Virus record (IMG/VR): IMGVR_UViG_3300002220_000288
Coordinates: 1-64,000 of that record
Length of the DNA stretch: 64,000 nt
Strand: one strand, 5' to 3'
DNA from: a virus
Taxonomy: Duplodnaviria; Caudoviricetes
A program made the translations under genes and the position numbers. Of this stretch, positions 1-64,000 are shown piece by piece. The notes beneath the pieces are model-generated. The model saw nothing but the letters and a program-made list of their open reading frames with translations. It was not told the origin of the DNA and did no database searches. The number at the start of each line of letters is the position of its first letter. The stretch's first letter is position 1.

Positions 1-1
1 C

Positions 2-175
2 AAGCGCACCTGGGGCGAGATGTACTCGTTCTTTGATGTCATGGTTGGCTCTCCGGCTATCAGCGACGAGCTTCAGAAGCTGGCCGGGGTTATGCTTGCC
101 ATCATGAGCGGCGGCATCCATGACGACAGCGAAGCGGTCGAAGCACTTGAGGCCGTCGTGGGAGGGGATCAGTAA
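2..175 (+). CDS. Hypothetical protein, 5'-truncated by window edge
   Basis: Frame 2 is open from the edge to TAA at 173-175, overlapping the next ATG (TAATG coupling). Confidence 0.55.
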   Translation, partial: KRTWGEMYSFFDVMVGSPAISDELQKLAGVMLAIMSGGIHDDSEAVEALEAVVGGDQ

Positions 176-357
176 TGGAGGTATTGATTGGTGGTATTGT
201 AATCTTCTCGATGGTCGCTACCTACAAGATCAGAACTATTGGGGTGTCGAACATTGAGCGCAAGGCGGCGCGTTGGTTACTTGCCGATGCCCGTTCTTGG
301 GACGCAAAAGGCGAGACAAAGAAGGCGGCTCAAAAAGAGTTTGCCAAACTGGCATAA
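175..357 (+). CDS. Small hypothetical protein with N-terminal hydrophobic segment
   Basis: GGAGG upstream; TAATG coupling; hydrophobic VLIGGIVIFSMV. Confidence 0.6.
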   Translation: MEVLIGGIVIFSMVATYKIRTIGVSNIERKAARWLLADARSWDAKGETKKAAQKEFAKLA

Positions 358-366
358 AGGAGCAAC

Positions 367-1383
367 ATGATTTTCTCAGAACAAACAGACAAGCTAATGC
401 CTGCGGTTATCAAGGCATGGTCAGACATCAAGGCGGCGGTTAAAGACAGCGTTAACCCCCATCTCAAGAATCACTACGCGGACCTTGCATCGGTCATGGA
501 CGCGGTAAAGAAGCCGCTGGCCGATAACGACCTAGCGGTTCTCCAGCCAGTGAAGGACAACACCAGTTCCGATCCTGGCGCTACGGTCGAGACCTACATC
601 ATGCACTCGTCCGGGCAGTACATGATGAGCGAGTTCTCTATGTCGGCGGTTGACCGGAAGCCTCAGACAATCGGCGCGACTATTACCTACCTTCGTCGCT
701 ATGCCCTTGGCTCCATGCTTGGGCTTGTTGCGGAAGAGGACGACGACGGCAACTCCGGGAGCGGTGTGAGCGCGGATCGTGTTCAGCGCAACTACCAGTC
801 ACGCCAGGCGGCAGCACCCGTTAAACAGGCGGAACCTGCCGTTCAACAGGCCAAGCCGTCTAACGATACGGAACTAGCCCGAGACCTTCGGAACAAGCTA
901 ATCGAACTGACCGGAACTGACATTTCTTCAGTAAAGCAGTTCTTTAGCGGGATCTGGCCGAACGGCTCCCCCAAGGACTCCTCTGCATACATCAAGCCCC
1001 TGCAAGACCTTATCGCCTACGTCAGCGGCGGCGAGAAGCAGAAGGAGTTCTTTAAGACTGACCCGGCAAGTGCTGGCAAGCGATGGGCGGAAGCCAACAG
1101 CATGAACAGCAATGAGCCTGTAACAGACACGGCTACCACCCAAGAGATGAGTATCGGCGAACTGGCAGACGCTGCGGCCAAGAAGCACAACATCGGGACA
1201 GGCGTACTTCTCTTAAAGACCCTGGACAAGCTTTTCAAGGCCGTGCCTGACTACACAGACGAAGCGACCACCAAGGCTTTCCTGCTTGCCTACACGGATA
1301 ACGCTGAGGTGTTCGAGGAAGCCAAGGCCAACGCCAGCGCCGGGTTCTCCCTCAAAGAGATGATGGAGTCTCGGGCGGCTTAA
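367..1383 (+). CDS. erf: ERF-family single-strand annealing protein
   Basis: KDSVNPHLKNHYADLASV and PQTIGATITYLRRYALGSMLGLVAEEDDDG, the ERF signature; AAGGAG RBS. Confidence 0.9.
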   Translation: MIFSEQTDKLMPAVIKAWSDIKAAVKDSVNPHLKNHYADLASVMDAVKKPLADNDLAVLQPVKDNTSSDPGATVETYIMHSSGQYMMSEFSMSAVDRKPQTIGATITYLRRYALGSMLGLVAEEDDDGNSGSGVSADRVQRNYQSRQAAAPVKQAEPAVQQAKPSNDTELARDLRNKLIELTGTDISSVKQFFSGIWPNGSPKDSSAYIKPLQDLIAYVSGGEKQKEFFKTDPASAGKRWAEANSMNSNEPVTDTATTQEMSIGELADAAAKKHNIGTGVLLLKTLDKLFKAVPDYTDEATTKAFLLAYTDNAEVFEEAKANASAGFSLKEMMESRAA

Positions 1384-1385
1384 CT

Positions 1386-1946
1386 ATGATCTCTTTCGAC
1401 AAAGAGAGTCACACCTACAAGGTCGGGGGGCTGCTCAAGCCCTCCGTAACCCAGGTGCTAGACATCATGGGTTACGTTAGCCCGTTCTGTAAATCGGACA
1501 CTGCCGCCAACCGAGGCTCCGAGATCCACTTGGCACTAGAGGACTTCGATAAAGGCTTGCTAGTAACCGATGGATTAGACGAAGGCATGGCAAAGTGTAT
1601 TAACCAGTACAAGAACTATCTCAAGGACGTTCAGCCTACTTTCACTGATATCGAGTGCTTGCTTTACGATGAAGTGCTGGATGTTTGCGGAACTGTCGAT
1701 AGGGCCGGAATCGAACCTGAGTTCATCATGGACATAAAAACCGGAACCATCCCGGAGTCAGCACGCCTGCAAACAGCGGCTTACGCTATGATGAGATTTC
1801 CGCTAACGTATGAGACAGTAAAGCGATACTGCCTTAACATCAACCCCAAGCTGAAGAATTACAAGATAAAGGGATACGAAGACCCCTACGACTTCGTGGA
1901 ATGGGAGAACACATGCAAGACGTTTTGGAAAAGAGCGAGGTATTAG
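1386..1946 (+). CDS. PD-(D/E)XK exonuclease (Cas4/RecB-like), likely partner of ERF
   Basis: PSVTQVL, RGSEIH, CGTVDR, MDIKTG, QTAAY motifs. Confidence 0.8.
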   Translation: MISFDKESHTYKVGGLLKPSVTQVLDIMGYVSPFCKSDTAANRGSEIHLALEDFDKGLLVTDGLDEGMAKCINQYKNYLKDVQPTFTDIECLLYDEVLDVCGTVDRAGIEPEFIMDIKTGTIPESARLQTAAYAMMRFPLTYETVKRYCLNINPKLKNYKIKGYEDPYDFVEWENTCKTFWKRARY

Positions 1947-2566
1947 TTCCTGAGATTGCTATGCCTGACATCGGCCAGGAACTTCAAGAGGTCGAGACAA
2001 TCGCCTGCCTGGACCTTGCTGTTGATAGCGAGTCAACTCATGATATGGCGGTTTCCATCATCAAGAAGGCGGACGACTACATCAAGCGAGTGGACGACAA
2101 GTTCTCCTCTATCAAAGAACCTCTCAACAGTGCCGTCAAGTCTCTCAACTCGCTAATCAAGGAACTGAAGGAACCTGCGGAGATTACCAAGTCTAATCTC
2201 CGCAAACGGTGCCTTGAATGGCGGGTGGCCGAAGAGAAGCGGCTCAAGGAAGAGCGCGATCGACTCATTGAAGAAGCGCGTAAGGCCAAGGCGGAATGGA
2301 CGCCGCTCGACGACACGCCGGAGCCTGAGATGCCCGTGTTTACGAAGACCGTCAGTAAGTCGGGAGCTGGCACACGCAAGAGTCCATTCAAGGCGCGGAT
2401 CACTAACCTCGACGAACTCTGGGCGGCTGCTGTCAAGGACCCGCGCTATCGGGAATACTTTATCCCGGACCAGAAGGCGCTCGACGCCAAGGCCCGTAGC
2501 ATGGGCGCAATGATGTCGATCCCCGGTGTTGAAGCATATCAGGAACAGAATTTAGTGATCCGATGA
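1913..2566 (+). CDS. Coiled-coil hypothetical protein of the recombination module
   Basis: Long helical ORF ending IPGVEAYQE, a C-terminus common in phage recombination clusters; start uncertain (1901 or 1913). Confidence 0.6.
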   Translation: MQDVLEKSEVLVPEIAMPDIGQELQEVETIACLDLAVDSESTHDMAVSIIKKADDYIKRVDDKFSSIKEPLNSAVKSLNSLIKELKEPAEITKSNLRKRCLEWRVAEEKRLKEERDRLIEEARKAKAEWTPLDDTPEPEMPVFTKTVSKSGAGTRKSPFKARITNLDELWAAAVKDPRYREYFIPDQKALDAKARSMGAMMSIPGVEAYQEQNLVIR

Positions 2567-2769
2567 AGATAAACCAAATACCCCTTCCGCTACATCTATT
2601 CCTAAACATTGCGCGAACCGTCCCAGATACAGAACTGGACATATCCAAAGAACTAATACTAGCGTTCTGCCTCGGCATGGATTACGGAAGAAATTTCAGC
2701 GACTCGCCCAGCTACTTCAGAGAGATCGCAGAAAAGCTGGCTAAAGAGGGAATAGAAGAAACACAATGA
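2563..2769 (+). CDS. Hypothetical protein
   Basis: ATGA-coupled on both sides. Confidence 0.6.
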   Translation: MKINQIPLPLHLFLNIARTVPDTELDISKELILAFCLGMDYGRNFSDSPSYFREIAEKLAKEGIEETQ

Positions 2770-5615
2770 AACTACGCCAATACCAGAGAGAAGACTTGGT
2801 TAAGTGCCAGATGGATATCATGGCTGGCCGAAATAGAAACCTGATCGTTTGGGCCACTGGCTTAGGCAAGACTGTCCTCATGGCTCATATCGTCGGCAGG
2901 CTCCGCAAGAAGCGTGCCTTGATTATCGTCAACAGAGAGGAACTGGTATGGCAGACAGTTGATAAAGTGAGGGCGTCCTACCCGGAGCTAACCGTAAGCG
3001 TGGAGAAAGCGGAGCATCGCTCAACTCCCGAGTCTGAAGTCGTCGTGGCTAGTATTCAGACAATCGGATCAACGCGGGAAGAGACGGACGGGACGCCTAT
3101 TTTTAGCGAAAGGCTCAAGTCAATAGACCCGGATACGTTCGACATAATCATGGTTGATGAGTGTTTCGTCGCCGGGACACTGATCGACGGCAGGCCGATT
3201 GAGTTAATCAGGCCGGGTGATCTTGTTAGTTCATTCAACCACGAAGCCAAAACGGAAGAACTACGCCCAGTCGTTAGGCTGTTCAAGAGTAAGCCTTCAT
3301 CTCTAATGACAATAAGCCTGTCCAATGGGCAAAAGATCACATGCACCGAAGAACATCCCTTTTTTGTCAACGGCGAATATGTTCCTGCCAATCGCATCGC
3401 GTACAATGATATACTTACTCTATGCGACAGCAAGGAAGAGGAGAACCGTGAAGCCAAAGAACTGCTCAGTCTGCGAGAAGACGTACATGCCAAGATCATG
3501 GAACAAAAATATGGTTCCATACTGCGGAGAGGACTGCAAGAAGGTAGCGAGGGAGGCCCGAAGGAAAAGAGTCTACATGAACTGCCAACACTGCAACAAA
3601 GAAGTGGAGTTGTCAGGGAAGGGTCTGTTGAAGCAAAAAAACGCGGTATTCACTTGTTCGAAAGAGTGCGACAAGGCGGTTCATTATCTTCGCCACAAGA
3701 AAGGCGGGGAATACCTAGCGGAATACAACCGGAAGTATGCTTCAGAGAGAATGAAGAAACAGAATCCCATGCACAAAAAAGAAATCAGGGATCTCGTCTC
3801 AAAGAAGCTTACAGAAATGGGGCACAAGCCGAGAATCCAAGGCGGGAACGGTCACGGGTTAACAGCAGCAGAAGAGAAGATCCTTCACGGATTGGCCACA
3901 TGTACGACACTAAAACTATCGCCTCAGTATCCATACAGAACAATGACCGGACGTTCAAGTGGATACCCGACCCACTACAAGATCGACGTGGCTATTCCAG
4001 AACTAATGATAGCAATCGAAGTGGACGGGAATTCTCATTGTGCGATATCAAGGCAAATTCAAGACAGAAAGAAACAGGATTTCCTAGAACAGCGAGGGTG
4101 GTCGGTATTGAGATTCACGAACAAACAAGTGATGGGACATTTGGAGGAATGTGTCCAGGTGGTTTTGTCTACAATTTCGAGGTTGAAGGAAACAACAACT
4201 ACTACGCCAACGGAGTACTAGTACACAACTGCCACAGAGCTAGTTCTGACACGTTCAGAAACGCCTTGAAATACTTCAAAGTTTACCTTAGCGATGAGCG
4301 GTATAACGATGAATCTAAGATACTTTTCGGACTGACCGCAACGCCGAATCGCTCCGACAACAAAGGGCTTAACGAGTTCTTTAACAGAATAACCGCCAGC
4401 CGAGACATTCGATGGGGCATCCAAAACAAGTATCTGACCGACATCGAGGCGTACCGAGTAGAGACAAGGGTTGATATCTCTGACGTTAAGATAACTGCCG
4501 GAGACTTCAATCACAGGCAGCTTGAGAAGAAGATCAACACTCCGGCCCGGAACGAACTGGTAGTAAGCAAGTATATCGAGATTACGGGCGGAAACAAGAA
4601 AGCACTATTCTTCACACTCGACATCCAGCACGCAGAGGATTTAGCAACAGAGCTAAATAACCAAGGTGTAAAAGCAATGGCTGTTTCCTCAAGGACAAAA
4701 GCAGAAACGAGGAAAGAGATATTCCAGATGCACAAAAGCGGCGAGATACTAGCCCTTACCGGGGCCAACATATTCCTCGAAGGCTATGATGATCCGACAA
4801 TAGAAGTAGGCTGTATGGTTCGCCCTTTCCGCTCCGGCCTTATCTATCGTCAGGCCGTTGGGAGAGTGCTTCGCCCTTGCCCTGCCCCGGAGACGCTGAA
4901 CGCAATGCGGGAAGCCGGGAAAGAACCTGACTGGATTAAAGACACGGCCATCATCATCGACTTCGTTGACGTTTCCTCCCGGCACAACCTGATATCTGTT
5001 CCAACCCTGTTTGGCCTTAATCCAAAGATAGACACCAAAGGCAAGAGGCTGGAAGAGTTCACGAAGGACTTGGAAAACCTAGTCGATAAGCTGCCGGATA
5101 AGATCAAAAAGAAAACCAACCTTGAAGAGATCGAAGACCCGACTACTTTGACCGGGATTATCGAGAAAGTCGATCTAGTATCCATCCCTGAGACGCCCCA
5201 GGAAGTAGGGAAGTGCTCTGATATGTCGTGGATAAAGAAAGACGACACATACATCCTCAATATGCCGACCAGAACCATGACTGTCAGGCCGAACTCGATG
5301 GGGATGTACGACGTTAAGATAAACATGAATGGGGTCAGTTCTTTCGCAGGGGTTGGCAGTACGCTAGAAGAGGCTATCAGCAAGGCGGAAAAGCGGCTGA
5401 CCTCGGAAGAGAAGAAAGCTGGCAGTAGTAGCGCGGCCTGGAGAGGGAACCCTGTATCCGACAAGCAGATCGCCTTACTTGCCAAGATAGATAGAAGTGG
5501 CGTAGCGAAGATGAATGGCGATATAAATAAATACAAGGCTGTTCTTCGCCACTCCATGAACGCTGGACAGGCTCAAGCCTTGATATCTTCATTACTGGCT
5601 AAAAAGAGGATTTGA
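2766..5615 (+). CDS. SF2 DExH helicase (ResIII/UvsW-like) precursor containing an intein
   Basis: LRQYQ Q-motif, ATGLGKT Walker A, DE/CH motif II split by the intein, LTATP motif III, EGYD motif V, QAVGRVLR motif VI. Confidence 0.92.
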   Translation: MKLRQYQREDLVKCQMDIMAGRNRNLIVWATGLGKTVLMAHIVGRLRKKRALIIVNREELVWQTVDKVRASYPELTVSVEKAEHRSTPESEVVVASIQTIGSTREETDGTPIFSERLKSIDPDTFDIIMVDECFVAGTLIDGRPIELIRPGDLVSSFNHEAKTEELRPVVRLFKSKPSSLMTISLSNGQKITCTEEHPFFVNGEYVPANRIAYNDILTLCDSKEEENREAKELLSLREDVHAKIMEQKYGSILRRGLQEGSEGGPKEKSLHELPTLQQRSGVVREGSVEAKKRGIHLFERVRQGGSLSSPQERRGIPSGIQPEVCFRENEETESHAQKRNQGSRLKEAYRNGAQAENPRRERSRVNSSRREDPSRIGHMYDTKTIASVSIQNNDRTFKWIPDPLQDRRGYSRTNDSNRSGREFSLCDIKANSRQKETGFPRTARVVGIEIHEQTSDGTFGGMCPGGFVYNFEVEGNNNYYANGVLVHNCHRASSDTFRNALKYFKVYLSDERYNDESKILFGLTATPNRSDNKGLNEFFNRITASRDIRWGIQNKYLTDIEAYRVETRVDISDVKITAGDFNHRQLEKKINTPARNELVVSKYIEITGGNKKALFFTLDIQHAEDLATELNNQGVKAMAVSSRTKAETRKEIFQMHKSGEILALTGANIFLEGYDDPTIEVGCMVRPFRSGLIYRQAVGRVLRPCPAPETLNAMREAGKEPDWIKDTAIIIDFVDVSSRHNLISVPTLFGLNPKIDTKGKRLEEFTKDLENLVDKLPDKIKKKTNLEEIEDPTTLTGIIEKVDLVSIPETPQEVGKCSDMSWIKKDDTYILNMPTRTMTVRPNSMGMYDVKINMNGVSSFAGVGSTLEEAISKAEKRLTSEEKKAGSSSAAWRGNPVSDKQIALLAKIDRSGVAKMNGDINKYKAVLRHSMNAGQAQALISSLLAKKRI
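3162..4229 (+). mobile_element. Intein (356 aa) inserted within the DECH motif of the helicase
   Basis: Block A CFVAGT, block B TEEHPF, block F VYNFEVEGNNNYYANG, block G VLVHN followed by Cys+1; splicing restores MVDE-CHRA. Confidence 0.93.
3448..4221 (+). CDS. Zn-finger + Vsr/DUF559-like PD-(D/E)XK endonuclease (putative homing endonuclease) nested in the +1 frame of the intein
   Basis: CSVC..YCGEDC and CQHC..CSKEC fingers; YKIDVAIPELMIAIEVDGNSH..DRKKQDFLEQRGWSVLRFTN; GTG at 3448 preceded by AAGGAAGAGGAG (frame open from 3325). Confidence 0.85.
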   Translation: MKPKNCSVCEKTYMPRSWNKNMVPYCGEDCKKVAREARRKRVYMNCQHCNKEVELSGKGLLKQKNAVFTCSKECDKAVHYLRHKKGGEYLAEYNRKYASERMKKQNPMHKKEIRDLVSKKLTEMGHKPRIQGGNGHGLTAAEEKILHGLATCTTLKLSPQYPYRTMTGRSSGYPTHYKIDVAIPELMIAIEVDGNSHCAISRQIQDRKKQDFLEQRGWSVLRFTNKQVMGHLEECVQVVLSTISRLKETTTTTPTEY

Positions 5616-5815
5616 ACATGATTTGCAGGGATTGTAACGAGGAGTTCCAACTGACGCCGGGGAAGCCGGGTTTTATCAATCAATGCGAAGAGTGCGCCAC
5701 GGATACACCGCTATACCGGGCAGAGCAGGGGAATGAGGATTCAGGAGTTGTTGAGACGATGACAAAGGGCAAACGGCTAAAGAGCGTGAGCGGACTGTTC
5801 GGAGGTGGAGAATGA
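5612..5815 (+). CDS. Small Zn-ribbon protein
   Basis: CRDC..CEEC. Confidence 0.55.
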   Translation: MNMICRDCNEEFQLTPGKPGFINQCEECATDTPLYRAEQGNEDSGVVETMTKGKRLKSVSGLFGGGE

Positions 5816-5976
5816 TTGCGTTAATGCTTACTGGCGTTGCTGTATCTGCTGTGCTTGGGTGGTGCTTTGGGCGGCTCTACGAGAAGAATCTCTGGCTCTA
5901 CCACTACAGGGTCACGCTAGAGGACGGTAAGGCAATTCAGTGGGACTTCAAGAACAAGAAGTTCGTCGATCTCTGA
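5812..5976 (+). CDS. Small membrane protein (54 aa, not in ORF track)
   Basis: GGAGGTGGAG RBS, ATGA coupling, MIALMLTGVAVSAVLGWCFG hydrophobic N-terminus. Confidence 0.55.
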   Translation: MIALMLTGVAVSAVLGWCFGRLYEKNLWLYHYRVTLEDGKAIQWDFKNKKFVDL

Positions 5977-5977
5977 C

Positions 5978-6006
5978 TTGACTTAAACACCAAGAAGGAA
6001 TAAACT
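5978..6006 (+). promoter_or_regulatory. Sigma70-type promoter for the tRNA cluster
   Basis: TTGACT-17 nt-TAAACT, 12 nt upstream of the first tRNA. Confidence 0.7.
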
Positions 6007-6018
6007 TATCTTTCACAC

Positions 6019-6095
6019 GGTCCCATAGCTCAATCGGTAGTAGCGTCCGACTCATAATCGGCTGGTTCCAGGTTCGAGTCCTGGTGGGACCACCA
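6019..6095 (+). tRNA. tRNA with CAT anticodon, most likely Ile2 (lysidine); Met not excluded
   Basis: Acceptor GGTCCCA/TGGGACC, anticodon arm CCGA-CTCATAA-TCGG, T-loop TTCGAGT, encoded ACCA. Confidence 0.88.
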
Positions 6096-6101
6096 GTTCA
6101 A

Positions 6102-6189
6102 GCAGGGTGACCCGATACTGGCCTCCTAAGCCAGCGGCTTAAAACAATTCGGAAGGAGCCGAGAGGTTCAATTCCTCCACCCTGCTCCA
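6102..6189 (+). tRNA. Non-canonical tRNA-like RNA, anticodon CCT (Arg), no D-arm, 27-nt variable arm
   Basis: Acceptor GCAGGGT/ACCCTGC; anticodon arm CTGGC-CTCCTAA-GCCAG; T-arm GAGG-TTCAATT-CCTC; CCA end; only 9 nt between acceptor and anticodon stems. Confidence 0.65.
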
Positions 6190-6196
6190 CCAAAAT

Positions 6197-6270
6197 TGGC
6201 GGATAGTTCAACGGTAGAACACGGGACTTTGACTCCCGGTATGGAGGTTCGATTCCTCCTCCGCCAGCCA
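6197..6270 (+). tRNA. tRNA-Gln(TTG)
   Basis: Acceptor TGGCGGA/TCCGCCA, D-arm GTTC/GAAC, anticodon arm CGGGA-CTTTGAC-TCCCG, T-arm, GCCA end. Confidence 0.93.
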
Positions 6271-6289
6271 ACTAACAAAGGAGAATGAA

Positions 6290-6571
6290 ATGAAGATCAC
6301 CGGGGAAGTCATTTTCAGGGAAATCACAGAAGAACACCCAGGTTCAATCAAAGGTCAATTCACTGGCAGGGTTACCTACGTCGAAAGAAGCGGAAAGCTG
6401 AAGATCAAGATTAGCAAGTCAGACTTTCTTCACTTGATGCTTGGTTCGGATAGCGAACTGTCAGATCGTTTCTTTGAAGAGATCGGCGCTCACGGATTCA
6501 ACCAGAACAGTATCGAGATCGAAGAGGAAGATTTCGACCTTGAAGTGGTCAGCGAAAGAGAGGCGAATTAA
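6290..6571 (+). CDS. Hypothetical protein
   Basis: AAGGAG RBS, co-oriented ORF. Confidence 0.65.
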   Translation: MKITGEVIFREITEEHPGSIKGQFTGRVTYVERSGKLKIKISKSDFLHLMLGSDSELSDRFFEEIGAHGFNQNSIEIEEEDFDLEVVSEREAN

Positions 6572-6799
6572 ATGGCAAAGGTAGAGATTGAGAGCAGTTA
6601 CGACATCTTCGATCAGCATGGCGTAAAGGCGGCAGTCGTATCTAGTGACGAAGACGGGCTTGGGATGGTTTGCCTTCGGTTCGACAAGGGACCTGGAAAT
6701 ACTATCACTATTGAAGTAGCTGAGGCCCTAGCAAGATGTATTGAAATGAAGATTGCGGACATAAGAAAGGGGAAGCAGGGTGAGACTAAAGCTCGATGA
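6572..6799 (+). CDS. Hypothetical protein
   Basis: Abuts previous stop; GAGG RBS. Confidence 0.6.
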   Translation: MAKVEIESSYDIFDQHGVKAAVVSSDEDGLGMVCLRFDKGPGNTITIEVAEALARCIEMKIADIRKGKQGETKAR

Positions 6800-6871
6800 G
6801 TACCAGTTAGCTATCAATGAAGCGATCCATATTGAGGGCCGAGCCGCCGAGCTGCGGAAGGGGGAGGGGGA

Positions 6872-7492
6872 GTGATGACCAATCAAGATCACCTGTGGGG
6901 CGTCCTTGACGACCTCACGGAACTATTCCGCGAAAACGGTTGGCCGACACCGGAGAAGGGCTACAAGCTCGACGGCGGATGGCCAATGGCGCTGGCGGAT
7001 CTCAAAAAATACATCGGGCACGACCAACTGTCCGTGGATCAGGTGATGGCCGAGCGCGATGCGATATCAAAGCGGCTAGAACAAGCACTATTGGCCGGAT
7101 CTGGACTTCGCGCCGAGCGCGACGCCCTGGCGTCGCAGAACGCGCGGCTCCGGGCTGAGTTAGAGACGTTCGCTAATAACAGTTTGGTAGGGGCTATCGG
7201 TCGTGAGGACTACGGTATACTTCACGACGAAATTGTTGATTGGTTCAGTGCAAGTGATTTTCTGAGGGCTGCGGAGGTGTTAAATCTCACCCCGCGCGCC
7301 GCGCTGGAGGAGTTGCGGCGGCGGGAGCGGTCCATCGGTGCGGAGGAGGAGTTTCGAAGTCTAGCTCAGGGAATGGATAAGCACACACGATGCACAGAAA
7401 CAGGGACGCATCGTGTGTCTATGGATTGCCTTGCCATGCGCCGCTATGCCGACGCAATCCGCGACTCGCGGGAGAAGGGAGGCGCGGAGTGA
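6872..7492 (+). CDS. Hypothetical protein (coiled-coil, Ead/Ea22-like style)
   Basis: Strong RBS; AERDAL..ENARLRAELE-type heptads. Confidence 0.6.
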   Translation: MMTNQDHLWGVLDDLTELFRENGWPTPEKGYKLDGGWPMALADLKKYIGHDQLSVDQVMAERDAISKRLEQALLAGSGLRAERDALASQNARLRAELETFANNSLVGAIGREDYGILHDEIVDWFSASDFLRAAEVLNLTPRAALEELRRRERSIGAEEEFRSLAQGMDKHTRCTETGTHRVSMDCLAMRRYADAIRDSREKGGAE

Positions 7493-7677
7493 ACATCAAG
7501 AAGGGTGATTGGGTGCAGCCCAAGAAGGAGCCGTCCGTTCAGGGTCGGGTGATGCGTCTGCACTTTTACCGCGCATACAAGGCTCAAGACGCGCTCATCG
7601 GACACGGACGGAAGTGGTGCATGTGGGCAGACGTCCACGACTTGCGCGTCATCCGCCGGGGAGGCCGCCATGCGTGA
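7489..7677 (+). CDS. Small SH3-like hypothetical protein
   Basis: GTG start after GGGAGG, GTGA coupling; IKKGDWV..GRV pattern. Confidence 0.5.
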   Translation: MNIKKGDWVQPKKEPSVQGRVMRLHFYRAYKAQDALIGHGRKWCMWADVHDLRVIRRGGRHA

Positions 7678-7876
7678 CCCGCGCAAGGACCCGAGGCCGG
7701 GGGATGTGGTGGACATCATGCAGGGATGGCGTCGATGGGTTCGCCAAGTGTCCGAACGTGGCGTTATTTTTGACGCTGTAAACGAGGACGGAAACTTTAA
7801 GGACTGTTTCGTGACTTTAGAGCAGTGGAAAAACGCCTGCCGAACTCCAGAATGCGAGGTGGTGAATGTCGCATAA
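7670..7876 (+). CDS. Hypothetical protein (RDPRKDPRPGDV type)
   Basis: GGAGG RBS, overlap coupling. Confidence 0.6.
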   Translation: MRDPRKDPRPGDVVDIMQGWRRWVRQVSERGVIFDAVNEDGNFKDCFVTLEQWKNACRTPECEVVNVA

Positions 7877-8231
7877 TGACCACGCGGCGCGGTTGCGGAA
7901 GATGGCTAGGGATGCAGGGGAGGGTTTTGATGATGATGTATTCCTCCCAGCAGGGTATGCTTCTAAGATCAAGAGCGCCCTCCTCGCCGGAGCCGAGGCA
8001 CTGGAGCGGGTAAAGGCACTGGAACAAGAACTGGCCGAGGCGCGTAAGGATTCAGAACGGCTAACGTATATGATCGAGCAATCTAACATTGGCAACGGAT
8101 GGCTACAGGATCACGTTTGGGACAAGGCGGCGAAGCTGTGTCCGATGAATTGGGAAGAAGCCGACGACATTCAGAAGTGGGTACGGGCGTCGATTGACAA
8201 GTCGGTAGAGGAGGCATCATGCTCAAGATAA
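7866..8231 (+). CDS. Hypothetical protein
   Basis: GAGGTGG RBS; coupled chain. Confidence 0.6.
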   Translation: MSHNDHAARLRKMARDAGEGFDDDVFLPAGYASKIKSALLAGAEALERVKALEQELAEARKDSERLTYMIEQSNIGNGWLQDHVWDKAAKLCPMNWEEADDIQKWVRASIDKSVEEASCSR

Positions 8232-8608
8232 TTGATAAAGTTCGCTGGGAAGCGGCCAAAGCGATCTTCTCTGCTTCGTTTGGCAATGCCGGAGGGGAGT
8301 TCTTGCCTAGCGACCTAGCTTGCCGATGTGCTAAAGAGTTGGTTAATTCGGCAATTGACTTAGGCTGGCTGATAGAAGACAACAACACACCTGAAGACAA
8401 GCTCAAAATAGCGATTGAGGCTCTGGAGAAAATCGCCAGCAAGAAAACCTACACTCGCCCAGTAGAGGCTTGGTATAAAGACGGGAATCAGCTATGCTTA
8501 TCATGCTGCCAGCTAATCGAAGACCATGACGAGTCATGCCAGCTTGATATTGCAGCGAAGGCTCTCAAGGAGATCGCCGGGGATGACAATGAAATACCCA
8601 AGAACTAA
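8219..8608 (+). CDS. Hypothetical protein with Cys/His cluster
   Basis: GAGGAGG RBS; CLSCC..H..C. Confidence 0.6.
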   Translation: MLKIIDKVRWEAAKAIFSASFGNAGGEFLPSDLACRCAKELVNSAIDLGWLIEDNNTPEDKLKIAIEALEKIASKKTYTRPVEAWYKDGNQLCLSCCQLIEDHDESCQLDIAAKALKEIAGDDNEIPKN

Positions 8609-8726
8609 CGTTGTAATCATTCCAGTAACAGATGAGGTTATTGCGGATAACCAGAAGAAAATGGATGAGTTACTGAAGAAATTGCAGTCGATGAGAGGGG
8701 AGTGCCGGAGTGGGGAAAGTAACTGA
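8589..8726 (+). CDS. Small hypothetical protein
   Basis: Fills the gap in the coupled chain; start MKYPRT. Confidence 0.4.
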   Translation: MKYPRTNVVIIPVTDEVIADNQKKMDELLKKLQSMRGECRSGESN

Positions 8727-9012
8727 TGAAATACACCGACGCGAGGGCATAAAGCTAACTCGATACACCATCGAGGACGAGTCTTACGAAGACGAATACG
8801 GATCCATTCACGTCTCCTATGTCCCGTACCGGCACGACGGAAAAAGCAAGCAACGGCTTTCTCCAGAGACGATGAACCTAGGATGGATTGACGCAAGATC
8901 ATACATCACACTCGGAAAGTACAAGACCTGCGAACATTGCGGCAGTACTTTCTTAGAGAAGGAACAGGCTCCCGATGGAACACCATCGGAATCTAGCGGC
9001 CAACCTGCGTAA
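8710..9012 (+). CDS. Hypothetical protein with CxxC
   Basis: Coupled ORF, CEHCG. Confidence 0.55.
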   Translation: MGKVTDEIHRREGIKLTRYTIEDESYEDEYGSIHVSYVPYRHDGKSKQRLSPETMNLGWIDARSYITLGKYKTCEHCGSTFLEKEQAPDGTPSESSGQPA

Positions 9013-9013
9013 T

Positions 9014-9138
9014 GGTTGGGCAGTAACCCAGGGAAAGGAACCCCGGCTGGAGAAATCTGGCCGGGGGTACTGTTTTAACCGGCTGCTGGATATACAATAG
9101 AAATGCGGAGGCATTAGGTTAGCGCCATAGCCTCCGCA
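9014..9138 (+). other. Structured intergenic element (two hairpin domains) upstream of the initiator gene
   Basis: CCCCGGCTGGA-GAAA-TCTGGCCGGGG inside outer stem GGTTGGGCAGTA/TACTGTTTTAACC; second stem TGCGGAGGC/GCCTCCGCA. Confidence 0.5.
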
Positions 9139-9157
9139 GAACGGACAACTCATCTAT

Positions 9158-10567
9158 ATGAACATTGTACCAAATACTTTCGTGCAAATCCACGAAGACT
9201 GTATGCTTGCCACTGGCAGAGACGTGGCAATGGCTGCCGTTATAGCCGTAATAGAGAGGCTATCGAATATAAACACGGGCGGTCCAGGGGGCTGGGTAAG
9301 CGTGAGTGCGCAAGAAATCTCTAGGCTCTCTTGCTGGATCGTGGCCAAGAAAACAGTCTCTAAGAAGGTCAGCCAACTGAAGGAATTACAGTTGATTGAG
9401 GTTGAACTTGATAACGGAAGGACCCCTCTGTTTAGGGTTAAACGAGAAAATATTATCAAGATGGCTGGCAAAACTAGGTCTTACAGGACGCAAGATTCCC
9501 TCCTTCACCCACCTCTAGCAAAGGAGCATAATGGCATTTACCGTGAACCAGCGGCCGAATTTGAACCCCAAAACCCTCCTCCGGTAAAGGAGGGTTACCT
9601 CTTAAACCCTCCTACAGTAGAGGATGGCCTATCAGTAGACCCTCCTCCAGCAGCGCCTCAACCCTCCTCCGGCAAAGGAGGGCTATCTTATATATATATA
9701 GAGAAAGAAAAAGAAGAAGAAGTAAACATAAACACTCTAGTAATTGAAACAGTAGAGAATCCTTCTTTCCCTCTTAGAGGAAGAGAAACTTCCAATACAG
9801 AGAACTCAGAAAAAGCAGTAGACACTGACAAGACGAGAAAACAAGAAGAACAAGAAAACAAGAACGAGTCTGGCAACCTCGCTCCCTTAAAGGAAAAAAC
9901 GAACGATCACGGGAACACCGAAGTATCAACTAAAACAGAAAGCATTCAGAACGAGGAAAAAGAAAACACCATGAACGAAGATGTCCGTGCGGTACTAAAG
10001 TCCTACGATAAAATCCCAAAGAACAAAAGAGACAAAAACTCCCGAGGAAGCATTCTCTCCCTCTACAGGCAGCACGGAGACGTAATAGAAAAACTAGTCA
10101 ATGAACAAGGGCTTGAAGAAATACTCTCCGCCTTGGAAGATTTTAAGCGCGACTCCTACTGCGGCGATAAAGGATTCCCATTAAGGCTGTTCGCTTACCG
10201 GGCACGCAATTATTCAAAAAACACGAATCAGAACCATGGGGGGAACTACGGGGTAGGGAATGAAGAAAAAATCGCACCACGGGCCGTTTCCGTTCAAATA
10301 AGCACTATCCAGCAAGCAGAGGCGAGGCCGACAGAAGAGGAGTTGTGGAGGGCAATGAAGCGAAAGAAGAACCGCCGCAAGATGGCGATTGAGAGTATGC
10401 TCAGGCAAGTCTTGCCGGAGACGGTGGAAGGGTTCCTGCTTGAGGCGAGCAATCTGGACGCGATGACGCCGGAAAGAATCGAGCACTGGTATAAGATCGC
10501 CTCCGCGAAGTGGCACGAGGTTCGTGGGCCGTATGAGCCTACCGGAGGAACGACGCCGCTATGCTAG
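9158..10567 (+). CDS. Putative replication initiator (N-terminal wHTH, low-complexity linker)
   Basis: wHTH-like N-terminus (VSAQEISRLS..KTVSKKVSQLKELQLIEV); internal iterons; located upstream of primase and DnaB. Confidence 0.65.
   Translation: MNIVPNTFVQIHEDCMLATGRDVAMAAVIAVIERLSNINTGGPGGWVSVSAQEISRLSCWIVAKKTVSKKVSQLKELQLIEVELDNGRTPLFRVKRENIIKMAGKTRSYRTQDSLLHPPLAKEHNGIYREPAAEFEPQNPPPVKEGYLLNPPTVEDGLSVDPPPAAPQPSSGKGGLSYIYIEKEKEEEVNINTLVIETVENPSFPLRGRETSNTENSEKAVDTDKTRKQEEQENKNESGNLAPLKEKTNDHGNTEVSTKTESIQNEEKENTMNEDVRAVLKSYDKIPKNKRDKNSRGSILSLYRQHGDVIEKLVNEQGLEEILSALEDFKRDSYCGDKGFPLRLFAYRARNYSKNTNQNHGGNYGVGNEEKIAPRAVSVQISTIQQAEARPTEEELWRAMKRKKNRRKMAIESMLRQVLPETVEGFLLEASNLDAMTPERIEHWYKIASAKWHEVRGPYEPTGGTTPLC
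9572..9730. repeat. Putative origin of replication: palindromic iterons plus AT-rich tract
   Basis: ACCCTCCT-N7-AGGAGGG at 9573 and 9661, variants at 9606 and 9639, then (TA)n and a purine-rich A tract. Confidence 0.7.
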
Positions 10568-11202
10568 ACGCCGGGTATGTCAAGGAGTGCATCAAGCTTT
10601 CCGATATCGTCAAAGAGCACGTCGAGTTGAAGAAGAGCGGGTCTTCAAGCACTCGCTGGATTGGCCTTTGCCCTTTTCATCAGGAGCGGACGCCATCGTT
10701 TTGCGTCAGTGACGACCGTGGGTATTTTCGTTGTTTCGGCTGCGGAGCTAAGGGAGATGTGTTTTCTTTCTTGCAGCAGATCAACGGGGTTGACTTTAAG
10801 GAAGCAATCGGGCATTGTAAGCAGGTGGCCGGGATCAGGGATGAGTACCTAAGCCCTGAACAGAAAAAGATTTACGAGGCTCAGGCTAAGCGACGGGCGG
10901 CTGAGTCGGCGGACTTCAAGAAGTGGCGGCTAGGGCTTGTCGAGTCTCTGATTTGCTACACCAACGCAGTCTGGCGGAACTATCGGAAGGCTAGGCGGGA
11001 AGGGGAAGAGGGAGATGAGTTCTTCATCGAAGCGTCGGCAAAAGAGAAAGCCCTTGGCGACTTGGAGAGTATGCCGGAAAAGGACCTCATGGAATACTAC
11101 CGAACCCAAAAGTCGTGGGCAGGCGCGATGAACCCTCCGTGGTTTTTATCCAGTAAACGGTTGGCGATGGCGAAAGAAGAAAGGGGGCGGTCGAGTGCGT
11201 GA
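10561..11202 (+). CDS. CHC2 zinc-finger protein (DnaG zinc-binding domain as a separate gene)
   Basis: GLCPFHQERTPSF..FRCFGCGAKGDVFSF. Confidence 0.88.
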   Translation: MLDAGYVKECIKLSDIVKEHVELKKSGSSSTRWIGLCPFHQERTPSFCVSDDRGYFRCFGCGAKGDVFSFLQQINGVDFKEAIGHCKQVAGIRDEYLSPEQKKIYEAQAKRRAAESADFKKWRLGLVESLICYTNAVWRNYRKARREGEEGDEFFIEASAKEKALGDLESMPEKDLMEYYRTQKSWAGAMNPPWFLSSKRLAMAKEERGRSSA

Positions 11203-11416
11203 TGTTAAGCTGAAGGACGTTTGCAAGGATCGCGTTTATTGGATAAAGAAAAACGGCAAGTGGAAACTTTGCTCGTACATGGAGCACGATTACCCGGATG
11301 GAACGAGTGGGTACTTTTTCGATCTCAGAAACCACGTCAAGATTTTCAACTTCGATAAGATTGAAAGAATAGTCGAAGTCGATGAGCCAGCCGATGCTAC
11401 TGAAATATCTCGATGA
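11195..11416 (+). CDS. Hypothetical protein between primase halves
   Basis: Overlaps both neighbours. Confidence 0.5.
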   Translation: MRDVKLKDVCKDRVYWIKKNGKWKLCSYMEHDYPDGTSGYFFDLRNHVKIFNFDKIERIVEVDEPADATEISR

Positions 11417-12038
11417 GTTTAAGGAAAACTTGAGGAGGAACGCGCACATTCATGAATACCTCATCAATAGGGGGTTGTCTGATGAAACGATTGAAGAGTT
11501 GGAGATTGGCTATGCAGGCAGGATTAGCGACAGCTATATGTACCGTTTTAGCGACAGGGTGATGTTTCCGATATTCAACGCGGCTTGCGACTTGATTGCG
11601 TTCGGCGGAAGGACACTAGGGCAAGACGAGAGCAAGTATATCAACTCGCCAGAAAGCCCTTTGTATTCTAAGTCTCGCACTCTCTACAACTTAGACAAGG
11701 CGCAAGACCATATCCTTGACATGGGTTACGCTATTGTCGTCGAGGGGTATTTTGACGTAGCTGCTTTGTGGGAGTGCGGTATCAGAAACGTTGTTGCTAC
11801 TTGCGGGACGGCAATGACTAGACATCAGTTGAGGCTATTGAAGCGGTATGCTGATTGGGTTGCGCTTTGTTATGACGGAGATTCCGCTGGCTCTCGTGCC
11901 GCATTGCGTGCGGCGGAAGGATTAGCCGAAGAGCGGTTTCCGATCAAAGTGGTCACACTCCCGGATGGGATGGACCCGGATGATTATGTTCAGAAAAACA
12001 GTGGAGTTGATCTAATGAGGCTTGTCAATGGAAGATAA
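11382..12038 (+). CDS. dnaG: DnaG primase catalytic core + TOPRIM
   Basis: RFSDRVMFPI, AFGGR, KYINSPE, VVEGYFDV, TCGTA, YDGDSAG, DPDD. Confidence 0.9.
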   Translation: MSQPMLLKYLDEFKENLRRNAHIHEYLINRGLSDETIEELEIGYAGRISDSYMYRFSDRVMFPIFNAACDLIAFGGRTLGQDESKYINSPESPLYSKSRTLYNLDKAQDHILDMGYAIVVEGYFDVAALWECGIRNVVATCGTAMTRHQLRLLKRYADWVALCYDGDSAGSRAALRAAEGLAEERFPIKVVTLPDGMDPDDYVQKNSGVDLMRLVNGR

Positions 12039-12264
12039 GAAAACAGTTTTTGTTTTAAGCTGCCCGTTCTGTGGAAGGAAACCTTCCTTCTTCAAAGAGT
12101 TTCTTTGGTCTTGGACTGGTCCTGTGTTTATTGCTTCATGTACTCGGTGCCAAGTCCGCAAAAGCGCAGACACGTTAGATAAATGCGTTAAGGCTTGGAA
12201 CAGGCGATACAGCGGAAGCAAACAAGGGTATGCTCATACTTTCTCAAAGGGGTTCAATGTCTAA
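12022..12264 (+). CDS. Lar-like restriction alleviation Zn-finger protein
   Basis: CPFCG..CTRC..AWNRR. Confidence 0.7.
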   Translation: MSMEDKKTVFVLSCPFCGRKPSFFKEFLWSWTGPVFIASCTRCQVRKSADTLDKCVKAWNRRYSGSKQGYAHTFSKGFNV

Positions 12265-13627
12265 AAAAGTCAAACAGAGCATTGCCGCGACGATCGCTGA
12301 GTCGGTTGGCGACGGAACATTCAGAACTAAGAACGTCGATCTGGAGAGAAAGATTCTTTACCAGTGTTTCCGTAAAGCGTTCAATCTTCAGATAATTACT
12401 GCAAATTTAACAGTTGACGACTTCTCTGATGTCCGTCACAAGATTTTCTACAAGTACGTTCTGAACTCGAACGAGCAGGGCCGACTGCCAGACCCTTCAA
12501 TCTGTCTTGCGACTGCCAAGCGTAGCGTTGAGTTCGAGGTAGAACCGGATGACTATGAATCCGGGATGCGCGATCTGCTTGAGTCAGAAGAAGAGATCGA
12601 CGTAGAGGCGGCTTGCCACCTGCTGCACGATCTTTACATTGTCCGTAAGATCCTCGGGTTCGCTAAGCGCATTGACTCCAATATCTCCGAAGGCGCTGAT
12701 ACCGCCGACCTTATCGGGCACGCTGAGGAGTTTATCCGTGGCGTTGCGACTGACTCTATCAAGGCTAATACCCTGAAGACAATCGACGATCTCGTTGAGA
12801 GTAGCCCTAAGGGTATCTATGACTTTATCGAGAATGAGCGAGATACGATCGCCACTCCGTTCCCGACCTTGAACGAGTACATTAACGGGTTTGAGCCTGG
12901 AAAACTGGTGATTATTGGGGCAAGACCCTCGACCGGAAAAACGGCCCTGTTGTGCCAGTTAGCCTTTGAAGCCGCCAACAAGCAGCGGTCAGTGCTTTTC
13001 TATAGCCACGAAATGTGGGCGAAAGATATGTGGACTCGCATCTTCTGCCAGCAGGTCGGAATTATGGGCAGTGACTTCTTGCATAACTGTTTAAGCGAAG
13101 ATGAGAAGGCAAGGGTGATTGAGTTTGTAAGGCATTCTGCCCCGAGGAACTTACGGATTTCTGACAGCGGCGGGAGAACCCCGCTTTCTCTACGCGCAGA
13201 ACTTGCTCGATATAAAGCAAAGTACGGCAACCCGGATATGGTGGTAATTGACTATCTGCAAAGAATGAAGTGCCCGAATAAGTCTGGCAACCGATTCCAG
13301 GAGGTATCAGAGATTTCTCGCTCTCTTAAAGACATCGCCATGGAATTCAACACTCGAATGATTGTTGCTGCTCAGGTCAGCCGTGCGGCGGAGAATCGCC
13401 CAGGCGGAGACAACCGACCACAGATGAGCGACTTGAGAGAGTCGGGAGATATTGAAGCAGATGCCGACTTGATCGTTTTCCCGCACCGGCCTAGTCTATA
13501 CTGGAAGAAGGCAGGACAGCCGCCGCCGCCTGATGAACTTATCGTGGTAAAGAACCGCCAAGGGAGAACGGGGATTATCCAGGTTCAGTACAATGGCCCT
13601 TACTACAAGTTTGTAGAAAAGGTATAG
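12257..13627 (+). CDS. dnaB: Replicative DNA helicase
   Basis: IGARPSTGKT, SHEM, VIDYLQ, AQVSR, SDLRESGDIEADAD, KNRQG; start set at MSKK. Confidence 0.93.
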   Translation: MSKKVKQSIAATIAESVGDGTFRTKNVDLERKILYQCFRKAFNLQIITANLTVDDFSDVRHKIFYKYVLNSNEQGRLPDPSICLATAKRSVEFEVEPDDYESGMRDLLESEEEIDVEAACHLLHDLYIVRKILGFAKRIDSNISEGADTADLIGHAEEFIRGVATDSIKANTLKTIDDLVESSPKGIYDFIENERDTIATPFPTLNEYINGFEPGKLVIIGARPSTGKTALLCQLAFEAANKQRSVLFYSHEMWAKDMWTRIFCQQVGIMGSDFLHNCLSEDEKARVIEFVRHSAPRNLRISDSGGRTPLSLRAELARYKAKYGNPDMVVIDYLQRMKCPNKSGNRFQEVSEISRSLKDIAMEFNTRMIVAAQVSRAAENRPGGDNRPQMSDLRESGDIEADADLIVFPHRPSLYWKKAGQPPPPDELIVVKNRQGRTGIIQVQYNGPYYKFVEKV

Positions 13628-13653
13628 TGTGGTAACATCTTTAAGAGGACAGA

Positions 13654-13929
13654 ATGCTTTATAGAGTGAATTTCCTGATCGGTAAGCCAAAAGAAAAGAA
13701 GGACCTTGATAGCCTGTATATTCAGTCGGCTGATCGGGACGAGGCCATCGCGCAATCCCAAGAGTTTGCGGAGAAGGTTTTCCCTAATCTGGAAATCGAG
13801 ATGGAGTCAATAACGACCCTGCCTGAGGGGACGGTTATTACTTGCGTTAACTCGATGGAGTTTATCCCAAAGGACAAGGAGATTGAAGAGCCTTTGGTGT
13901 TCGCCAAACAGTCAGTGCTTATTTCGTAG
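13654..13929 (+). CDS. Hypothetical protein
   Basis: GAGG RBS. Confidence 0.6.
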   Translation: MLYRVNFLIGKPKEKKDLDSLYIQSADRDEAIAQSQEFAEKVFPNLEIEMESITTLPEGTVITCVNSMEFIPKDKEIEEPLVFAKQSVLIS

Positions 13930-13937
13930 AGGAGATC

Positions 13938-14735
13938 ATGAGCGAATTTCAGGTGTTGAAGCGGCCTGCTCATCAGGTCACTGCCGAATTGGAAAACAGC
14001 TTGTCCGAAATCCTTATTGGGGATGATGTAACGGATCAAGAGAAAGAGATTATCGCCACGGTGTTCCGACACCCTGACGATCAGATTGATGTTGTTATTC
14101 CAGACAACATCAAGGCCGACGACTTAGCGGCTCAAGTCGTTGCTTGTACGAAGGTGTTCAGCCGGGTCGGTCGTGCCCATAGGCGAATGGTTCCTATTCT
14201 TGGGCGAATGTTCAGCGTGTTGCAGTATCGCAAGGATGTGCTGGATATCCTTGGCTGCAAGAACTTCACCGACTTCATGGACAACCTCGTTCCGAAGGTA
14301 TTCCGCATAAACCGGAACGATGCGTATTCATGTCTGCGAATTGCGAGAGAGTTCCCGCAAATTACGGTAAACACCTTCGATGGCCTGACTATTGCGAAGC
14401 TGAAGGCAATTGCCCGTGCGATTCCTTATAACAATGGTTTTATCTCAGACCGGCAGATGAGCGTTAGGAATGAACTGGTCACAAAGGCTAGGGATCTAAA
14501 CTACGAGGGCCTCATTGAACACATGCACGACCAGGGCATTGTGGATAAGGAAGTAGTGATGCCTTCTAAGGTGGTAGTTCGTACTAGCGAGGAAGTGGCT
14601 AAGAAGTGGGAGAAGTTTAAGGAAGACCCACGGGTTCGCTCTTATGTCGGGACCGAGAATGAGGGCGTTATTTTCGACGCTATGATGGCCGAGTGTTTCA
14701 CTACTTGGATCGCTGTTTACACGGCAGAGGAATAG
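13938..14735 (+). CDS. Hypothetical protein
   Basis: GAGGAG RBS, 265-aa ORF. Confidence 0.7.
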   Translation: MSEFQVLKRPAHQVTAELENSLSEILIGDDVTDQEKEIIATVFRHPDDQIDVVIPDNIKADDLAAQVVACTKVFSRVGRAHRRMVPILGRMFSVLQYRKDVLDILGCKNFTDFMDNLVPKVFRINRNDAYSCLRIAREFPQITVNTFDGLTIAKLKAIARAIPYNNGFISDRQMSVRNELVTKARDLNYEGLIEHMHDQGIVDKEVVMPSKVVVRTSEEVAKKWEKFKEDPRVRSYVGTENEGVIFDAMMAECFTTWIAVYTAEE

Positions 14736-14736
14736 T

Positions 14737-15072
14737 ATGAATAAGTCCTCTCTTGAGCGTGTTACTGGATGGAAAGTCGTCAAGCTAAGCCGGGAGTCGT
14801 TCGGCTTAGCTGAGTCAGAAGGCAGTGAACCTGTTTTCGTTGAAAAGGGGAAAAAGGATTCTCTTGTTTTCGACAAGCTACACCGATTGTTTTGGGAGAT
14901 GAGGAAGCGGCAGGTGTTTAATCGGGATAATTGGCGATGCCGGTCTTGCTCTAGCGTCCTTCAACTACAGTGTGACCATATCGTGAATAGAAGTTCTGGC
15001 GGGACTCACGACATGGACAACCTTCAAACTTTGTGTGCCCAATGTCACTATTCAAAGACGATGCGTATTTAG
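14737..15072 (+). CDS. HNH endonuclease
   Basis: RDNWRCRSC..DHIV..GG.HDMDNLQTLCAQCH. Confidence 0.88.
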   Translation: MNKSSLERVTGWKVVKLSRESFGLAESEGSEPVFVEKGKKDSLVFDKLHRLFWEMRKRQVFNRDNWRCRSCSSVLQLQCDHIVNRSSGGTHDMDNLQTLCAQCHYSKTMRI

Positions 15073-15455
15073 ATATCACGATAGAAGCGGACGTTATCTC
15101 CAAGAAGAACGCATACGGTTCCGGGAAGGGCGGCAGGCGTTTTAAGCCGGATCGGGTTGTAGACGCAGAGAATGACGCTCTCCTTCAAATCCCTGCCGAA
15201 TACTTTGGCCTTGAGTTAAAGCACCCAGCAGTCGAATTCAAGGCTTACCTGCCAAAGAAGTCTTGGGCTATGGATAGAGACGGAGCATGGACGACTGTGC
15301 TGGATTATCTCGTCAAGGCCGGAGTACTTAAAGACGACAACGTGAGGAACTTCAACGCTCCGGTATACCTTCATCCTACTGAAGAATCGGCAGTTAAGAG
15401 GTTTCGAGTGCGAATCTACCCGAATGGAGAATTGAAAATCAGTGCTGACCTCTGA
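15033..15455 (+). CDS. rusA: RusA-like Holliday junction resolvase
   Basis: SKKN, DRDG..VLDYL..AGVLKDDN; start uncertain. Confidence 0.7.
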   Translation: MCPMSLFKDDAYLDITIEADVISKKNAYGSGKGGRRFKPDRVVDAENDALLQIPAEYFGLELKHPAVEFKAYLPKKSWAMDRDGAWTTVLDYLVKAGVLKDDNVRNFNAPVYLHPTEESAVKRFRVRIYPNGELKISADL

Positions 15456-16761
15456 CGTGTACCTAGCTGCCGTAAACTTTATCTACCTAAAGGATTACGA
15501 CAGGGCGTTTCGGCTTTTGAAGAACATCGAGAATAGCCACAAAGACGGCGTAGACAACGACGTTATCCAGAACGCTATTGGCTCAGTGTTGCTCAACAAA
15601 GGGAACCACCACGGCGCTATTGAGCATTTCAGTGAGGCATACAAAATGAATCCAACTCCTGAATATGCAGCAAATCTAGCCCAAGCTCATATGTTTGCGT
15701 TTGCCCCTGCTTCTGCTCTTGAGGTTTGCAGCCATACGATTGATTACTTTAACGACGAGGGGTGCGAACTGGTAAAGCTAAAGGCGGCGAGTGCCTGTGA
15801 TATGCTCGGTCTTTACGAGAGGTCTAGGCAGTTCCTGAAGGACGAGCAGGGCGTATACCTAGGGATGAAGCTAATGCAGCTTGGGGACTACGAGAACGGG
15901 ACCAAGTTTTACTCTAAGAGATTAGAGCAATACTCGAAGATGATTCCTGGCTACGAGAAGCTTCGGTTCCTGTCTGGATGGGACGAAGCAATTGATGAGT
16001 TTGGGGTCCGCGTCATCCTTGAGCAGGGCCTTGGCGACTGCCTTATGATGATACCTGCGATCCTGGAGTTATCTCGACGTGGTGTAGAGGTTACGGTTGT
16101 TTCACTAGACGGTCGCCACGACTCATTCGTAGACGACATAGTTACCCAATACGAAGGGTACGAAAACATCTTCTCTGAGAAGATGAGGTCTTTTGAACTT
16201 GAGCGATACAAAGCCTCTAGCATGATCTGGATGTTTGATCTGATGAGGAACGCGCCGGAGATTAACGCTAAGTGTCTTTCGGTCAACCCGCAAATAGCGG
16301 CTCTTGCATCTGATCTCGATGGATATATTGGCATTTGCTGGCGAGGAAACCCAGAGCATCAAAACGACCACTGGCGAAGCACTCAAGTAGAAGAGTTCTT
16401 GCCACTGATTAAGTCCAGGAAGTGCATCTCTTTACAGATTGGCCTGACTGATAGGGAGCGGGAGTTCCTGAAGAACAACAACGTGAAAGTGTGGGATCGA
16501 AAGGGCCTGGTTTCGCTTGCTGCTATTATCAGTAACTTGAAGTGTGTCGTTACGGTCGATACCGCCATCTCTCACATGGCAGGCGTGCTTGGAACTCCTT
16601 GCTATACAATGGTCCCGGTGAACTCAGACTGGCGCTGGGGTTTGACTCCAGAGGCCAATAAGTTCTATAATCCTTCTATTCACCACACGGTTTTTCAGCG
16701 AAGGATCGGGCGGTGGAGTGAGACGATATCAGACGCTTGCGCTATGGTTTGGAGTGAATAA
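15442..16761 (+). CDS. TPR-containing GT-B glycosyltransferase (GT9-like)
   Basis: N-terminal TPR-like helices; EQGLGD, IGICWRGNP, VVTVDTAISHMAGVLG, DWRW. Confidence 0.8.
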   Translation: MLTSDVYLAAVNFIYLKDYDRAFRLLKNIENSHKDGVDNDVIQNAIGSVLLNKGNHHGAIEHFSEAYKMNPTPEYAANLAQAHMFAFAPASALEVCSHTIDYFNDEGCELVKLKAASACDMLGLYERSRQFLKDEQGVYLGMKLMQLGDYENGTKFYSKRLEQYSKMIPGYEKLRFLSGWDEAIDEFGVRVILEQGLGDCLMMIPAILELSRRGVEVTVVSLDGRHDSFVDDIVTQYEGYENIFSEKMRSFELERYKASSMIWMFDLMRNAPEINAKCLSVNPQIAALASDLDGYIGICWRGNPEHQNDHWRSTQVEEFLPLIKSRKCISLQIGLTDREREFLKNNNVKVWDRKGLVSLAAIISNLKCVVTVDTAISHMAGVLGTPCYTMVPVNSDWRWGLTPEANKFYNPSIHHTVFQRRIGRWSETISDACAMVWSE

Positions 16762-17009
16762 TGTTTTCATTCTTCAGGAATAAAAGGAAAAACCGAGCTT
16801 ACTGGCTTAAAAACTCTCTTGCGAGAGAGAATGATGGGGTAGTGATAGCCTTAGTCGATGAGGACCCTGGTACCGGCCTTTGGGGGTACTCTAAGTTCGA
16901 CGGGAAGAAAGCTAGTAAGTGGGAGTTTGGTTATGTGACTAAGGAATACGCAAAGAGGGGTGCGGTTTCCGCGATAGGTGTTGAATTGATTGATGCGCCA
17001 AAGCAGTAA
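16761..17009 (+). CDS. Hypothetical protein
   Basis: TAATG coupling. Confidence 0.55.
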   Translation: MFSFFRNKRKNRAYWLKNSLARENDGVVIALVDEDPGTGLWGYSKFDGKKASKWEFGYVTKEYAKRGAVSAIGVELIDAPKQ

Positions 17010-17026
17010 ATAAAAGGAGGTAGTGA

Positions 17027-18121
17027 ATGGTTGATTTTGCTTGTTACCTGCCGGAACCCGGCGCTTACGGGTGGGGCAGGTGTTCGGAGTGGGTGGTCCG
17101 TCATCTTGCAGATAAAGGAGTAGAGTGCCATAACAGTTACCAGTCAGACTCAATCGAAACTGGAGCTAATGTCGTTCTTTCTGCCCTGTCTGACCACAGG
17201 CTTCAATACACCAGTAGCGTTATGGGGAATAAGAACGTTGGCTATGGATTCATTGAGAACAACATAGCTGGCGAGAGGATGGCCTACTACGGCAATCGTC
17301 TTTGGGATTCAATTGTATGTGGCAGCACATGGATGAAGGAATGGCTTGAGCCGCTTGTTGATATACCTGTTTCCGTGGCTATTCAAGGTATCCAGACAGC
17401 AGAGTTCTCTTACATGGAACAGTCGGAAGATAAGCCTTTCACGGTCGGGTCATTCGGTAAGTTTGAGTTCCGCAAGGGGCAAGACATCGCAATTAAAGCC
17501 ATGGCTATCTTCCAAGAGCGGCATCCTGAGGTATGCCTGAATTATAACTGGCACAATCAGTGGCCTGCTTTAATGCGGCAATTCGCTTGGAACGCCCACT
17601 CTAAAATCAGGATGTCTTACTCTCTTGACGATGGATGGTACAAAGAAAACGAGTTCGGATTCTTTGCCAATACTCTTGAAAATGCAAAGGTAAAAAACGG
17701 AAAGAATGTCAGTAATTGGTGGATGAGTTACGCTTATCGCTCATGCGACGTGATTCTATTTCCTAATCGTTGTGAGGCAGGAACTAATCTATGTCTAATG
17801 GAGGCGCTTGCCTGCGGTGTTCCTTGCATCGCTACGGATGCCACTGGGCATACAGACATCACGAGGAATGAGGACTATCCGTGCAAAGACCTGTCACTGA
17901 CTTGCGGATCTCCTAAGACGTTCTACCAGGGCGATTACCCGCTAGGAAACTGGCACGACCCCTGCCTAGATGAAGTTGTATCGAAACTAGAGCAGGCTTA
18001 TCGGCAGAGAGATGAACTCGCCTCTCGACGTAAGGCTATCTCGAAGTTCGGCCAGAAGTTCAAGTGGGGAGACACGGCAAACTCTCTTTACGATGCAATG
18101 GTGAAGGTTCGGGTACAATAA
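17027..18121 (+). CDS. GT4-family glycosyltransferase
   Basis: GKFEFRKGQD, FPNRCEAGTNLCLMEALACGVPCIAT (EX7E-like). Confidence 0.85.
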   Translation: MVDFACYLPEPGAYGWGRCSEWVVRHLADKGVECHNSYQSDSIETGANVVLSALSDHRLQYTSSVMGNKNVGYGFIENNIAGERMAYYGNRLWDSIVCGSTWMKEWLEPLVDIPVSVAIQGIQTAEFSYMEQSEDKPFTVGSFGKFEFRKGQDIAIKAMAIFQERHPEVCLNYNWHNQWPALMRQFAWNAHSKIRMSYSLDDGWYKENEFGFFANTLENAKVKNGKNVSNWWMSYAYRSCDVILFPNRCEAGTNLCLMEALACGVPCIATDATGHTDITRNEDYPCKDLSLTCGSPKTFYQGDYPLGNWHDPCLDEVVSKLEQAYRQRDELASRRKAISKFGQKFKWGDTANSLYDAMVKVRVQ

Positions 18122-18127
18122 ACTGAC

Positions 18128-19366
18128 ATGGATTACAGAAAAATCATCACCGACGCCGGTTACACGGTTGATACGATAGGCCGATACAAGCTGGCCGCTC
18201 TTCTTGGCTGCGGGGAAAAGAAGGCAAGGAAGATCCTCGCAACCCTTCGTATCCCAACTGAAAATCCGGCAGTAAGCCATGAATACGTTGGGGATAAGTG
18301 GAATATTTCCTTAAAGGAAACCCGGATTCACACTCTTGAGCAATTGATCGAGTTCTTCGAGGTTGACGCATCTAAGTGGGAAGTCGAGAGGTTTATCTGT
18401 AACTCTTGGGAGGTCGGTGCTAAGGACAAGGACGGCCAGCTTCGTACCTCACCTCTTTATCAGGTAAAAGCTACTTTCAAGCGCGTCTCCTCTATCAACA
18501 TCGAGGGGCTAAAGAAGGCAGTTGAAGAAGTAAGAAAAGAGTTCTTTAGCAAGCCGTTCTCGTTTAGCAGGTCTTTTACGCCTATCGCAAACGAGGAGAC
18601 TGCTCTTGAGGTGAGTGTCTATGACGCCCACTTTGGCAAGCTGGCTTGGTCGGACGAGACTGGCTGGGGCAACTATGATACCAGTATCGCAACGGCTGGA
18701 TACGAAAAAGCTGTCGATACCATCTTGAGCCGGTGCCCTATCGGGTTCTCGAAGATTGTCTATGTGGTTGGGAATGATATCCTGAACTCAGACAATCGGG
18801 AGGGGACCACAACGAAGGGGACTCCTCAATCGAACGATTCGCGCTATCACAAAGTATTCTCAACTACTCTTAAAACGGTAGTAAAGCAGATCGAGAAGAT
18901 GCGGCAGATCGCGGAAGTCGATGTTGTGATGGTAAGCGGAAATCACGACGATTTATCTGTCTGGCACTTAGGTAATTGCATCTCGATTATCTACGATAAG
19001 CAGCCAAATGTAACTGTGTACAACGACCCAATACAGAGGAAGTATTGGAGTTGGGGTAAGAATCTAGTCATGTTCGAGCATGGCGATAAGGGCGCTCACA
19101 AAGACCGCCCGTTAATGATGGCCGTCGAACAGCCCGAACTGTGGGCTAAATCCAGAATCAGGGAGGCGCACATTGGACATCTTCATCAGGAACGAGTCTA
19201 TGAAAAGATGGGAGTTAAGGTTAGAATTATTCCGGCTCTATGCCCACCGGACTATTATCACTCTTCTCATGGGTATGTTGGGAACGCCCTCGGGGCGCAA
19301 GGGTTTATCTGGCATAAGAAAGATGGCTTGCTTGGTACGGTTGAATATTCGATAATGGAGGATTGA
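18128..19366 (+). CDS. Calcineurin-like metallophosphoesterase
   Basis: DAHFG, GND, GNHD, HGD, GHLH motifs. Confidence 0.82.
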   Translation: MDYRKIITDAGYTVDTIGRYKLAALLGCGEKKARKILATLRIPTENPAVSHEYVGDKWNISLKETRIHTLEQLIEFFEVDASKWEVERFICNSWEVGAKDKDGQLRTSPLYQVKATFKRVSSINIEGLKKAVEEVRKEFFSKPFSFSRSFTPIANEETALEVSVYDAHFGKLAWSDETGWGNYDTSIATAGYEKAVDTILSRCPIGFSKIVYVVGNDILNSDNREGTTTKGTPQSNDSRYHKVFSTTLKTVVKQIEKMRQIAEVDVVMVSGNHDDLSVWHLGNCISIIYDKQPNVTVYNDPIQRKYWSWGKNLVMFEHGDKGAHKDRPLMMAVEQPELWAKSRIREAHIGHLHQERVYEKMGVKVRIIPALCPPDYYHSSHGYVGNALGAQGFIWHKKDGLLGTVEYSIMED

Positions 19367-19367
19367 A

Positions 19368-19760
19368 ATGCTTCGCTCTATCTACTACGGCTTCCAGGCT
19401 AAAAGGATAAAAGAGGGGGAATGGCCTGACTACTTAATTGGCGGGATGGAAGGCTGGCGTTCTATTGTGAACGATCTCATAAACGACCTTTTCTCGATGG
19501 GATGGGACGGAAGCCTTCTTCAGATCAAAGAGAAGTTCGGCGGCCTTCGATTCTATATCGACGTTGGCACGGATGAGATGTATGACCGGATCGCCAGGGC
19601 CGAATCAGAGTCAGTAAAAACCTGCATGATTTGCGGTGAGCCGGGAGAGGTTAGCGGTGACTACTGGCTTACCGCCTTATGCCCGGAACACACTAAAGAG
19701 AGAGACAGTCGGCATGAATTATTGGATTCTGATTCCGGTACTGATAGCGCAGCAGTTTAG
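19368..19760 (+). CDS. Conserved phage hypothetical protein
   Basis: QIKEKFGGLRFY..CMICGEPG..LCPEH. Confidence 0.7.
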   Translation: MLRSIYYGFQAKRIKEGEWPDYLIGGMEGWRSIVNDLINDLFSMGWDGSLLQIKEKFGGLRFYIDVGTDEMYDRIARAESESVKTCMICGEPGEVSGDYWLTALCPEHTKERDSRHELLDSDSGTDSAAV

Positions 19761-20004
19761 CTATGTACTGGTAAGCAGGGCGAGGAATAGCAGCAGTATC
19801 CTTTACGGGACAATCGGCTCCGTAATAGCTAACGTAGCCTACTTCGTGGGGCAGATTCTGATGGTCGATCAGTTCATGAAGATCATCAGGTCTGCCGACA
19901 TGAATCACGCTTTGGCGTTAGGCTTGATTTACGTTGTAACAATGACGATAACCGCTTCCGTGTCGCAGTGGATGTGCATGAAGTGGTTTGAGAAAGGGAA
20001 GTGA
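19714..20004 (+). CDS. Small multi-pass membrane protein
   Basis: Three hydrophobic segments from MNYWILIP. Confidence 0.6.
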   Translation: MNYWILIPVLIAQQFSYVLVSRARNSSSILYGTIGSVIANVAYFVGQILMVDQFMKIIRSADMNHALALGLIYVVTMTITASVSQWMCMKWFEKGK

Positions 20005-20829
20005 ATGATTTACGCAAAGGTAATTGAAGACTCTATCAACGCTTACGGCGACAGACTGACGACGATGGAGGTCTGCATGCACCGCTATGTCCTAGCCGAG
20101 TTCAATACGCACAGGGCCTTCTCGCGCAATTCAGCAAGTTCCAGGGCGATCCCGGTAAGCAAGACGATTGAACAAGTAGAGAGCAACCTAGCTATGCCGG
20201 TTCAGTTTGGATCCGCTCAAAAAGGTATGCAGGCTGGGCCTCCACTTGAAGGCGAGGCTCTTGCCGATGCCCAGGAGGAATGGGAAGATGCGGCAAGCGA
20301 TGCCTGCAAGTCAGCTAGGAGATTACTAAAGCTGGGCGTTCACAAACAGGTAGTGAATCGACTCCTTGAGCCTTTTCTTTGGCATAAGGCAATCGTCTCT
20401 TCGACAGAGTGGGATAACTTCTTCTCTCAAAGATGCAGCCCTCTTGCTCAGCCTGAGATTAACGTCCTGGCCTGCGCGATGAGAGAGGCGCTGAACGGCA
20501 GCAGGCCGGTAGAGAAGAAGTACTTTCAATGGCACACCCCTTACTTACTTGACGAAGAGCGGGACCTGCCTCTATCTGTAAGGTTGAAGATTTCCGCCGC
20601 CCGATGCGCAAGGGTTTCTTACCTAAATCACGATGGAAAGAGAGACATGGAAAAAGATATCGAGTTGTTTGATAAGTTAGCTTCGGCTAACCCGCCGCAC
20701 TGGTCGCCCATGGAGCACGTAGCTTGCCCGTATGACGGAATGGGTGAAAGAAACTTCAACGGATGGGCGCAACTCCGCTGGTTCGCAGAGGAAGAGAGCC
20801 TTGAATTCTTGAAAGGGAAGGGAGAATAG
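20005..20829 (+). CDS. thyX: Flavin-dependent thymidylate synthase (phage ThyX-like)
   Basis: EFNTHRAFSRNSASSRAIP, SAARCARVSY, HWSPMEH. Confidence 0.85.
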   Translation: MIYAKVIEDSINAYGDRLTTMEVCMHRYVLAEFNTHRAFSRNSASSRAIPVSKTIEQVESNLAMPVQFGSAQKGMQAGPPLEGEALADAQEEWEDAASDACKSARRLLKLGVHKQVVNRLLEPFLWHKAIVSSTEWDNFFSQRCSPLAQPEINVLACAMREALNGSRPVEKKYFQWHTPYLLDEERDLPLSVRLKISAARCARVSYLNHDGKRDMEKDIELFDKLASANPPHWSPMEHVACPYDGMGERNFNGWAQLRWFAEEESLEFLKGKGE

Positions 20830-20830
20830 A

Positions 20831-21091
20831 ATGGGTTTCTGCCAAGGGACGTTCGACGGCAAGATAAACGAAGGGGCCGCTCATGACCCCGTAAACCACC
20901 CAAGCCACTACACGAAAGGCCCAATGGAGGTTATCGACATCATCGAGCAGTACGGTTTCTGTGATGACTTCCGCCTTGGCAACTGTATTAAGTACCTGTT
21001 CCGGCACGGTCTGAAAGGTACGCCGCTGCAAGACTTGAAGAAAGCCCGGTGGTATCTGGACCGCAAGATTGCAAGTATGGAGAAGGAGTAG
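20831..21091 (+). CDS. DUF3310 (SaV-like) protein
   Basis: DPVNHPSHYT..EVIDII..GNCIKYLFR..QDLKKARWYLDR. Confidence 0.88.
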   Translation: MGFCQGTFDGKINEGAAHDPVNHPSHYTKGPMEVIDIIEQYGFCDDFRLGNCIKYLFRHGLKGTPLQDLKKARWYLDRKIASMEKE

Positions 21092-21099
21092 TTCTTAAC

Positions 21100-21154
21100 T
21101 TGACCTAACCTATCTGTAGTGGTATTCTGTAGATTCACCGCTACAGATAGGTTA
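21100..21154 (+). promoter_or_regulatory. nrdAB promoter overlapped by two NrdR-like boxes
   Basis: TTGACC-17-TATTCT with extended TG; boxes AACCTATCTGTAGTGG (21107) and CCGCTACAGATAGGTT (21138), 31 bp apart. Confidence 0.65.
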
Positions 21155-21168
21155 ATCAAGGAGAACTC

Positions 21169-22953
21169 ATGACGGAGAAATACCTCGGCATTGAAATAGA
21201 CCGAGAGAGAAACCTTTTGTTTGATGAGCTTGGTCTAAAGCGCATGAAGGAGTCTTATATGCGCGATGAGGAGCACTGCCCACAAGAGCGATTTGCTTAC
21301 GTAGCAAAAGCTTTTGGAACCAATAAAGATCACTCCCAAAGAATGTATGAGTATATGTCGAAGCAATGGTTTTCCGCTTCGACGCCCATTTTGTCGTTTG
21401 GAAGGTCTAAGAGGGGGCTGCCAATAAGCTGTTATTTGCCGTATCTGCCAGACTCTTCCGAAGGCTTGGTTGATAACTTAGCAGAAACCAACTGGCTGTC
21501 AATGCTAGGCGGCGGGGTTGGAATTGGCTTAGGTATTAGATCCGCTGATGATAAATCTACAGGGATCATGCCACACCTAAAGACCTATGACGCTTCTTGC
21601 TTAGCGTATAGGCAAGGTAGAACCCGTCGCGGGTCATACGCCGTTTACTTGGATATATCTCACCCCGATATCATCCCGTTTCTTGAGATGAGAAAACCTA
21701 CTGGCGACCCAAACCAGCGATGCTTAAATCTTCACCACGGCGTCAATATTACAGATAAATTCATGCTAATCATTGAGAACTGCATGAAGGATCCAGGATA
21801 CGACGACTCTTGGGAGTTGATCGACCCAGCTTCCTCAAAGGTTAAAGAAGTAGTTTCGGCCAAGTACCTATGGCAAAAGATCATTGAACTTCGCATGGTT
21901 ACCGGAGAGCCATACATCCACTTCATTGATACCTCAAATCAAGAGATGCCTAAATTCTTGAAAGATAAAGGATTAAGCATCAAGCAGTCCAATTTGTGCA
22001 GTGAGATCATTTTGCCAACTAATGAGGAAAGAACGGCGGTTTGCTGTCTTTCTTCCGTTAATATCGACCATTATGATGAGTGGGTAAAAGATAGTCAGTT
22101 CTTTCTCGATATTGCCGAGTTTATGGATAATGTTTTGGGGTACTTTATCGTTCATGCTCCAGATACAATCCAAAGAGCTAAGTTCTCAGCAATGAGGGAA
22201 AGGTCAATCGGAATCGGTGAATTAGGGTTTCACTCTTACTTGCAATCCAAGATGATCCCATTTGAATCTTTAGCGGCCAAGATTTGCAACAAGCAGATTA
22301 CCAAGCATATTAGTGTTGAGATGCATAAGGCTAATATGGCTTTAGGTAAAGAAAGAGGTGAAGCCCCTGATGCTATTGGCACTGGCCGCAGGTTTAGTCA
22401 CGTAATGGCAATTGCGCCCAACGCCTCAACATCAATTATCATGGGGAACACTAGCCCATCCGTGGAGCCGTACAGGGCAAACGCATATCGTCAAGATACC
22501 CTATCCGGTTCTTATATGAACAAAAACAAGCATCTGGATAGGCTCTTAAAAGAGAAGCTTGGTGAAGATACGCAGGAGATATGGTCTTCTATTATTGCCA
22601 ACAATGGATCTGTCCAGCATTTGAAAGAGTTGACGGAAGATGAAAAGGCAGTATTTAAGACTGCTATTGAAATAGACCAGCGCTGGGTAGTTGAACACGC
22701 CGCTGATCGGCAGAAGTTTATCGACCAAGGCCAGTCTATCAATATCTTCTTTATGCCAGACGCCAGTATTAAATACATCCACGCCGTCCATTTCTTAGCG
22801 TGGAAGTCAGGTCTAAAGACCCTTTACTATTGCCGCTCTGAGAAGATAAGCAAAGTCGATAAAGTATCTCAAGCAATTGAGCGAAAGAAAATTGAGGCTA
22901 TTGACGTAAAGCAATTAGCCGATGGTGAATCCTGTCTGGCTTGCGAAGGGTGA
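21169..22953 (+). CDS. nrdA: Ribonucleotide reductase class I alpha subunit (no ATP cone)
   Basis: STPIL, PISCY, GGGVG, QSNLCSEI, AIAPNAS, KTLYY, C-terminal CLACEG. Confidence 0.95.
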   Translation: MTEKYLGIEIDRERNLLFDELGLKRMKESYMRDEEHCPQERFAYVAKAFGTNKDHSQRMYEYMSKQWFSASTPILSFGRSKRGLPISCYLPYLPDSSEGLVDNLAETNWLSMLGGGVGIGLGIRSADDKSTGIMPHLKTYDASCLAYRQGRTRRGSYAVYLDISHPDIIPFLEMRKPTGDPNQRCLNLHHGVNITDKFMLIIENCMKDPGYDDSWELIDPASSKVKEVVSAKYLWQKIIELRMVTGEPYIHFIDTSNQEMPKFLKDKGLSIKQSNLCSEIILPTNEERTAVCCLSSVNIDHYDEWVKDSQFFLDIAEFMDNVLGYFIVHAPDTIQRAKFSAMRERSIGIGELGFHSYLQSKMIPFESLAAKICNKQITKHISVEMHKANMALGKERGEAPDAIGTGRRFSHVMAIAPNASTSIIMGNTSPSVEPYRANAYRQDTLSGSYMNKNKHLDRLLKEKLGEDTQEIWSSIIANNGSVQHLKELTEDEKAVFKTAIEIDQRWVVEHAADRQKFIDQGQSINIFFMPDASIKYIHAVHFLAWKSGLKTLYYCRSEKISKVDKVSQAIERKKIEAIDVKQLADGESCLACEG

Positions 22954-22957
22954 TGAT

Positions 22958-23917
22958 ATGCAATTAACTGACAACCGTGCGGCTTTTAAGCCATTCTCTT
23001 ATGAATGGGCATTTGAATATTGGCTAATGAGTGAACAATCTCATTGGCTTCATACTGAAGTCGAGATGATTCAAGATGTCAATGATTGGAAGCAAAAATT
23101 GACAGAGCAGGAAAAATACTTCCTGACTCAGATTTTTCGCTTTTTCACGCAGGGGGATATTGATGTCGCAGGCGCTTACGTGACTAATTATCTCCCTATG
23201 TTTAAGGCTCCTGAAGTAAGGATGATGCTGTCTAGCTTCGCGGCTAGAGAAGCATTGCATGTAGCGGCATATTCGCATTTAGTCGAAACTCTTGGGCTGC
23301 CAGAAAGTACGTACAACGAGTTTCTTCAATATAAAGAGATGGCCGAAAAACATGAGTACGTGCAAGAAGTGTCCTCTCTTGACCAGTCTCAAATTGCTAA
23401 GCAAATTGCTTGCTTCTCTGCGTTTACCGAGGGGATGCAGTTGTTTTCTTCGTTTATTATGCTTCTGAATTTCCCACGCAACGGGAAAATGAAAGGCATG
23501 GGTCAAATAGTCACATGGTCAATCACGGATGAAAGCCTACACACTGAAGCGATGATTCGATTATTCCGTGCTTATATCGAAGAGAATCGCCATTTATGGA
23601 ATGACGACCTAAAGAAACAGATTTACACCGTAGCTGAAGCAATGGTGACTTTGGAAGATAGGTTTATTGACCTTGCTTTTTCAATGGGGCCAATGGAGCG
23701 GCTTACTTCCGAAGAAGTTAAAAAGTACATTCGATATGTGGCCGACCGGCGACTGATCTCTCTTGGCTTAAAAGGAATTTTTAAGGTCAAGAAGAACCCA
23801 CTGCCTTGGGTAGAGGAGATTATAAACGCTCCTATCCACACAAATTTCTTTGAAAATAGGGCAACTGATTACTCAAAGGGGGCGCTTACGGGATCGTGGG
23901 GAGATGTATGGGCGTAG
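22958..23917 (+). CDS. nrdB: Ribonucleotide reductase class I beta subunit
   Basis: REALHVAAY, EGMQLFSSF, DESLH, NFFENRATDY. Confidence 0.95.
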   Translation: MQLTDNRAAFKPFSYEWAFEYWLMSEQSHWLHTEVEMIQDVNDWKQKLTEQEKYFLTQIFRFFTQGDIDVAGAYVTNYLPMFKAPEVRMMLSSFAAREALHVAAYSHLVETLGLPESTYNEFLQYKEMAEKHEYVQEVSSLDQSQIAKQIACFSAFTEGMQLFSSFIMLLNFPRNGKMKGMGQIVTWSITDESLHTEAMIRLFRAYIEENRHLWNDDLKKQIYTVAEAMVTLEDRFIDLAFSMGPMERLTSEEVKKYIRYVADRRLISLGLKGIFKVKKNPLPWVEEIINAPIHTNFFENRATDYSKGALTGSWGDVWA

Positions 23918-23946
23918 TGGATCTTCCTGCGAACTTACATAAAACT

Positions 23947-23970
23947 AAAGGGGGCTTAGGCCCCCTTTCT
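23947..23970. terminator. Bidirectional intrinsic terminator between convergent arms
   Basis: AAAGGGGGC-TTAG-GCCCCCTTT. Confidence 0.8.
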
Positions 23971-24290
23971 TATTCCTGGATTCCGTACATTATATCCCAG
24001 ACATCGTGAAGTGTTCTGGTGTACGTCCTATCTTTGCTGTATCTAGCGACTTCGTTCTTGAAGTTGCTCCAGTCTTGCTCATGAGCAAGTTCGTACATCA
24101 TTGAGCAAGCCGTGCTTTTGTCTGTTTTGATCCTGTACTTATAGTCCGTACCGATATTTTCTTCGATTGTGCCTTCAAGCAAGAAACGGTCCTTTAGGGA
24201 CTGAAGATGGTTTTTCTTCCGGCCTCTAATCCAGGTAATATCCCCATTTACGGATAGGCTATAAAAGCCATATCTGGTAAAAATCCACAT
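23970..24290 (-). CDS. Hypothetical protein (MWIFTRYGFYS..DYKYR..NFKNEV type)
   Basis: Coupled downstream of the polyvalent gene. Confidence 0.7.
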   Translation of the reverse strand: MWIFTRYGFYSLSVNGDITWIRGRKKNHLQSLKDRFLLEGTIEENIGTDYKYRIKTDKSTACSMMYELAHEQDWSNFKNEVARYSKDRTYTRTLHDVWDIMYGIQE

Positions 24291-24291
24291 T

Positions 24292-24558
24292 CTATTCTTT
24301 CTCTCCTTTTTTATTCAACGGCTCCGGCTGGTCAATCTGCCTTTGCTCGTATACAATTCCATTATCTCCGTCGCCTATCAGCCACCGGAACCTGTGGTCA
24401 AACAAGCCAAGGAAGATGGCCGTTGGTATCCCCTCAGGAAATGCCTTGCATACGTAAGGCTCTTCCGGGTCCCGGTGAGCGCATGTTTCGCATAGCGTGT
24501 TGAGGGCTACGCCGGAATCTCCAAATTCTTTAAACTTCTTTTTCTCTTCTTTGCTCAT
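24292..24558 (-). CDS. Small Cys/His protein, candidate immunity partner of the ART domain
   Basis: CETCAH..CKAFPEGIP..IFLG..DHR; ATGA-coupled to the ART-ending gene. Confidence 0.65.
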   Translation of the reverse strand: MSKEEKKKFKEFGDSGVALNTLCETCAHRDPEEPYVCKAFPEGIPTAIFLGLFDHRFRWLIGDGDNGIVYEQRQIDQPEPLNKKGEKE

Positions 24559-27500
24559 TGTATTTCTCCTGGCGTTTGGTCAACGATATCGACGAACACT
24601 TCCCATACATTTGACGATGGCGAAGCGCCGCTCTTCGTATGCTTGATCTCCCTAATTACGTAAGTAGTCCCGCGAGAAAGAATTACTTCGTTTTCTGGGT
24701 GGCTTGATATGGAGCTTACGTCTATCCCGTGGAAGTTTTTTCCAGCGTTTATGATAAACTTGATTCTGCCTTTGCTTGTATCCTGAAGGCATATCGAGCT
24801 ATCAGGATTCTTACTTGTGCTTACATAGCAAATCTCAGTATACGACTTCCCTTTAAGTAGGTCAAGGTTGTTGTCAGCGATTCCGCCCTCATCCATTCCG
24901 AACCATTTCCAGAAAAACTTAGAGCCAATATTCCTTACTAGTTTTACGTTCTCTCCTAGTTTTGACTTTTTGAACGCTGCGTCCATCGTTTTTATGTATT
25001 TCTTATTGCTTTCCGATATCGAGTTTCCTGAATTGAAATACTCACCAAGGGCTGTGTTTACAGAACTGGCCATGGTCCCGGTGTACTTCTTGAGTGTGTC
25101 TTTCTGGGTTTTGTTTAGATTGGAAATAACAGCGCTCTGAGCGGCTTTGAATTTATCTTTTTTGCCTGGGTCTATGTCTCCTGCGGCAGCAGAGGTAGCG
25201 GACCCTGAGTACGGAAACTTGAATTCATCCCCTGGTTGTTTTTCGGTGAAGTACTGACTGATCGGGGCGATCCATTTTTTGTCTATTACTTGCAGGAATG
25301 GCTGGAACTGTAGGTATTTCTGCTTGGCTTCCTGTATTGCTTGGTCTATGATAGAGGGCTGGATATTGCCGTTTTTCTTCTGAGCATTCTTCAGTATGGT
25401 ATTAGCCTTCTTTGCCTCGCTGTGGGATTTGCCGAATAATCCGGCTAAGAAGGCGTAGTTGTTCAGTGCGTCTTCATTTGAGATGCTGCCCTTCGTGACG
25501 ATGCCCTTGCTTTGGGCTTTATAGTTCTGAACCCACTGTGGCCGAGGCGGAACCGCACTCACACTGGCCAGAGCAGCTCCAGAAGGTGCAATGTATCCGG
25601 TCGCTTTAGCAATCTTTCCACTGCTTGCGACGTACTCCAGATATGGTTTTACTAGTTCTGAGTAGTACTTCTTTCTCTCTTTGTCAAAGTCAGTAGCTGT
25701 TCCAGAGGCGATCTTTTGGTCGTACTCAGATATCTTCTGATTAGCTATGTTTATCTGGTCTTGTACGTAGGACATCGAAGCCGCACTGCTTCCTGTCGAT
25801 GTCCTGCTCCCAGCCACTTTGTTGAGAACCTTGATAAACGAACTCTTGTTGTCTTGCGTCATTTGGTTGTACTTATCCAAGAACTGCTGGGGAACAGAGA
25901 ACTTGCCTTGATTCGTGGAAAGATCGCCCATCTGGGTTAGCACTGGAGTGGATGCTGATTGTGTTGCTGTTGATTGAGCGGCAGCAGTGGCAGGCTGCGC
26001 GGCAGTGGTTTGCGATGGCGTAGATGGCGCTTGTGTTGTAGTAGGGGCCTGCTGCGAGACTTGCGGGGGCGCTGGGGGCGGCTGCGTTACTGATGGCTGT
26101 ATCGGTGGCTGTGCGGTAGTCTGCGGTACTGAAGAAGTTGCAGTAACACCGGCCTTCTGAAGAATGGAATTCTTCCTCTGAATTAGGTTTTCAGCCAGAG
26201 CAGCTTTGTCCGCATCGCTCCCCCAACCGTATGTATTCACTAACTTCTTGATTTTTTCATCAGTGATAGACTCCAAGAATTTAGCACTGTCTTTTAGCTG
26301 AGAAGCTGTCATCTTTCCGAAAACAGCCTTCTGCTCTTGGGTAGTCGTCCGCATTGATTCAAACTCTGGAGCAGACGGGTCCAGTAGCCCGTTGATTACC
26401 CCATGAGATGACCCCTTAGGAAGTCCCTGTGCTCTGAATAGCAAGGCCCCGCCTGGGTCAATATTGACTGCCTCATCGTTTTGATTTATGGATAGATTGT
26501 CGTACCCCATTCCGAGTACGTCATAGTTAGCAAGCCAAGCATGAAGCGCGAACGTCTTTTGCGCCGCTTTAAGATGTTCAGAGTTGTTCGGGTTGAAGTA
26601 GTATAGCGACGGAACTTTTTTACTCGCCACCCCAAGTCCGCCACCATACTTTCCTTCGAGGTCAATCAGTTTCATATCTGGAGCGGCAAACTTAACTACT
26701 GATCGAATTAGCTTCGATGCCAAAACTTCGTTTGCTGCTCTATTGTCGCTCTGTTCTGGGGGTACAGAGCCAGAGACCTTCTTACTGTTCCCTTTTACAA
26801 GCCACTCTGTATTTCCGTCCTTATACCATCCGCCCGGATTGCTTCCACCTGTTTTCGGTGCAACTTCCTGGCCGTAAGTAGATAGCTTTCTAGGTGTCCC
26901 ATCTTTAATCTCTGCAAGCTTCCCGGAAGAAATCATCTTTTCAAGGTCGCTAATGATGTCTTTGTCGATTTGCTGGTTTAAGAGGCTCTTGGCATCATCT
27001 AACGTGGCGAGCTTGACTGCTTGCGCCTCCCATCCCATGTTCTTAGGGGTTCCGCCAGTCCTCTTGGCTAGATAGTACCTAACCTTAGAGGTACTCTTTT
27101 CGTAATCACCAACTACGCCGATGATGTCCACCTTGAGGCCAGTTTCCTCCCACGCCTCTTTAATGGCATTTTCCTGCATAGTGAGATTGGGGTCGAGTTT
27201 TCCTTTTGGCAGTGTGTTGTCATATCCGCCAAACTGATTTGTCGGAGAAATCAGCCAGACCCTCCCATCATCTTCTACTACAATTACGCCAGATGCCGAC
27301 TGCTTGCTTGGGTTTGGAGTGAAGGGCTTGCGGGTATCTAGTCGTTCATTTACACCGCTTATTTTAGACCACCCGCCCTGAGGTGGGTTCCAAGGCTCCA
27401 GCTTCGTATTTCCTATTAAATCAGGAGTGTCCCCTTCCGGGACAAATACAGCAGTGGTGGCTGGGTCTGTCCAAGTTGCATCCGGCGTTGGTGTTGAAGG

Positions 27501-29891
27501 GCTGTTGATAATTACTGGCTGACCTTGGTTGGTAAGCTTGGGGTGGGCGATCTGTGCGGCTGGGGCGGTCGCGGCAGGTTGGGGTGGCGCAGGCGTAACA
27601 GCCTCAGACTCAGGCTCCGTGGTTGTCGCTGTCAGAAGAGGAGGCGTTGTGATTGGTTCTGTAACGCCTGGTGCAGTGATCGTCTCCTCACCCACTATTG
27701 GCGGCTCGGCGGTAGTCGTAACTACCGGAGGGGGTTCCGTGCTAACCTTTGGCGGCTTTACTACTTCAGTTTCGCCCACCACGGGCGGAGGTTCGGGTAC
27801 AACTGGCGGCGGCTCAGGCGATACTTCTTGAGCGGGGGCCTCTAGTTGGGTTGCTGGCGTTAGGGCTTTCTGTGCGTACTCTTGGGCCTCTGCCTTGGCT
27901 TTATCCGCTCCGCCTGCCTCAACCCAGTCCTTGAAAGCCTTAGGATCAACTCCAATGCTCTTTAGCTTCCTGCGGCCTGCGCGAGAGCCAGCGATAGTGC
28001 TCAGCATGTCTATTACAAGTCCAGCGCCACCTCCGGTAGCCGCTTGCTCTAAAACGTCTGAGCCAATCTCGCTAATCGGCCTCCCGCCATACATCGACTC
28101 AAGCGCGTCTTGCGCCAATCCAGACAGTCCTTCTTGGAACGCCTCCGCGCCTGCCTGGGTAGCGCCGCTCTTTAAGAAGTCGCCCAACTTGGGGAATAAA
28201 AGCTTTACGATGTCTGATTCAGTCAGGGTCTTACCGGCAACGCCAGCTCCCTTTAGCTTAGAGACGATCCGCTCAATCGGAATGGCTTCAGTAAGCCCAA
28301 TACCGGCTCCAGCCGCTCCAATAGCCTGTCTCTGTCCCTCTGTCAATGGCTTTCCGCTTATGTCAGCGCGAGTAAGGGCTTCTTCGGTTCCAGCGGCAGC
28401 GCCTAGGGCGGCGGCGGCAGGTTTTCCGCCAACCATCCCGGCTACGATGTAAGGCGCGGTAGATCCAACCGCCTCAGCTAGTTTTCCAGGCGCAGATAAC
28501 GGGGCTTCCGGGAGTGCTTCCTGCTCTGTTTTAGCGATTAAACGAGCGGTCTTTTGACGGTTAAGGGCGTCTTCTCTTTCCCTGGCTTCCTTGCCAATGA
28601 ATCCACCGCCTCTTTGGGTGTCCGATTCAACCGGACGTAGAGCCTCTAAGTCTTCCCTGAGTCCACCAGGAACACGGCTAAGAACCCTCGGGATAGCGAA
28701 TAGACCAGATGCAACTCCCCTGACAGTAGCGTTGAACATATCACGGGCAACGGATGGCGCGTATACTTCTTCGATTGGTGGCTTCTGTGTTAGTATTGCC
28801 GGAGGAGTCCCAGCGGTTTCTGTTGGTTTTACTGACGTTTTAACAGTTGGGGGCGGCGCTGTAGCCCGTTCTCCGGGTTGTCCAAACTTAGGAAGAGATG
28901 GAACCAGCCTTGGTCCCGGCTTCGTAACTGGCCGACCAAATTCATCGACCTCAGGCTCTGCTTTCTTTGCAAACGGACTAGGCGTTACTTTCGGTGATTC
29001 ACCAGGAATAGGAACCTTAGAAATGCTTTGCTCCCACCTCTTTAGGGCTAGTTCTCTTGCCGCTTTTGCTGACTGCGCCCTAGATTCAGCTTCACCTTCC
29101 TCCCTTGCTCCGAGGCCGGAGGCTTCACTGGCAACCGCTTCTTCAATCTCAGCAGGCTCACCCTCGGCAACTATGTCAAAAGCCCGATTAACACCTTCAT
29201 CTATATCCTGAGCGTAGCGATTGGCCTTCTCTTCGCTGCCAAGTTCTACTTTGGCAATCGACCTAAGGATCTGCCGCATCGTATCCGGGTTGCTTGTGTC
29301 TATGGCCTCGTCTGGATCGACTCCTAAATCTTCAGCAACAATCCTGGCGTATTTATCTGGATCGTTTTTATCAGCTTTCGGCGCGTACCGATTGAATATC
29401 TTGCTTAGCGTGTCTAGGCCGTACTTCGACTGATAGTTTTGCAGTGTTATGGCCGCTGCCCGTGCGCTGCTAGAGGGTGTGTCGAAGATAGCGAATCCCT
29501 GCCTGCCGCCCTTAGTCTCTCCAATAAACGACTCTCCTGATGTTGGGCGCAAAGCAAACGGATTGTTGTTCTTTTCAATGGTCAATACGCCCTTGCCCGT
29601 GGATGGCGGTGCCATTGTGGTTGTCTGCTGCCTAGCTTGCGGCTGGGAGGTCGGCTTCGTCTGGCCATATGACTTAACGATGTCATTTAAGTCGTACTGT
29701 TCTCCCTTGTGGATTTTCCCGCGAATACCGAACAGTGCTTGTTTTACGCTTAAAGGAACGCCTTGTATAGCCTCAAAAGCTTCTCTTGGACTCTCTGAGT
29801 AAAAAGCATTAAACAACTGCTCGCTCTTTTCTTCGTCGAAAGGAAGCTTGTGTATTTGCTCAAGGATATTAGGAAGCTGCTGTTCGGCCAT
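24555..29891 (-). CDS. Polyvalent virion/ejected protein: lysozyme-like + Nudix + HipA/PI3K-like kinase + ADP-ribosyltransferase
   Basis: NNNPFALR..FAIFDTP..RYAP..NDPDKY; Nudix box PKGKLD..AIKEAWEETGL; LVKG/NEVLASKL/WLANYD..DN/IDPG; ART LVR..YVSTS..ENEVIL. Confidence 0.8.
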   Translation of the reverse strand: MAEQQLPNILEQIHKLPFDEEKSEQLFNAFYSESPREAFEAIQGVPLSVKQALFGIRGKIHKGEQYDLNDIVKSYGQTKPTSQPQARQQTTTMAPPSTGKGVLTIEKNNNPFALRPTSGESFIGETKGGRQGFAIFDTPSSSARAAAITLQNYQSKYGLDTLSKIFNRYAPKADKNDPDKYARIVAEDLGVDPDEAIDTSNPDTMRQILRSIAKVELGSEEKANRYAQDIDEGVNRAFDIVAEGEPAEIEEAVASEASGLGAREEGEAESRAQSAKAARELALKRWEQSISKVPIPGESPKVTPSPFAKKAEPEVDEFGRPVTKPGPRLVPSLPKFGQPGERATAPPPTVKTSVKPTETAGTPPAILTQKPPIEEVYAPSVARDMFNATVRGVASGLFAIPRVLSRVPGGLREDLEALRPVESDTQRGGGFIGKEAREREDALNRQKTARLIAKTEQEALPEAPLSAPGKLAEAVGSTAPYIVAGMVGGKPAAAALGAAAGTEEALTRADISGKPLTEGQRQAIGAAGAGIGLTEAIPIERIVSKLKGAGVAGKTLTESDIVKLLFPKLGDFLKSGATQAGAEAFQEGLSGLAQDALESMYGGRPISEIGSDVLEQAATGGGAGLVIDMLSTIAGSRAGRRKLKSIGVDPKAFKDWVEAGGADKAKAEAQEYAQKALTPATQLEAPAQEVSPEPPPVVPEPPPVVGETEVVKPPKVSTEPPPVVTTTAEPPIVGEETITAPGVTEPITTPPLLTATTTEPESEAVTPAPPQPAATAPAAQIAHPKLTNQGQPVIINSPSTPTPDATWTDPATTAVFVPEGDTPDLIGNTKLEPWNPPQGGWSKISGVNERLDTRKPFTPNPSKQSASGVIVVEDDGRVWLISPTNQFGGYDNTLPKGKLDPNLTMQENAIKEAWEETGLKVDIIGVVGDYEKSTSKVRYYLAKRTGGTPKNMGWEAQAVKLATLDDAKSLLNQQIDKDIISDLEKMISSGKLAEIKDGTPRKLSTYGQEVAPKTGGSNPGGWYKDGNTEWLVKGNSKKVSGSVPPEQSDNRAANEVLASKLIRSVVKFAAPDMKLIDLEGKYGGGLGVASKKVPSLYYFNPNNSEHLKAAQKTFALHAWLANYDVLGMGYDNLSINQNDEAVNIDPGGALLFRAQGLPKGSSHGVINGLLDPSAPEFESMRTTTQEQKAVFGKMTASQLKDSAKFLESITDEKIKKLVNTYGWGSDADKAALAENLIQRKNSILQKAGVTATSSVPQTTAQPPIQPSVTQPPPAPPQVSQQAPTTTQAPSTPSQTTAAQPATAAAQSTATQSASTPVLTQMGDLSTNQGKFSVPQQFLDKYNQMTQDNKSSFIKVLNKVAGSRTSTGSSAASMSYVQDQINIANQKISEYDQKIASGTATDFDKERKKYYSELVKPYLEYVASSGKIAKATGYIAPSGAALASVSAVPPRPQWVQNYKAQSKGIVTKGSISNEDALNNYAFLAGLFGKSHSEAKKANTILKNAQKKNGNIQPSIIDQAIQEAKQKYLQFQPFLQVIDKKWIAPISQYFTEKQPGDEFKFPYSGSATSAAAGDIDPGKKDKFKAAQSAVISNLNKTQKDTLKKYTGTMASSVNTALGEYFNSGNSISESNKKYIKTMDAAFKKSKLGENVKLVRNIGSKFFWKWFGMDEGGIADNNLDLLKGKSYTEICYVSTSKNPDSSICLQDTSKGRIKFIINAGKNFHGIDVSSISSHPENEVILSRGTTYVIREIKHTKSGASPSSNVWEVFVDIVDQTPGEIQ

Positions 29892-29906
29892 GTATATAGT
29901 TTACCT

Positions 29907-31721
29907 TTATCGGTTAAGGGGTTGACCCCAGTAATCTGTTCCGGTCGGCAGTTCCGGTTGGGTCATGAGAGAAGGAGGTAGCTCCTCGGCCTTTCTTTCC
30001 TCTTTAGATAAGCCAGATGCCCTAGTAGCCGCTCTTCCAAATGAAGGAGGTATTCCTGTGACTGGAGGCTTTTTAGAAAACCGATACAGCCCTGACGCCA
30101 TGCGGCTAGACGAGACAGGAGATTGCCCCATCCTGAATCCAGTAGCTACCTGAGACGGCGTGAACAGGGATGCGTGGGTTAGTTGCGACAGGGCGATAGC
30201 AGAGGCCATTGGGTTGTAGTAGGAGTAATCAGCCTGAGGAGTCATCTTTAGGTTAGCTCCCCATCCTGCGCCAAGTATGTCAGCGTCCATCATGGCCAGT
30301 TTCTGAACTTCTTTATAGGTTTTAGTTACTTCTTCTCCTGGCACCTCTATATTCCAAGGTGTTAGGAGGTCTGCCGGAGATCCGATAGGTATTTTGCCAG
30401 TTCCAGACAAAGCCTCTTTTGTGTTCTTTAGCTCGTCAAACGCTTTATTTTGAGCTTTCCTGATCGAATCATTCAACATTACCTTTATCTTTTTGTCAAT
30501 GCCAAGATCAACCGGCATAACTCCCTTGTCGTATAAGGATGAAAGCGTCCTGTTTAGTCTTTCTTTTTCTAGTTCAGCCTCAGCGAACGAAAGCTTCCCC
30601 GTTGGCATATCTCCCATTAACGAGTCAAATGCCTCCTTGAGGGAATTTTTCTCTTTTAGCCCTTTCGTGGCTGTCACTAAATCGTTGAATTGGTTTACCA
30701 TTTCGGACTTAAAATCAACAATTTTTGTCTCGTCTGGCGAAACGAGTCCCATACCTCTTAATCCGTCCATTAACTCGTCTGCCTCTTTTGAAGCGTTCTT
30801 CATAGCTCCAACGACTGTAGAAAATCTTTTCTCTACTTCATCAAGACCTTTATCCGTGAACTTGCTAGATGTCTTTATCATTCTGTCGGCAAGTTCTTTA
30901 TGGTACTGCTTTGCGTTCTTTGCTTTTTGGCCGAATCTAGCCTTTAGCGGGAGAGACCACCTAGCCAGTAAGTCGGATACAGCCGGGGCGACTCCCTTGA
31001 CCGCGCCGCCAGCTCCACGAAGCCCGAGATCAACCATTAGTCCTAAGCCTGCGGAATCAACAGCTTTATCCCAGTCGCCTGTTTTAGCATACTCTTGAGA
31101 ACTCGAAAGTATGTTGCTTGCTAGTAAATCCGCTGCCCTGGCTATCTTTGGAGCTTTTTGCGTAAGCGAAGCTACTGCTGGCAGTTTGGTGGCGGCTGTG
31201 TACGGGATTGCAAATCCTGCGATATCGGCTGTTAGTTCTCCTGCTTTACCGGCAAATGTTTCAGGGGCCTTTACTGCCTCGGCTAAGGTGGTAGAAGGTT
31301 TCCTGTCAGGCTTGACCAACTGACTAACTGTTTCAGCCAAGCTAAAGGCTGGGCCTAACCCGGCAGCTACGGCGGACCTCCCGGCCTCGGCCAATTCGGT
31401 TGGTACTGTAACAGAAGACGGCTCAATGCCAGCTAATCTCGCAATTCCAACTGGCTGCTGGGCCACAGAGGAAACCACCCCGGTCATGAATTCACCGACT
31501 GGCTTAACGACTTCTTTAGCTGCCTCTATATAGGTAGATGGCTCAAATTGCTTTATCTTCTTGGCTAGAGCGGACGGCATACCGGCAATCCCTTTAGGCG
31601 GCGGTGCAGTGCCAATAAGTGAAGCGCCACGCTCAATCGCTGCCTGCACGTTCTCCTCTGGAATATCGCCAATAGTTCCATCGGGCAGTTTTATACTTAC
31701 CTTTTTCCCTTTATCAGCCAT
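29907..31721 (-). CDS. Putative internal virion/ejection protein
   Basis: Ala/Gly-rich helical, position between tail and polyvalent genes. Confidence 0.6.
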   Translation of the reverse strand: MADKGKKVSIKLPDGTIGDIPEENVQAAIERGASLIGTAPPPKGIAGMPSALAKKIKQFEPSTYIEAAKEVVKPVGEFMTGVVSSVAQQPVGIARLAGIEPSSVTVPTELAEAGRSAVAAGLGPAFSLAETVSQLVKPDRKPSTTLAEAVKAPETFAGKAGELTADIAGFAIPYTAATKLPAVASLTQKAPKIARAADLLASNILSSSQEYAKTGDWDKAVDSAGLGLMVDLGLRGAGGAVKGVAPAVSDLLARWSLPLKARFGQKAKNAKQYHKELADRMIKTSSKFTDKGLDEVEKRFSTVVGAMKNASKEADELMDGLRGMGLVSPDETKIVDFKSEMVNQFNDLVTATKGLKEKNSLKEAFDSLMGDMPTGKLSFAEAELEKERLNRTLSSLYDKGVMPVDLGIDKKIKVMLNDSIRKAQNKAFDELKNTKEALSGTGKIPIGSPADLLTPWNIEVPGEEVTKTYKEVQKLAMMDADILGAGWGANLKMTPQADYSYYNPMASAIALSQLTHASLFTPSQVATGFRMGQSPVSSSRMASGLYRFSKKPPVTGIPPSFGRAATRASGLSKEERKAEELPPSLMTQPELPTGTDYWGQPLNR

Positions 31722-31731
31722 ACCTAGTTCC

Positions 31732-33597
31732 TTACCTTGGCGTGAATCCTAAATCTTTGAATTGGTCCGCCGCCGAGCCTTTAGCCTCATCTCTTTTCTT
31801 ATACTGAGTGGAAACCTTTGGCAGTACTGCGTCAAGAGTCTTGCCCGGTATATTCATCTCCGAGCCAACAGCTCTCAGCCTGTTCAGCTCTTCGGAGTAC
31901 TCTGACCTCGCCTTCCCTGTTAGGCTGTTAAGTACGTTGACAAATCTCTTTCTTGTAGGAGCATCAAACTTATCTGCTTGGTTCTTTAGCAAGTTATTGA
32001 ACTCTGTGCTGACAGCGGAAAGCCTTCCCTTTGCCGCAGAGAACGAGTCGTATTCGCCTTCTCTTACGCCAGTGGTAATATCGGTCAACTTAGCAACCGC
32101 TCTTATGATAAGCATATCCGCCAAGCTATAATTTCCATCCTTCTTTGCGTCTTCCAAGGCTTTCATGGCTCCATCAACAGAAGCCGTAGTAGTCCGGTAA
32201 TGCTTTGCGACAGCGTTTTTATCTAGCTGATTGTTAATATACTGGATATACTGAGCAGACTTAGCATCTTTCCTGGATTCTGCGGCGTCGTATGCCAGGG
32301 CCATCCTGCTCTGCTGCTCTTTTTCGCTCCTATCTGCGGATATTGCCTGAGCCATGACATTATCCATTCCCTTCATGTCCCCCTGGTCTTTCATGGAGTC
32401 AAGGAGTCCTTTGTAGGCTTGGAATATCTTCGGAGATACAGATGCATTTAGGGCATTTAGAGAGGTGTCGTATACTTTCTCGACCTGCTGAGGAGTAGGT
32501 CTGGTTAACTCGGACGTAGCAAGTTCTCTAACCCCACTTGAATATAGGGCTTGCTTATCTGGTCGGTACACACCAAAGCCACTTTTTCCGCTGGTGGTGA
32601 AGCCTTGAAATGTCTCACCTGTGGATTGGTCAATATACATCTTGGGTTCCCCGCGAGACTCCCTGGTAGGCATCCCCGCCCTGATGGCAAGCATCCTGTC
32701 TTGCTCTAGTGTTTCCATGGGGACCTGCGTGAATCCTTCAGTCCTCTGGGCCGAAGGCGGAGCCGCTTCTGCTGGCGGCGCGGCTGTTCTTTGCTCGGTT
32801 AGAGCAACTGAAGGAATTGCAGCAGTTGGCTGAATCGGAGAGCCGCCAACGTACTCTTTTGCCGCTGCTTGTTTTTCCTTCTCTCTCTCTACGGCTAACC
32901 TTTCCATTTCGGTCATTGGTCTAAATTCAGAGTAAGCCTTCTCCACGGAAGGGAGCCTGACAGAAGGGCCAAGAACTTGCTGAGCCTGCGAGTAGATGGA
33001 CCGCAGTTCCGGGTCGGTCATGAACGTCTTTACGTCAGCGCCGGGTTGAGACTTCAGGATTTCAGATATCCTTGAACCAGCCTGACTGTCTAACTGAGAC
33101 TGTATCCTAGTTCTCGACAGAGACGGATCACTCGCCATCTGGAGCGCCTCAACTACCGGCTCCATGGAAAGAGGCTGGCCTTTCTTGGGAATATTCCCGC
33201 CAACTAGTCCAGTTGCGATGTTCTTTACTACGTCAGTTAAGGGATTTCCGGTTCGCTTAGAAGTAGCCTCTTTGTCTCCAGCGATGCTCTGGATTAACGG
33301 AACAGACAACTTGGCGTGAAGCATTTGCTTCTGCTGATCCGGTAAGTCGCTTGCTGCTACCGTCTTGATTGCCTGCTGGTAAGCGTTGAATTGCTTCTCG
33401 CGCTCAGCCTCTTGCGTTGCATACTTCTGCATACGGCCTTGGCGTAAGCCGTTAATGAAGTTCATTGCAATATTGCCGATAGCCGCACCAGTACCCTCCA
33501 ACCCGGTTACAGGAGGCACTGGGAACGGAGCCATAGAAGCAGCGGCTGGCTTGGTCAGGTACTCAGAAAACGGTCCTAGTTGATCTTGTTGTGCCAT
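31732..33597 (-). CDS. Putative internal virion/ejection protein
   Basis: Helical, GVREGEY C-terminal motif, position. Confidence 0.6.
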   Translation of the reverse strand: MAQQDQLGPFSEYLTKPAAASMAPFPVPPVTGLEGTGAAIGNIAMNFINGLRQGRMQKYATQEAEREKQFNAYQQAIKTVAASDLPDQQKQMLHAKLSVPLIQSIAGDKEATSKRTGNPLTDVVKNIATGLVGGNIPKKGQPLSMEPVVEALQMASDPSLSRTRIQSQLDSQAGSRISEILKSQPGADVKTFMTDPELRSIYSQAQQVLGPSVRLPSVEKAYSEFRPMTEMERLAVEREKEKQAAAKEYVGGSPIQPTAAIPSVALTEQRTAAPPAEAAPPSAQRTEGFTQVPMETLEQDRMLAIRAGMPTRESRGEPKMYIDQSTGETFQGFTTSGKSGFGVYRPDKQALYSSGVRELATSELTRPTPQQVEKVYDTSLNALNASVSPKIFQAYKGLLDSMKDQGDMKGMDNVMAQAISADRSEKEQQSRMALAYDAAESRKDAKSAQYIQYINNQLDKNAVAKHYRTTTASVDGAMKALEDAKKDGNYSLADMLIIRAVAKLTDITTGVREGEYDSFSAAKGRLSAVSTEFNNLLKNQADKFDAPTRKRFVNVLNSLTGKARSEYSEELNRLRAVGSEMNIPGKTLDAVLPKVSTQYKKRDEAKGSAADQFKDLGFTPR

Positions 33598-33609
33598 GGT
33601 ATCTCTTAA

Positions 33610-34332
33610 TTAAAAGCCAGGAGGCATTACGCTACCGCCAAACCCGGAAGGCGAACCGGGCATATAGCTTGGCAGTCTATACCCGCTCAAAGAGGTCATA
33701 AACGGGTTGGCTGTAGATGTTGGAAGGTTGGCCATGGCCGGAGTAGCTGATCCGCCTCCCCTGTTAAACAAACCAGACAGTCCGCCGCCAGTTGCGATAT
33801 TTCCAGCCGCACCAGCAAGGCTGCCGATCAATCCAAGTTGAGATGCTTTCTGTTGTTGCTGCATCTGCATGATTTGCTGGTTAGTTGTTCCAGCGCCCTC
33901 TACTCCACGATAGCCAGCACCAGCCGACTGAAGGCCCACGCTACCAGCCTCTGAAGCAAGACCCTGAAGGGCGGGAAAAGCGGACAGATAAGCTTGGTTC
34001 AGCATCGACGACTGCTGACCTGCCGCCTCGCGGCCTAGTTGTCCAAGTGCGGCTGTACGCGCAGCGCCAGGAGCCATCTCCATGATATTGCCACGAGCCT
34101 GCTGAGTCATCCTGGTTAGATTGGCTAGAGGAATAGCCGATGCCGACATGATCTTTGTCGGGTCGCCGGATGCTAACTGAGTATAGTAATCTACTGCCGG
34201 AGCCTGTAGTTTTTGCCGCTGAGCAAGTCCTTCTTTGGATTGCTCGATAAAGTACTTGCCAAGCTCTTCTTGCTGCTGGCTAAGTGCTTGTTGCCGTTGC
34301 TGTGTTTCTTTACGCTGTTTGCCGCCGCCCAT
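33610..34332 (-). CDS. Putative small ejection/pilot protein
   Basis: MGGGK N-terminus, Gln/Ala/Gly-rich, typical of podovirus DNA-transfer proteins. Confidence 0.6.
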   Translation of the reverse strand: MGGGKQRKETQQRQQALSQQQEELGKYFIEQSKEGLAQRQKLQAPAVDYYTQLASGDPTKIMSASAIPLANLTRMTQQARGNIMEMAPGAARTAALGQLGREAAGQQSSMLNQAYLSAFPALQGLASEAGSVGLQSAGAGYRGVEGAGTTNQQIMQMQQQQKASQLGLIGSLAGAAGNIATGGGLSGLFNRGGGSATPAMANLPTSTANPFMTSLSGYRLPSYMPGSPSGFGGSVMPPGF

Positions 34333-34358
34333 AGATAAAAGGAGACTCCTCTACCTAG

Positions 34359-34384
34359 ATTGTAGGTTTTAGAGTCTCCCAATA
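34359..34384 (-). promoter_or_regulatory. Candidate late promoter motif TATTG-N15-TACAAT
   Basis: Same spacing as at 51324 and 61307; embedded in GGAGACTC/GAGTCTCC inverted repeat. Confidence 0.5.
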
Positions 34385-34397
34385 TCAAAGTAAAATG

Positions 34398-35375
34398 CTA
34401 TCCGAGGGTTGCGATTACTTGCGCTTCCAGTTCAGAACAGTAAGCCGGGTTAGCCAATAAGTACTGAGTTGCCTTCTCTTTACCCTGTATCCGCTCTCCG
34501 TTTATCGTATACCAAGCCCCGCTTCGTTCGATAAATCCCTTTTCTTGACCAAGATCAATCAGGTCGCTTTCTCGGCTAAACCCTTCACCGTATACGATCT
34601 CGGTTTCGCACTCACGGAAAGGCGGGGCCAGCTTATTCTTTACGACTTTCACTTTTACAGTATTACCGACAACTAGCTCTCCGTCTTTGTGAAGAGTAGA
34701 GCGGAATGTTTGCATACGGACTGAGGCGTAGAACTTCAGCGCCTTTCCTCCGCTGGTGACGGTGGGATCTCCATACGATATTCCGATGGTAGACCGAATC
34801 TGGTTAATCATTAAAACGGCTGTGTTGGCGTCAGATGCTAGGTCAGCAAAGAGCGGACAAGCCTTAGACATCAGCCTTGCCACTATGCCAACATTGGCAT
34901 CTGCCATGTCGCCCTCAAAGACTACTCGGGGAACCAGTGATGCTACTGAGTCAAGTACAATCATGCCAAAAGCCTTAGACTGCAAACCGAACTTGATGAT
35001 ATCCAACGCCTGCTCTCCGTTGTCAGGCTGGCTTATAATCAACTCGTCCATGTCGATACCGAGGTTACGGGCGTACTTCGGGTCGAGGGCGTGCTCTACG
35101 TCAACAAACAGGACGCTATAGCCTGCTTTCTGGCAGTTCGCGGCAGCTTGCAGGGCAAGTGTAGTCTTGCCAGACGATTCCATTCCAAAGACTTCCGTAA
35201 TCCTTCCACGAGGGATTCCGCCGATTCCTGTGGCGATGTCTATCTTTACGGAGCCAGTTGATATGACATCTACGTTAGGCTTTTTGTCTTTGGCGGTAAT
35301 TACCGATTCATCGCCAAATTCCTTACGAGCCGACTTCAGGAACGACTCGATATTCTTCTTTGTTTCTTCGCTCAA
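34398..35375 (-). CDS. recA: RecA recombinase
   Basis: GGIPRGRITEVFGMESSGKTTL, DVEHALDP, SQPDNGEQAL, INQIR, GGKALKFYASVR, KNKLAPPFR. Confidence 0.96.
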   Translation of the reverse strand: MSEETKKNIESFLKSARKEFGDESVITAKDKKPNVDVISTGSVKIDIATGIGGIPRGRITEVFGMESSGKTTLALQAAANCQKAGYSVLFVDVEHALDPKYARNLGIDMDELIISQPDNGEQALDIIKFGLQSKAFGMIVLDSVASLVPRVVFEGDMADANVGIVARLMSKACPLFADLASDANTAVLMINQIRSTIGISYGDPTVTSGGKALKFYASVRMQTFRSTLHKDGELVVGNTVKVKVVKNKLAPPFRECETEIVYGEGFSRESDLIDLGQEKGFIERSGAWYTINGERIQGKEKATQYLLANPAYCSELEAQVIATLG

Positions 35376-35871
35376 TCCATGCCTCCTTTGATATGGCTGA
35401 GGTTACGCAAGCGTCGATCTTGCCTTGGTAGGTACAAAAATTATCGACTGGCTCGTATTGCCTTAGCCCTAGTCTTTTGGCGTATGCGAGTGCGGCTTTA
35501 TTCGATAAAGGAGTTGTACCAAACAGAAAGTCGATACCGTACACGTCAAAGGTATAGTCTAGCATGAGACGGCCAGCGTGTAAAGCCTCGAAGATATTAC
35601 AGTTAGGCATAAAACCAAACCCTAGTTCTGCCTTGACTACGGGAGGATCGGAGCCGATGACAAGCAGGTTGTCTATCCATCCTGCGCCGATCAACTCCTC
35701 TCCCCTGAACGCCCCATAGAAAGCAGTTGCGTTCATTGCCCAGTCAAGAGCAAATTTAAGGTCGTGCGGGAATGCGTAAAAGACCTGATTGGCCCGTCCC
35801 GAGTGGACCATATTCAGATACCACAACCCGATTAGGTTTGAGTTTTTGTTTATCGGCGTAATTGTTATCAT
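35323..35871 (-). CDS. GNAT-like acetyltransferase
   Basis: LFGTTPLSNKAALAYAKRLGL, a GNAT C-terminal pattern. Confidence 0.6.
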   Translation of the reverse strand: MITITPINKNSNLIGLWYLNMVHSGRANQVFYAFPHDLKFALDWAMNATAFYGAFRGEELIGAGWIDNLLVIGSDPPVVKAELGFGFMPNCNIFEALHAGRLMLDYTFDVYGIDFLFGTTPLSNKAALAYAKRLGLRQYEPVDNFCTYQGKIDACVTSAISKEAWIERRNKEEYRVVPEVGS

Positions 35872-36379
35872 TCTTTTCGTACCTGTATACCATCACAAAA
35901 GACGGCTCCATGTGGATTGTAAGTCCTGTGTCGTTTAGCCATACGGCCATTTTCACCAGCAGCTTGTTGTCTGGTTGTAGTAGTCCGCCATCGGAAACGT
36001 CGTAGTCAAAACCAGCCCTGCGGGGTCCGCCGCCAGTTGCATCTTGGATATAGAGCATCGTGTTGTCGGCACCCCAATCCATCTTCGTGCTCCCATCAGG
36101 GGCGGTTGTCTGCAAGCCTAAAAGCACGCCAGCAAACTTCCCTGGCTCAACTTTCCCGATAGGCCAAGCCAAGAAGTCACCGTACACGCGGAGAATCCGA
36201 ACTCGATACCCAGGCGGAGGGTTAAACGTGATAGCCTTTACCGCGTATCCGGCAGTCCCCCATGTGTCCTGACGAAAATCAGGCTCGCCTTTGATATCAA
36301 CGGATAGGTTAGTTGCGGCAGAGTAGGTCTGCGCTACTGAAGAAAGTGCAGTAAATAAGACCAAAATCAACTTAGTCAT
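35756..36379 (-). CDS. Hypothetical protein with signal-peptide-like N-terminus
   Basis: MTKLILVLFTALSSVAQ; ATGA-coupled. Confidence 0.6.
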   Translation of the reverse strand: MTKLILVLFTALSSVAQTYSAATNLSVDIKGEPDFRQDTWGTAGYAVKAITFNPPPGYRVRILRVYGDFLAWPIGKVEPGKFAGVLLGLQTTAPDGSTKMDWGADNTMLYIQDATGGGPRRAGFDYDVSDGGLLQPDNKLLVKMAVWLNDTGLTIHMEPSFVMVYRYEKNDNNYADKQKLKPNRVVVSEYGPLGTGQSGLLRIPARP

Positions 36380-36702
36380 GCTGCTTCTAGCTCCTTCTTC
36401 AACGGGAGGACCCATTCCAAATCGTTAGGCGAAAAGTTATTGTGAGAGGAGAGTAGTTCTAGCAACCGCTTTCGCTCTTCCTTCTCTATCTCGAAAGTCT
36501 CTCTCCCGCTGGCATTAGCAGAGACTTCATCAATGATGATCTCGCCAGTCGGCAACGCTTGAAGGTACTGTTCTCGGTCCTTTACCTTAATCTTGTTTCT
36601 GATATCGTAAAAGACTTCGATATCGGCCACTGATCCTCGCTGCTGTCCGAGAAGGACTTCTAGAAATATTCGCTGCTTAATGCTTAATTCAATTGATGCC
36701 AT
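36376..36702 (-). CDS. Hypothetical protein, possible tail fibre chaperone
   Basis: Immediately downstream of the fibre; TATAAT 6 nt upstream of ATG. Confidence 0.55.
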   Translation of the reverse strand: MASIELSIKQRIFLEVLLGQQRGSVADIEVFYDIRNKIKVKDREQYLQALPTGEIIIDEVSANASGRETFEIEKEERKRLLELLSSHNNFSPNDLEWVLPLKKELEAA

Positions 36703-36709
36703 ATCGCCA

Positions 36710-39700
36710 TTATACAATACTGGTGATAATTCCGTTCGTTACCGTTACCGTCTTACTGTCTGCGGTGGTGAAGGTGCCGGATTTTCCGGTAGCGCCTCCA
36801 AATATATTAAAGCTAGTGGCCCCGCACCCAGCGTTCATATTGATCCCGCCGTTAGATATCCAGACTCCTCCATTGTCAATCAAGGACGCCCCTCTTAGTC
36901 GATAAGGCGCTCCACTACTGTTGTAGCTAGTGTCAAAGTAAGAGGTTGTCGATGAGCCGTTAAAGAACCCGCTGCTGGTTACGTTTGCAAAGGTGACGCT
37001 ATTTCCAGTCCCGACTGCCTGACCGATTGCAATAGTGGCTGTCGTCGTCCCAGTGATAGAAATGCCAGTCCCGGCGCTTAGCCTGCTTGATATGTTTTGC
37101 CACTGTATACTTGTTCCTGTACTAGCTAATAATTGGTTGCTGGAGCCAGCAGAGCCACCGGCAGTCAGTGCTCCGCCTATATCCATACCGTAAGTGTACA
37201 TATTGCCGTACCTTAAGGATATGCCTCCTATACTCCCTAGTCCATCGAATCCTGGACGGAGTGCTCCGCTCATGGTATTAGTCGATCCATTCAGCAAGAC
37301 ATTCCCTGTTATTGTCCCTGCTCCGCTGAAATCAAAATCCTTAAACCAAGCCTTTTCCCATCTTTGAGTGGTCGAGCCGAGGCTCGGATAGACGGTATCT
37401 GTGACAGCATCGCCGCCAGATACGCTCCTGAGCGCCGGTATGAAGTCGCTATAGCAAAACGTGTAATTTACAGCGGAGCCACCGGAGGCTCTCCAGCCAA
37501 CTATTAGACGGCTCCCTGCATTGTCTTTGATAGTAAAATTGCTTGCACCTATCGTAGAGGCATTTGCAAAAGTATCCCAATACCCTGCCCCTCCGGCTAG
37601 GTCTACTATTCTGATTAGCCTTGACTTCACGTAGTCGCCAACGCTTCCGACTTGAGCCGTGTCTATGAACTTTGCATAAACCGATCTAACCCTATTGCTG
37701 GATAATATCCCGATGTCATAGGTATCGCTTGCTGCCGGAATTAGCATCCCAGTGGAACCAATCGTCCACCTAGTAGTATTGTCCGTTCTGAGGTTAAGAG
37801 GCGCAGAGGTGGTCGGGCCAACGGTTCCTGTGGTTACGGCTGTAAAGGTTGGAGATGACGTAGTTGCGATATCTTGCGGCAGGCTTAGGGTCACTGATCC
37901 TGTCGATGCTGATACATTTACCTGATTAGTAGTTCCAGTCAGGGAAGTGACGCCACTATTAGTGATGGTTATTGTATTTGTGGCTGATGCAATCGAAATT
38001 CCAGTACTTGCTGCAATAGTTATTGATGGACCAGTCTGAGAGTTTATTGAGGTAATCGCGCCCACGCTTGAGACAGCCTGCCAGCTACCTACGCCAGAAG
38101 CATCAGATGTCCAAATATACCCATTGCTTGCCCCGGTAGGGAACGTAATAGTGCCAGTGGCTGTCAAATTTGCGAATGACCCACCTCTGCTGGTGTCAAT
38201 AGCAGTAACGTTATTGATCTTGATCGGGATTCCTTTGAAATCCGCTGCGTTGTTAGCCGGAGTGTTCCTGTCGGCCCATATCTGAAAGAATGTATTCAAT
38301 AAAGGATCCGCGAATCCTCTCACAATAGCTGCGCTACTGGTCCTATAGACTTCGCAGTATGGATACCAGTCGGAAGGATTATCACTTCTAGTAGTGAAGT
38401 AATTAGGACCCATGGCAGATAAGGACGATATAGACGAGCTGGAGACCTGAACAGCGCCGTAAAGATTCCCAGGCTTTATTGATACCGTTCCGCTATCAAA
38501 TCCAGAGGTAGCTGTATTTGTAGCCTCTATGTTCATTCCAACTAATTCTAAAAGCCCAGCGGATGTGGCGTAAAGCCTTGGGGTAGCCGTCGTGCTGATA
38601 GATGGGGCTATGAGTAAATTCTTGAAATATCCACCCACAAAAGAAACAGGAGAAGTTATATCTCCGATAAAACCAATCACATTACTGCTGGAGTCTACCA
38701 CCGTAAACCTAGTCGGCTTCCCGCCGCCCTGTCCAACGAGGATCTCCCCGGCGAAAAGTTCTGTCGTGCTAATTGCCCCGGCCGCAATCTTTCCGCCAGT
38801 GATTGAGTTGGCGACAATATCATCGCCGTCCGTGGCAACCGTCCAGATAGACCCAGTTGAACGATACAGCTTGTCGTCAGTGGTCAGGAATACAACTGCT
38901 CCCTCTGGGTAGGAAGAAGAAGGCAGTGAGGGCAAGCTGTTTACGATTTCAACCGGCCTAATGGTAGATGCAAACGCTGCGGTTGTGATTGTAGCCGGTG
39001 CTATTTGAGTGATTCCACCACTAGAGGTTACTGAAATATTTGAAGTCGGAGGAGTTGTAGTGTTGACTACTTTCCGGTAGTTGACTGACTCAGATTTGAA
39101 AATCCAATACTCCGCGCTGCCAGGGAGAGGCCACCAATCTGCCTGAGAAGAAGGGTCTACCGTTTCAGCGACTACAGCGTAAGCGGTCTTCACTGTGCCG
39201 TTGCCTGTCCCTGTTCCTCCGGTCTTCATGAATATAACGCCGACTGTATTTGCAGAAGCGCCTATGGCAGTGAAATTAGTAGTGCCGACCGATGTTATCT
39301 CGAACATCGCGCCATTTTGGGCCGAAGTCAAAGCAGTCGCATTTGCAGTGATTGGATTATACCCTGAATCGGTTGCGATTCTTGATATTCTCGCGAAGTA
39401 GTAGTCTGGGTCGGCAGGCTTGGTGAAGTTAAACGCGAATCTACCACTCGGCACACCTGCTCTATTAGAAGTCTCGACCTGCACGCTGAAATTTGTCACT
39501 TGGTCTGCTAGTCCCCATGCTGGAATCGTGAGAGTTTTATAGTAAGACGGTATGGTTTCGTCTGGCTGGTCGAGCCTGTAAGTGTTTTTATTTGCTGCAA
39601 TAGCAACGACGTAAGTAGCTCCTGCCGATGGCCATTCCTGCCAAGTGCCAGCGACTGCATCAGCGGCTATCTCGATCCACGCCCCAGACACAGGCGTTGA

Positions 39701-41203
39701 CATTCTTTGCCAGAAAAGAGAGTAGTAATCCGCGTCAGGCGCTGGAGTGGTTATTGTCGCGCTTACGAATATAGAAGAATTCCCTGCTTCGTCTATCGAG
39801 TATTGAAGTGCGTTAAGCAACCAAGCGCTGCTTCCGGGTTGTGTCGATGGGTTTAATGGAGTGATTCCGCCAGACGCAGGAACTGTTACGTTTACAGTTG
39901 GCGGAGTTGTGTTGTTTGCTATCTCTCTGTGGTTTACCGACCTGCATCTAAACTTCCAGTATTCAGCGTTTGTAGGAAGCGGCCAGTAGTCTACCTGCGT
40001 AAACGGGTTTATTTCACCGGCTATCCTTGTCCATTGTGCAAATACTTGCTCTGTACCTGCCGGGGGATTCGTCGTCAACTTCAACTGAGTATTGCTGATA
40101 ACTTCCGATACGATATAGGCGCTTGATTCTGGTAGATTAGGCCCGGCAGATATATATACGGTGTCGCCCGGTTGGACATGCGTGAAGTACTGACCTCTAA
40201 ATGTATCGCTATATATGCTTGATGTAGAGTTGTAAGTTGCCGTATTTCCGCTTACATCAACTATGGCAGTAGCTCCGATATTGCCAGTGAATGTGTTACT
40301 TACGTACCAAAGTCTCTCGATGGAAGAATAGTAATACTCAGGGTCCAGTGGTTTGTCGAAATTTACGATATACCTTCCGCTTGGAATATCGGACTGAGCC
40401 TGTTTTTCTACAGAGACAAAAAAGTTCGTGACCTGCGGAGCGTCTGCCCAAGGCCCGAAAATAAGCCGCTTGTAATTTACGCCATCAGGAGGCTTGGCCG
40501 TTCTCTGTTCTTTTGTGCTTGCAGTCAGGCAGCATGGAACATTCCATCCTGTAGGCGGCCTCAGTTGCCAAGTGCCAGCCTCTGCGTCTGCTGCTATCTC
40601 CTCCCAGGCCCCATCAATCGGATTCAAATTGAAGGCAACGTTAGACTGGACACCGGCGCTAGTTGTAAGGACCAAAGACTCAAACGGAGCGGATGGATTG
40701 GCGGATATGACGTAGGTGACAGAGTTGATGTTCATCTCTTGCCCAGCTACACAGTTCTCAAACGTATTGCCAGCTTCCTTACTGGCCGAAGTAAGAGTTA
40801 CCGCCGTGCCGTTTGTATCCACAAATCCAGATGCGTAATCCTGGATGAACATGGTGTAGTAGTCAACACTGGGAGGCTTGCTGCTAATGGAAGCGCTGGC
40901 AAATCCATACTGCAATCCGTCCTCTCCGGCTGAATAAACTACCGGATTAAGAGTCCAGTCTGAGGCTGCTGGCTGCGGGATTCCGCCTTCCGGCTGAGGC
41001 GGAGGAGGGTTGGTAGACTTGTCTCCGGCTGCTGATATCACGCCAGATCGCGTGAATTTCTTTGATGCAGCATCCGTCTCATCTCTCGCTGTGGTTATCT
41101 TTGAGTAAAGATCGTTGATTACCTGATTTAAGCGGTAAAGCTCTTGGTCATCCAGGTCTTCTTTTCTTACTGATAGTCTGCTATCTGGTTCTTTTGTTTC
41201 CAT
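36710..41203 (-). CDS. Tail fibre / receptor-binding protein
   Basis: Ser/Thr/Gly-rich; ANSITGGKIAAGAI, GVTSLTGTTNQVNVS, C-terminal KTVTVTNGIITSI; duplicated N-terminal domain. Confidence 0.8.
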   Translation of the reverse strand: METKEPDSRLSVRKEDLDDQELYRLNQVINDLYSKITTARDETDAASKKFTRSGVISAAGDKSTNPPPPQPEGGIPQPAASDWTLNPVVYSAGEDGLQYGFASASISSKPPSVDYYTMFIQDYASGFVDTNGTAVTLTSASKEAGNTFENCVAGQEMNINSVTYVISANPSAPFESLVLTTSAGVQSNVAFNLNPIDGAWEEIAADAEAGTWQLRPPTGWNVPCCLTASTKEQRTAKPPDGVNYKRLIFGPWADAPQVTNFFVSVEKQAQSDIPSGRYIVNFDKPLDPEYYYSSIERLWYVSNTFTGNIGATAIVDVSGNTATYNSTSSIYSDTFRGQYFTHVQPGDTVYISAGPNLPESSAYIVSEVISNTQLKLTTNPPAGTEQVFAQWTRIAGEINPFTQVDYWPLPTNAEYWKFRCRSVNHREIANNTTPPTVNVTVPASGGITPLNPSTQPGSSAWLLNALQYSIDEAGNSSIFVSATITTPAPDADYYSLFWQRMSTPVSGAWIEIAADAVAGTWQEWPSAGATYVVAIAANKNTYRLDQPDETIPSYYKTLTIPAWGLADQVTNFSVQVETSNRAGVPSGRFAFNFTKPADPDYYFARISRIATDSGYNPITANATALTSAQNGAMFEITSVGTTNFTAIGASANTVGVIFMKTGGTGTGNGTVKTAYAVVAETVDPSSQADWWPLPGSAEYWIFKSESVNYRKVVNTTTPPTSNISVTSSGGITQIAPATITTAAFASTIRPVEIVNSLPSLPSSSYPEGAVVFLTTDDKLYRSTGSIWTVATDGDDIVANSITGGKIAAGAISTTELFAGEILVGQGGGKPTRFTVVDSSSNVIGFIGDITSPVSFVGGYFKNLLIAPSISTTATPRLYATSAGLLELVGMNIEATNTATSGFDSGTVSIKPGNLYGAVQVSSSSISSLSAMGPNYFTTRSDNPSDWYPYCEVYRTSSAAIVRGFADPLLNTFFQIWADRNTPANNAADFKGIPIKINNVTAIDTSRGGSFANLTATGTITFPTGASNGYIWTSDASGVGSWQAVSSVGAITSINSQTGPSITIAASTGISIASATNTITITNSGVTSLTGTTNQVNVSASTGSVTLSLPQDIATTSSPTFTAVTTGTVGPTTSAPLNLRTDNTTRWTIGSTGMLIPAASDTYDIGILSSNRVRSVYAKFIDTAQVGSVGDYVKSRLIRIVDLAGGAGYWDTFANASTIGASNFTIKDNAGSRLIVGWRASGGSAVNYTFCYSDFIPALRSVSGGDAVTDTVYPSLGSTTQRWEKAWFKDFDFSGAGTITGNVLLNGSTNTMSGALRPGFDGLGSIGGISLRYGNMYTYGMDIGGALTAGGSAGSSNQLLASTGTSIQWQNISSRLSAGTGISITGTTTATIAIGQAVGTGNSVTFANVTSSGFFNGSSTTSYFDTSYNSSGAPYRLRGASLIDNGGVWISNGGINMNAGCGATSFNIFGGATGKSGTFTTADSKTVTVTNGIITSIV

Positions 41204-41206
41204 GCT

Positions 41207-44200
41207 TTACACCGCAAGTTGCATATTGGTCCACGGGATGAACTGGTAGTAGCCTTGCCGCTGGTCTGCCGATAGGTTGATGTATTCCAGTCGAGAGGTG
41301 TCCCTGTACCATTTGAAAGGCTTTGATGGGTCTACAGCCTCTATTATAATACGGTGTTTCTTGCTCTTGTTTATTACGCTCCCGTTTTTAACAGGCAAGT
41401 AAAACCGCTGCACTTCTCTTGCGGCATGAGGAGGCAGTGTCTTGGAGTAAAAAAGGACGTTATCTTCGTTGTAGAATTTAACAATGATATCTCCGTCGCA
41501 CTTGTAGTCCGCCCAGAACTGCTTTAGTACGGTATACCCGGCGCTGCCAAGACCTTGCTCGTAGCTGTCAAGAAACACGAATGGGCAAGAGTCCTTTACC
41601 GTGTTAAAGTTCGGCGCTCCAAACACTTGAGCTTTACCGCCTGCGCCTGGGTCAAAGGTCAAGCGGTACATTTTCCCGATTATCTCCGTGTTGTTTTGAG
41701 CGGTCAAAAACACTTGACGAGATTCGCTAGTTGTGTTGACCGTAAAGGTCTGTTTAGCCACGCCATCGACTTCAAGGGTAACAGTGCAATTCACTCCCCC
41801 GGTGTCAATGGAAAGCCCTACGCCACGAAATATCTTATCGCAAGGATACTCAAGGTCGGTCCACTCGGAAAACTTCTGGATGTCTGGTGGGTAAGGGACG
41901 GTGTTTCCGAACCTGTATCCCCACATTTTGAAGTCTGGGTCAAGTCGATTAGACCTGCCCCCAGTAGAGAGCGCCCTGATTCTTACCATTTTGCAAATAG
42001 TCTCGTTTACAGGGAATGTCTTGTATCCACGACCAGTAGAGTTAAGCGTGAAAGTCTGAACTGCAAGATTTTCAGTATTTCCGTTAATGCCAGTGATCGT
42101 GTCAAGCGCTACAACTACGTCCTTGCCGTTAGTCTCAAACTCAATAGTTATCTCGCTGATCTTCTTGTCGTATGGGTGATCTAAGTTATCCCAGTCGAAC
42201 GTATGGTAGACAGGGCCTTTGTCCGCTGGACGGAATACAGGCTTGTACTCCCAGAGCTGGAACCTTCCGCCAGAAGGAATCTGGTCTGGGTTTACTTGCA
42301 GCCTCATTGTTTGGAATGTGATCGCAGGGTTGAGAGTGCAGTTAAAGTTCCTATCTTGCTGCGTTCCCTCGACAACAACCCTTTGCTTCCAGACGCCATC
42401 ACAATACACGTCAACAGGGATTTGATAGCCGTTGGTGTTAATATCGAATGTGATCTGCTCGGCATACTTCATGTAGTCGTAGCCAAAGTCAGTCCAAGGA
42501 GTAGAGAGGACAATTGGCTTCGGCAGATTCTCGAATTCAAACTTCTGGTCAAATAACTGGAACTTCCCGTTGGCGGGAATGCTGGTTACATTAAGACGGA
42601 CAAGTTTCGCTATGAGATCCTTCTTTAACGGGATCGGCTGCATCCTGTTGTTTGCGGTCCCGTTAATAGTGACTGTCTGAAGAACAGCACCGTCACCCTC
42701 TACGTTCACCGTTACGTTTTGCCCATTAGTATCGCAGTTTACGTAGAGCTGATAGAATCTCTTTTCGTATTCATATCCAAGGTCAGACCAGTCGGTGAAG
42801 TTCACAATATCAGCAGGGTACTGAATGACATTGCTAAACTTGTACCCATACATCTTAAAAGATGCCGGAAGGACTGACGTGGTAGGTGAGCCGGAACCAA
42901 TTGCTCGAATCCGAATCATCTTGCAGACGGTCTCAGGAATAGCAAACGTCTTGAACCCCCTAATGCCGCTGGTGTTCGGAAGTGTCAAGGTCTGGAACGC
43001 TAGGGTCTGAGTGGTTCCGTTTATTCCTGAAAGGGTGTCAAGGGCGATCTTTACATCGTCAGCCGCCCCCGTCTCGAATTCAATAGTTACCTCAGTTAGC
43101 TTCTTGTCATACGGGTATTGGAGATCATCCCAGTCAAAGGTGTGGAATACTTCACCTTTGTCTGCCGGTCGGAATATAGGCCGGTAATCCCACAACTGGA
43201 ACCTTCCGTTCGCAGGAACAGTTCCGACCTCTAATCGCATCGTTCGAAATGTCAACGCTGGATTTAGAGTTATGATCTGGTTGCGGTTTGCTTGAGTGCC
43301 TGTGACGTTGACGGTTTGCATTAAAACTCCGTCGCCATAGATGCTAACAGGTACTGATTGATTATTTGTGTTTACATCAAAACTGATCTGCTCTGCGTAC
43401 TTCAGGTAGTCATATCCAAAATCATTCCAAGGGGTAGATAGAACGATTGGCTTAGGAAGGCTCTCGTAATCGAACTTGTAGTCAAAAAGTTGGAATTTCC
43501 CTCCAGCCGGAACGCTAACTACGTTCAACCTAATCAACTTGCTGATTATGTCCTTGTTGATCGGGATCGGCTGCATCCTGTTTGTAGCAGTGCCGTTGAT
43601 CGTAACAGTCTGCAACACGGATCCATCGCCTTCGATATTAACGCTTACGTTCTGACCGTTGGTGTCACAATTGACGTACAACTGGTATATGCGCTTCTCG
43701 TACTGGTAGCCTAAATCAGACCAATCGGTAAAGTTTACAATATCGGCAGGATACTGAACAACGTTGCTAATCTTGTATCCGTACATCTTAAACGAGGCTG
43801 GAAGGACCGAAGTGGTCGGAGATCCAGAGCCAATAGCTCGTATCCGAACCATCTTGCAAACTGTTTCATTTATCGGGAACGTCTTGAAGCCACGGACTCC
43901 CGAAGTGTTTGGCAGCGTAAGCGTTTGAAACGCCAGTGTCTGAGTAGCGCCATCCACTCCTGAGATAGTATCAATTGCAATCTTTACATCATCAGAAGCC
44001 CCGGTCTCGAATTCGATGCTAATCTCTGTCAGCTTTTTATCGTAAGGGTATTGTAGATCATCCCAATCGAAAGTGTGATAGACCTCGCCTTTGTCGGCTG
44101 GCCGGAAGATCGGCCTATAATCCCAAAGCTGGAATCGACCACCAGCGGGGACAGTCCCGACCTCTAGCCGCATAGTGCGGAATGTCAGCGCTGGGTTTAG

Positions 44201-47200
44201 GGTGATGATTTGGTTTCTATTAGCCTGTGTCCCTGTGACATTTACAGTCTGCATTAAAACGCCGTCGCCATAAATACCTACAGGAACTATTTGGTTGTTC
44301 GTATTCACATCAAAGCTTATCTGCTCGGCATACTTTAGATAGTCATACCCAAAATCAGACCAAGGCGTAGACAATACAATTGGCTTAGGAAGATTTTCGT
44401 AATCAAACTTGTAATCAAATAACTGGAATTTCCCGCCAGACGGTACGCTGACAACATTAAGCCGGATCAGCTTGCCAATCAAATCTTTATTTAGAGGGAT
44501 TGGCTGCATTCTGTTAGTCGCTGTACCGTTAATAGTGACGGTTTGAAGAACTGTCCCGTCAGCTTCTATGTTCACGCTAACGTTTTGACTGTTAGTGTCG
44601 CAGTTAATATACAACTGATACAGTCGTTTTTCGTACTGATATCCAAGATCTGACCAGTCAGTAAAATTGACTATATCTGCCGGGTATTGAACTACGTTGC
44701 TGAACTTATAGCCATACATCTTAAACGTAGCAGGCAGAGAAGAGGTCGTGGGAGACCCAGAACCTATAGCCCTTATCCGAATCATCTTACAAACTGTTTC
44801 GTTGATCGGGAACGTCTTATATCCGCGAGTGCCGGATGTGTTCGGAAGTGTCAGGGTTTGGAATGCTAGCGTTTGAGTAGAACCATCTATGCCAGATATG
44901 GTGTCTATGGCAATCTTGACGTCATCAGATGTCCCAGTCTCGAACTCTATACTAACTTCAGTCAGCTTTTTATCGTAAGGATATTGCAGATCGTCCCAGT
45001 CAAAAGTGTGGTAGACTTCTCCCTTGTCGGCAGGTCTGAAAATCGGTCGATAGTCCCATAGCTGAAACCTTCCATTGGCCGGAACTGTTCCAACTTCAAG
45101 CCTCATGGTCCTGAATGTTAAGGCCGGATTTAGGGTGACTATCTGGTTCCGGTTGGCTTGAGTGCCTGTCACGTTAATGGTCTGCATAAGCGTTCCATCT
45201 CCGTATATACTTACAGGGACAGACTGACCGTTTGTGTTTACGTCAAATGAAATCTGCTCAGCATACTTGAGATAGTCGTATCCAAAATCGCTCCAAGGCG
45301 TAGATAAGACGATTGGCTTGGGAAGACTTTCAAAATCGAACTTGTAATCAAAGAGCTGGAATTTACCACCAGCCGGAACGCTGACCACGTTCAGTCTAAT
45401 CAGTTTCCCGATCAAGTCTTTATTGATTGGGATAGGCTGCATCCTGTTTGTGGCGGTCCCATTGATAGTAACCGTTTGCAGAACTGACCCATCTGCTTCG
45501 ATATTTACGCTTACGTTTTGGCCGTTTGTGTCGCAATTAACATATAGCTGATAGAGCCGCTTCTCGTACTGGTAGCCAAGATCAGACCAGTCGGTGAAGT
45601 TCACGATGTCTGCCGGGTATTGGACTACGTTACTAAACTTATACCCGTACATCTTAAATGAAGCCGGAAGGACGGAGGTTGTAGGAGATCCAGACCCGAT
45701 TGCTCGGATTCGGATCATCTTGCAAACTGTTTCGTTAATCGGGAATGTCTTGAAGCCTCTAGCTCCGCTTGTATTAGGGAGGGTTAAAGTCTGGAAAGCC
45801 AGAGTCCGAGTGTTCCCGTCCACCCCGGATAAAATATCGAGAGCAATCTTTACGTCATCCGATGCGCCCGTCTCGAATTCTATGCTAACCTCAGTTAACT
45901 TCTTGTCGTATGGGTACTGTAGATCGTCCCAGTCGAACGTGTGAAATACTTCACCCTTATCTGCTGGCCGGAAAATAGGACGATAATCCCAGAGCTGGAA
46001 TCTTCCACCAGCCGGAATAACACCGACCTCTAATCGCATAGTTCGGAAGGTTAGGGCCGGGTTAAGGGTTATGATCTGATTGCGGTTGGCTTGGGTTCCG
46101 GTAACGTTTACCGTCTGCATTAGCACGCCATCCCCGTAGATACTTACCGGAACTATCTGATTATTAGTGTTCACGTCAAAGCTGATCTGCTCGGCGTACT
46201 TGAGGTAGTCGTACCCAAAGTCAGACCAAGGGGTAGACAGTACGGTTGGCTGAGGTAGTTTCTCGTAATCAAACTTAAAGTCAAATAGCTGGAATTTGCC
46301 GCCGACAGGGATACTGCCCGATACCTTTAGCCGTATCAATTTCCCGATCAAGTCTTTGTTGATAGGGATTGTCTGCATACGGTTGGTCGCGCTTCCGTTT
46401 ACAGTTACCGCCTGGAGAACAGCGCCGTCTGCTTCTATATCAACGCTTACGTTCTGGCTATTAGTGTCGCAGTTGATATATAGCTGGTATAGGCGTTTCT
46501 CGTACGGATAGCCAAGGTCGGACCAGTCGGTATTGTTTACGATATCCCTTGGATAGTCTTCCTTCTGGAACGAGTAATTGAATATCTGGTAATCAGTTGT
46601 GGCTACCTGAGGTCGAAGCCTTACCATCTTGGCTATGATGTCAGCCGTGATAGGAATGCTGCTCTTGGCTCTGCCAACCTTGGCCGGAAGGGTGATGATC
46701 TGTGCGCTGAGAGCAGTGGTTGCGCTATTAAGTCCGCCAATGGTATCCAGCAGTAAGACTAAGTTCGTGTTGTTGTTGTCGTACTCGATGGTGACATTAA
46801 ACAACCGTTTATCAAACGGATGCCCAAGGTCATCCCAGTCCGTAACTCTACCCTTGATTACGTCCGAAAGAGGAATAAACGTGTAGGCAAAGTTGTGGAA
46901 TGTGTTGTATGCCTTAGATAGCCCATGCAGGCTAAATAGTGCCGCACGAGCCTCTCTTCCAGCGGACGCGCTGCTGATTTGCTGAAGTGGGAACTCTGCG
47001 ATTTGACGGCCAGAAGATGCGTTTGATATAGCTCCAGCATCTACCTCGATCACAGAACCAGTTCCCGTACCGCCAGCGCCCGACTTAACAAATGTCAGTC
47101 CGACCGTGCTGCCTACCGCTCCAATGGTAGTAAAGTCAGTCGTCCCAGCAAACAATATCTCGTAGGTCTTGCCGTTGTCAGCCGCCGTCAGAGTGCTTGC

Positions 47201-50200
47201 GTTTATTGGATTAGATAGGTAATCGTAGTAAACACGGTAGAAAAATGAATTCCCAGCGTCAGTCCCAGTTCCTGAAGTGAACTCAAGCCCGATGTCGGTA
47301 AAGTTCTTCTTTGTGAGGGCAGCGCCCATATCGTAAAACTTGGTTTCTACTTGATAGTAGACTGACTCGCTGTTATCCGTGTAAGTGGACACGTCATCGT
47401 AATCAATGAGAGCCATACTGAAAGTGGGAGTTGGCCAAGCTCCAGTCGCTATTGTCTTAGAAGCGTATAGCTTTCCGCTTGCCTTCTCTGCCGCCATTGC
47501 AGTTATTGCGGCTGGCCTCAGGTTTATCCCGTTTCGGGTTGATTCTCCGTTTGGATATTGCAATTGGGAAGGGTCGTAAACTTCGTCTAGGCTCCACCTG
47601 TCGAACAAGAGGTTATAGCGAAGAATAAAGAACCATCCATCAGAGTTGATGTAGTTGAAAAAGACTTCGTTATTCTTCTGTTGGATATTGCATAGAGGAT
47701 AGTAGGTTGAGTTGTTGCGATCAAAGAAAGCTATATCGTTAACTTTCTTCCGGTTGAAGATAAAGTCAATCGCAAAAGTTACTTTCCGTACTGATCCGCC
47801 GCCCCAAGCGTAAATACCGTCATTACTCAGGAACCATATCTCGTTATCGACGTATCCCCATGCGTGTTTGAGAACCAGTCCCCTATTTGCCGGGGTCTTA
47901 AATGGCCCAACTAGCCTTCCATTGTCCAGTCTTACGGTGTAGATTCCGTTCTGACACAAGCAGACGATCTCCCCATTAAACTCAGCGATCCCGTTAATAG
48001 GGTTATCGGGAGAAGAAATAGAAAGGACGTGGGGGTTCCCGGTGACCTCGTTTATTACAGGGAAAGATTCCGGCCTACCAGTCTTTGATGAGTAAAGGAT
48101 GTGCGGATTCTTGGGGTCTCCTGCTACCCACATTCGATTAAAGGCAGAGCAGATAGTATCGCAAGCCGCGCCAGCGTTTGTATCCCAGATTACCAGCTCG
48201 TCATTTACGTGATCGTATTGAGTATAAGTAGTGAACGATGCGGTCCCGACAGAGAGAACAATACAGGACTCTTGCTTGCCTGTTGAATTTGTTGCGCTCG
48301 TCAGGCTTGATGCACCGCCGATATTTACTACCGTTCCGGGAGTTAATATCGAGCGAAGGTTTCCGCCAGAGGGGTAAGTGATGCCAGTAAGGGTGACCGT
48401 GGATAGTCCTCCCTTCGTCAAACTCCCGACAATCCTGGCCTTGTACTCGTTCCCAATATCAGACGTAACAGGGGCATCGTTATCAAACTCAGCAATCGGA
48501 GCGCCGACAATCGAAAGGTCGTCCGCTGTATCAACGAAATTAACTACCGCCCCGTCAATATTGTCAACAATACCCACTCTCCGATAGAATCCGTCAGCAA
48601 AAGAACCGCCAGTTCTGTAAATGCAGATCCTGTTAACTTCAGAACTAAAGCTCTGCGTATCCGTCTGATCCGCCCCTAACATGCTGACATTGATGCCTTG
48701 GCGAATCAAATTCAGCCCGTTCTCGGGAATCATCTCGATAGACGGGTTGCTCTCCGCCCCGGTAACACCGTTCTTGTATGTGTAAACGTATCGGTACGGA
48801 GTTAGCTTAGCCCCATAGTTAGAGTTGACGCCCTTTCCGCCGTAAGCGAAGATGCTTCCCAGCTTAAAAGAGATAACGTCTGTCGTTGTAATTGGTCGGA
48901 CAATTACTTCAACAGAAGTTATATTCTTCCACCCCAGTCCGCCAGATCCGTCGTCAACAGTCCCTGCTCCTCCAGCCGCTAAAAATGACCTCTTTGAAAT
49001 CTCAACTTGACTCCATGCTCCGGTTCCTGCTTTAGATGGGGTCAGATAGGCTGGGTTTAACCCGGCTTGAGTGGTGTCGTAGTTGATCTTCTCGCCGGTC
49101 GGAATAGTGTAGTTATTGGTGTCGAGATATACGCCAGTGTTGTATTCGTTAGGAGCTGACTCCGGCCCGTATGGATCAATCGTAGAGTTAGAGGTTGCCG
49201 CATTTTGAAGCCTTTGAACCTCCCCAGGAGAGATAGCCTTCTCATAATAAGCACTCGTAGAGCCGCCAGTATAGAGTCTCAGTCGTATGTCGTAGATATT
49301 TTCAGGAGTGGAAGTGAAAAACGAAAACGAAACAGTGTCATCACTGACGTATCCCTCGACATCGTTTTGGCCACTGAAAGACAGGTCTGCCGTCAAAGTA
49401 GCAGAGGTTATGGAATAAGCCTGCCCTGCCGTGGTTGTTATGGCTGTGCTTTCATAGGCTGTTACCGCGCCACTAGGGGCCGTAGCAAAAAACGCATAGA
49501 TAGCACCAGCGGAGTCAACTTTCTCAATAATCGAAGACTGTGAGCCGCACACGATATACATCCCAGGGAGCCAAGCTGCTGATGTAGAAGTGAAAGTTAT
49601 TTTATAGAAGCTAGAACCTGTCGGTTGTTCCGTGGCTGTGCTAATCGTGCCGGATACCCTGGTAGAACTAATAGCGATAGATCCAGATGTCCCAGAGGCG
49701 ATAATCGGAACTATCGTTACCGTGCTAGGAGTGATTGTCGCTGGCTTAGCTGGCGGCAATATCCCCCAATACTTAGCCGTAGAAGAACTGTTGTTATTGC
49801 GGAGCATGCCACGGGTGTAATCCCCGCCTGGATAGTCATTGTACCCGGTGGCAAAATAAGTCATACCAGTTGATTCGGTCTGGTCTGTCTTATAGGTAGC
49901 TATCCCTACTCTCTTGTTAGAGGTGGAGACGCTGGTTGCCAGCGAAGAGTAGTTGCCAGATGTCCCTATCTTCCGATAGAGGTTGGTGCCTTCGGAAAGA
50001 AAGAAGGTCGGCGTGGAGGTAGCGCCAATCTGTGTGACATGAAGAGAGGCTGCATAAGCAGGAGTCCCGCTAGGCCAAGATCCAGTCAGATTAGTATGTC
50101 CGTAACGAGGGGAGAGAGACCCTTCCTGTTCGGATACAGTATTCAAAAGAAGTGAATACTGACCATCTTGCAGTTGGTTAATGTCTATCTTTTGAACGAC

Positions 50201-50245
50201 TCCTTTATTTGAAAAAGGAAATCGCTGTGTTACGTTTTGAGCCAT
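41207..50245 (-). CDS. Giant tail protein (tail tubular B / stabilisation-like) with five 311-aa super-repeats
   Basis: Propeller-like N-terminal part (AFNRMWVAG..LYSSKTGRPESFP..IWFLSNDGIYAW); YETK-YD-like motif VETKFYDMG followed by repeats. Confidence 0.75.
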   Translation of the reverse strand: MAQNVTQRFPFSNKGVVQKIDINQLQDGQYSLLLNTVSEQEGSLSPRYGHTNLTGSWPSGTPAYAASLHVTQIGATSTPTFFLSEGTNLYRKIGTSGNYSSLATSVSTSNKRVGIATYKTDQTESTGMTYFATGYNDYPGGDYTRGMLRNNNSSSTAKYWGILPPAKPATITPSTVTIVPIIASGTSGSIAISSTRVSGTISTATEQPTGSSFYKITFTSTSAAWLPGMYIVCGSQSSIIEKVDSAGAIYAFFATAPSGAVTAYESTAITTTAGQAYSITSATLTADLSFSGQNDVEGYVSDDTVSFSFFTSTPENIYDIRLRLYTGGSTSAYYEKAISPGEVQRLQNAATSNSTIDPYGPESAPNEYNTGVYLDTNNYTIPTGEKINYDTTQAGLNPAYLTPSKAGTGAWSQVEISKRSFLAAGGAGTVDDGSGGLGWKNITSVEVIVRPITTTDVISFKLGSIFAYGGKGVNSNYGAKLTPYRYVYTYKNGVTGAESNPSIEMIPENGLNLIRQGINVSMLGADQTDTQSFSSEVNRICIYRTGGSFADGFYRRVGIVDNIDGAVVNFVDTADDLSIVGAPIAEFDNDAPVTSDIGNEYKARIVGSLTKGGLSTVTLTGITYPSGGNLRSILTPGTVVNIGGASSLTSATNSTGKQESCIVLSVGTASFTTYTQYDHVNDELVIWDTNAGAACDTICSAFNRMWVAGDPKNPHILYSSKTGRPESFPVINEVTGNPHVLSISSPDNPINGIAEFNGEIVCLCQNGIYTVRLDNGRLVGPFKTPANRGLVLKHAWGYVDNEIWFLSNDGIYAWGGGSVRKVTFAIDFIFNRKKVNDIAFFDRNNSTYYPLCNIQQKNNEVFFNYINSDGWFFILRYNLLFDRWSLDEVYDPSQLQYPNGESTRNGINLRPAAITAMAAEKASGKLYASKTIATGAWPTPTFSMALIDYDDVSTYTDNSESVYYQVETKFYDMGAALTKKNFTDIGLEFTSGTGTDAGNSFFYRVYYDYLSNPINASTLTAADNGKTYEILFAGTTDFTTIGAVGSTVGLTFVKSGAGGTGTGSVIEVDAGAISNASSGRQIAEFPLQQISSASAGREARAALFSLHGLSKAYNTFHNFAYTFIPLSDVIKGRVTDWDDLGHPFDKRLFNVTIEYDNNNTNLVLLLDTIGGLNSATTALSAQIITLPAKVGRAKSSIPITADIIAKMVRLRPQVATTDYQIFNYSFQKEDYPRDIVNNTDWSDLGYPYEKRLYQLYINCDTNSQNVSVDIEADGAVLQAVTVNGSATNRMQTIPINKDLIGKLIRLKVSGSIPVGGKFQLFDFKFDYEKLPQPTVLSTPWSDFGYDYLKYAEQISFDVNTNNQIVPVSIYGDGVLMQTVNVTGTQANRNQIITLNPALTFRTMRLEVGVIPAGGRFQLWDYRPIFRPADKGEVFHTFDWDDLQYPYDKKLTEVSIEFETGASDDVKIALDILSGVDGNTRTLAFQTLTLPNTSGARGFKTFPINETVCKMIRIRAIGSGSPTTSVLPASFKMYGYKFSNVVQYPADIVNFTDWSDLGYQYEKRLYQLYVNCDTNGQNVSVNIEADGSVLQTVTINGTATNRMQPIPINKDLIGKLIRLNVVSVPAGGKFQLFDYKFDFESLPKPIVLSTPWSDFGYDYLKYAEQISFDVNTNGQSVPVSIYGDGTLMQTINVTGTQANRNQIVTLNPALTFRTMRLEVGTVPANGRFQLWDYRPIFRPADKGEVYHTFDWDDLQYPYDKKLTEVSIEFETGTSDDVKIAIDTISGIDGSTQTLAFQTLTLPNTSGTRGYKTFPINETVCKMIRIRAIGSGSPTTSSLPATFKMYGYKFSNVVQYPADIVNFTDWSDLGYQYEKRLYQLYINCDTNSQNVSVNIEADGTVLQTVTINGTATNRMQPIPLNKDLIGKLIRLNVVSVPSGGKFQLFDYKFDYENLPKPIVLSTPWSDFGYDYLKYAEQISFDVNTNNQIVPVGIYGDGVLMQTVNVTGTQANRNQIITLNPALTFRTMRLEVGTVPAGGRFQLWDYRPIFRPADKGEVYHTFDWDDLQYPYDKKLTEISIEFETGASDDVKIAIDTISGVDGATQTLAFQTLTLPNTSGVRGFKTFPINETVCKMVRIRAIGSGSPTTSVLPASFKMYGYKISNVVQYPADIVNFTDWSDLGYQYEKRIYQLYVNCDTNGQNVSVNIEGDGSVLQTVTINGTATNRMQPIPINKDIISKLIRLNVVSVPAGGKFQLFDYKFDYESLPKPIVLSTPWNDFGYDYLKYAEQISFDVNTNNQSVPVSIYGDGVLMQTVNVTGTQANRNQIITLNPALTFRTMRLEVGTVPANGRFQLWDYRPIFRPADKGEVFHTFDWDDLQYPYDKKLTEVTIEFETGAADDVKIALDTLSGINGTTQTLAFQTLTLPNTSGIRGFKTFAIPETVCKMIRIRAIGSGSPTTSVLPASFKMYGYKFSNVIQYPADIVNFTDWSDLGYEYEKRFYQLYVNCDTNGQNVTVNVEGDGAVLQTVTINGTANNRMQPIPLKKDLIAKLVRLNVTSIPANGKFQLFDQKFEFENLPKPIVLSTPWTDFGYDYMKYAEQITFDINTNGYQIPVDVYCDGVWKQRVVVEGTQQDRNFNCTLNPAITFQTMRLQVNPDQIPSGGRFQLWEYKPVFRPADKGPVYHTFDWDNLDHPYDKKISEITIEFETNGKDVVVALDTITGINGNTENLAVQTFTLNSTGRGYKTFPVNETICKMVRIRALSTGGRSNRLDPDFKMWGYRFGNTVPYPPDIQKFSEWTDLEYPCDKIFRGVGLSIDTGGVNCTVTLEVDGVAKQTFTVNTTSESRQVFLTAQNNTEIIGKMYRLTFDPGAGGKAQVFGAPNFNTVKDSCPFVFLDSYEQGLGSAGYTVLKQFWADYKCDGDIIVKFYNEDNVLFYSKTLPPHAAREVQRFYLPVKNGSVINKSKKHRIIIEAVDPSKPFKWYRDTSRLEYINLSADQRQGYYQFIPWTNMQLAV
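41880..46530 (-). repeat. Five coding tandem repeats of 927-936 bp (mostly 933 bp)
   Basis: DWSDLGY codons recur at 46521, 45585, 44652, 43719, 42786. Confidence 0.92.
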
Positions 50246-50246
50246 A

Positions 50247-50501
50247 TTAGGTCATCCGTGCTTTCAGCTTACTGGAAGTAGTATTGTAGTAAATCTCACC
50301 TACCGCAATACCAGCGGTTCCGGCTGCCGCATCATTAGCCGCCTGCGTGAATACAGAATAAAGAACTGCGTCGATTGGATTAAGAGCTATCGTTCCGAGT
50401 CCTAATACTGTCTGGTTAGATGTAGACGCATTGGGGCTGGTGGTTAATTGCAAGTCTTCTTTGAATAGCTTGCGAGGAGTTACGGTGACCGAAGAAGGCA
50501 T
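50247..50501 (-). CDS. Small virion protein
   Basis: NDAAAGTAGIAVGEIYYNT motif seen in fibre/capsid-associated proteins. Confidence 0.6.
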   Translation of the reverse strand: MPSSVTVTPRKLFKEDLQLTTSPNASTSNQTVLGLGTIALNPIDAVLYSVFTQAANDAAAGTAGIAVGEIYYNTTSSKLKARMT

Positions 50502-51316
50502 TATGCGACCTCTAGTAGAATTTCTTGCGCGACAGCGCGGAGTAATCGAACGGCCTCTTGAGACCGATTAAGGTAGTATTTTTGGAGGGTCGTGTTCTTG
50601 ACTTCGCCATCCATGCCAAAAATACGAGATAAAATCATGAACTTCACGTATGGCTTTAGGCTGTCTTGTATGTCGGGAATGTAATCATCGAGGCTGGTTA
50701 TTTCCTTCTGGAAAGTGTAAGTCGTTATTTCCGTAAGGTTAGTCGCGCTGCATGTCATACCGGAAACAGTGCCAAAGAAAGGGTACGTAGCTTCCAGATA
50801 AACATCGCCAGTATAAGCAGATGCAATCGTCCCGTACAGCGGTGCTGTTGTCGTGATGTTAAAGTCAACCACTCCGCTAGTCGATGAGATATTTCCATAT
50901 AAGCCAGCGGCGCAAGTGACTGTATTCCCGGACCATGAAGGAGCTGGCCTGATCTCGATCTGGTCTTCCTGTACTTGATCGTTCCTCCACTCGGAAGGAA
51001 TTCCATTGGGCTGCAACTGCCAGCGATAATCTGAGTTATCCCAGTAGTTTCCAGAGCTGCGGTACAGGTTTTCTTCGTCTGCGTATATATTCGTCGGCTG
51101 GTTTACAAAGTAATCTTCATTGTAAACTCTTGTGCCAGCGACTATAGGGAGGTGGCAAATCTTCTTATAGCAATCAGAGACTTGAAGAAAATCCCTCAAA
51201 CAGTCATTCAAGATATCAAGGAAGTCGTCTTTAGATACAGTATCGCCTGTTAGCGCGCTAGGCTCTAGTAAAACGTCGCATACTTCCTGATATAGCTTCC
51301 TGACACTTATAGCCAT
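50501..51316 (-). CDS. Head-tail adaptor-like protein
   Basis: N-terminal helix pair ..DILNDCLRDF, IEIRPAP, C-terminal helices. Confidence 0.55.
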   Translation of the reverse strand: MAISVRKLYQEVCDVLLEPSALTGDTVSKDDFLDILNDCLRDFLQVSDCYKKICHLPIVAGTRVYNEDYFVNQPTNIYADEENLYRSSGNYWDNSDYRWQLQPNGIPSEWRNDQVQEDQIEIRPAPSWSGNTVTCAAGLYGNISSTSGVVDFNITTTAPLYGTIASAYTGDVYLEATYPFFGTVSGMTCSATNLTEITTYTFQKEITSLDDYIPDIQDSLKPYVKFMILSRIFGMDGEVKNTTLQKYYLNRSQEAVRLLRAVAQEILLEVA

Positions 51317-51323
51317 TACCTTT

Positions 51324-51349
51324 ATTCTAGTCGTGGCGTTAAATCAATA
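51324..51349 (-). promoter_or_regulatory. Candidate late promoter TATTG-N15-TAGAAT, 7 nt from ATG
   Basis: Recurrent motif. Confidence 0.5.
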
Positions 51350-51361
51350 TCAATGAAAAGG

Positions 51362-52054
51362 TTAGAACGGCTGTATGCGGATCATGCCAGCCAGCCGAAG
51401 AAGTATGATTTTAATCAGCTTCGCCTTTTCCCTCAGTGGACGAGTTGCGATATCGGTAGTCTTGGCTATCTCCGCCGTACTTCCAGTGATTTCTTTCACG
51501 TTATTAGCTATCGCATATAGATCAGGGTTGCTTACCTGCTTGTCTATATCGACAATGACGCTATCTATGTGTTCTAGGGTCTGAAATACTCTGGGTGATC
51601 CATCACGGATTTGAACTTCCAATCCTTCAGTAAGTCTATCTAGCTTCCTGATAAGTTCTGCTGACGCCAGCAAAGCCTCCGACCCGCTTGCCGATAGATC
51701 GCTGATATCTTCTTTTAGGGAAACAGTTAGCGCCCTCAACTCCCGAACTGTCAGTGGCAACTCTGGCATTACCTCGGTCCTAATCTGCCTAGTAATCTCT
51801 GATATATCTCTCAAGATAACGGCAGTTGTTTCTACATTCGCCTTGGTTGTCCAGTAATTATCCTCCATCACGTCGTCTGCGTGCTTTAAGAGTTTCCTTA
51901 CTTGTTCGTCTCTTGCCTCCAGCCTATCTACTAGTTGAGATATGCGAGGCTCCATCAACTTCGGCATGTAGATGGCCTGATAGGAGAGGCAAGAGAATAG
52001 TACTGCCGCCGAAAGGTACATAAACAGCCTAGTTATTTTGATAGCACGGTTCAC
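51362..52054 (-). CDS. Membrane-anchored coiled-coil protein
   Basis: N-terminal TM LFMYLSAAVLFSCLSY then heptads. Confidence 0.6.
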   Translation of the reverse strand: MNRAIKITRLFMYLSAAVLFSCLSYQAIYMPKLMEPRISQLVDRLEARDEQVRKLLKHADDVMEDNYWTTKANVETTAVILRDISEITRQIRTEVMPELPLTVRELRALTVSLKEDISDLSASGSEALLASAELIRKLDRLTEGLEVQIRDGSPRVFQTLEHIDSVIVDIDKQVSNPDLYAIANNVKEITGSTAEIAKTTDIATRPLREKAKLIKIILLRLAGMIRIQPF

Positions 52055-52416
52055 TTTGTCTTTTCGAGTAGGTAAGCAAGCTGAGTAGCTGTTCGGGCTA
52101 CGGTCGTAGACGCTTCCGGGAACCGTAGTTCAACTAGGTCCGTGGCAATGCCGAGGGCGTACAGCTTGTTTAACTCCTTATCGACGGGCGAACCATCAAA
52201 AAGCCGTGGGTACTTTGACTTAATAAGAGCCCAAGCCGCGTCATCTACCGTGCCCGGAATAGCGCCAACGACGATATCTCCAGCGATCTTCACGAAAGGT
52301 CCGACCCTGGGGATTAGTTCTTCTACCTGTGTGAGGCTGTTGAAAAGCTTCTTATTGTCCCAGAACTTACTTAGTAGTCCAGAGAAGAAATTGCGAACGC
52401 GAGCTAAATCAAACAT
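52051..52416 (-). CDS. Hypothetical protein
   Basis: AAGGA RBS, coupled. Confidence 0.6.
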   Translation of the reverse strand: MFDLARVRNFFSGLLSKFWDNKKLFNSLTQVEELIPRVGPFVKIAGDIVVGAIPGTVDDAAWALIKSKYPRLFDGSPVDKELNKLYALGIATDLVELRFPEASTTVARTATQLAYLLEKTK

Positions 52417-52425
52417 CTTTATTCC

Positions 52426-53082
52426 TTATTTACTTGGTGATTGTTCGTCGTAGTACAGGTTCGGCTGTCTGTAGCTGAGCCAGTACTTATTCAGTTTCAT
52501 TAGGGATTCGAAATTCCTATACATTCCAAGGGATTGCATAAATGGCATCCCTTGCATTTTGCATTGTACCGCATGGGCGGCGTAATCTACAACTGCGGTT
52601 AAGCCTTCTTTCGGGATATAAGCAACGTCGGAATCGTTTACGAGGATATCCGGGTTGGTTATCCCTGTAACCTGGAGTGTAGCGCCGCCCAGCGAATCTG
52701 CTGGATGAATAGCGAACTTAGTGATTCCAATCGGAATCCAGCGAGAGGTTGGTGTTCCGGTATTATCGGAAGTCTCCTTCATCCAAGCAGGCCATTCGTT
52801 ACTAGTCTGAGCCAATGGGGACTTCTCTAAAACCTTTCCTGCCCACACAACTCTTTGAGGGAATAAGATTTGCTCTGGGATATCGTAGATAACTCTCCCG
52901 GCGACAGTGGTTCCTCCGCCTGGAACAGAGAAGGTTTTCTGATACCATCCGCACATCATGTTTAACGTGCGGAGTCCGTCGTTAATAGCGTCTGTTACCT
53001 CTTGCCCTGAATACATCAATGTATTGCTCTCTAGGCGAGAGTACACTTGGTCCTTCAGGTCGGCAAGAGTTAGTCGAGACAT
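52426..53082 (-). CDS. Head-tail adaptor-like protein
   Basis: LTLADLKDQVYSRL..DAINDG, FAIHPA, AVVDYAAH. Confidence 0.6.
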   Translation of the reverse strand: MSRLTLADLKDQVYSRLESNTLMYSGQEVTDAINDGLRTLNMMCGWYQKTFSVPGGGTTVAGRVIYDIPEQILFPQRVVWAGKVLEKSPLAQTSNEWPAWMKETSDNTGTPTSRWIPIGITKFAIHPADSLGGATLQVTGITNPDILVNDSDVAYIPKEGLTAVVDYAAHAVQCKMQGMPFMQSLGMYRNFESLMKLNKYWLSYRQPNLYYDEQSPSK

Positions 53083-53087
53083 CTATC

Positions 53088-53315
53088 TTACTTACTGCCC
53101 TTGATCCTGCTGTCGGCAACAATAAGTCCAGCGCCGTTACAAGGCTCTGGATATCCGTAATTGTCAACCGCCTTCTTGCTGAAGTCGAAATTGGAATACC
53201 CGTTCATTACGTGATTTCCGCGAACCCAAGGGTCAGGGCTAGTGACAGGGTTGTAGGCGTCCACCTCAATAGCGGTCGATACAGGGTGTCGGTACTTTTC
53301 GTATTGGCGATCCAT
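53088..53315 (-). CDS. Hypothetical protein
   Basis: AAAGGA RBS. Confidence 0.55.
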   Translation of the reverse strand: MDRQYEKYRHPVSTAIEVDAYNPVTSPDPWVRGNHVMNGYSNFDFSKKAVDNYGYPEPCNGAGLIVADSRIKGSK

Positions 53316-53325
53316 GTTTAATCCT

Positions 53326-54489
53326 TTAGTAGCTAGAGTACATCAGTGCGTCGATTGAGTGAGAGCGGTTCCAGTCAGCGCCTCCAGGCATACCCGATCC
53401 GGCTCCGCGAGTCACAAACTGCTGCTGTAGCTTCTCATTGTCAGCTTGAGCCATATCGAGATAAGCTGCCTCGAACTTCTGCTCGTAATCACGAGATGCC
53501 CGTGGGTCATAGAAAGCATCGTCTGGCCCGATTTTTATCCGATAAGCATCGGCCATCGCTCCGTAAAACAACACAGTCGGGTTCATGAAAGATGGGATTC
53601 TGTCCCCTTCGGTTGTCAGCTTGGGAGGTTGCTTGAAATAGAAAACCCTTAACTGGCGCTCTTCTTGAGGGGAAGGCCAAATCTCCCACTGCATATTCCC
53701 ATTTGCGTTAGTGCCACGGTTTGCTAATATCTGAGGGTATCCAGTAGAAACTCGCTGAGGGTCGATTCGGTTGATCTCCGTGATAGGGACATCAATCCTT
53801 AAAGGAGGAATGCCTTGGGCTTGGTCCACCACGGCGCTTAACATCTTAATGTCGGGCGCAACCGTATAGTACATCTGCCGAATAGTGTAAGCTACTCCCG
53901 ATTGTGCAGTAGCTTTCCATTCCATGTCGAGAATGGCTTGAGTACTGGATACTACCGCCTCGATAGTGAATATAGGAAATGTGTTTCCGCATCGGACTTG
54001 ACGGCCAGCCAGTGAACTTGAGGTAGCCGTACACCCGGCCGAGTGAGCGTAGTTAAATATAGCCGTAAATGAAGTAGGCCCAACGTAGATCACGGACACG
54101 ATCTCAGGGGTGCCGCCTGCATCCACATATAGGTAGGTATCTGCCGTGATACCTGTCATAGACGCCGGGGTTACGGTCTGAAATCCAGGCCGTAAAACCC
54201 CAGCGGGAATAGTTGTGTTTACTACGTCGCTTACAGGCCAAGTCATTCCGGTCCCGTTAATCACCTTACTGTTCTGGGTGAAGTCAATAGAACCGGCGTT
54301 ATAGGGGGTCGGAACGTACAGGATAGTCTCTTCAAAATTACCAGACCAGCAAGGTTGGCGGTCCAGAATAAGCCTAATCCTGTCGTTAATGAAATCCTGC
54401 GCCACGGTCGGCGGCAGGTTGGGCTTGATCGCTCTAATGCGCCCAACTAATTCACCTAATGATGTCGTGTACTGCTGTTGAATAGCCAT
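53326..54489 (-). CDS. Head-tail adaptor-like protein with beta-rich insertion
   Basis: SLGELVGRIR..DFINDR, WEIWPSP, VLFYGAMADAY. Confidence 0.6.
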   Translation of the reverse strand: MAIQQQYTTSLGELVGRIRAIKPNLPPTVAQDFINDRIRLILDRQPCWSGNFEETILYVPTPYNAGSIDFTQNSKVINGTGMTWPVSDVVNTTIPAGVLRPGFQTVTPASMTGITADTYLYVDAGGTPEIVSVIYVGPTSFTAIFNYAHSAGCTATSSSLAGRQVRCGNTFPIFTIEAVVSSTQAILDMEWKATAQSGVAYTIRQMYYTVAPDIKMLSAVVDQAQGIPPLRIDVPITEINRIDPQRVSTGYPQILANRGTNANGNMQWEIWPSPQEERQLRVFYFKQPPKLTTEGDRIPSFMNPTVLFYGAMADAYRIKIGPDDAFYDPRASRDYEQKFEAAYLDMAQADNEKLQQQFVTRGAGSGMPGGADWNRSHSIDALMYSSY

Positions 54490-54530
54490 AGTGATGTAGT
54501 TGGGCCGGGAGGGTTATGCCCTCCCGGTTG

Positions 54531-54896
54531 TTAGAAGCTGTACCAAGTACCGGCAGTTGCGCTCGTTGCCTTGCTGATGAGCGTGGCGCAAGTGTTGGTC
54601 GTGGTAATATCAGCGGCATAGGTTCCGACAATCGTATCGCCAGAGGCGGCAGCGATCTTGACGGTCTGAGCAGCCAGATTCAGAATCCGAATCTGCTGAG
54701 AGTCACCAATACCAAGTCCACCGTATTGCGGAACTGCGATAGAGGGAAGAGTGATCGTGGCCGTGCCAGAGGTGGAGACGGTCAGGAGATCACAAGGGTA
54801 AATGTTGCCTGCGGCTGGATTGTACCCGAGAGTCCGAGTACCAGCAGCGCCCGTGACGTTAGTTACGCCAGCTTGAAGTGCGCGATTACCTAGCAT
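54531..54896 (-). CDS. Putative capsid decoration protein
   Basis: Directly after MCP; ATITLPS..IRILN..VKIAA..GDTI. Confidence 0.55.
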   Translation of the reverse strand: MLGNRALQAGVTNVTGAAGTRTLGYNPAAGNIYPCDLLTVSTSGTATITLPSIAVPQYGGLGIGDSQQIRILNLAAQTVKIAAASGDTIVGTYAADITTTNTCATLISKATSATAGTWYSF

Positions 54897-54941
54897 GTTG
54901 AATTTTTCCTTTTCTTTTTCTTGAGTTCTTTTAGGCTTTTA

Positions 54942-54970
54942 GTGGGGCGGCCAAACTGCGGCCACCCCAT
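54942..54970. other. GC-rich hairpin after the major capsid gene (second hairpin at 54505-54527)
   Basis: GTGGGGCGGCC/GGCCACCCCAT; no U-tract on the coding strand. Confidence 0.45.
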
Positions 54971-54989
54971 CTAGCTGATTTCAAACCAC

Positions 54990-56063
54990 TTAGGCGATGC
55001 CAGTGCCCGTCAATTTGAATGATGTGCGAGGGCTAGGGACAACCAAGTTGCCTGCAAACATGAACTGGCCGCTCACGTCAATGGTGTTCTGTGCTTCCTT
55101 GAAGCCGGTGAATCCGAACTGGAACTTCTTGTTTGCGGAAACATAGAGTTCCATGTAGTTCGTGTTCAGACCGAGGATGACGCCGTAGGTGGAACCAGCC
55201 ACATCGTTCAGGTACTTGGAGATGGTGACATCTGCCGCGTTGAACTGGAAGGACTGGATACCAACCTTAGCAAGGTCGCTATCGGCACGCATGTAACGCT
55301 GGTTGGAGATGGTGCTGTTCCAAATCCGGTTGTAAGCGCCCTGGGTGCAAACCAGAAGATCGGGCTGGTCGGCACCGAACCATGCAAAGCCGTAGGCGTT
55401 GTTCAGAACGTTGAGGGTGAACGAATCGACGTACCGATTGGTATAGGCGTTGATACCGTTTACCTGAGCGTAGGTCGTTGCGTCACCGGAGCTGGGGCCA
55501 GCTACGATGTCGGAGCGGGTGATGCCACCAACAGTCGCGAAGGAACGACGAACGTCAGTTACGGTCGTGTAGTTCACGCCGCCAGTACCGCTGGTCACCG
55601 TGCTGCCGTCGTCAACCCAGGCCATGAGGCCGTCGAGAGACTTAGTGCCGGAGAGAACTCCCTGGCCGTCCTGATAAACAGTCGTGCCGAGAAGCTTCGC
55701 CATGGTGAGAGAAGCATTTGCCATCTTGCTCTCTACGATAGAGAAGGCAGCTTCCGGGCCACGGTTCAGAACGTCGTCGGTTCCGAGTAAGGTTACGTTG
55801 ACGTAGCCAAACTTCATGTTCACCGAGAAAGCCGTATCGGTCTGGCGGTAGCCGGTGTCGAACTGATCGCCACGAGCGAAGAACCCGTTAGCTAGTTCTG
55901 CGAACATGATAGGACGCTGAATGAACAGACCGCCCTCGAAGTTGATCTTGTTCTTCGACATAAGCCGAACAAACAGTGGATCGTTCTTAAAGATCACGTC
56001 AGTCGTCTTGGGGACGATGTGCTGAGTAGTGATCGCATTGATATCGTTATAAGTAAGTGCCAT
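54990..56063 (-). CDS. Major capsid protein
   Basis: 357 aa after scaffold; DVIFKNDPLF, QPDLLVCT, GLNTNYMEL, AGNLVVPSPR. Confidence 0.85.
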   Translation of the reverse strand: MALTYNDINAITTQHIVPKTTDVIFKNDPLFVRLMSKNKINFEGGLFIQRPIMFAELANGFFARGDQFDTGYRQTDTAFSVNMKFGYVNVTLLGTDDVLNRGPEAAFSIVESKMANASLTMAKLLGTTVYQDGQGVLSGTKSLDGLMAWVDDGSTVTSGTGGVNYTTVTDVRRSFATVGGITRSDIVAGPSSGDATTYAQVNGINAYTNRYVDSFTLNVLNNAYGFAWFGADQPDLLVCTQGAYNRIWNSTISNQRYMRADSDLAKVGIQSFQFNAADVTISKYLNDVAGSTYGVILGLNTNYMELYVSANKKFQFGFTGFKEAQNTIDVSGQFMFAGNLVVPSPRTSFKLTGTGIA

Positions 56064-56112
56064 GATTTCCTCTTTGAGAAATTACCGGGAACCAAGAACA
56101 CTCACTTGTGAG

Positions 56113-56949
56113 TTATTCCGTGATTCCAAGTTGTTGTTTCCTGTAAGCCTGTGCTGCGATTTGAGCTAAGGTTCCGTCACCCAGGTTGGCCTTCTCTGCC
56201 GCATCTGGCTGTCCCACCGAACGTACCCGAGCTTCAAAATGTCCCGTTGTTGGCTCACCCTGGTCAATCGGTAAACCACCCGAATTGGGAAGCTGAGCCA
56301 AAACCTCTTGCTTTGCCTTCTCGCGTTCTTCATTACGAATGCGCTCGATCTTTTCTTCCATCTGCCGCTCTTCGCGTGACTTCCGCTCTTCGGCAACGTA
56401 GCGGTCATACGCCGAATCAAGATCGTTCGTTCCGTATTCGCCTAGCTTCGAGATGAACTCCCGAACCTTCAGTGGCTTGCCAAATTCGTGAATATGTTCG
56501 GCTGTCTTTTCAGCAATTACCGCCGAGAAATAAGCAGAGCCTTGGAAGCCCTTGTCAATCTCTTGAGCTTTGCTATTGATGGCCGATTCCAAATCAGTCT
56601 TGGTCATCACACCACGTTCAGTCAGGAAGCCTTCGGTGAAGTTCTTGATCTCATCAAATGTCATGTCTGTATCCGTCCTTGATTCTAGTTCCTGTGCTTT
56701 ATTGCGCCAGTAGATTTCCATCTTAGGAGCGTTGTTTTCCGCATCCCAGTTTTCTTCTGCCCACTTGTTCCACGCCTCCACTTTCTTCTCCGTATCACGG
56801 AAAGAATCCAGCTTGCGCGAATAATCGGACTGTCGAAGCCATCCATTTTTGATTTCTGGATACTTATTTGATAAAGTCTCAAGCGATTCACGGTCATCTG
56901 CATCTGAAACTAAGCCATTCAAAATATCATCGAAGCTATTTACTGCCAT
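56113..56949 (-). CDS. Putative capsid scaffolding protein
   Basis: GWLRQSDYSRK motif, acidic and helical, precedes MCP. Confidence 0.7.
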   Translation of the reverse strand: MAVNSFDDILNGLVSDADDRESLETLSNKYPEIKNGWLRQSDYSRKLDSFRDTEKKVEAWNKWAEENWDAENNAPKMEIYWRNKAQELESRTDTDMTFDEIKNFTEGFLTERGVMTKTDLESAINSKAQEIDKGFQGSAYFSAVIAEKTAEHIHEFGKPLKVREFISKLGEYGTNDLDSAYDRYVAEERKSREERQMEEKIERIRNEEREKAKQEVLAQLPNSGGLPIDQGEPTTGHFEARVRSVGQPDAAEKANLGDGTLAQIAAQAYRKQQLGITE

Positions 56950-57036
56950 TTTCCCTTTCAACAGCTCCAGCTAACCTGTTCTTGTAACCTGTCTTTCGAC
57001 GCCAGTTCAAGGTAGTTGCCTGCTGCTTGAGGTTGG

Positions 57037-57393
57037 TTAAGCGCCTAAGCCCATTCCGCCAGGGCCTTCTGCTTGAGGAGGCGTCTGAGCGGTTTGCTGC
57101 TGAGGCATTTGTGTCTGGATTTCATTGGAGAGCATAGAGCCAGCTTCAGCCATCTTTTGAACGATAGGCATAAGCTCTTTCTTGCTCTGTCCGACAACCT
57201 GCGCTACCTTCATCAGGCTAGAAGCAATGTCGTCGAGTAAAGTCTGTACAAATTTCATGGGGTCTTGCGACTCAGCAGCAGCGCCGCCGCCGCCAACCAT
57301 GCCCCGAGCCTGATCTGCATAAGCAGCCATCGGAGGCATCTGTTGTGCCATGACATCTGGTGAAACCGGAGGTGTACCTGCTACTGGACCCAT
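57037..57393 (-). CDS. Hypothetical protein (Pro/Gln/Met-rich)
   Basis: AAGGA RBS. Confidence 0.6.
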   Translation of the reverse strand: MGPVAGTPPVSPDVMAQQMPPMAAYADQARGMVGGGGAAAESQDPMKFVQTLLDDIASSLMKVAQVVGQSKKELMPIVQKMAEAGSMLSNEIQTQMPQQQTAQTPPQAEGPGGMGLGA

Positions 57394-57402
57394 GATATAT
57401 CC

Positions 57403-57678
57403 TTAGAAACCCTTCTTGCTGTCCACTGCCCGTTCGGACATCGGGGTGTTTGCCGACTGATAGCCAAGAACCGGGGCGTCACTCATCTTGATTTGGTCCC
57501 CGATAACTTGAAACTTCCCACTGTGAGCGCCTGCCCCGTACTTGACGTTGGATGGCGTGGTCTGAAGAGGGACCGTCGTTCCAATAGTCTGAGCCTGCGG
57601 CTTACCGTGGTTTTCAGGCAGCACATTGCGTGGCTCGCTCTTTACGGGTTGAGTTGTGCCAATGATCTGTGCTTTCAT
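57403..57678 (-). CDS. Hypothetical protein with short internal repeat (AQxIGT)
   Basis: AGGAG RBS. Confidence 0.6.
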   Translation of the reverse strand: MKAQIIGTTQPVKSEPRNVLPENHGKPQAQTIGTTVPLQTTPSNVKYGAGAHSGKFQVIGDQIKMSDAPVLGYQSANTPMSERAVDSKKGF

Positions 57679-57766
57679 CTGATCTCCTATAGCCTATAAG
57701 TCTTGTGACCTATTAAGGCTCTAATCTAATTCTTGAACATTGGGTTGACATAGTGCAAAGAAAAAG

Positions 57767-58462
57767 TTATAGTCCTAGCTTGTATCTGGCCAATAAGTAG
57801 CTTTTTACTAATCCAGATCGAACAATGTCATTGATATCAAACTCTACGAACCCAAATTCCATCATAGAGCAGATAATCTTTCCGAACCACGGCATTCCAG
57901 ATGCGCCCTTGCCGGTGACTAAATCATTCTGCCTAATATCGCCACAAAGTATAACGCGGCAACCAGGGCCGACTCGGGTAATGACAGTATCAAGCTCCTG
58001 GGTGGTGCAGTTCTGGATTTCATCAACGATGATCGCCGCATTCTTGTAAGTAACGCCACGGAGATAACTGGTCGATACCATATTGACATATCCCTTCTTG
58101 CGAAGGATTGACCATGCATCATCTCGACCGAATAGGTTGTTAACTAGTTGCCGGTAAGGGTCTTCGTAAACGGATAGCTTCTCTTGAAGATTTCCCGGAA
58201 GGAATCCCATGTCCCGGCTAGGAACCGTACTCCTGACTATCTCGATACTGGATATCTTTCCTTCAATTAGATCCTTGAAGGCGAGGTACAAAGCGATAAA
58301 CGTCTTGCCTGTTCCAGCCGTCCCGGTAAGCATTAGCTGCTTGCCTTGATAGTACTGGTCGAATACTTCCCTCTGACTGTCCGTTAAAGGCTTTACATCC
58401 CTTAGTTCAAACCCGTTCTCAAATGTCTTGGTCTTTGATTTATCTACTGTCTTTCTAGCCAA
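57767..58462 (-). CDS. phoH: PhoH-family ATPase
   Basis: GTAGTGKT, MGFLPG, YLRGVT, DEIQN, GDIRQND, DIVRSGLVK. Confidence 0.93.
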   Translation of the reverse strand: MARKTVDKSKTKTFENGFELRDVKPLTDSQREVFDQYYQGKQLMLTGTAGTGKTFIALYLAFKDLIEGKISSIEIVRSTVPSRDMGFLPGNLQEKLSVYEDPYRQLVNNLFGRDDAWSILRKKGYVNMVSTSYLRGVTYKNAAIIVDEIQNCTTQELDTVITRVGPGCRVILCGDIRQNDLVTGKGASGMPWFGKIICSMMEFGFVEFDINDIVRSGLVKSYLLARYKLGL

Positions 58463-58474
58463 GCGATACCTTTC

Positions 58475-60364
58475 TTACCCAGGCATTGCGGCGGAAGGGC
58501 CACCCTGTTCAGCTACCGAACGAGGCGCTCTCCCTGATGTCTGTAGCGATGCCGTAGCCTGAGCCTCTTCCATGAGTTCTTGTAGTATTTGGTCGGCACG
58601 TTCCGGGTCGATCTCCAGCCTTCGATAAAGTTCCTTCCTGGAAATAAGGCCACGGGCAGCGAGACTAACTGCTTCCATCTTCTCACGATCCTTGGCCCCA
58701 GAGTGCAAAGAACCCGGCTTTACGGTCATAGAGAAAATAGACCAGAAGGTTTCCTTGCGCTGCTTGTCGAAATCACCATCAGAACCCGGATAAAGATTGC
58801 CTGGGTCGTAGGTAAAGTCTTCCCAGCTTAGGCCGTTCTCCCCCAACATCTTCATGCGCTGGCGTGCTGTATAGAACTGAATGACGTTAGATACAGCCTG
58901 AGTACCGCATCGCTGCAAGAACGACTCCAGATACCTCTCTTCCCTGCGAAGCGGGGTCTGTAGGGTATCTCGCATCTGGTCGATTGTCTCTCCAGATGGA
59001 AGCTGATTCTTACCGGCAAGCTTCGACATATCCATGATGCCGCTCATCTTGTCAAACTCAGGCATGATTACGCCCTGAAGCAAGGCAATGACATACTGAG
59101 GAATCTGCGGGATCTGGCCGTATTGGATATCAGTGCCAATGTTGACGTTCGGATTTACCTTCAGCCTAGCACCGGGCATGTCGCTCAAGTATTCGCGCCA
59201 AGCGGCTTCCGAGGCTACGTTGGTCTTTGCGATCAGCGTCGGGTTCAATACACGCTTCGACATATCCAGCATACCGGCAGGGATCTCGTTGATAGCGTCC
59301 TGCATCGGAACAAGGGAGCGGTATGTGCTTAATCCGTAAAAAGACCACGGGACCGGGTTGAGCCGCAAGTCTACGAACGGATACATGCCGTGCCAGAAAG
59401 GAGACGGACCATCGTAAAGAAGTCGGTCGCCAGCGAAGATGATAAGGCGCTTCCTCGGATAGAGTCGCTGCCCAGGCTTCACCTTATACCACCAGTTGTG
59501 CATATCTGGTGGGAGAAATGGATCACGGACAATTACTTCTTTATTTGATTCATTGATGCTTAGATCATCTACGTAATACTCTTCGAGTTCAATAGCTCCG
59601 TACATCTTAGAGCCATAAGCACTGAAGTCGCCTGTCTGAACGCCAACCAGCTTACGGAAAGCGGGAGACATCTGGCTCCAGGTGTATTCGGGTACGTGCG
59701 CGGGACGGGAGTATTTGTCTTGTGGCTTTGCCTCCCAGTATTTAGCCTGATCCTCAATTCCCTGTGCGCTCATAGGGAATACTTTCTTGAAGTAAGAGAT
59801 AGGCTTCCAGTTCCGATATAAGATAGCCGCAGAGTCCTGTAGGCTAGTCTTGCTGGGCTGAATTGGCATTACGTTATCAGGCCCAAGGGGAACAACCCGC
59901 ATTGATCCAGGCGCGGAAGCTCCTATTCGCCAATAAGAGATCCCGTGAAGCATGGCGATATCAACAGCATCTACTAGTGCGTCACCCATGTTTTGACGCA
60001 TCCATTCCGCCCTGATTACATTGGCGATTACTTGAGCTGGCTCTTCGTATGCTTCAACATTTGTAGAGACGTCGATCGACGGACGAGAATCGGTAAGCAG
60101 AGAAAGCCGCTCCCTGCGAACTAGCTCCATCTTGTTGTCAACGAACCGGCTCTTATACTTAGGCCGCCGATTATCCCACTGAGCGCCCTCTAGGTATCGA
60201 ATATACCTTTCGACATTCGGGAACTCAATGGAGTTACGGTAGGAAAGCATCGCTTGTTCGCGTGTTCCATCTCGCCACTCTTTAATCTTTCGGGTGTAGT
60301 TCGCCCTATACTCAGGGGTTTCTCCTGATTTAGTCAAAGATGGCGAATGTGGTAGTCTTTCCAT
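58475..60364 (-). CDS. Portal protein
   Basis: 629 aa between terminase and scaffold; YLEGAQW, MYPFV..FYGLS..LVPMQDAIN. Confidence 0.82.
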   Translation of the reverse strand: MERLPHSPSLTKSGETPEYRANYTRKIKEWRDGTREQAMLSYRNSIEFPNVERYIRYLEGAQWDNRRPKYKSRFVDNKMELVRRERLSLLTDSRPSIDVSTNVEAYEEPAQVIANVIRAEWMRQNMGDALVDAVDIAMLHGISYWRIGASAPGSMRVVPLGPDNVMPIQPSKTSLQDSAAILYRNWKPISYFKKVFPMSAQGIEDQAKYWEAKPQDKYSRPAHVPEYTWSQMSPAFRKLVGVQTGDFSAYGSKMYGAIELEEYYVDDLSINESNKEVIVRDPFLPPDMHNWWYKVKPGQRLYPRKRLIIFAGDRLLYDGPSPFWHGMYPFVDLRLNPVPWSFYGLSTYRSLVPMQDAINEIPAGMLDMSKRVLNPTLIAKTNVASEAAWREYLSDMPGARLKVNPNVNIGTDIQYGQIPQIPQYVIALLQGVIMPEFDKMSGIMDMSKLAGKNQLPSGETIDQMRDTLQTPLRREERYLESFLQRCGTQAVSNVIQFYTARQRMKMLGENGLSWEDFTYDPGNLYPGSDGDFDKQRKETFWSIFSMTVKPGSLHSGAKDREKMEAVSLAARGLISRKELYRRLEIDPERADQILQELMEEAQATASLQTSGRAPRSVAEQGGPSAAMPG

Positions 60365-60367
60365 ACG

Positions 60368-60754
60368 TTAAATCCACTGTCCCTTTTCTCCGCTAGTGTT
60401 CTTCTTGGTGATTCCGTTTTCATCGGCAGTGCAAGAAGATGGGAGTTCGTTTGGATCATAGTAGCCGTAACGATGGCAGAACTCTTTTTGGTCTTGCCTA
60501 GTACGGATAAAATGCTTTACTGGAGTACCATTCTCATCTCTGGCGTGCGCCCAATGGCCTTCGCTATTCTGTCCTAGGTATTGCCCTAATTCCTTAGCCC
60601 AAACGATACTTGGGGCAGATACGTAGCGATGTACTTCTTGCTTGCAAGCAGGACATGCCGGATTCGGGCTATCCCAGCGGCGGACGAAGAATTCAAACAA
60701 ACTGCCCTGCTTGTCACAGGATTCATTCTTGCAAGTACCTTCGTAGGTAGGCAT
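60368..60754 (-). CDS. FmdB-like zinc-ribbon protein
   Basis: MPTYEGTC..C..FE..CPAC..SAP. Confidence 0.75.
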   Translation of the reverse strand: MPTYEGTCKNESCDKQGSLFEFFVRRWDSPNPACPACKQEVHRYVSAPSIVWAKELGQYLGQNSEGHWAHARDENGTPVKHFIRTRQDQKEFCHRYGYYDPNELPSSCTADENGITKKNTSGEKGQWI

Positions 60755-61300
60755 TTAGGCGGCAACTCCCGAATGTGCAGTAACTGCGGTCGTGATATCA
60801 GAAGAACTCTCAAGCTTCTTCCCAGCAGCCTCACTCATCTGTTTTAGCTGTTCGTTCGTGAACGGAACCCATCGAACATCACCGGAGACGCCGTACAGCC
60901 ATCCGTTCGTGATGATGTGGCTCCAGCAGTTAGTAAGCCAGTGGTCGACTGTTACGCCTTGAACCCGCGCCGAGTCCTCGATATTCGGCTTCAGTGATGG
61001 GTCAACCACAACCTTGAACACCGAATCGCCGTCCTCTTCAGGTACGGAATTGATTACTGCGTTCACGATATCAGAAGAAGAGGTAACGTCCTCTCCCAGT
61101 GCCTCACTCATAGCTTGAATATCGTCACCTGATAGCATCAAGCCGCCATCGGCGTATGCTGACAAATAATTGGCAACACAAGTATTTAGGTAAGCCTGGA
61201 CATTCTCGGGATCAACAGCCTCAAATACTTCATAGTCCTTAATCGGGATAGACAACTCAAGATTCACTTGAACATTCGTTGGTTTTGTGCTCTTTGCCAT
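60755..61300 (-). CDS. Hypothetical protein
   Basis: 181-aa acidic ORF abutting the next gene. Confidence 0.65.
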   Translation of the reverse strand: MAKSTKPTNVQVNLELSIPIKDYEVFEAVDPENVQAYLNTCVANYLSAYADGGLMLSGDDIQAMSEALGEDVTSSSDIVNAVINSVPEEDGDSVFKVVVDPSLKPNIEDSARVQGVTVDHWLTNCWSHIITNGWLYGVSGDVRWVPFTNEQLKQMSEAAGKKLESSSDITTAVTAHSGVAA

Positions 61301-61306
61301 GACTAT

Positions 61307-61332
61307 ATCTTACCGTTTCTGAAAGTCCAATA
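61307..61332 (-). promoter_or_regulatory. Candidate late promoter TATTG-N15-TAAGAT, 6 nt from ATG
   Basis: Recurrent motif. Confidence 0.5.
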
Positions 61333-61341
61333 GATAACAAT

Positions 61342-63528
61342 TTACAACAATGCATAGTCCCTTACGCCCCAATCCTTCTCTTCTCCGTAGGAAGAATGAT
61401 CGCCTTCCGGCTTTGGGTCAAAGTCTCGAAGGTCGTTTCTTGGGTCTTGTTGCTTGGATATCGGCACATGGAGATTCCTGCTTGCCAAGACAAACATGGA
61501 CTGACAGAATGGGCAATTACGTATTGTTCCAGGAGAGTCAGCCCCCCACACTTTATGGCATTTCCCGCAGCTCATCTTGTAATCGCACGTATCTGGGGTT
61601 CTTTCAATCTTACTGGGAACAATTCCGTAGTTGTCTTCGTAATCTCCCTCGTGGGCGGTAAACAAACATATCATAGCTGCCATCACAACGTCGTCGTTAA
61701 ATCCGCCCTGCGCCCCTGTCCTGAGGCTCCCGTCTATGCTAGTGAACACCTTTATTTCATCAAGAAAGCGAGGGTCTCTGGCTATGAAGATACCTTCCTT
61801 GAGCCACCTGTCGGCTGTGACAATCAGTTTCGGCTTTGTGTTTTGAAGAGTCAGCCAGTGGGGAGCGCCAGTCGTTGTCTTCCTTCGATAGCAGTTCGGG
61901 TAAGACAGATTGTTTAACAACTGGTCGGCGGTTGAGTTTCCTGGCGTGTTGTACTCTACCGCTATCTGAGCCTCGTTATACCACTTCCCTAGCTTGGCTA
62001 TCTCATAAGACAAGTCTAGGGGGTTGACGATATTGGTTCTTAGAGTAGCGACGTGGACATCCTCGCTCCCGGAGGTCCCGACTCGATTGACCCAGGCAAC
62101 CGAGAAGTCCTTGCCTTTGCCGTATCCAACGTCAACGCCAATTTGATACCGAGCGTTGGTGATCGGCTTTTCCCACACCCAGAGATGAAGGTCTTCGCCG
62201 TCGTGAAACATCGAGCAGCCTTCCAAGTGGCACTTGCGGCCTAAGTCATTATCGGAATAGCCATGAAAGTACCCATGTCGATCAAAGAAGCCTTTAAGAG
62301 GAGATGGCGCTCTTTCGGTGAAATACTCGACATTCTCAATTGCCTTCTCACTAAACACCTGTTCGCCTTTTGCGATAAAGGCTTCCTCGGCGGTAAGCGC
62401 AAGTTCCTGCTTGATCGACTTGGTATTACTGGCGTTTACTCGCTCATTCACAATGAAGTAAATCTGGTCGTCTCTTAATACGTAAGGCTCAAGAGTGCCG
62501 GAGTCGCATACTTGACAGGTGGTTCCGTCTAGGGTTCCGGTTGGCGTCTTTCTATTGAAGTACCTACCGCAGACTTTATTGCTGCATCTGCACCAATTAG
62601 ACTCAACGACATCCCGCATCCGCTTTTCTTCTTCGCCAATGCGCCAGCCGGAAGGAGGAGCTAGAACTCTCTTTTTCTCAAAGAAGTAAGGCAAGAAGAC
62701 AGCTTCCCAGTCGGCTTTATCTCCGAGGTTTACGCACTTCTTGTAGAAAGCATGGCTCTCCGTCCCAGCGCCCTTTGCGGTTGATTCTAAGATAGCTATC
62801 GTATCAGGGCTATTGACGAGAGCGTACTTCAAGTCTTCTTCTAGCGTTCCCTGAAGGTCAGACCAAGAGGTGAACTCTGAGCCGTGAAAAGCATTGAGGC
62901 GGTAGCCTTGGCCTAGCCCGCCTTTTCGATTCGCCCACTGTACGCGAATTAGGGAGTTCAACCCGAGTCCGCCGTCTTTAGCCGGTACGTCAAGAACAAT
63001 GCCGGTGTCTAGCTTAAACGAACTACTCTTAGGCCGAAGCCACCAAGGTAACTGCCGGTAGATTGGCGACAAATAGCTATTGAACAAGTTTTGGGACTGG
63101 TCTTCGTCTTCCGATACGATCATCCCTCTACGGTTAGACCTGAACATGCAAACCCATGCCACGATACCGCAACCAAGAAGAGATAAGCCCAACTGTCGAG
63201 CCTTGATAAGACAGATTCGCTGCGGCTTCCCGCGCTTCTTCATGTCCTCTAGCTTCTGAAGGACTAACTCTTGGCCATCCCAAAGTTCAAACAGTCGGTC
63301 GTTGCCTTCTTTATCTGATATCCAGAAGTAGTTACTAGCAGCGTACCGGAAGTCTTCCCGGCATCTTTGGAGTTCTGACGCCACAAGCATCAACTCCTGA
63401 TTGTTCAGTAACTTAAACCTGTCTTCTTCAGGCACTTTCTCGAACTTGCCAGTCTCAAAGTATTCAACGATATCCCAGACGTGAGAACTTCTTGTTCGGG
63501 ACCTTAATTCTCTAGGGGGTATAATCAC
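61342..63528 (-). CDS. terL: Terminase large subunit
   Basis: IKARQLGLS Walker A, FHGSE Walker B, ESTAKG, IGVDVGYG and DDVVMA nuclease motifs. Confidence 0.92.
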   Translation of the reverse strand: MIIPPRELRSRTRSSHVWDIVEYFETGKFEKVPEEDRFKLLNNQELMLVASELQRCREDFRYAASNYFWISDKEGNDRLFELWDGQELVLQKLEDMKKRGKPQRICLIKARQLGLSLLGCGIVAWVCMFRSNRRGMIVSEDEDQSQNLFNSYLSPIYRQLPWWLRPKSSSFKLDTGIVLDVPAKDGGLGLNSLIRVQWANRKGGLGQGYRLNAFHGSEFTSWSDLQGTLEEDLKYALVNSPDTIAILESTAKGAGTESHAFYKKCVNLGDKADWEAVFLPYFFEKKRVLAPPSGWRIGEEEKRMRDVVESNWCRCSNKVCGRYFNRKTPTGTLDGTTCQVCDSGTLEPYVLRDDQIYFIVNERVNASNTKSIKQELALTAEEAFIAKGEQVFSEKAIENVEYFTERAPSPLKGFFDRHGYFHGYSDNDLGRKCHLEGCSMFHDGEDLHLWVWEKPITNARYQIGVDVGYGKGKDFSVAWVNRVGTSGSEDVHVATLRTNIVNPLDLSYEIAKLGKWYNEAQIAVEYNTPGNSTADQLLNNLSYPNCYRRKTTTGAPHWLTLQNTKPKLIVTADRWLKEGIFIARDPRFLDEIKVFTSIDGSLRTGAQGGFNDDVVMAAMICLFTAHEGDYEDNYGIVPSKIERTPDTCDYKMSCGKCHKVWGADSPGTIRNCPFCQSMFVLASRNLHVPISKQQDPRNDLRDFDPKPEGDHSSYGEEKDWGVRDYALL

Positions 63529-63698
63529 TTCTTCTTTTTCATTGCCATAGTCTTGCCGCCTTGCCGCTCTTCGCTCAGTGCGATTGCGATTGCCTGCTTA
63601 GGATTCTTGACTACTGGCCCTTTCTTTGAACCTGAGCGCAGCTTTCCCTTTTTGAACTCTCGCATAACCTTGCTTATCTTGTCAGACTTTTTTGCCAT
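63525..63698 (-). CDS. DUF6496-like small basic protein
   Basis: KVMREFKKGKLRSGSKKGPVVKNPKQAIAIALSE. Confidence 0.75.
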   Translation of the reverse strand: MAKKSDKISKVMREFKKGKLRSGSKKGPVVKNPKQAIAIALSEERQGGKTMAMKKKK

Positions 63699-64000
63699 CT
63701 CCGCCCTCCGGTGTGTCAATAAACTCTACGTCGATTACTTCTGCTTTTTGCTTGACAGAAGCATCACGAGCCTCCATCTGCTTAATCAGTGATTCAAGAG
63801 AAGCGCCGCTTCCGTTGTTCACGGTCGTATTCCCGTTTTGAGTTAGTATGTTCTGGGTGATATTGACTCCGCCTCCAGATTTCAAGCCTAGAATCTCCGC
63901 CGCTAGTTCCATCACCTTGATATTGGGGTTCTCGTTGTCTAAGTGCTTTACTATCGACTTCCGAAGCTTTTCGTAGTAATCTGGAGCATCCTCAATAAGC
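63682..64000 (-). CDS. Probable terminase small subunit, truncated by window edge
   Basis: Frame open to the edge; position upstream of terL; acidic EVIDVEF tail. Confidence 0.5.
   Translation of the reverse strand, partial: LIEDAPDYYEKLRKSIVKHLDNENPNIKVMELAAEILGLKSGGGVNITQNILTQNGNTTVNNGSGASLESLIKQMEARDASVKQKAEVIDVEFIDTPEGGDGKKV

Follow-up and report, generated by a model that had tools for sequence, protein, structure and literature searches.

A contiguous phage helicase intein with a putative Vsr-like homing endonuclease gene nested in its +1 frame

The window analyzed here, which comprises the first 64 kb of a 97.5-kb phage contig carrying terminase, major head protein, ribonucleotide reductase and primase genes, contains a helicase gene interrupted by a contiguous intein whose middle part is read a second time, in the +1 frame of the same strand, as an intact Vsr-like nuclease gene. 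Both frames are open and under selection, and the last ∼135 nt of the nuclease gene are constrained in both of them. We consider it probable that this locus represents a selfish two-frame element, in which a splicing intein, an internally initiated nuclease and homing are combined.

The host gene (2766–5615, plus strand), which is preceded by Erf-like and exonuclease genes and is open over its entire length, encodes an SF2 (ResIII/DExH) phage helicase precursor of 949 amino acids including the intein (PF04851, E = 4e-24; PF00271, E = 6e-8; phrog_16 DNA helicase, E = 1e-64). The intein itself (3162–4229, plus strand; 356 amino acids) was recognized by PF14890 (E = 7e-13), by TIGR01445 and TIGR01443 and by its invariant columns, and is inserted in the Walker B motif of the helicase (DE/CH, the slash marking the insertion point). 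Its ends (CFVAGT...VLVHN/C) and key residues, namely C1, T62 and H65 of block B (TxxH), H355-N356 and the +1 Cys, are those of a class 1 intein, and the empty allele of a close relative (L182) joins at the same point (DE/SH), as expected for a precise in-frame insertion. All coordinates given in the original prediction of this arrangement proved to be correct.

In the AlphaFold model of the intein frame, a confident Hint domain (pLDDT ∼89–98) is formed by residues 1–90, the N-terminal half or IntN (3162–3431, plus strand; pLDDT >90; Foldseek intein matches, E = 2e-5), and residues 309–356, the C-terminal half with blocks F and G (4086–4229, plus strand; pLDDT 89–97; TIGR01443), and its structural matches are inteins such as Ssp DnaB and gp41-1. 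Between the two halves lies a stop-free linker of ∼218 amino acids in the helicase frame (3432–4085, plus strand), which was modelled as one helix (residues 92–125) followed by a low-confidence remainder (pLDDT mostly 44–59 past residue 125), and a Pfam search found no nuclease match in the intein frame. This linker is a by-product of the nuclease gene. Judged from its motifs and from the interrupted Walker B motif, the intein would be spliced out. With its DUF559 match in the +1 frame only, the element is not a canonical full intein carrying an in-frame endonuclease, and with 0 stops it is not a fractured gene, in which the host frame stops after IntN and restarts before the C-terminal half (IntC). 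It has the two features of a non-canonical intein, i.e. a contiguous open intein frame with an unstructured middle and, in a different frame, an endonuclease ORF that is intact and subject to purifying selection. No second copy of the helicase or of the nuclease was found in the phage's own 97-kb genome. An antisense ORF was also seen at 3056–3520. Elsewhere in the window, a DnaG-like primase appears as two ORFs, a CHC2 zinc finger (PF01807; 10561–11202) and a 218-amino-acid catalytic part (phrog_6444; 11382–12038), and very large ORFs of 1781, 1498 and 3014 amino acids on the minus strand (24555–50251) probably encode virion proteins.

The nested ORF (3448–4221, plus strand; 257 amino acids), for which 162 homologues were found among the matches listed, had been proposed to encode two Cys clusters, a NUMOD3-like helix and a complete DUF559/Vsr-like nuclease. 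HMM searches of both frames returned intein matches for the helicase frame and DUF559 for the +1 frame (E = 6e-10, residues 176–243), and both Cys clusters are present. NUMOD3, in contrast, had no Pfam match in the +1 protein and was absent from the top 25 families of 120 homologues, so that this part of the proposal was not confirmed. The description of the domain as complete stands for the structure, since the model (pLDDT 92) completes the Vsr-like fold, but not for the HMM match, which covers only positions 43–108 of 109. The encoded protein consists of two Cys4 modules, a helical linker and the Vsr-like domain. The Cys4 modules (CxxC..CxxxC; residues 6–30 and 46–73; 3463–3666, plus strand) are putative zinc modules of treble-clef/MYM-like type according to their motifs, with weak matches only, to zf-FCS, DUF2116, ZMYM and L24e. 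In the catalytic domain (residues ∼140–248; 3865–4191, plus strand), D180, E191, H197 and D206 are invariant and D193 is nearly so among 120 homologues, and Foldseek matched the model to the DUF559 protein 3hrl, to the homing endonuclease I-Bth0305I and to Vsr, as expected for a Vsr fold with conserved acidic residues and a histidine. The fold (3r3p for I-Bth0305I, TM-target 0.70–0.77; 1cw0 for E. coli Vsr) and the D..ExD..H..D pattern are thereby shared with Vsr-like (EDxHD) nucleases, although I-Bth0305I is intron-encoded (PDB name 'mobile intron protein') and its sequence similarity to the nested nuclease is weak (E = 0.015). The +1 ORF is a putative homing endonuclease that probably spreads the intein.

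When the nuclease was recoded synonymously in 20,000 trials and stops were counted in the helicase frame, a mean of 10.5 stops was expected compared to none observed, and not a single recoded sequence (0/20,000) was free of stops, in support of the proposed dual coding and of a selection that keeps the host frame stop-free. The third frame is full of stops. Compared with L002, a relative with a full intein, the nuclease frame had a dN/dS of 0.21 over 3448–4086, as opposed to 0.91 for the helicase frame, i.e. across the linker, whereas the exteins and IntN gave 0.04–0.09 in the helicase frame. In 13 disjoint pairs, the wobble peak moved from intein position 3 within IntN (0.33) to nuclease position 3 (0.34–0.37), was damped in the overlap (0.11/0.04/0.12) and returned to intein position 3 past the nuclease stop (0.35). 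A T-ending codon before AA, AG or GA was found in 0 of 6358 cases, compared to 23.5% before other codons and 19.8% in the exteins. Across 124 elements, the intein frame contained 0 stops vs 1132 expected and the third frame 1415 vs 1020 expected, the family count being partly circular in that loci had been classed as open, with only 3 of 154 same-frame loci excluded for stops. Taken together, the homologue tests of stop avoidance and dN/dS support constraint on both readings: the nuclease sets the sequence of the middle part while avoiding T-ending codons before AA, AG or GA. A decaying relic, i.e. a +1 pseudogene beneath a host frame kept open for helicase function alone, is very improbable in view of the low nuclease-frame dN/dS, the intact catalytic residues and the confident model, even if a mini-intein relative shows that the nuclease can be lost.

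At the 3′ end of the nuclease gene, the two readings are both structured. Within 4086–4221 (plus strand), the intein C-half strand and block F are encoded by the same DNA as the last strand and helix of the nuclease (Hint strand, residues 309–319; nuclease, residues 219–248), with strands present in both models and, as originally predicted, motifs of both frames from 4092 onwards, where RGWSVLRFTN of the nuclease overlaps ARVVGIEI of the intein. Over this stretch, only 2 of 135 positions differ from L002 vs ∼20% in the flanks, and wobble is damped in both frames in the 13 pairs. Since the last ∼135 nt are used by both proteins, the +1 register is probably locked. A broader gradient was also seen relative to L002 (window 3766–4166), the 3′ half of the nuclease gene differing by 1–6% and the 5′ half by 22–24%; this low 3′-half divergence may reflect a recombination or conversion tract on top of constraint.

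Regarding its expression, the nuclease is likely to have its own start by internal initiation, as independent translation had been proposed in the original prediction and as signals in the DNA suggest. The start codon is GTG 3448 in the window and ATG at the equivalent codon in L002, and it is preceded by a putative Shine-Dalgarno sequence (AAGGAAGAGGAG; 3432–3443, plus strand) with an anti-SD duplex of −9.1 kcal/mol, compared to +1.0 for the ATG at 3406. GAGGAG lies 4 nt from the GTG, a short spacing, and AAGGA 11 nt from it, a long one, which counts against internal initiation at this codon. In 114 of 118 homologues a start codon lies near the IntN end, these starts are SD-enriched family-wide (P = 9e-7), and an upstream +1 stop is found at most 30 nt from the start in 60 homologues and at most 9 nt in 27. 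Frameshifting is common in phages, and the open +1 frame reaches back to 3316, far into IntN, where it also contains a weaker ATG at 3325 besides that at 3406; the nuclease could hence be made by a programmed +1 ribosomal frameshift as an N-extein/IntN/nuclease fusion without initiation of its own. We judge such a fusion to be quite unlikely, because the GTG/ATG swap affects one and the same SD-preceded codon, because SD-enriched starts near the IntN end are found in nearly all homologues and because the nearby +1 stops leave little room for a frameshift. The SD at GTG 3448, the ATG in L002 and the SD-enriched starts just past +1 stops therefore favour internal initiation over frameshifting. 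No hairpin occluding the nuclease ribosome-binding site in the style of fractured genes was detected (z = 0.57), nor was an internal sigma-70 promoter 5′ of the nuclease, promoter and terminator counts being at chance.

Close relatives of the helicase gene exist as three alleles, with a full intein (window, L001 and L002), with a 142-amino-acid mini-intein (L005) and empty (L182). The inteins of the window and of L001 differ at 2 of 1060 nt and the adjacent exteins at 17 of 546 (P = 7e-7), and a difference was also obtained for IntN alone against the N-extein (P = 0.006). An intein closer than its exteins fits a recent transfer, while its high identity is in part due to dual constraint and not to recent homing. 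In the mini-intein, block F is still preceded by the long loop whose counterpart in full elements underlies the last helix of the nuclease, which suggests that the mini-intein arose via nuclease loss. L002 (1–2916) and L005 (2694–4218) are located at opposite ends of the 102.7-kb contig IMGVR_UViG_3300044825_001003, and their helicase versions, nearly the same for the first ∼300 nt, diverge after that; they are probably two strain alleles from one sample joined at the circular overlap of the assembly. The empty allele (L182, 1615–3390) has Ser at the +1 position (DESH), where the intein-bearing relatives have Cys (DECH).

These alleles bear on whether the nuclease, if expressed, homes this intein or has been domesticated (competitor exclusion, repair) or acts on another target site. 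Free-standing homologues exist, and around the site many third positions are different in the empty allele, both of which would suit a nuclease that does not home. We nevertheless regard this as unlikely, because the sporadic full, mini and empty alleles and the higher similarity of the intein relative to its exteins fit homing, and because the nuclease travels with the intein across SF2 helicases, UvrD, a Strawberry-notch-like helicase and terminase.

For the survey of the family, 120 nuclease homologues were used to fetch 160 more loci, the family being larger than the loci listed. Among the matches listed, 150 of the 172 loci with a nuclease match have a contiguous intein with a +1 nuclease; 10 have one intein half only, mostly due to contig ends, 8 have no intein and mostly a free-standing nuclease, 3 are split by stops and 1 has the nuclease in frame. 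At 90% identity, the contiguous elements form at least 126 clusters, one of which is the in-frame case, giving at least ∼125 distinct +1 elements. They are mostly inserted at DE/C of helicases and otherwise in UvrD, Strawberry-notch-like and terminase genes, the terminase label being by inspection only for L006 and L008, whose host protein had no Pfam or PHROG match. The same layout is present in the cultured phages Vibrio CP-T1, Vibrio 1.194.O and Corynebacterium phi673, in which only the helicase-frame CDS is annotated.

A true in-frame Vsr-like intein (L165) does exist, which speaks for the possibility that the window carries an ordinary in-frame endonuclease intein disrupted by assembly or sequencing frameshifts. 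This is extremely improbable, as the original prediction had argued, because the same register recurs in other assemblies and in cultured isolates, because the distinct +1 elements are so many and because indels cannot resolve the overlap region. In both L001 (94% nt identity) and L002 (80% nt identity) the two frames are open without any indel in the intein, and these independent assemblies already refute such an error.

The in-frame locus (L165, 2012–2950) has its DUF559/Vsr-like endonuclease in the intein of a UvrD helicase, where the loop leading into block F is short, and is the in-frame state predicted by published models. 'Fractured' members, in which the frame stops past IntN and a Met precedes IntC, are seen in L126 (1709–2665), L144 (2173–3150) and L171 (2167–3171), the last with one stop only. 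Free-standing nucleases without an intein lie directly 5′ of helicase-like ORFs (Walker A-like motifs by inspection) in L125, L141 and L142 (nuclease ends at ∼1836, ∼1607 and ∼2930, respectively). In a nuclease tree built by a quick method (114 rows, 125 columns; resolution too poor to order the states), split and free forms are scattered among contiguous ones, and they may have one origin. The original view of the layout as an intermediate between contiguous and split inteins thus holds insofar as split forms exist, but the contiguous form is the stable majority state among the matches listed and the tree gives it no direction.

Contrary to the original statement that no characterised example was known, contiguous inteins with out-of-frame endonucleases had already been published, on computational rather than biochemical grounds (10.1101/2025.01.02.630785; 10.64898/2026.09.14.751524). 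Gosselin, Arsenault and Gogarten (10.1101/2025.01.02.630785) described contiguous actinobacteriophage inteins with antisense LAGLIDADG, antisense Vsr-like and frame-3 EndoVII-like genes, which resemble the present element in their unstructured in-frame middle, their out-of-frame endonuclease, Vsr-like ones included, and the proposed invasion by a free-standing gene. Their Vsr-like genes are antisense and their sense type is EndoVII-like, whereas the nuclease described here is Vsr-like on the sense strand in +1, and hence not of their 'anti-sense VSR-like' subtype. Moreover, helicase is not among their host genes, which encode polymerase, minor capsid, terminase and thymidylate synthase, and their second ORF is said to lie typically outside the splicing domain in a layout called rare, while here the ORF extends into the C-terminal half of that domain and the layout is the norm. 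The cyanobacterial dnaX intein of Phillips et al. (10.64898/2026.09.14.751524) likewise has a sense overlapping endonuclease ORF, a putative SD, frame-dependent dN/dS and empty, mini and full alleles together, but encodes a LAGLIDADG enzyme in +2 within a bacterial dnaX gene rather than a Vsr-like one in +1 within a phage helicase. Fractured genes (Dassa et al. 2009, PMC2677866) share a same-strand Vsr-like gene between intein halves whose 3′ end overlaps the C-intein, by 6–69 bp compared to mostly 90–140 nt here; they differ in having a 27–51 nt non-coding spacer, absent here where the host frame is unbroken, and NUMOD3 in place of the zinc modules detected here. The ShiLan insertion in phage methylases (PMC11855218) is similar in that it reportedly lacks in-frame stops and hides an out-of-frame endonuclease, but carries an HNH nuclease and is not recognisable as an intein. 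No paper on a sense +1 Vsr-like helicase intein family was found in the literature searched, outside which most subscription papers fall, and what goes beyond published work is that the Vsr-like gene lies in the sense +1 frame, that it overlaps the C-terminal half of the splicing domain and that the layout is prevalent.

These observations are consistent with a model in which the helicase mRNA would be translated through the whole intein, the Hint halves folding around a largely disordered linker of ∼220 amino acids, and the intein would be excised by the class 1 Cys/Asn/Cys route with restoration of the DECH motif. On the same mRNA, ribosomes would start internally at GTG 3448 and produce a free-standing 257-amino-acid zinc-module and Vsr-like endonuclease, which is predicted to act on co-infecting phages by cutting helicase alleles that lack the intein close to their DExH codons, break repair then copying the intein into the cut allele. 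As for its origin, a free-standing Vsr-like gene may have inserted into a mini-intein where endonucleases usually reside, and a version without stops may then have given rise to the large family that occupies Walker B sites in helicases and terminases of phages. Whether these points combine into a single reading is in our judgement evenly balanced: the intein lineage would be large and for the most part lack annotation, and each of the two domains would need the ∼135-base overlap to be complete, such that the +1 register is locked and the overprinted state is a stable, actively homing end point rather than a brief intermediate, from which split, mini and free-standing forms derive by simple loss.

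Overall, what has been described in print as a rare layout is the usual condition in a widespread family of phage inteins, the nuclease of which is missed by annotation. The element represents a naturally occurring example of dual coding over ∼770 nt, in part of which two folded domains have codons in common. Because full, mini, empty, split, in-frame and free-standing states occur in one family, which is also carried by the cultured phages CP-T1 and phi673, the models of endonuclease gain and intein splitting put forward by Dassa and by Gosselin become directly testable.
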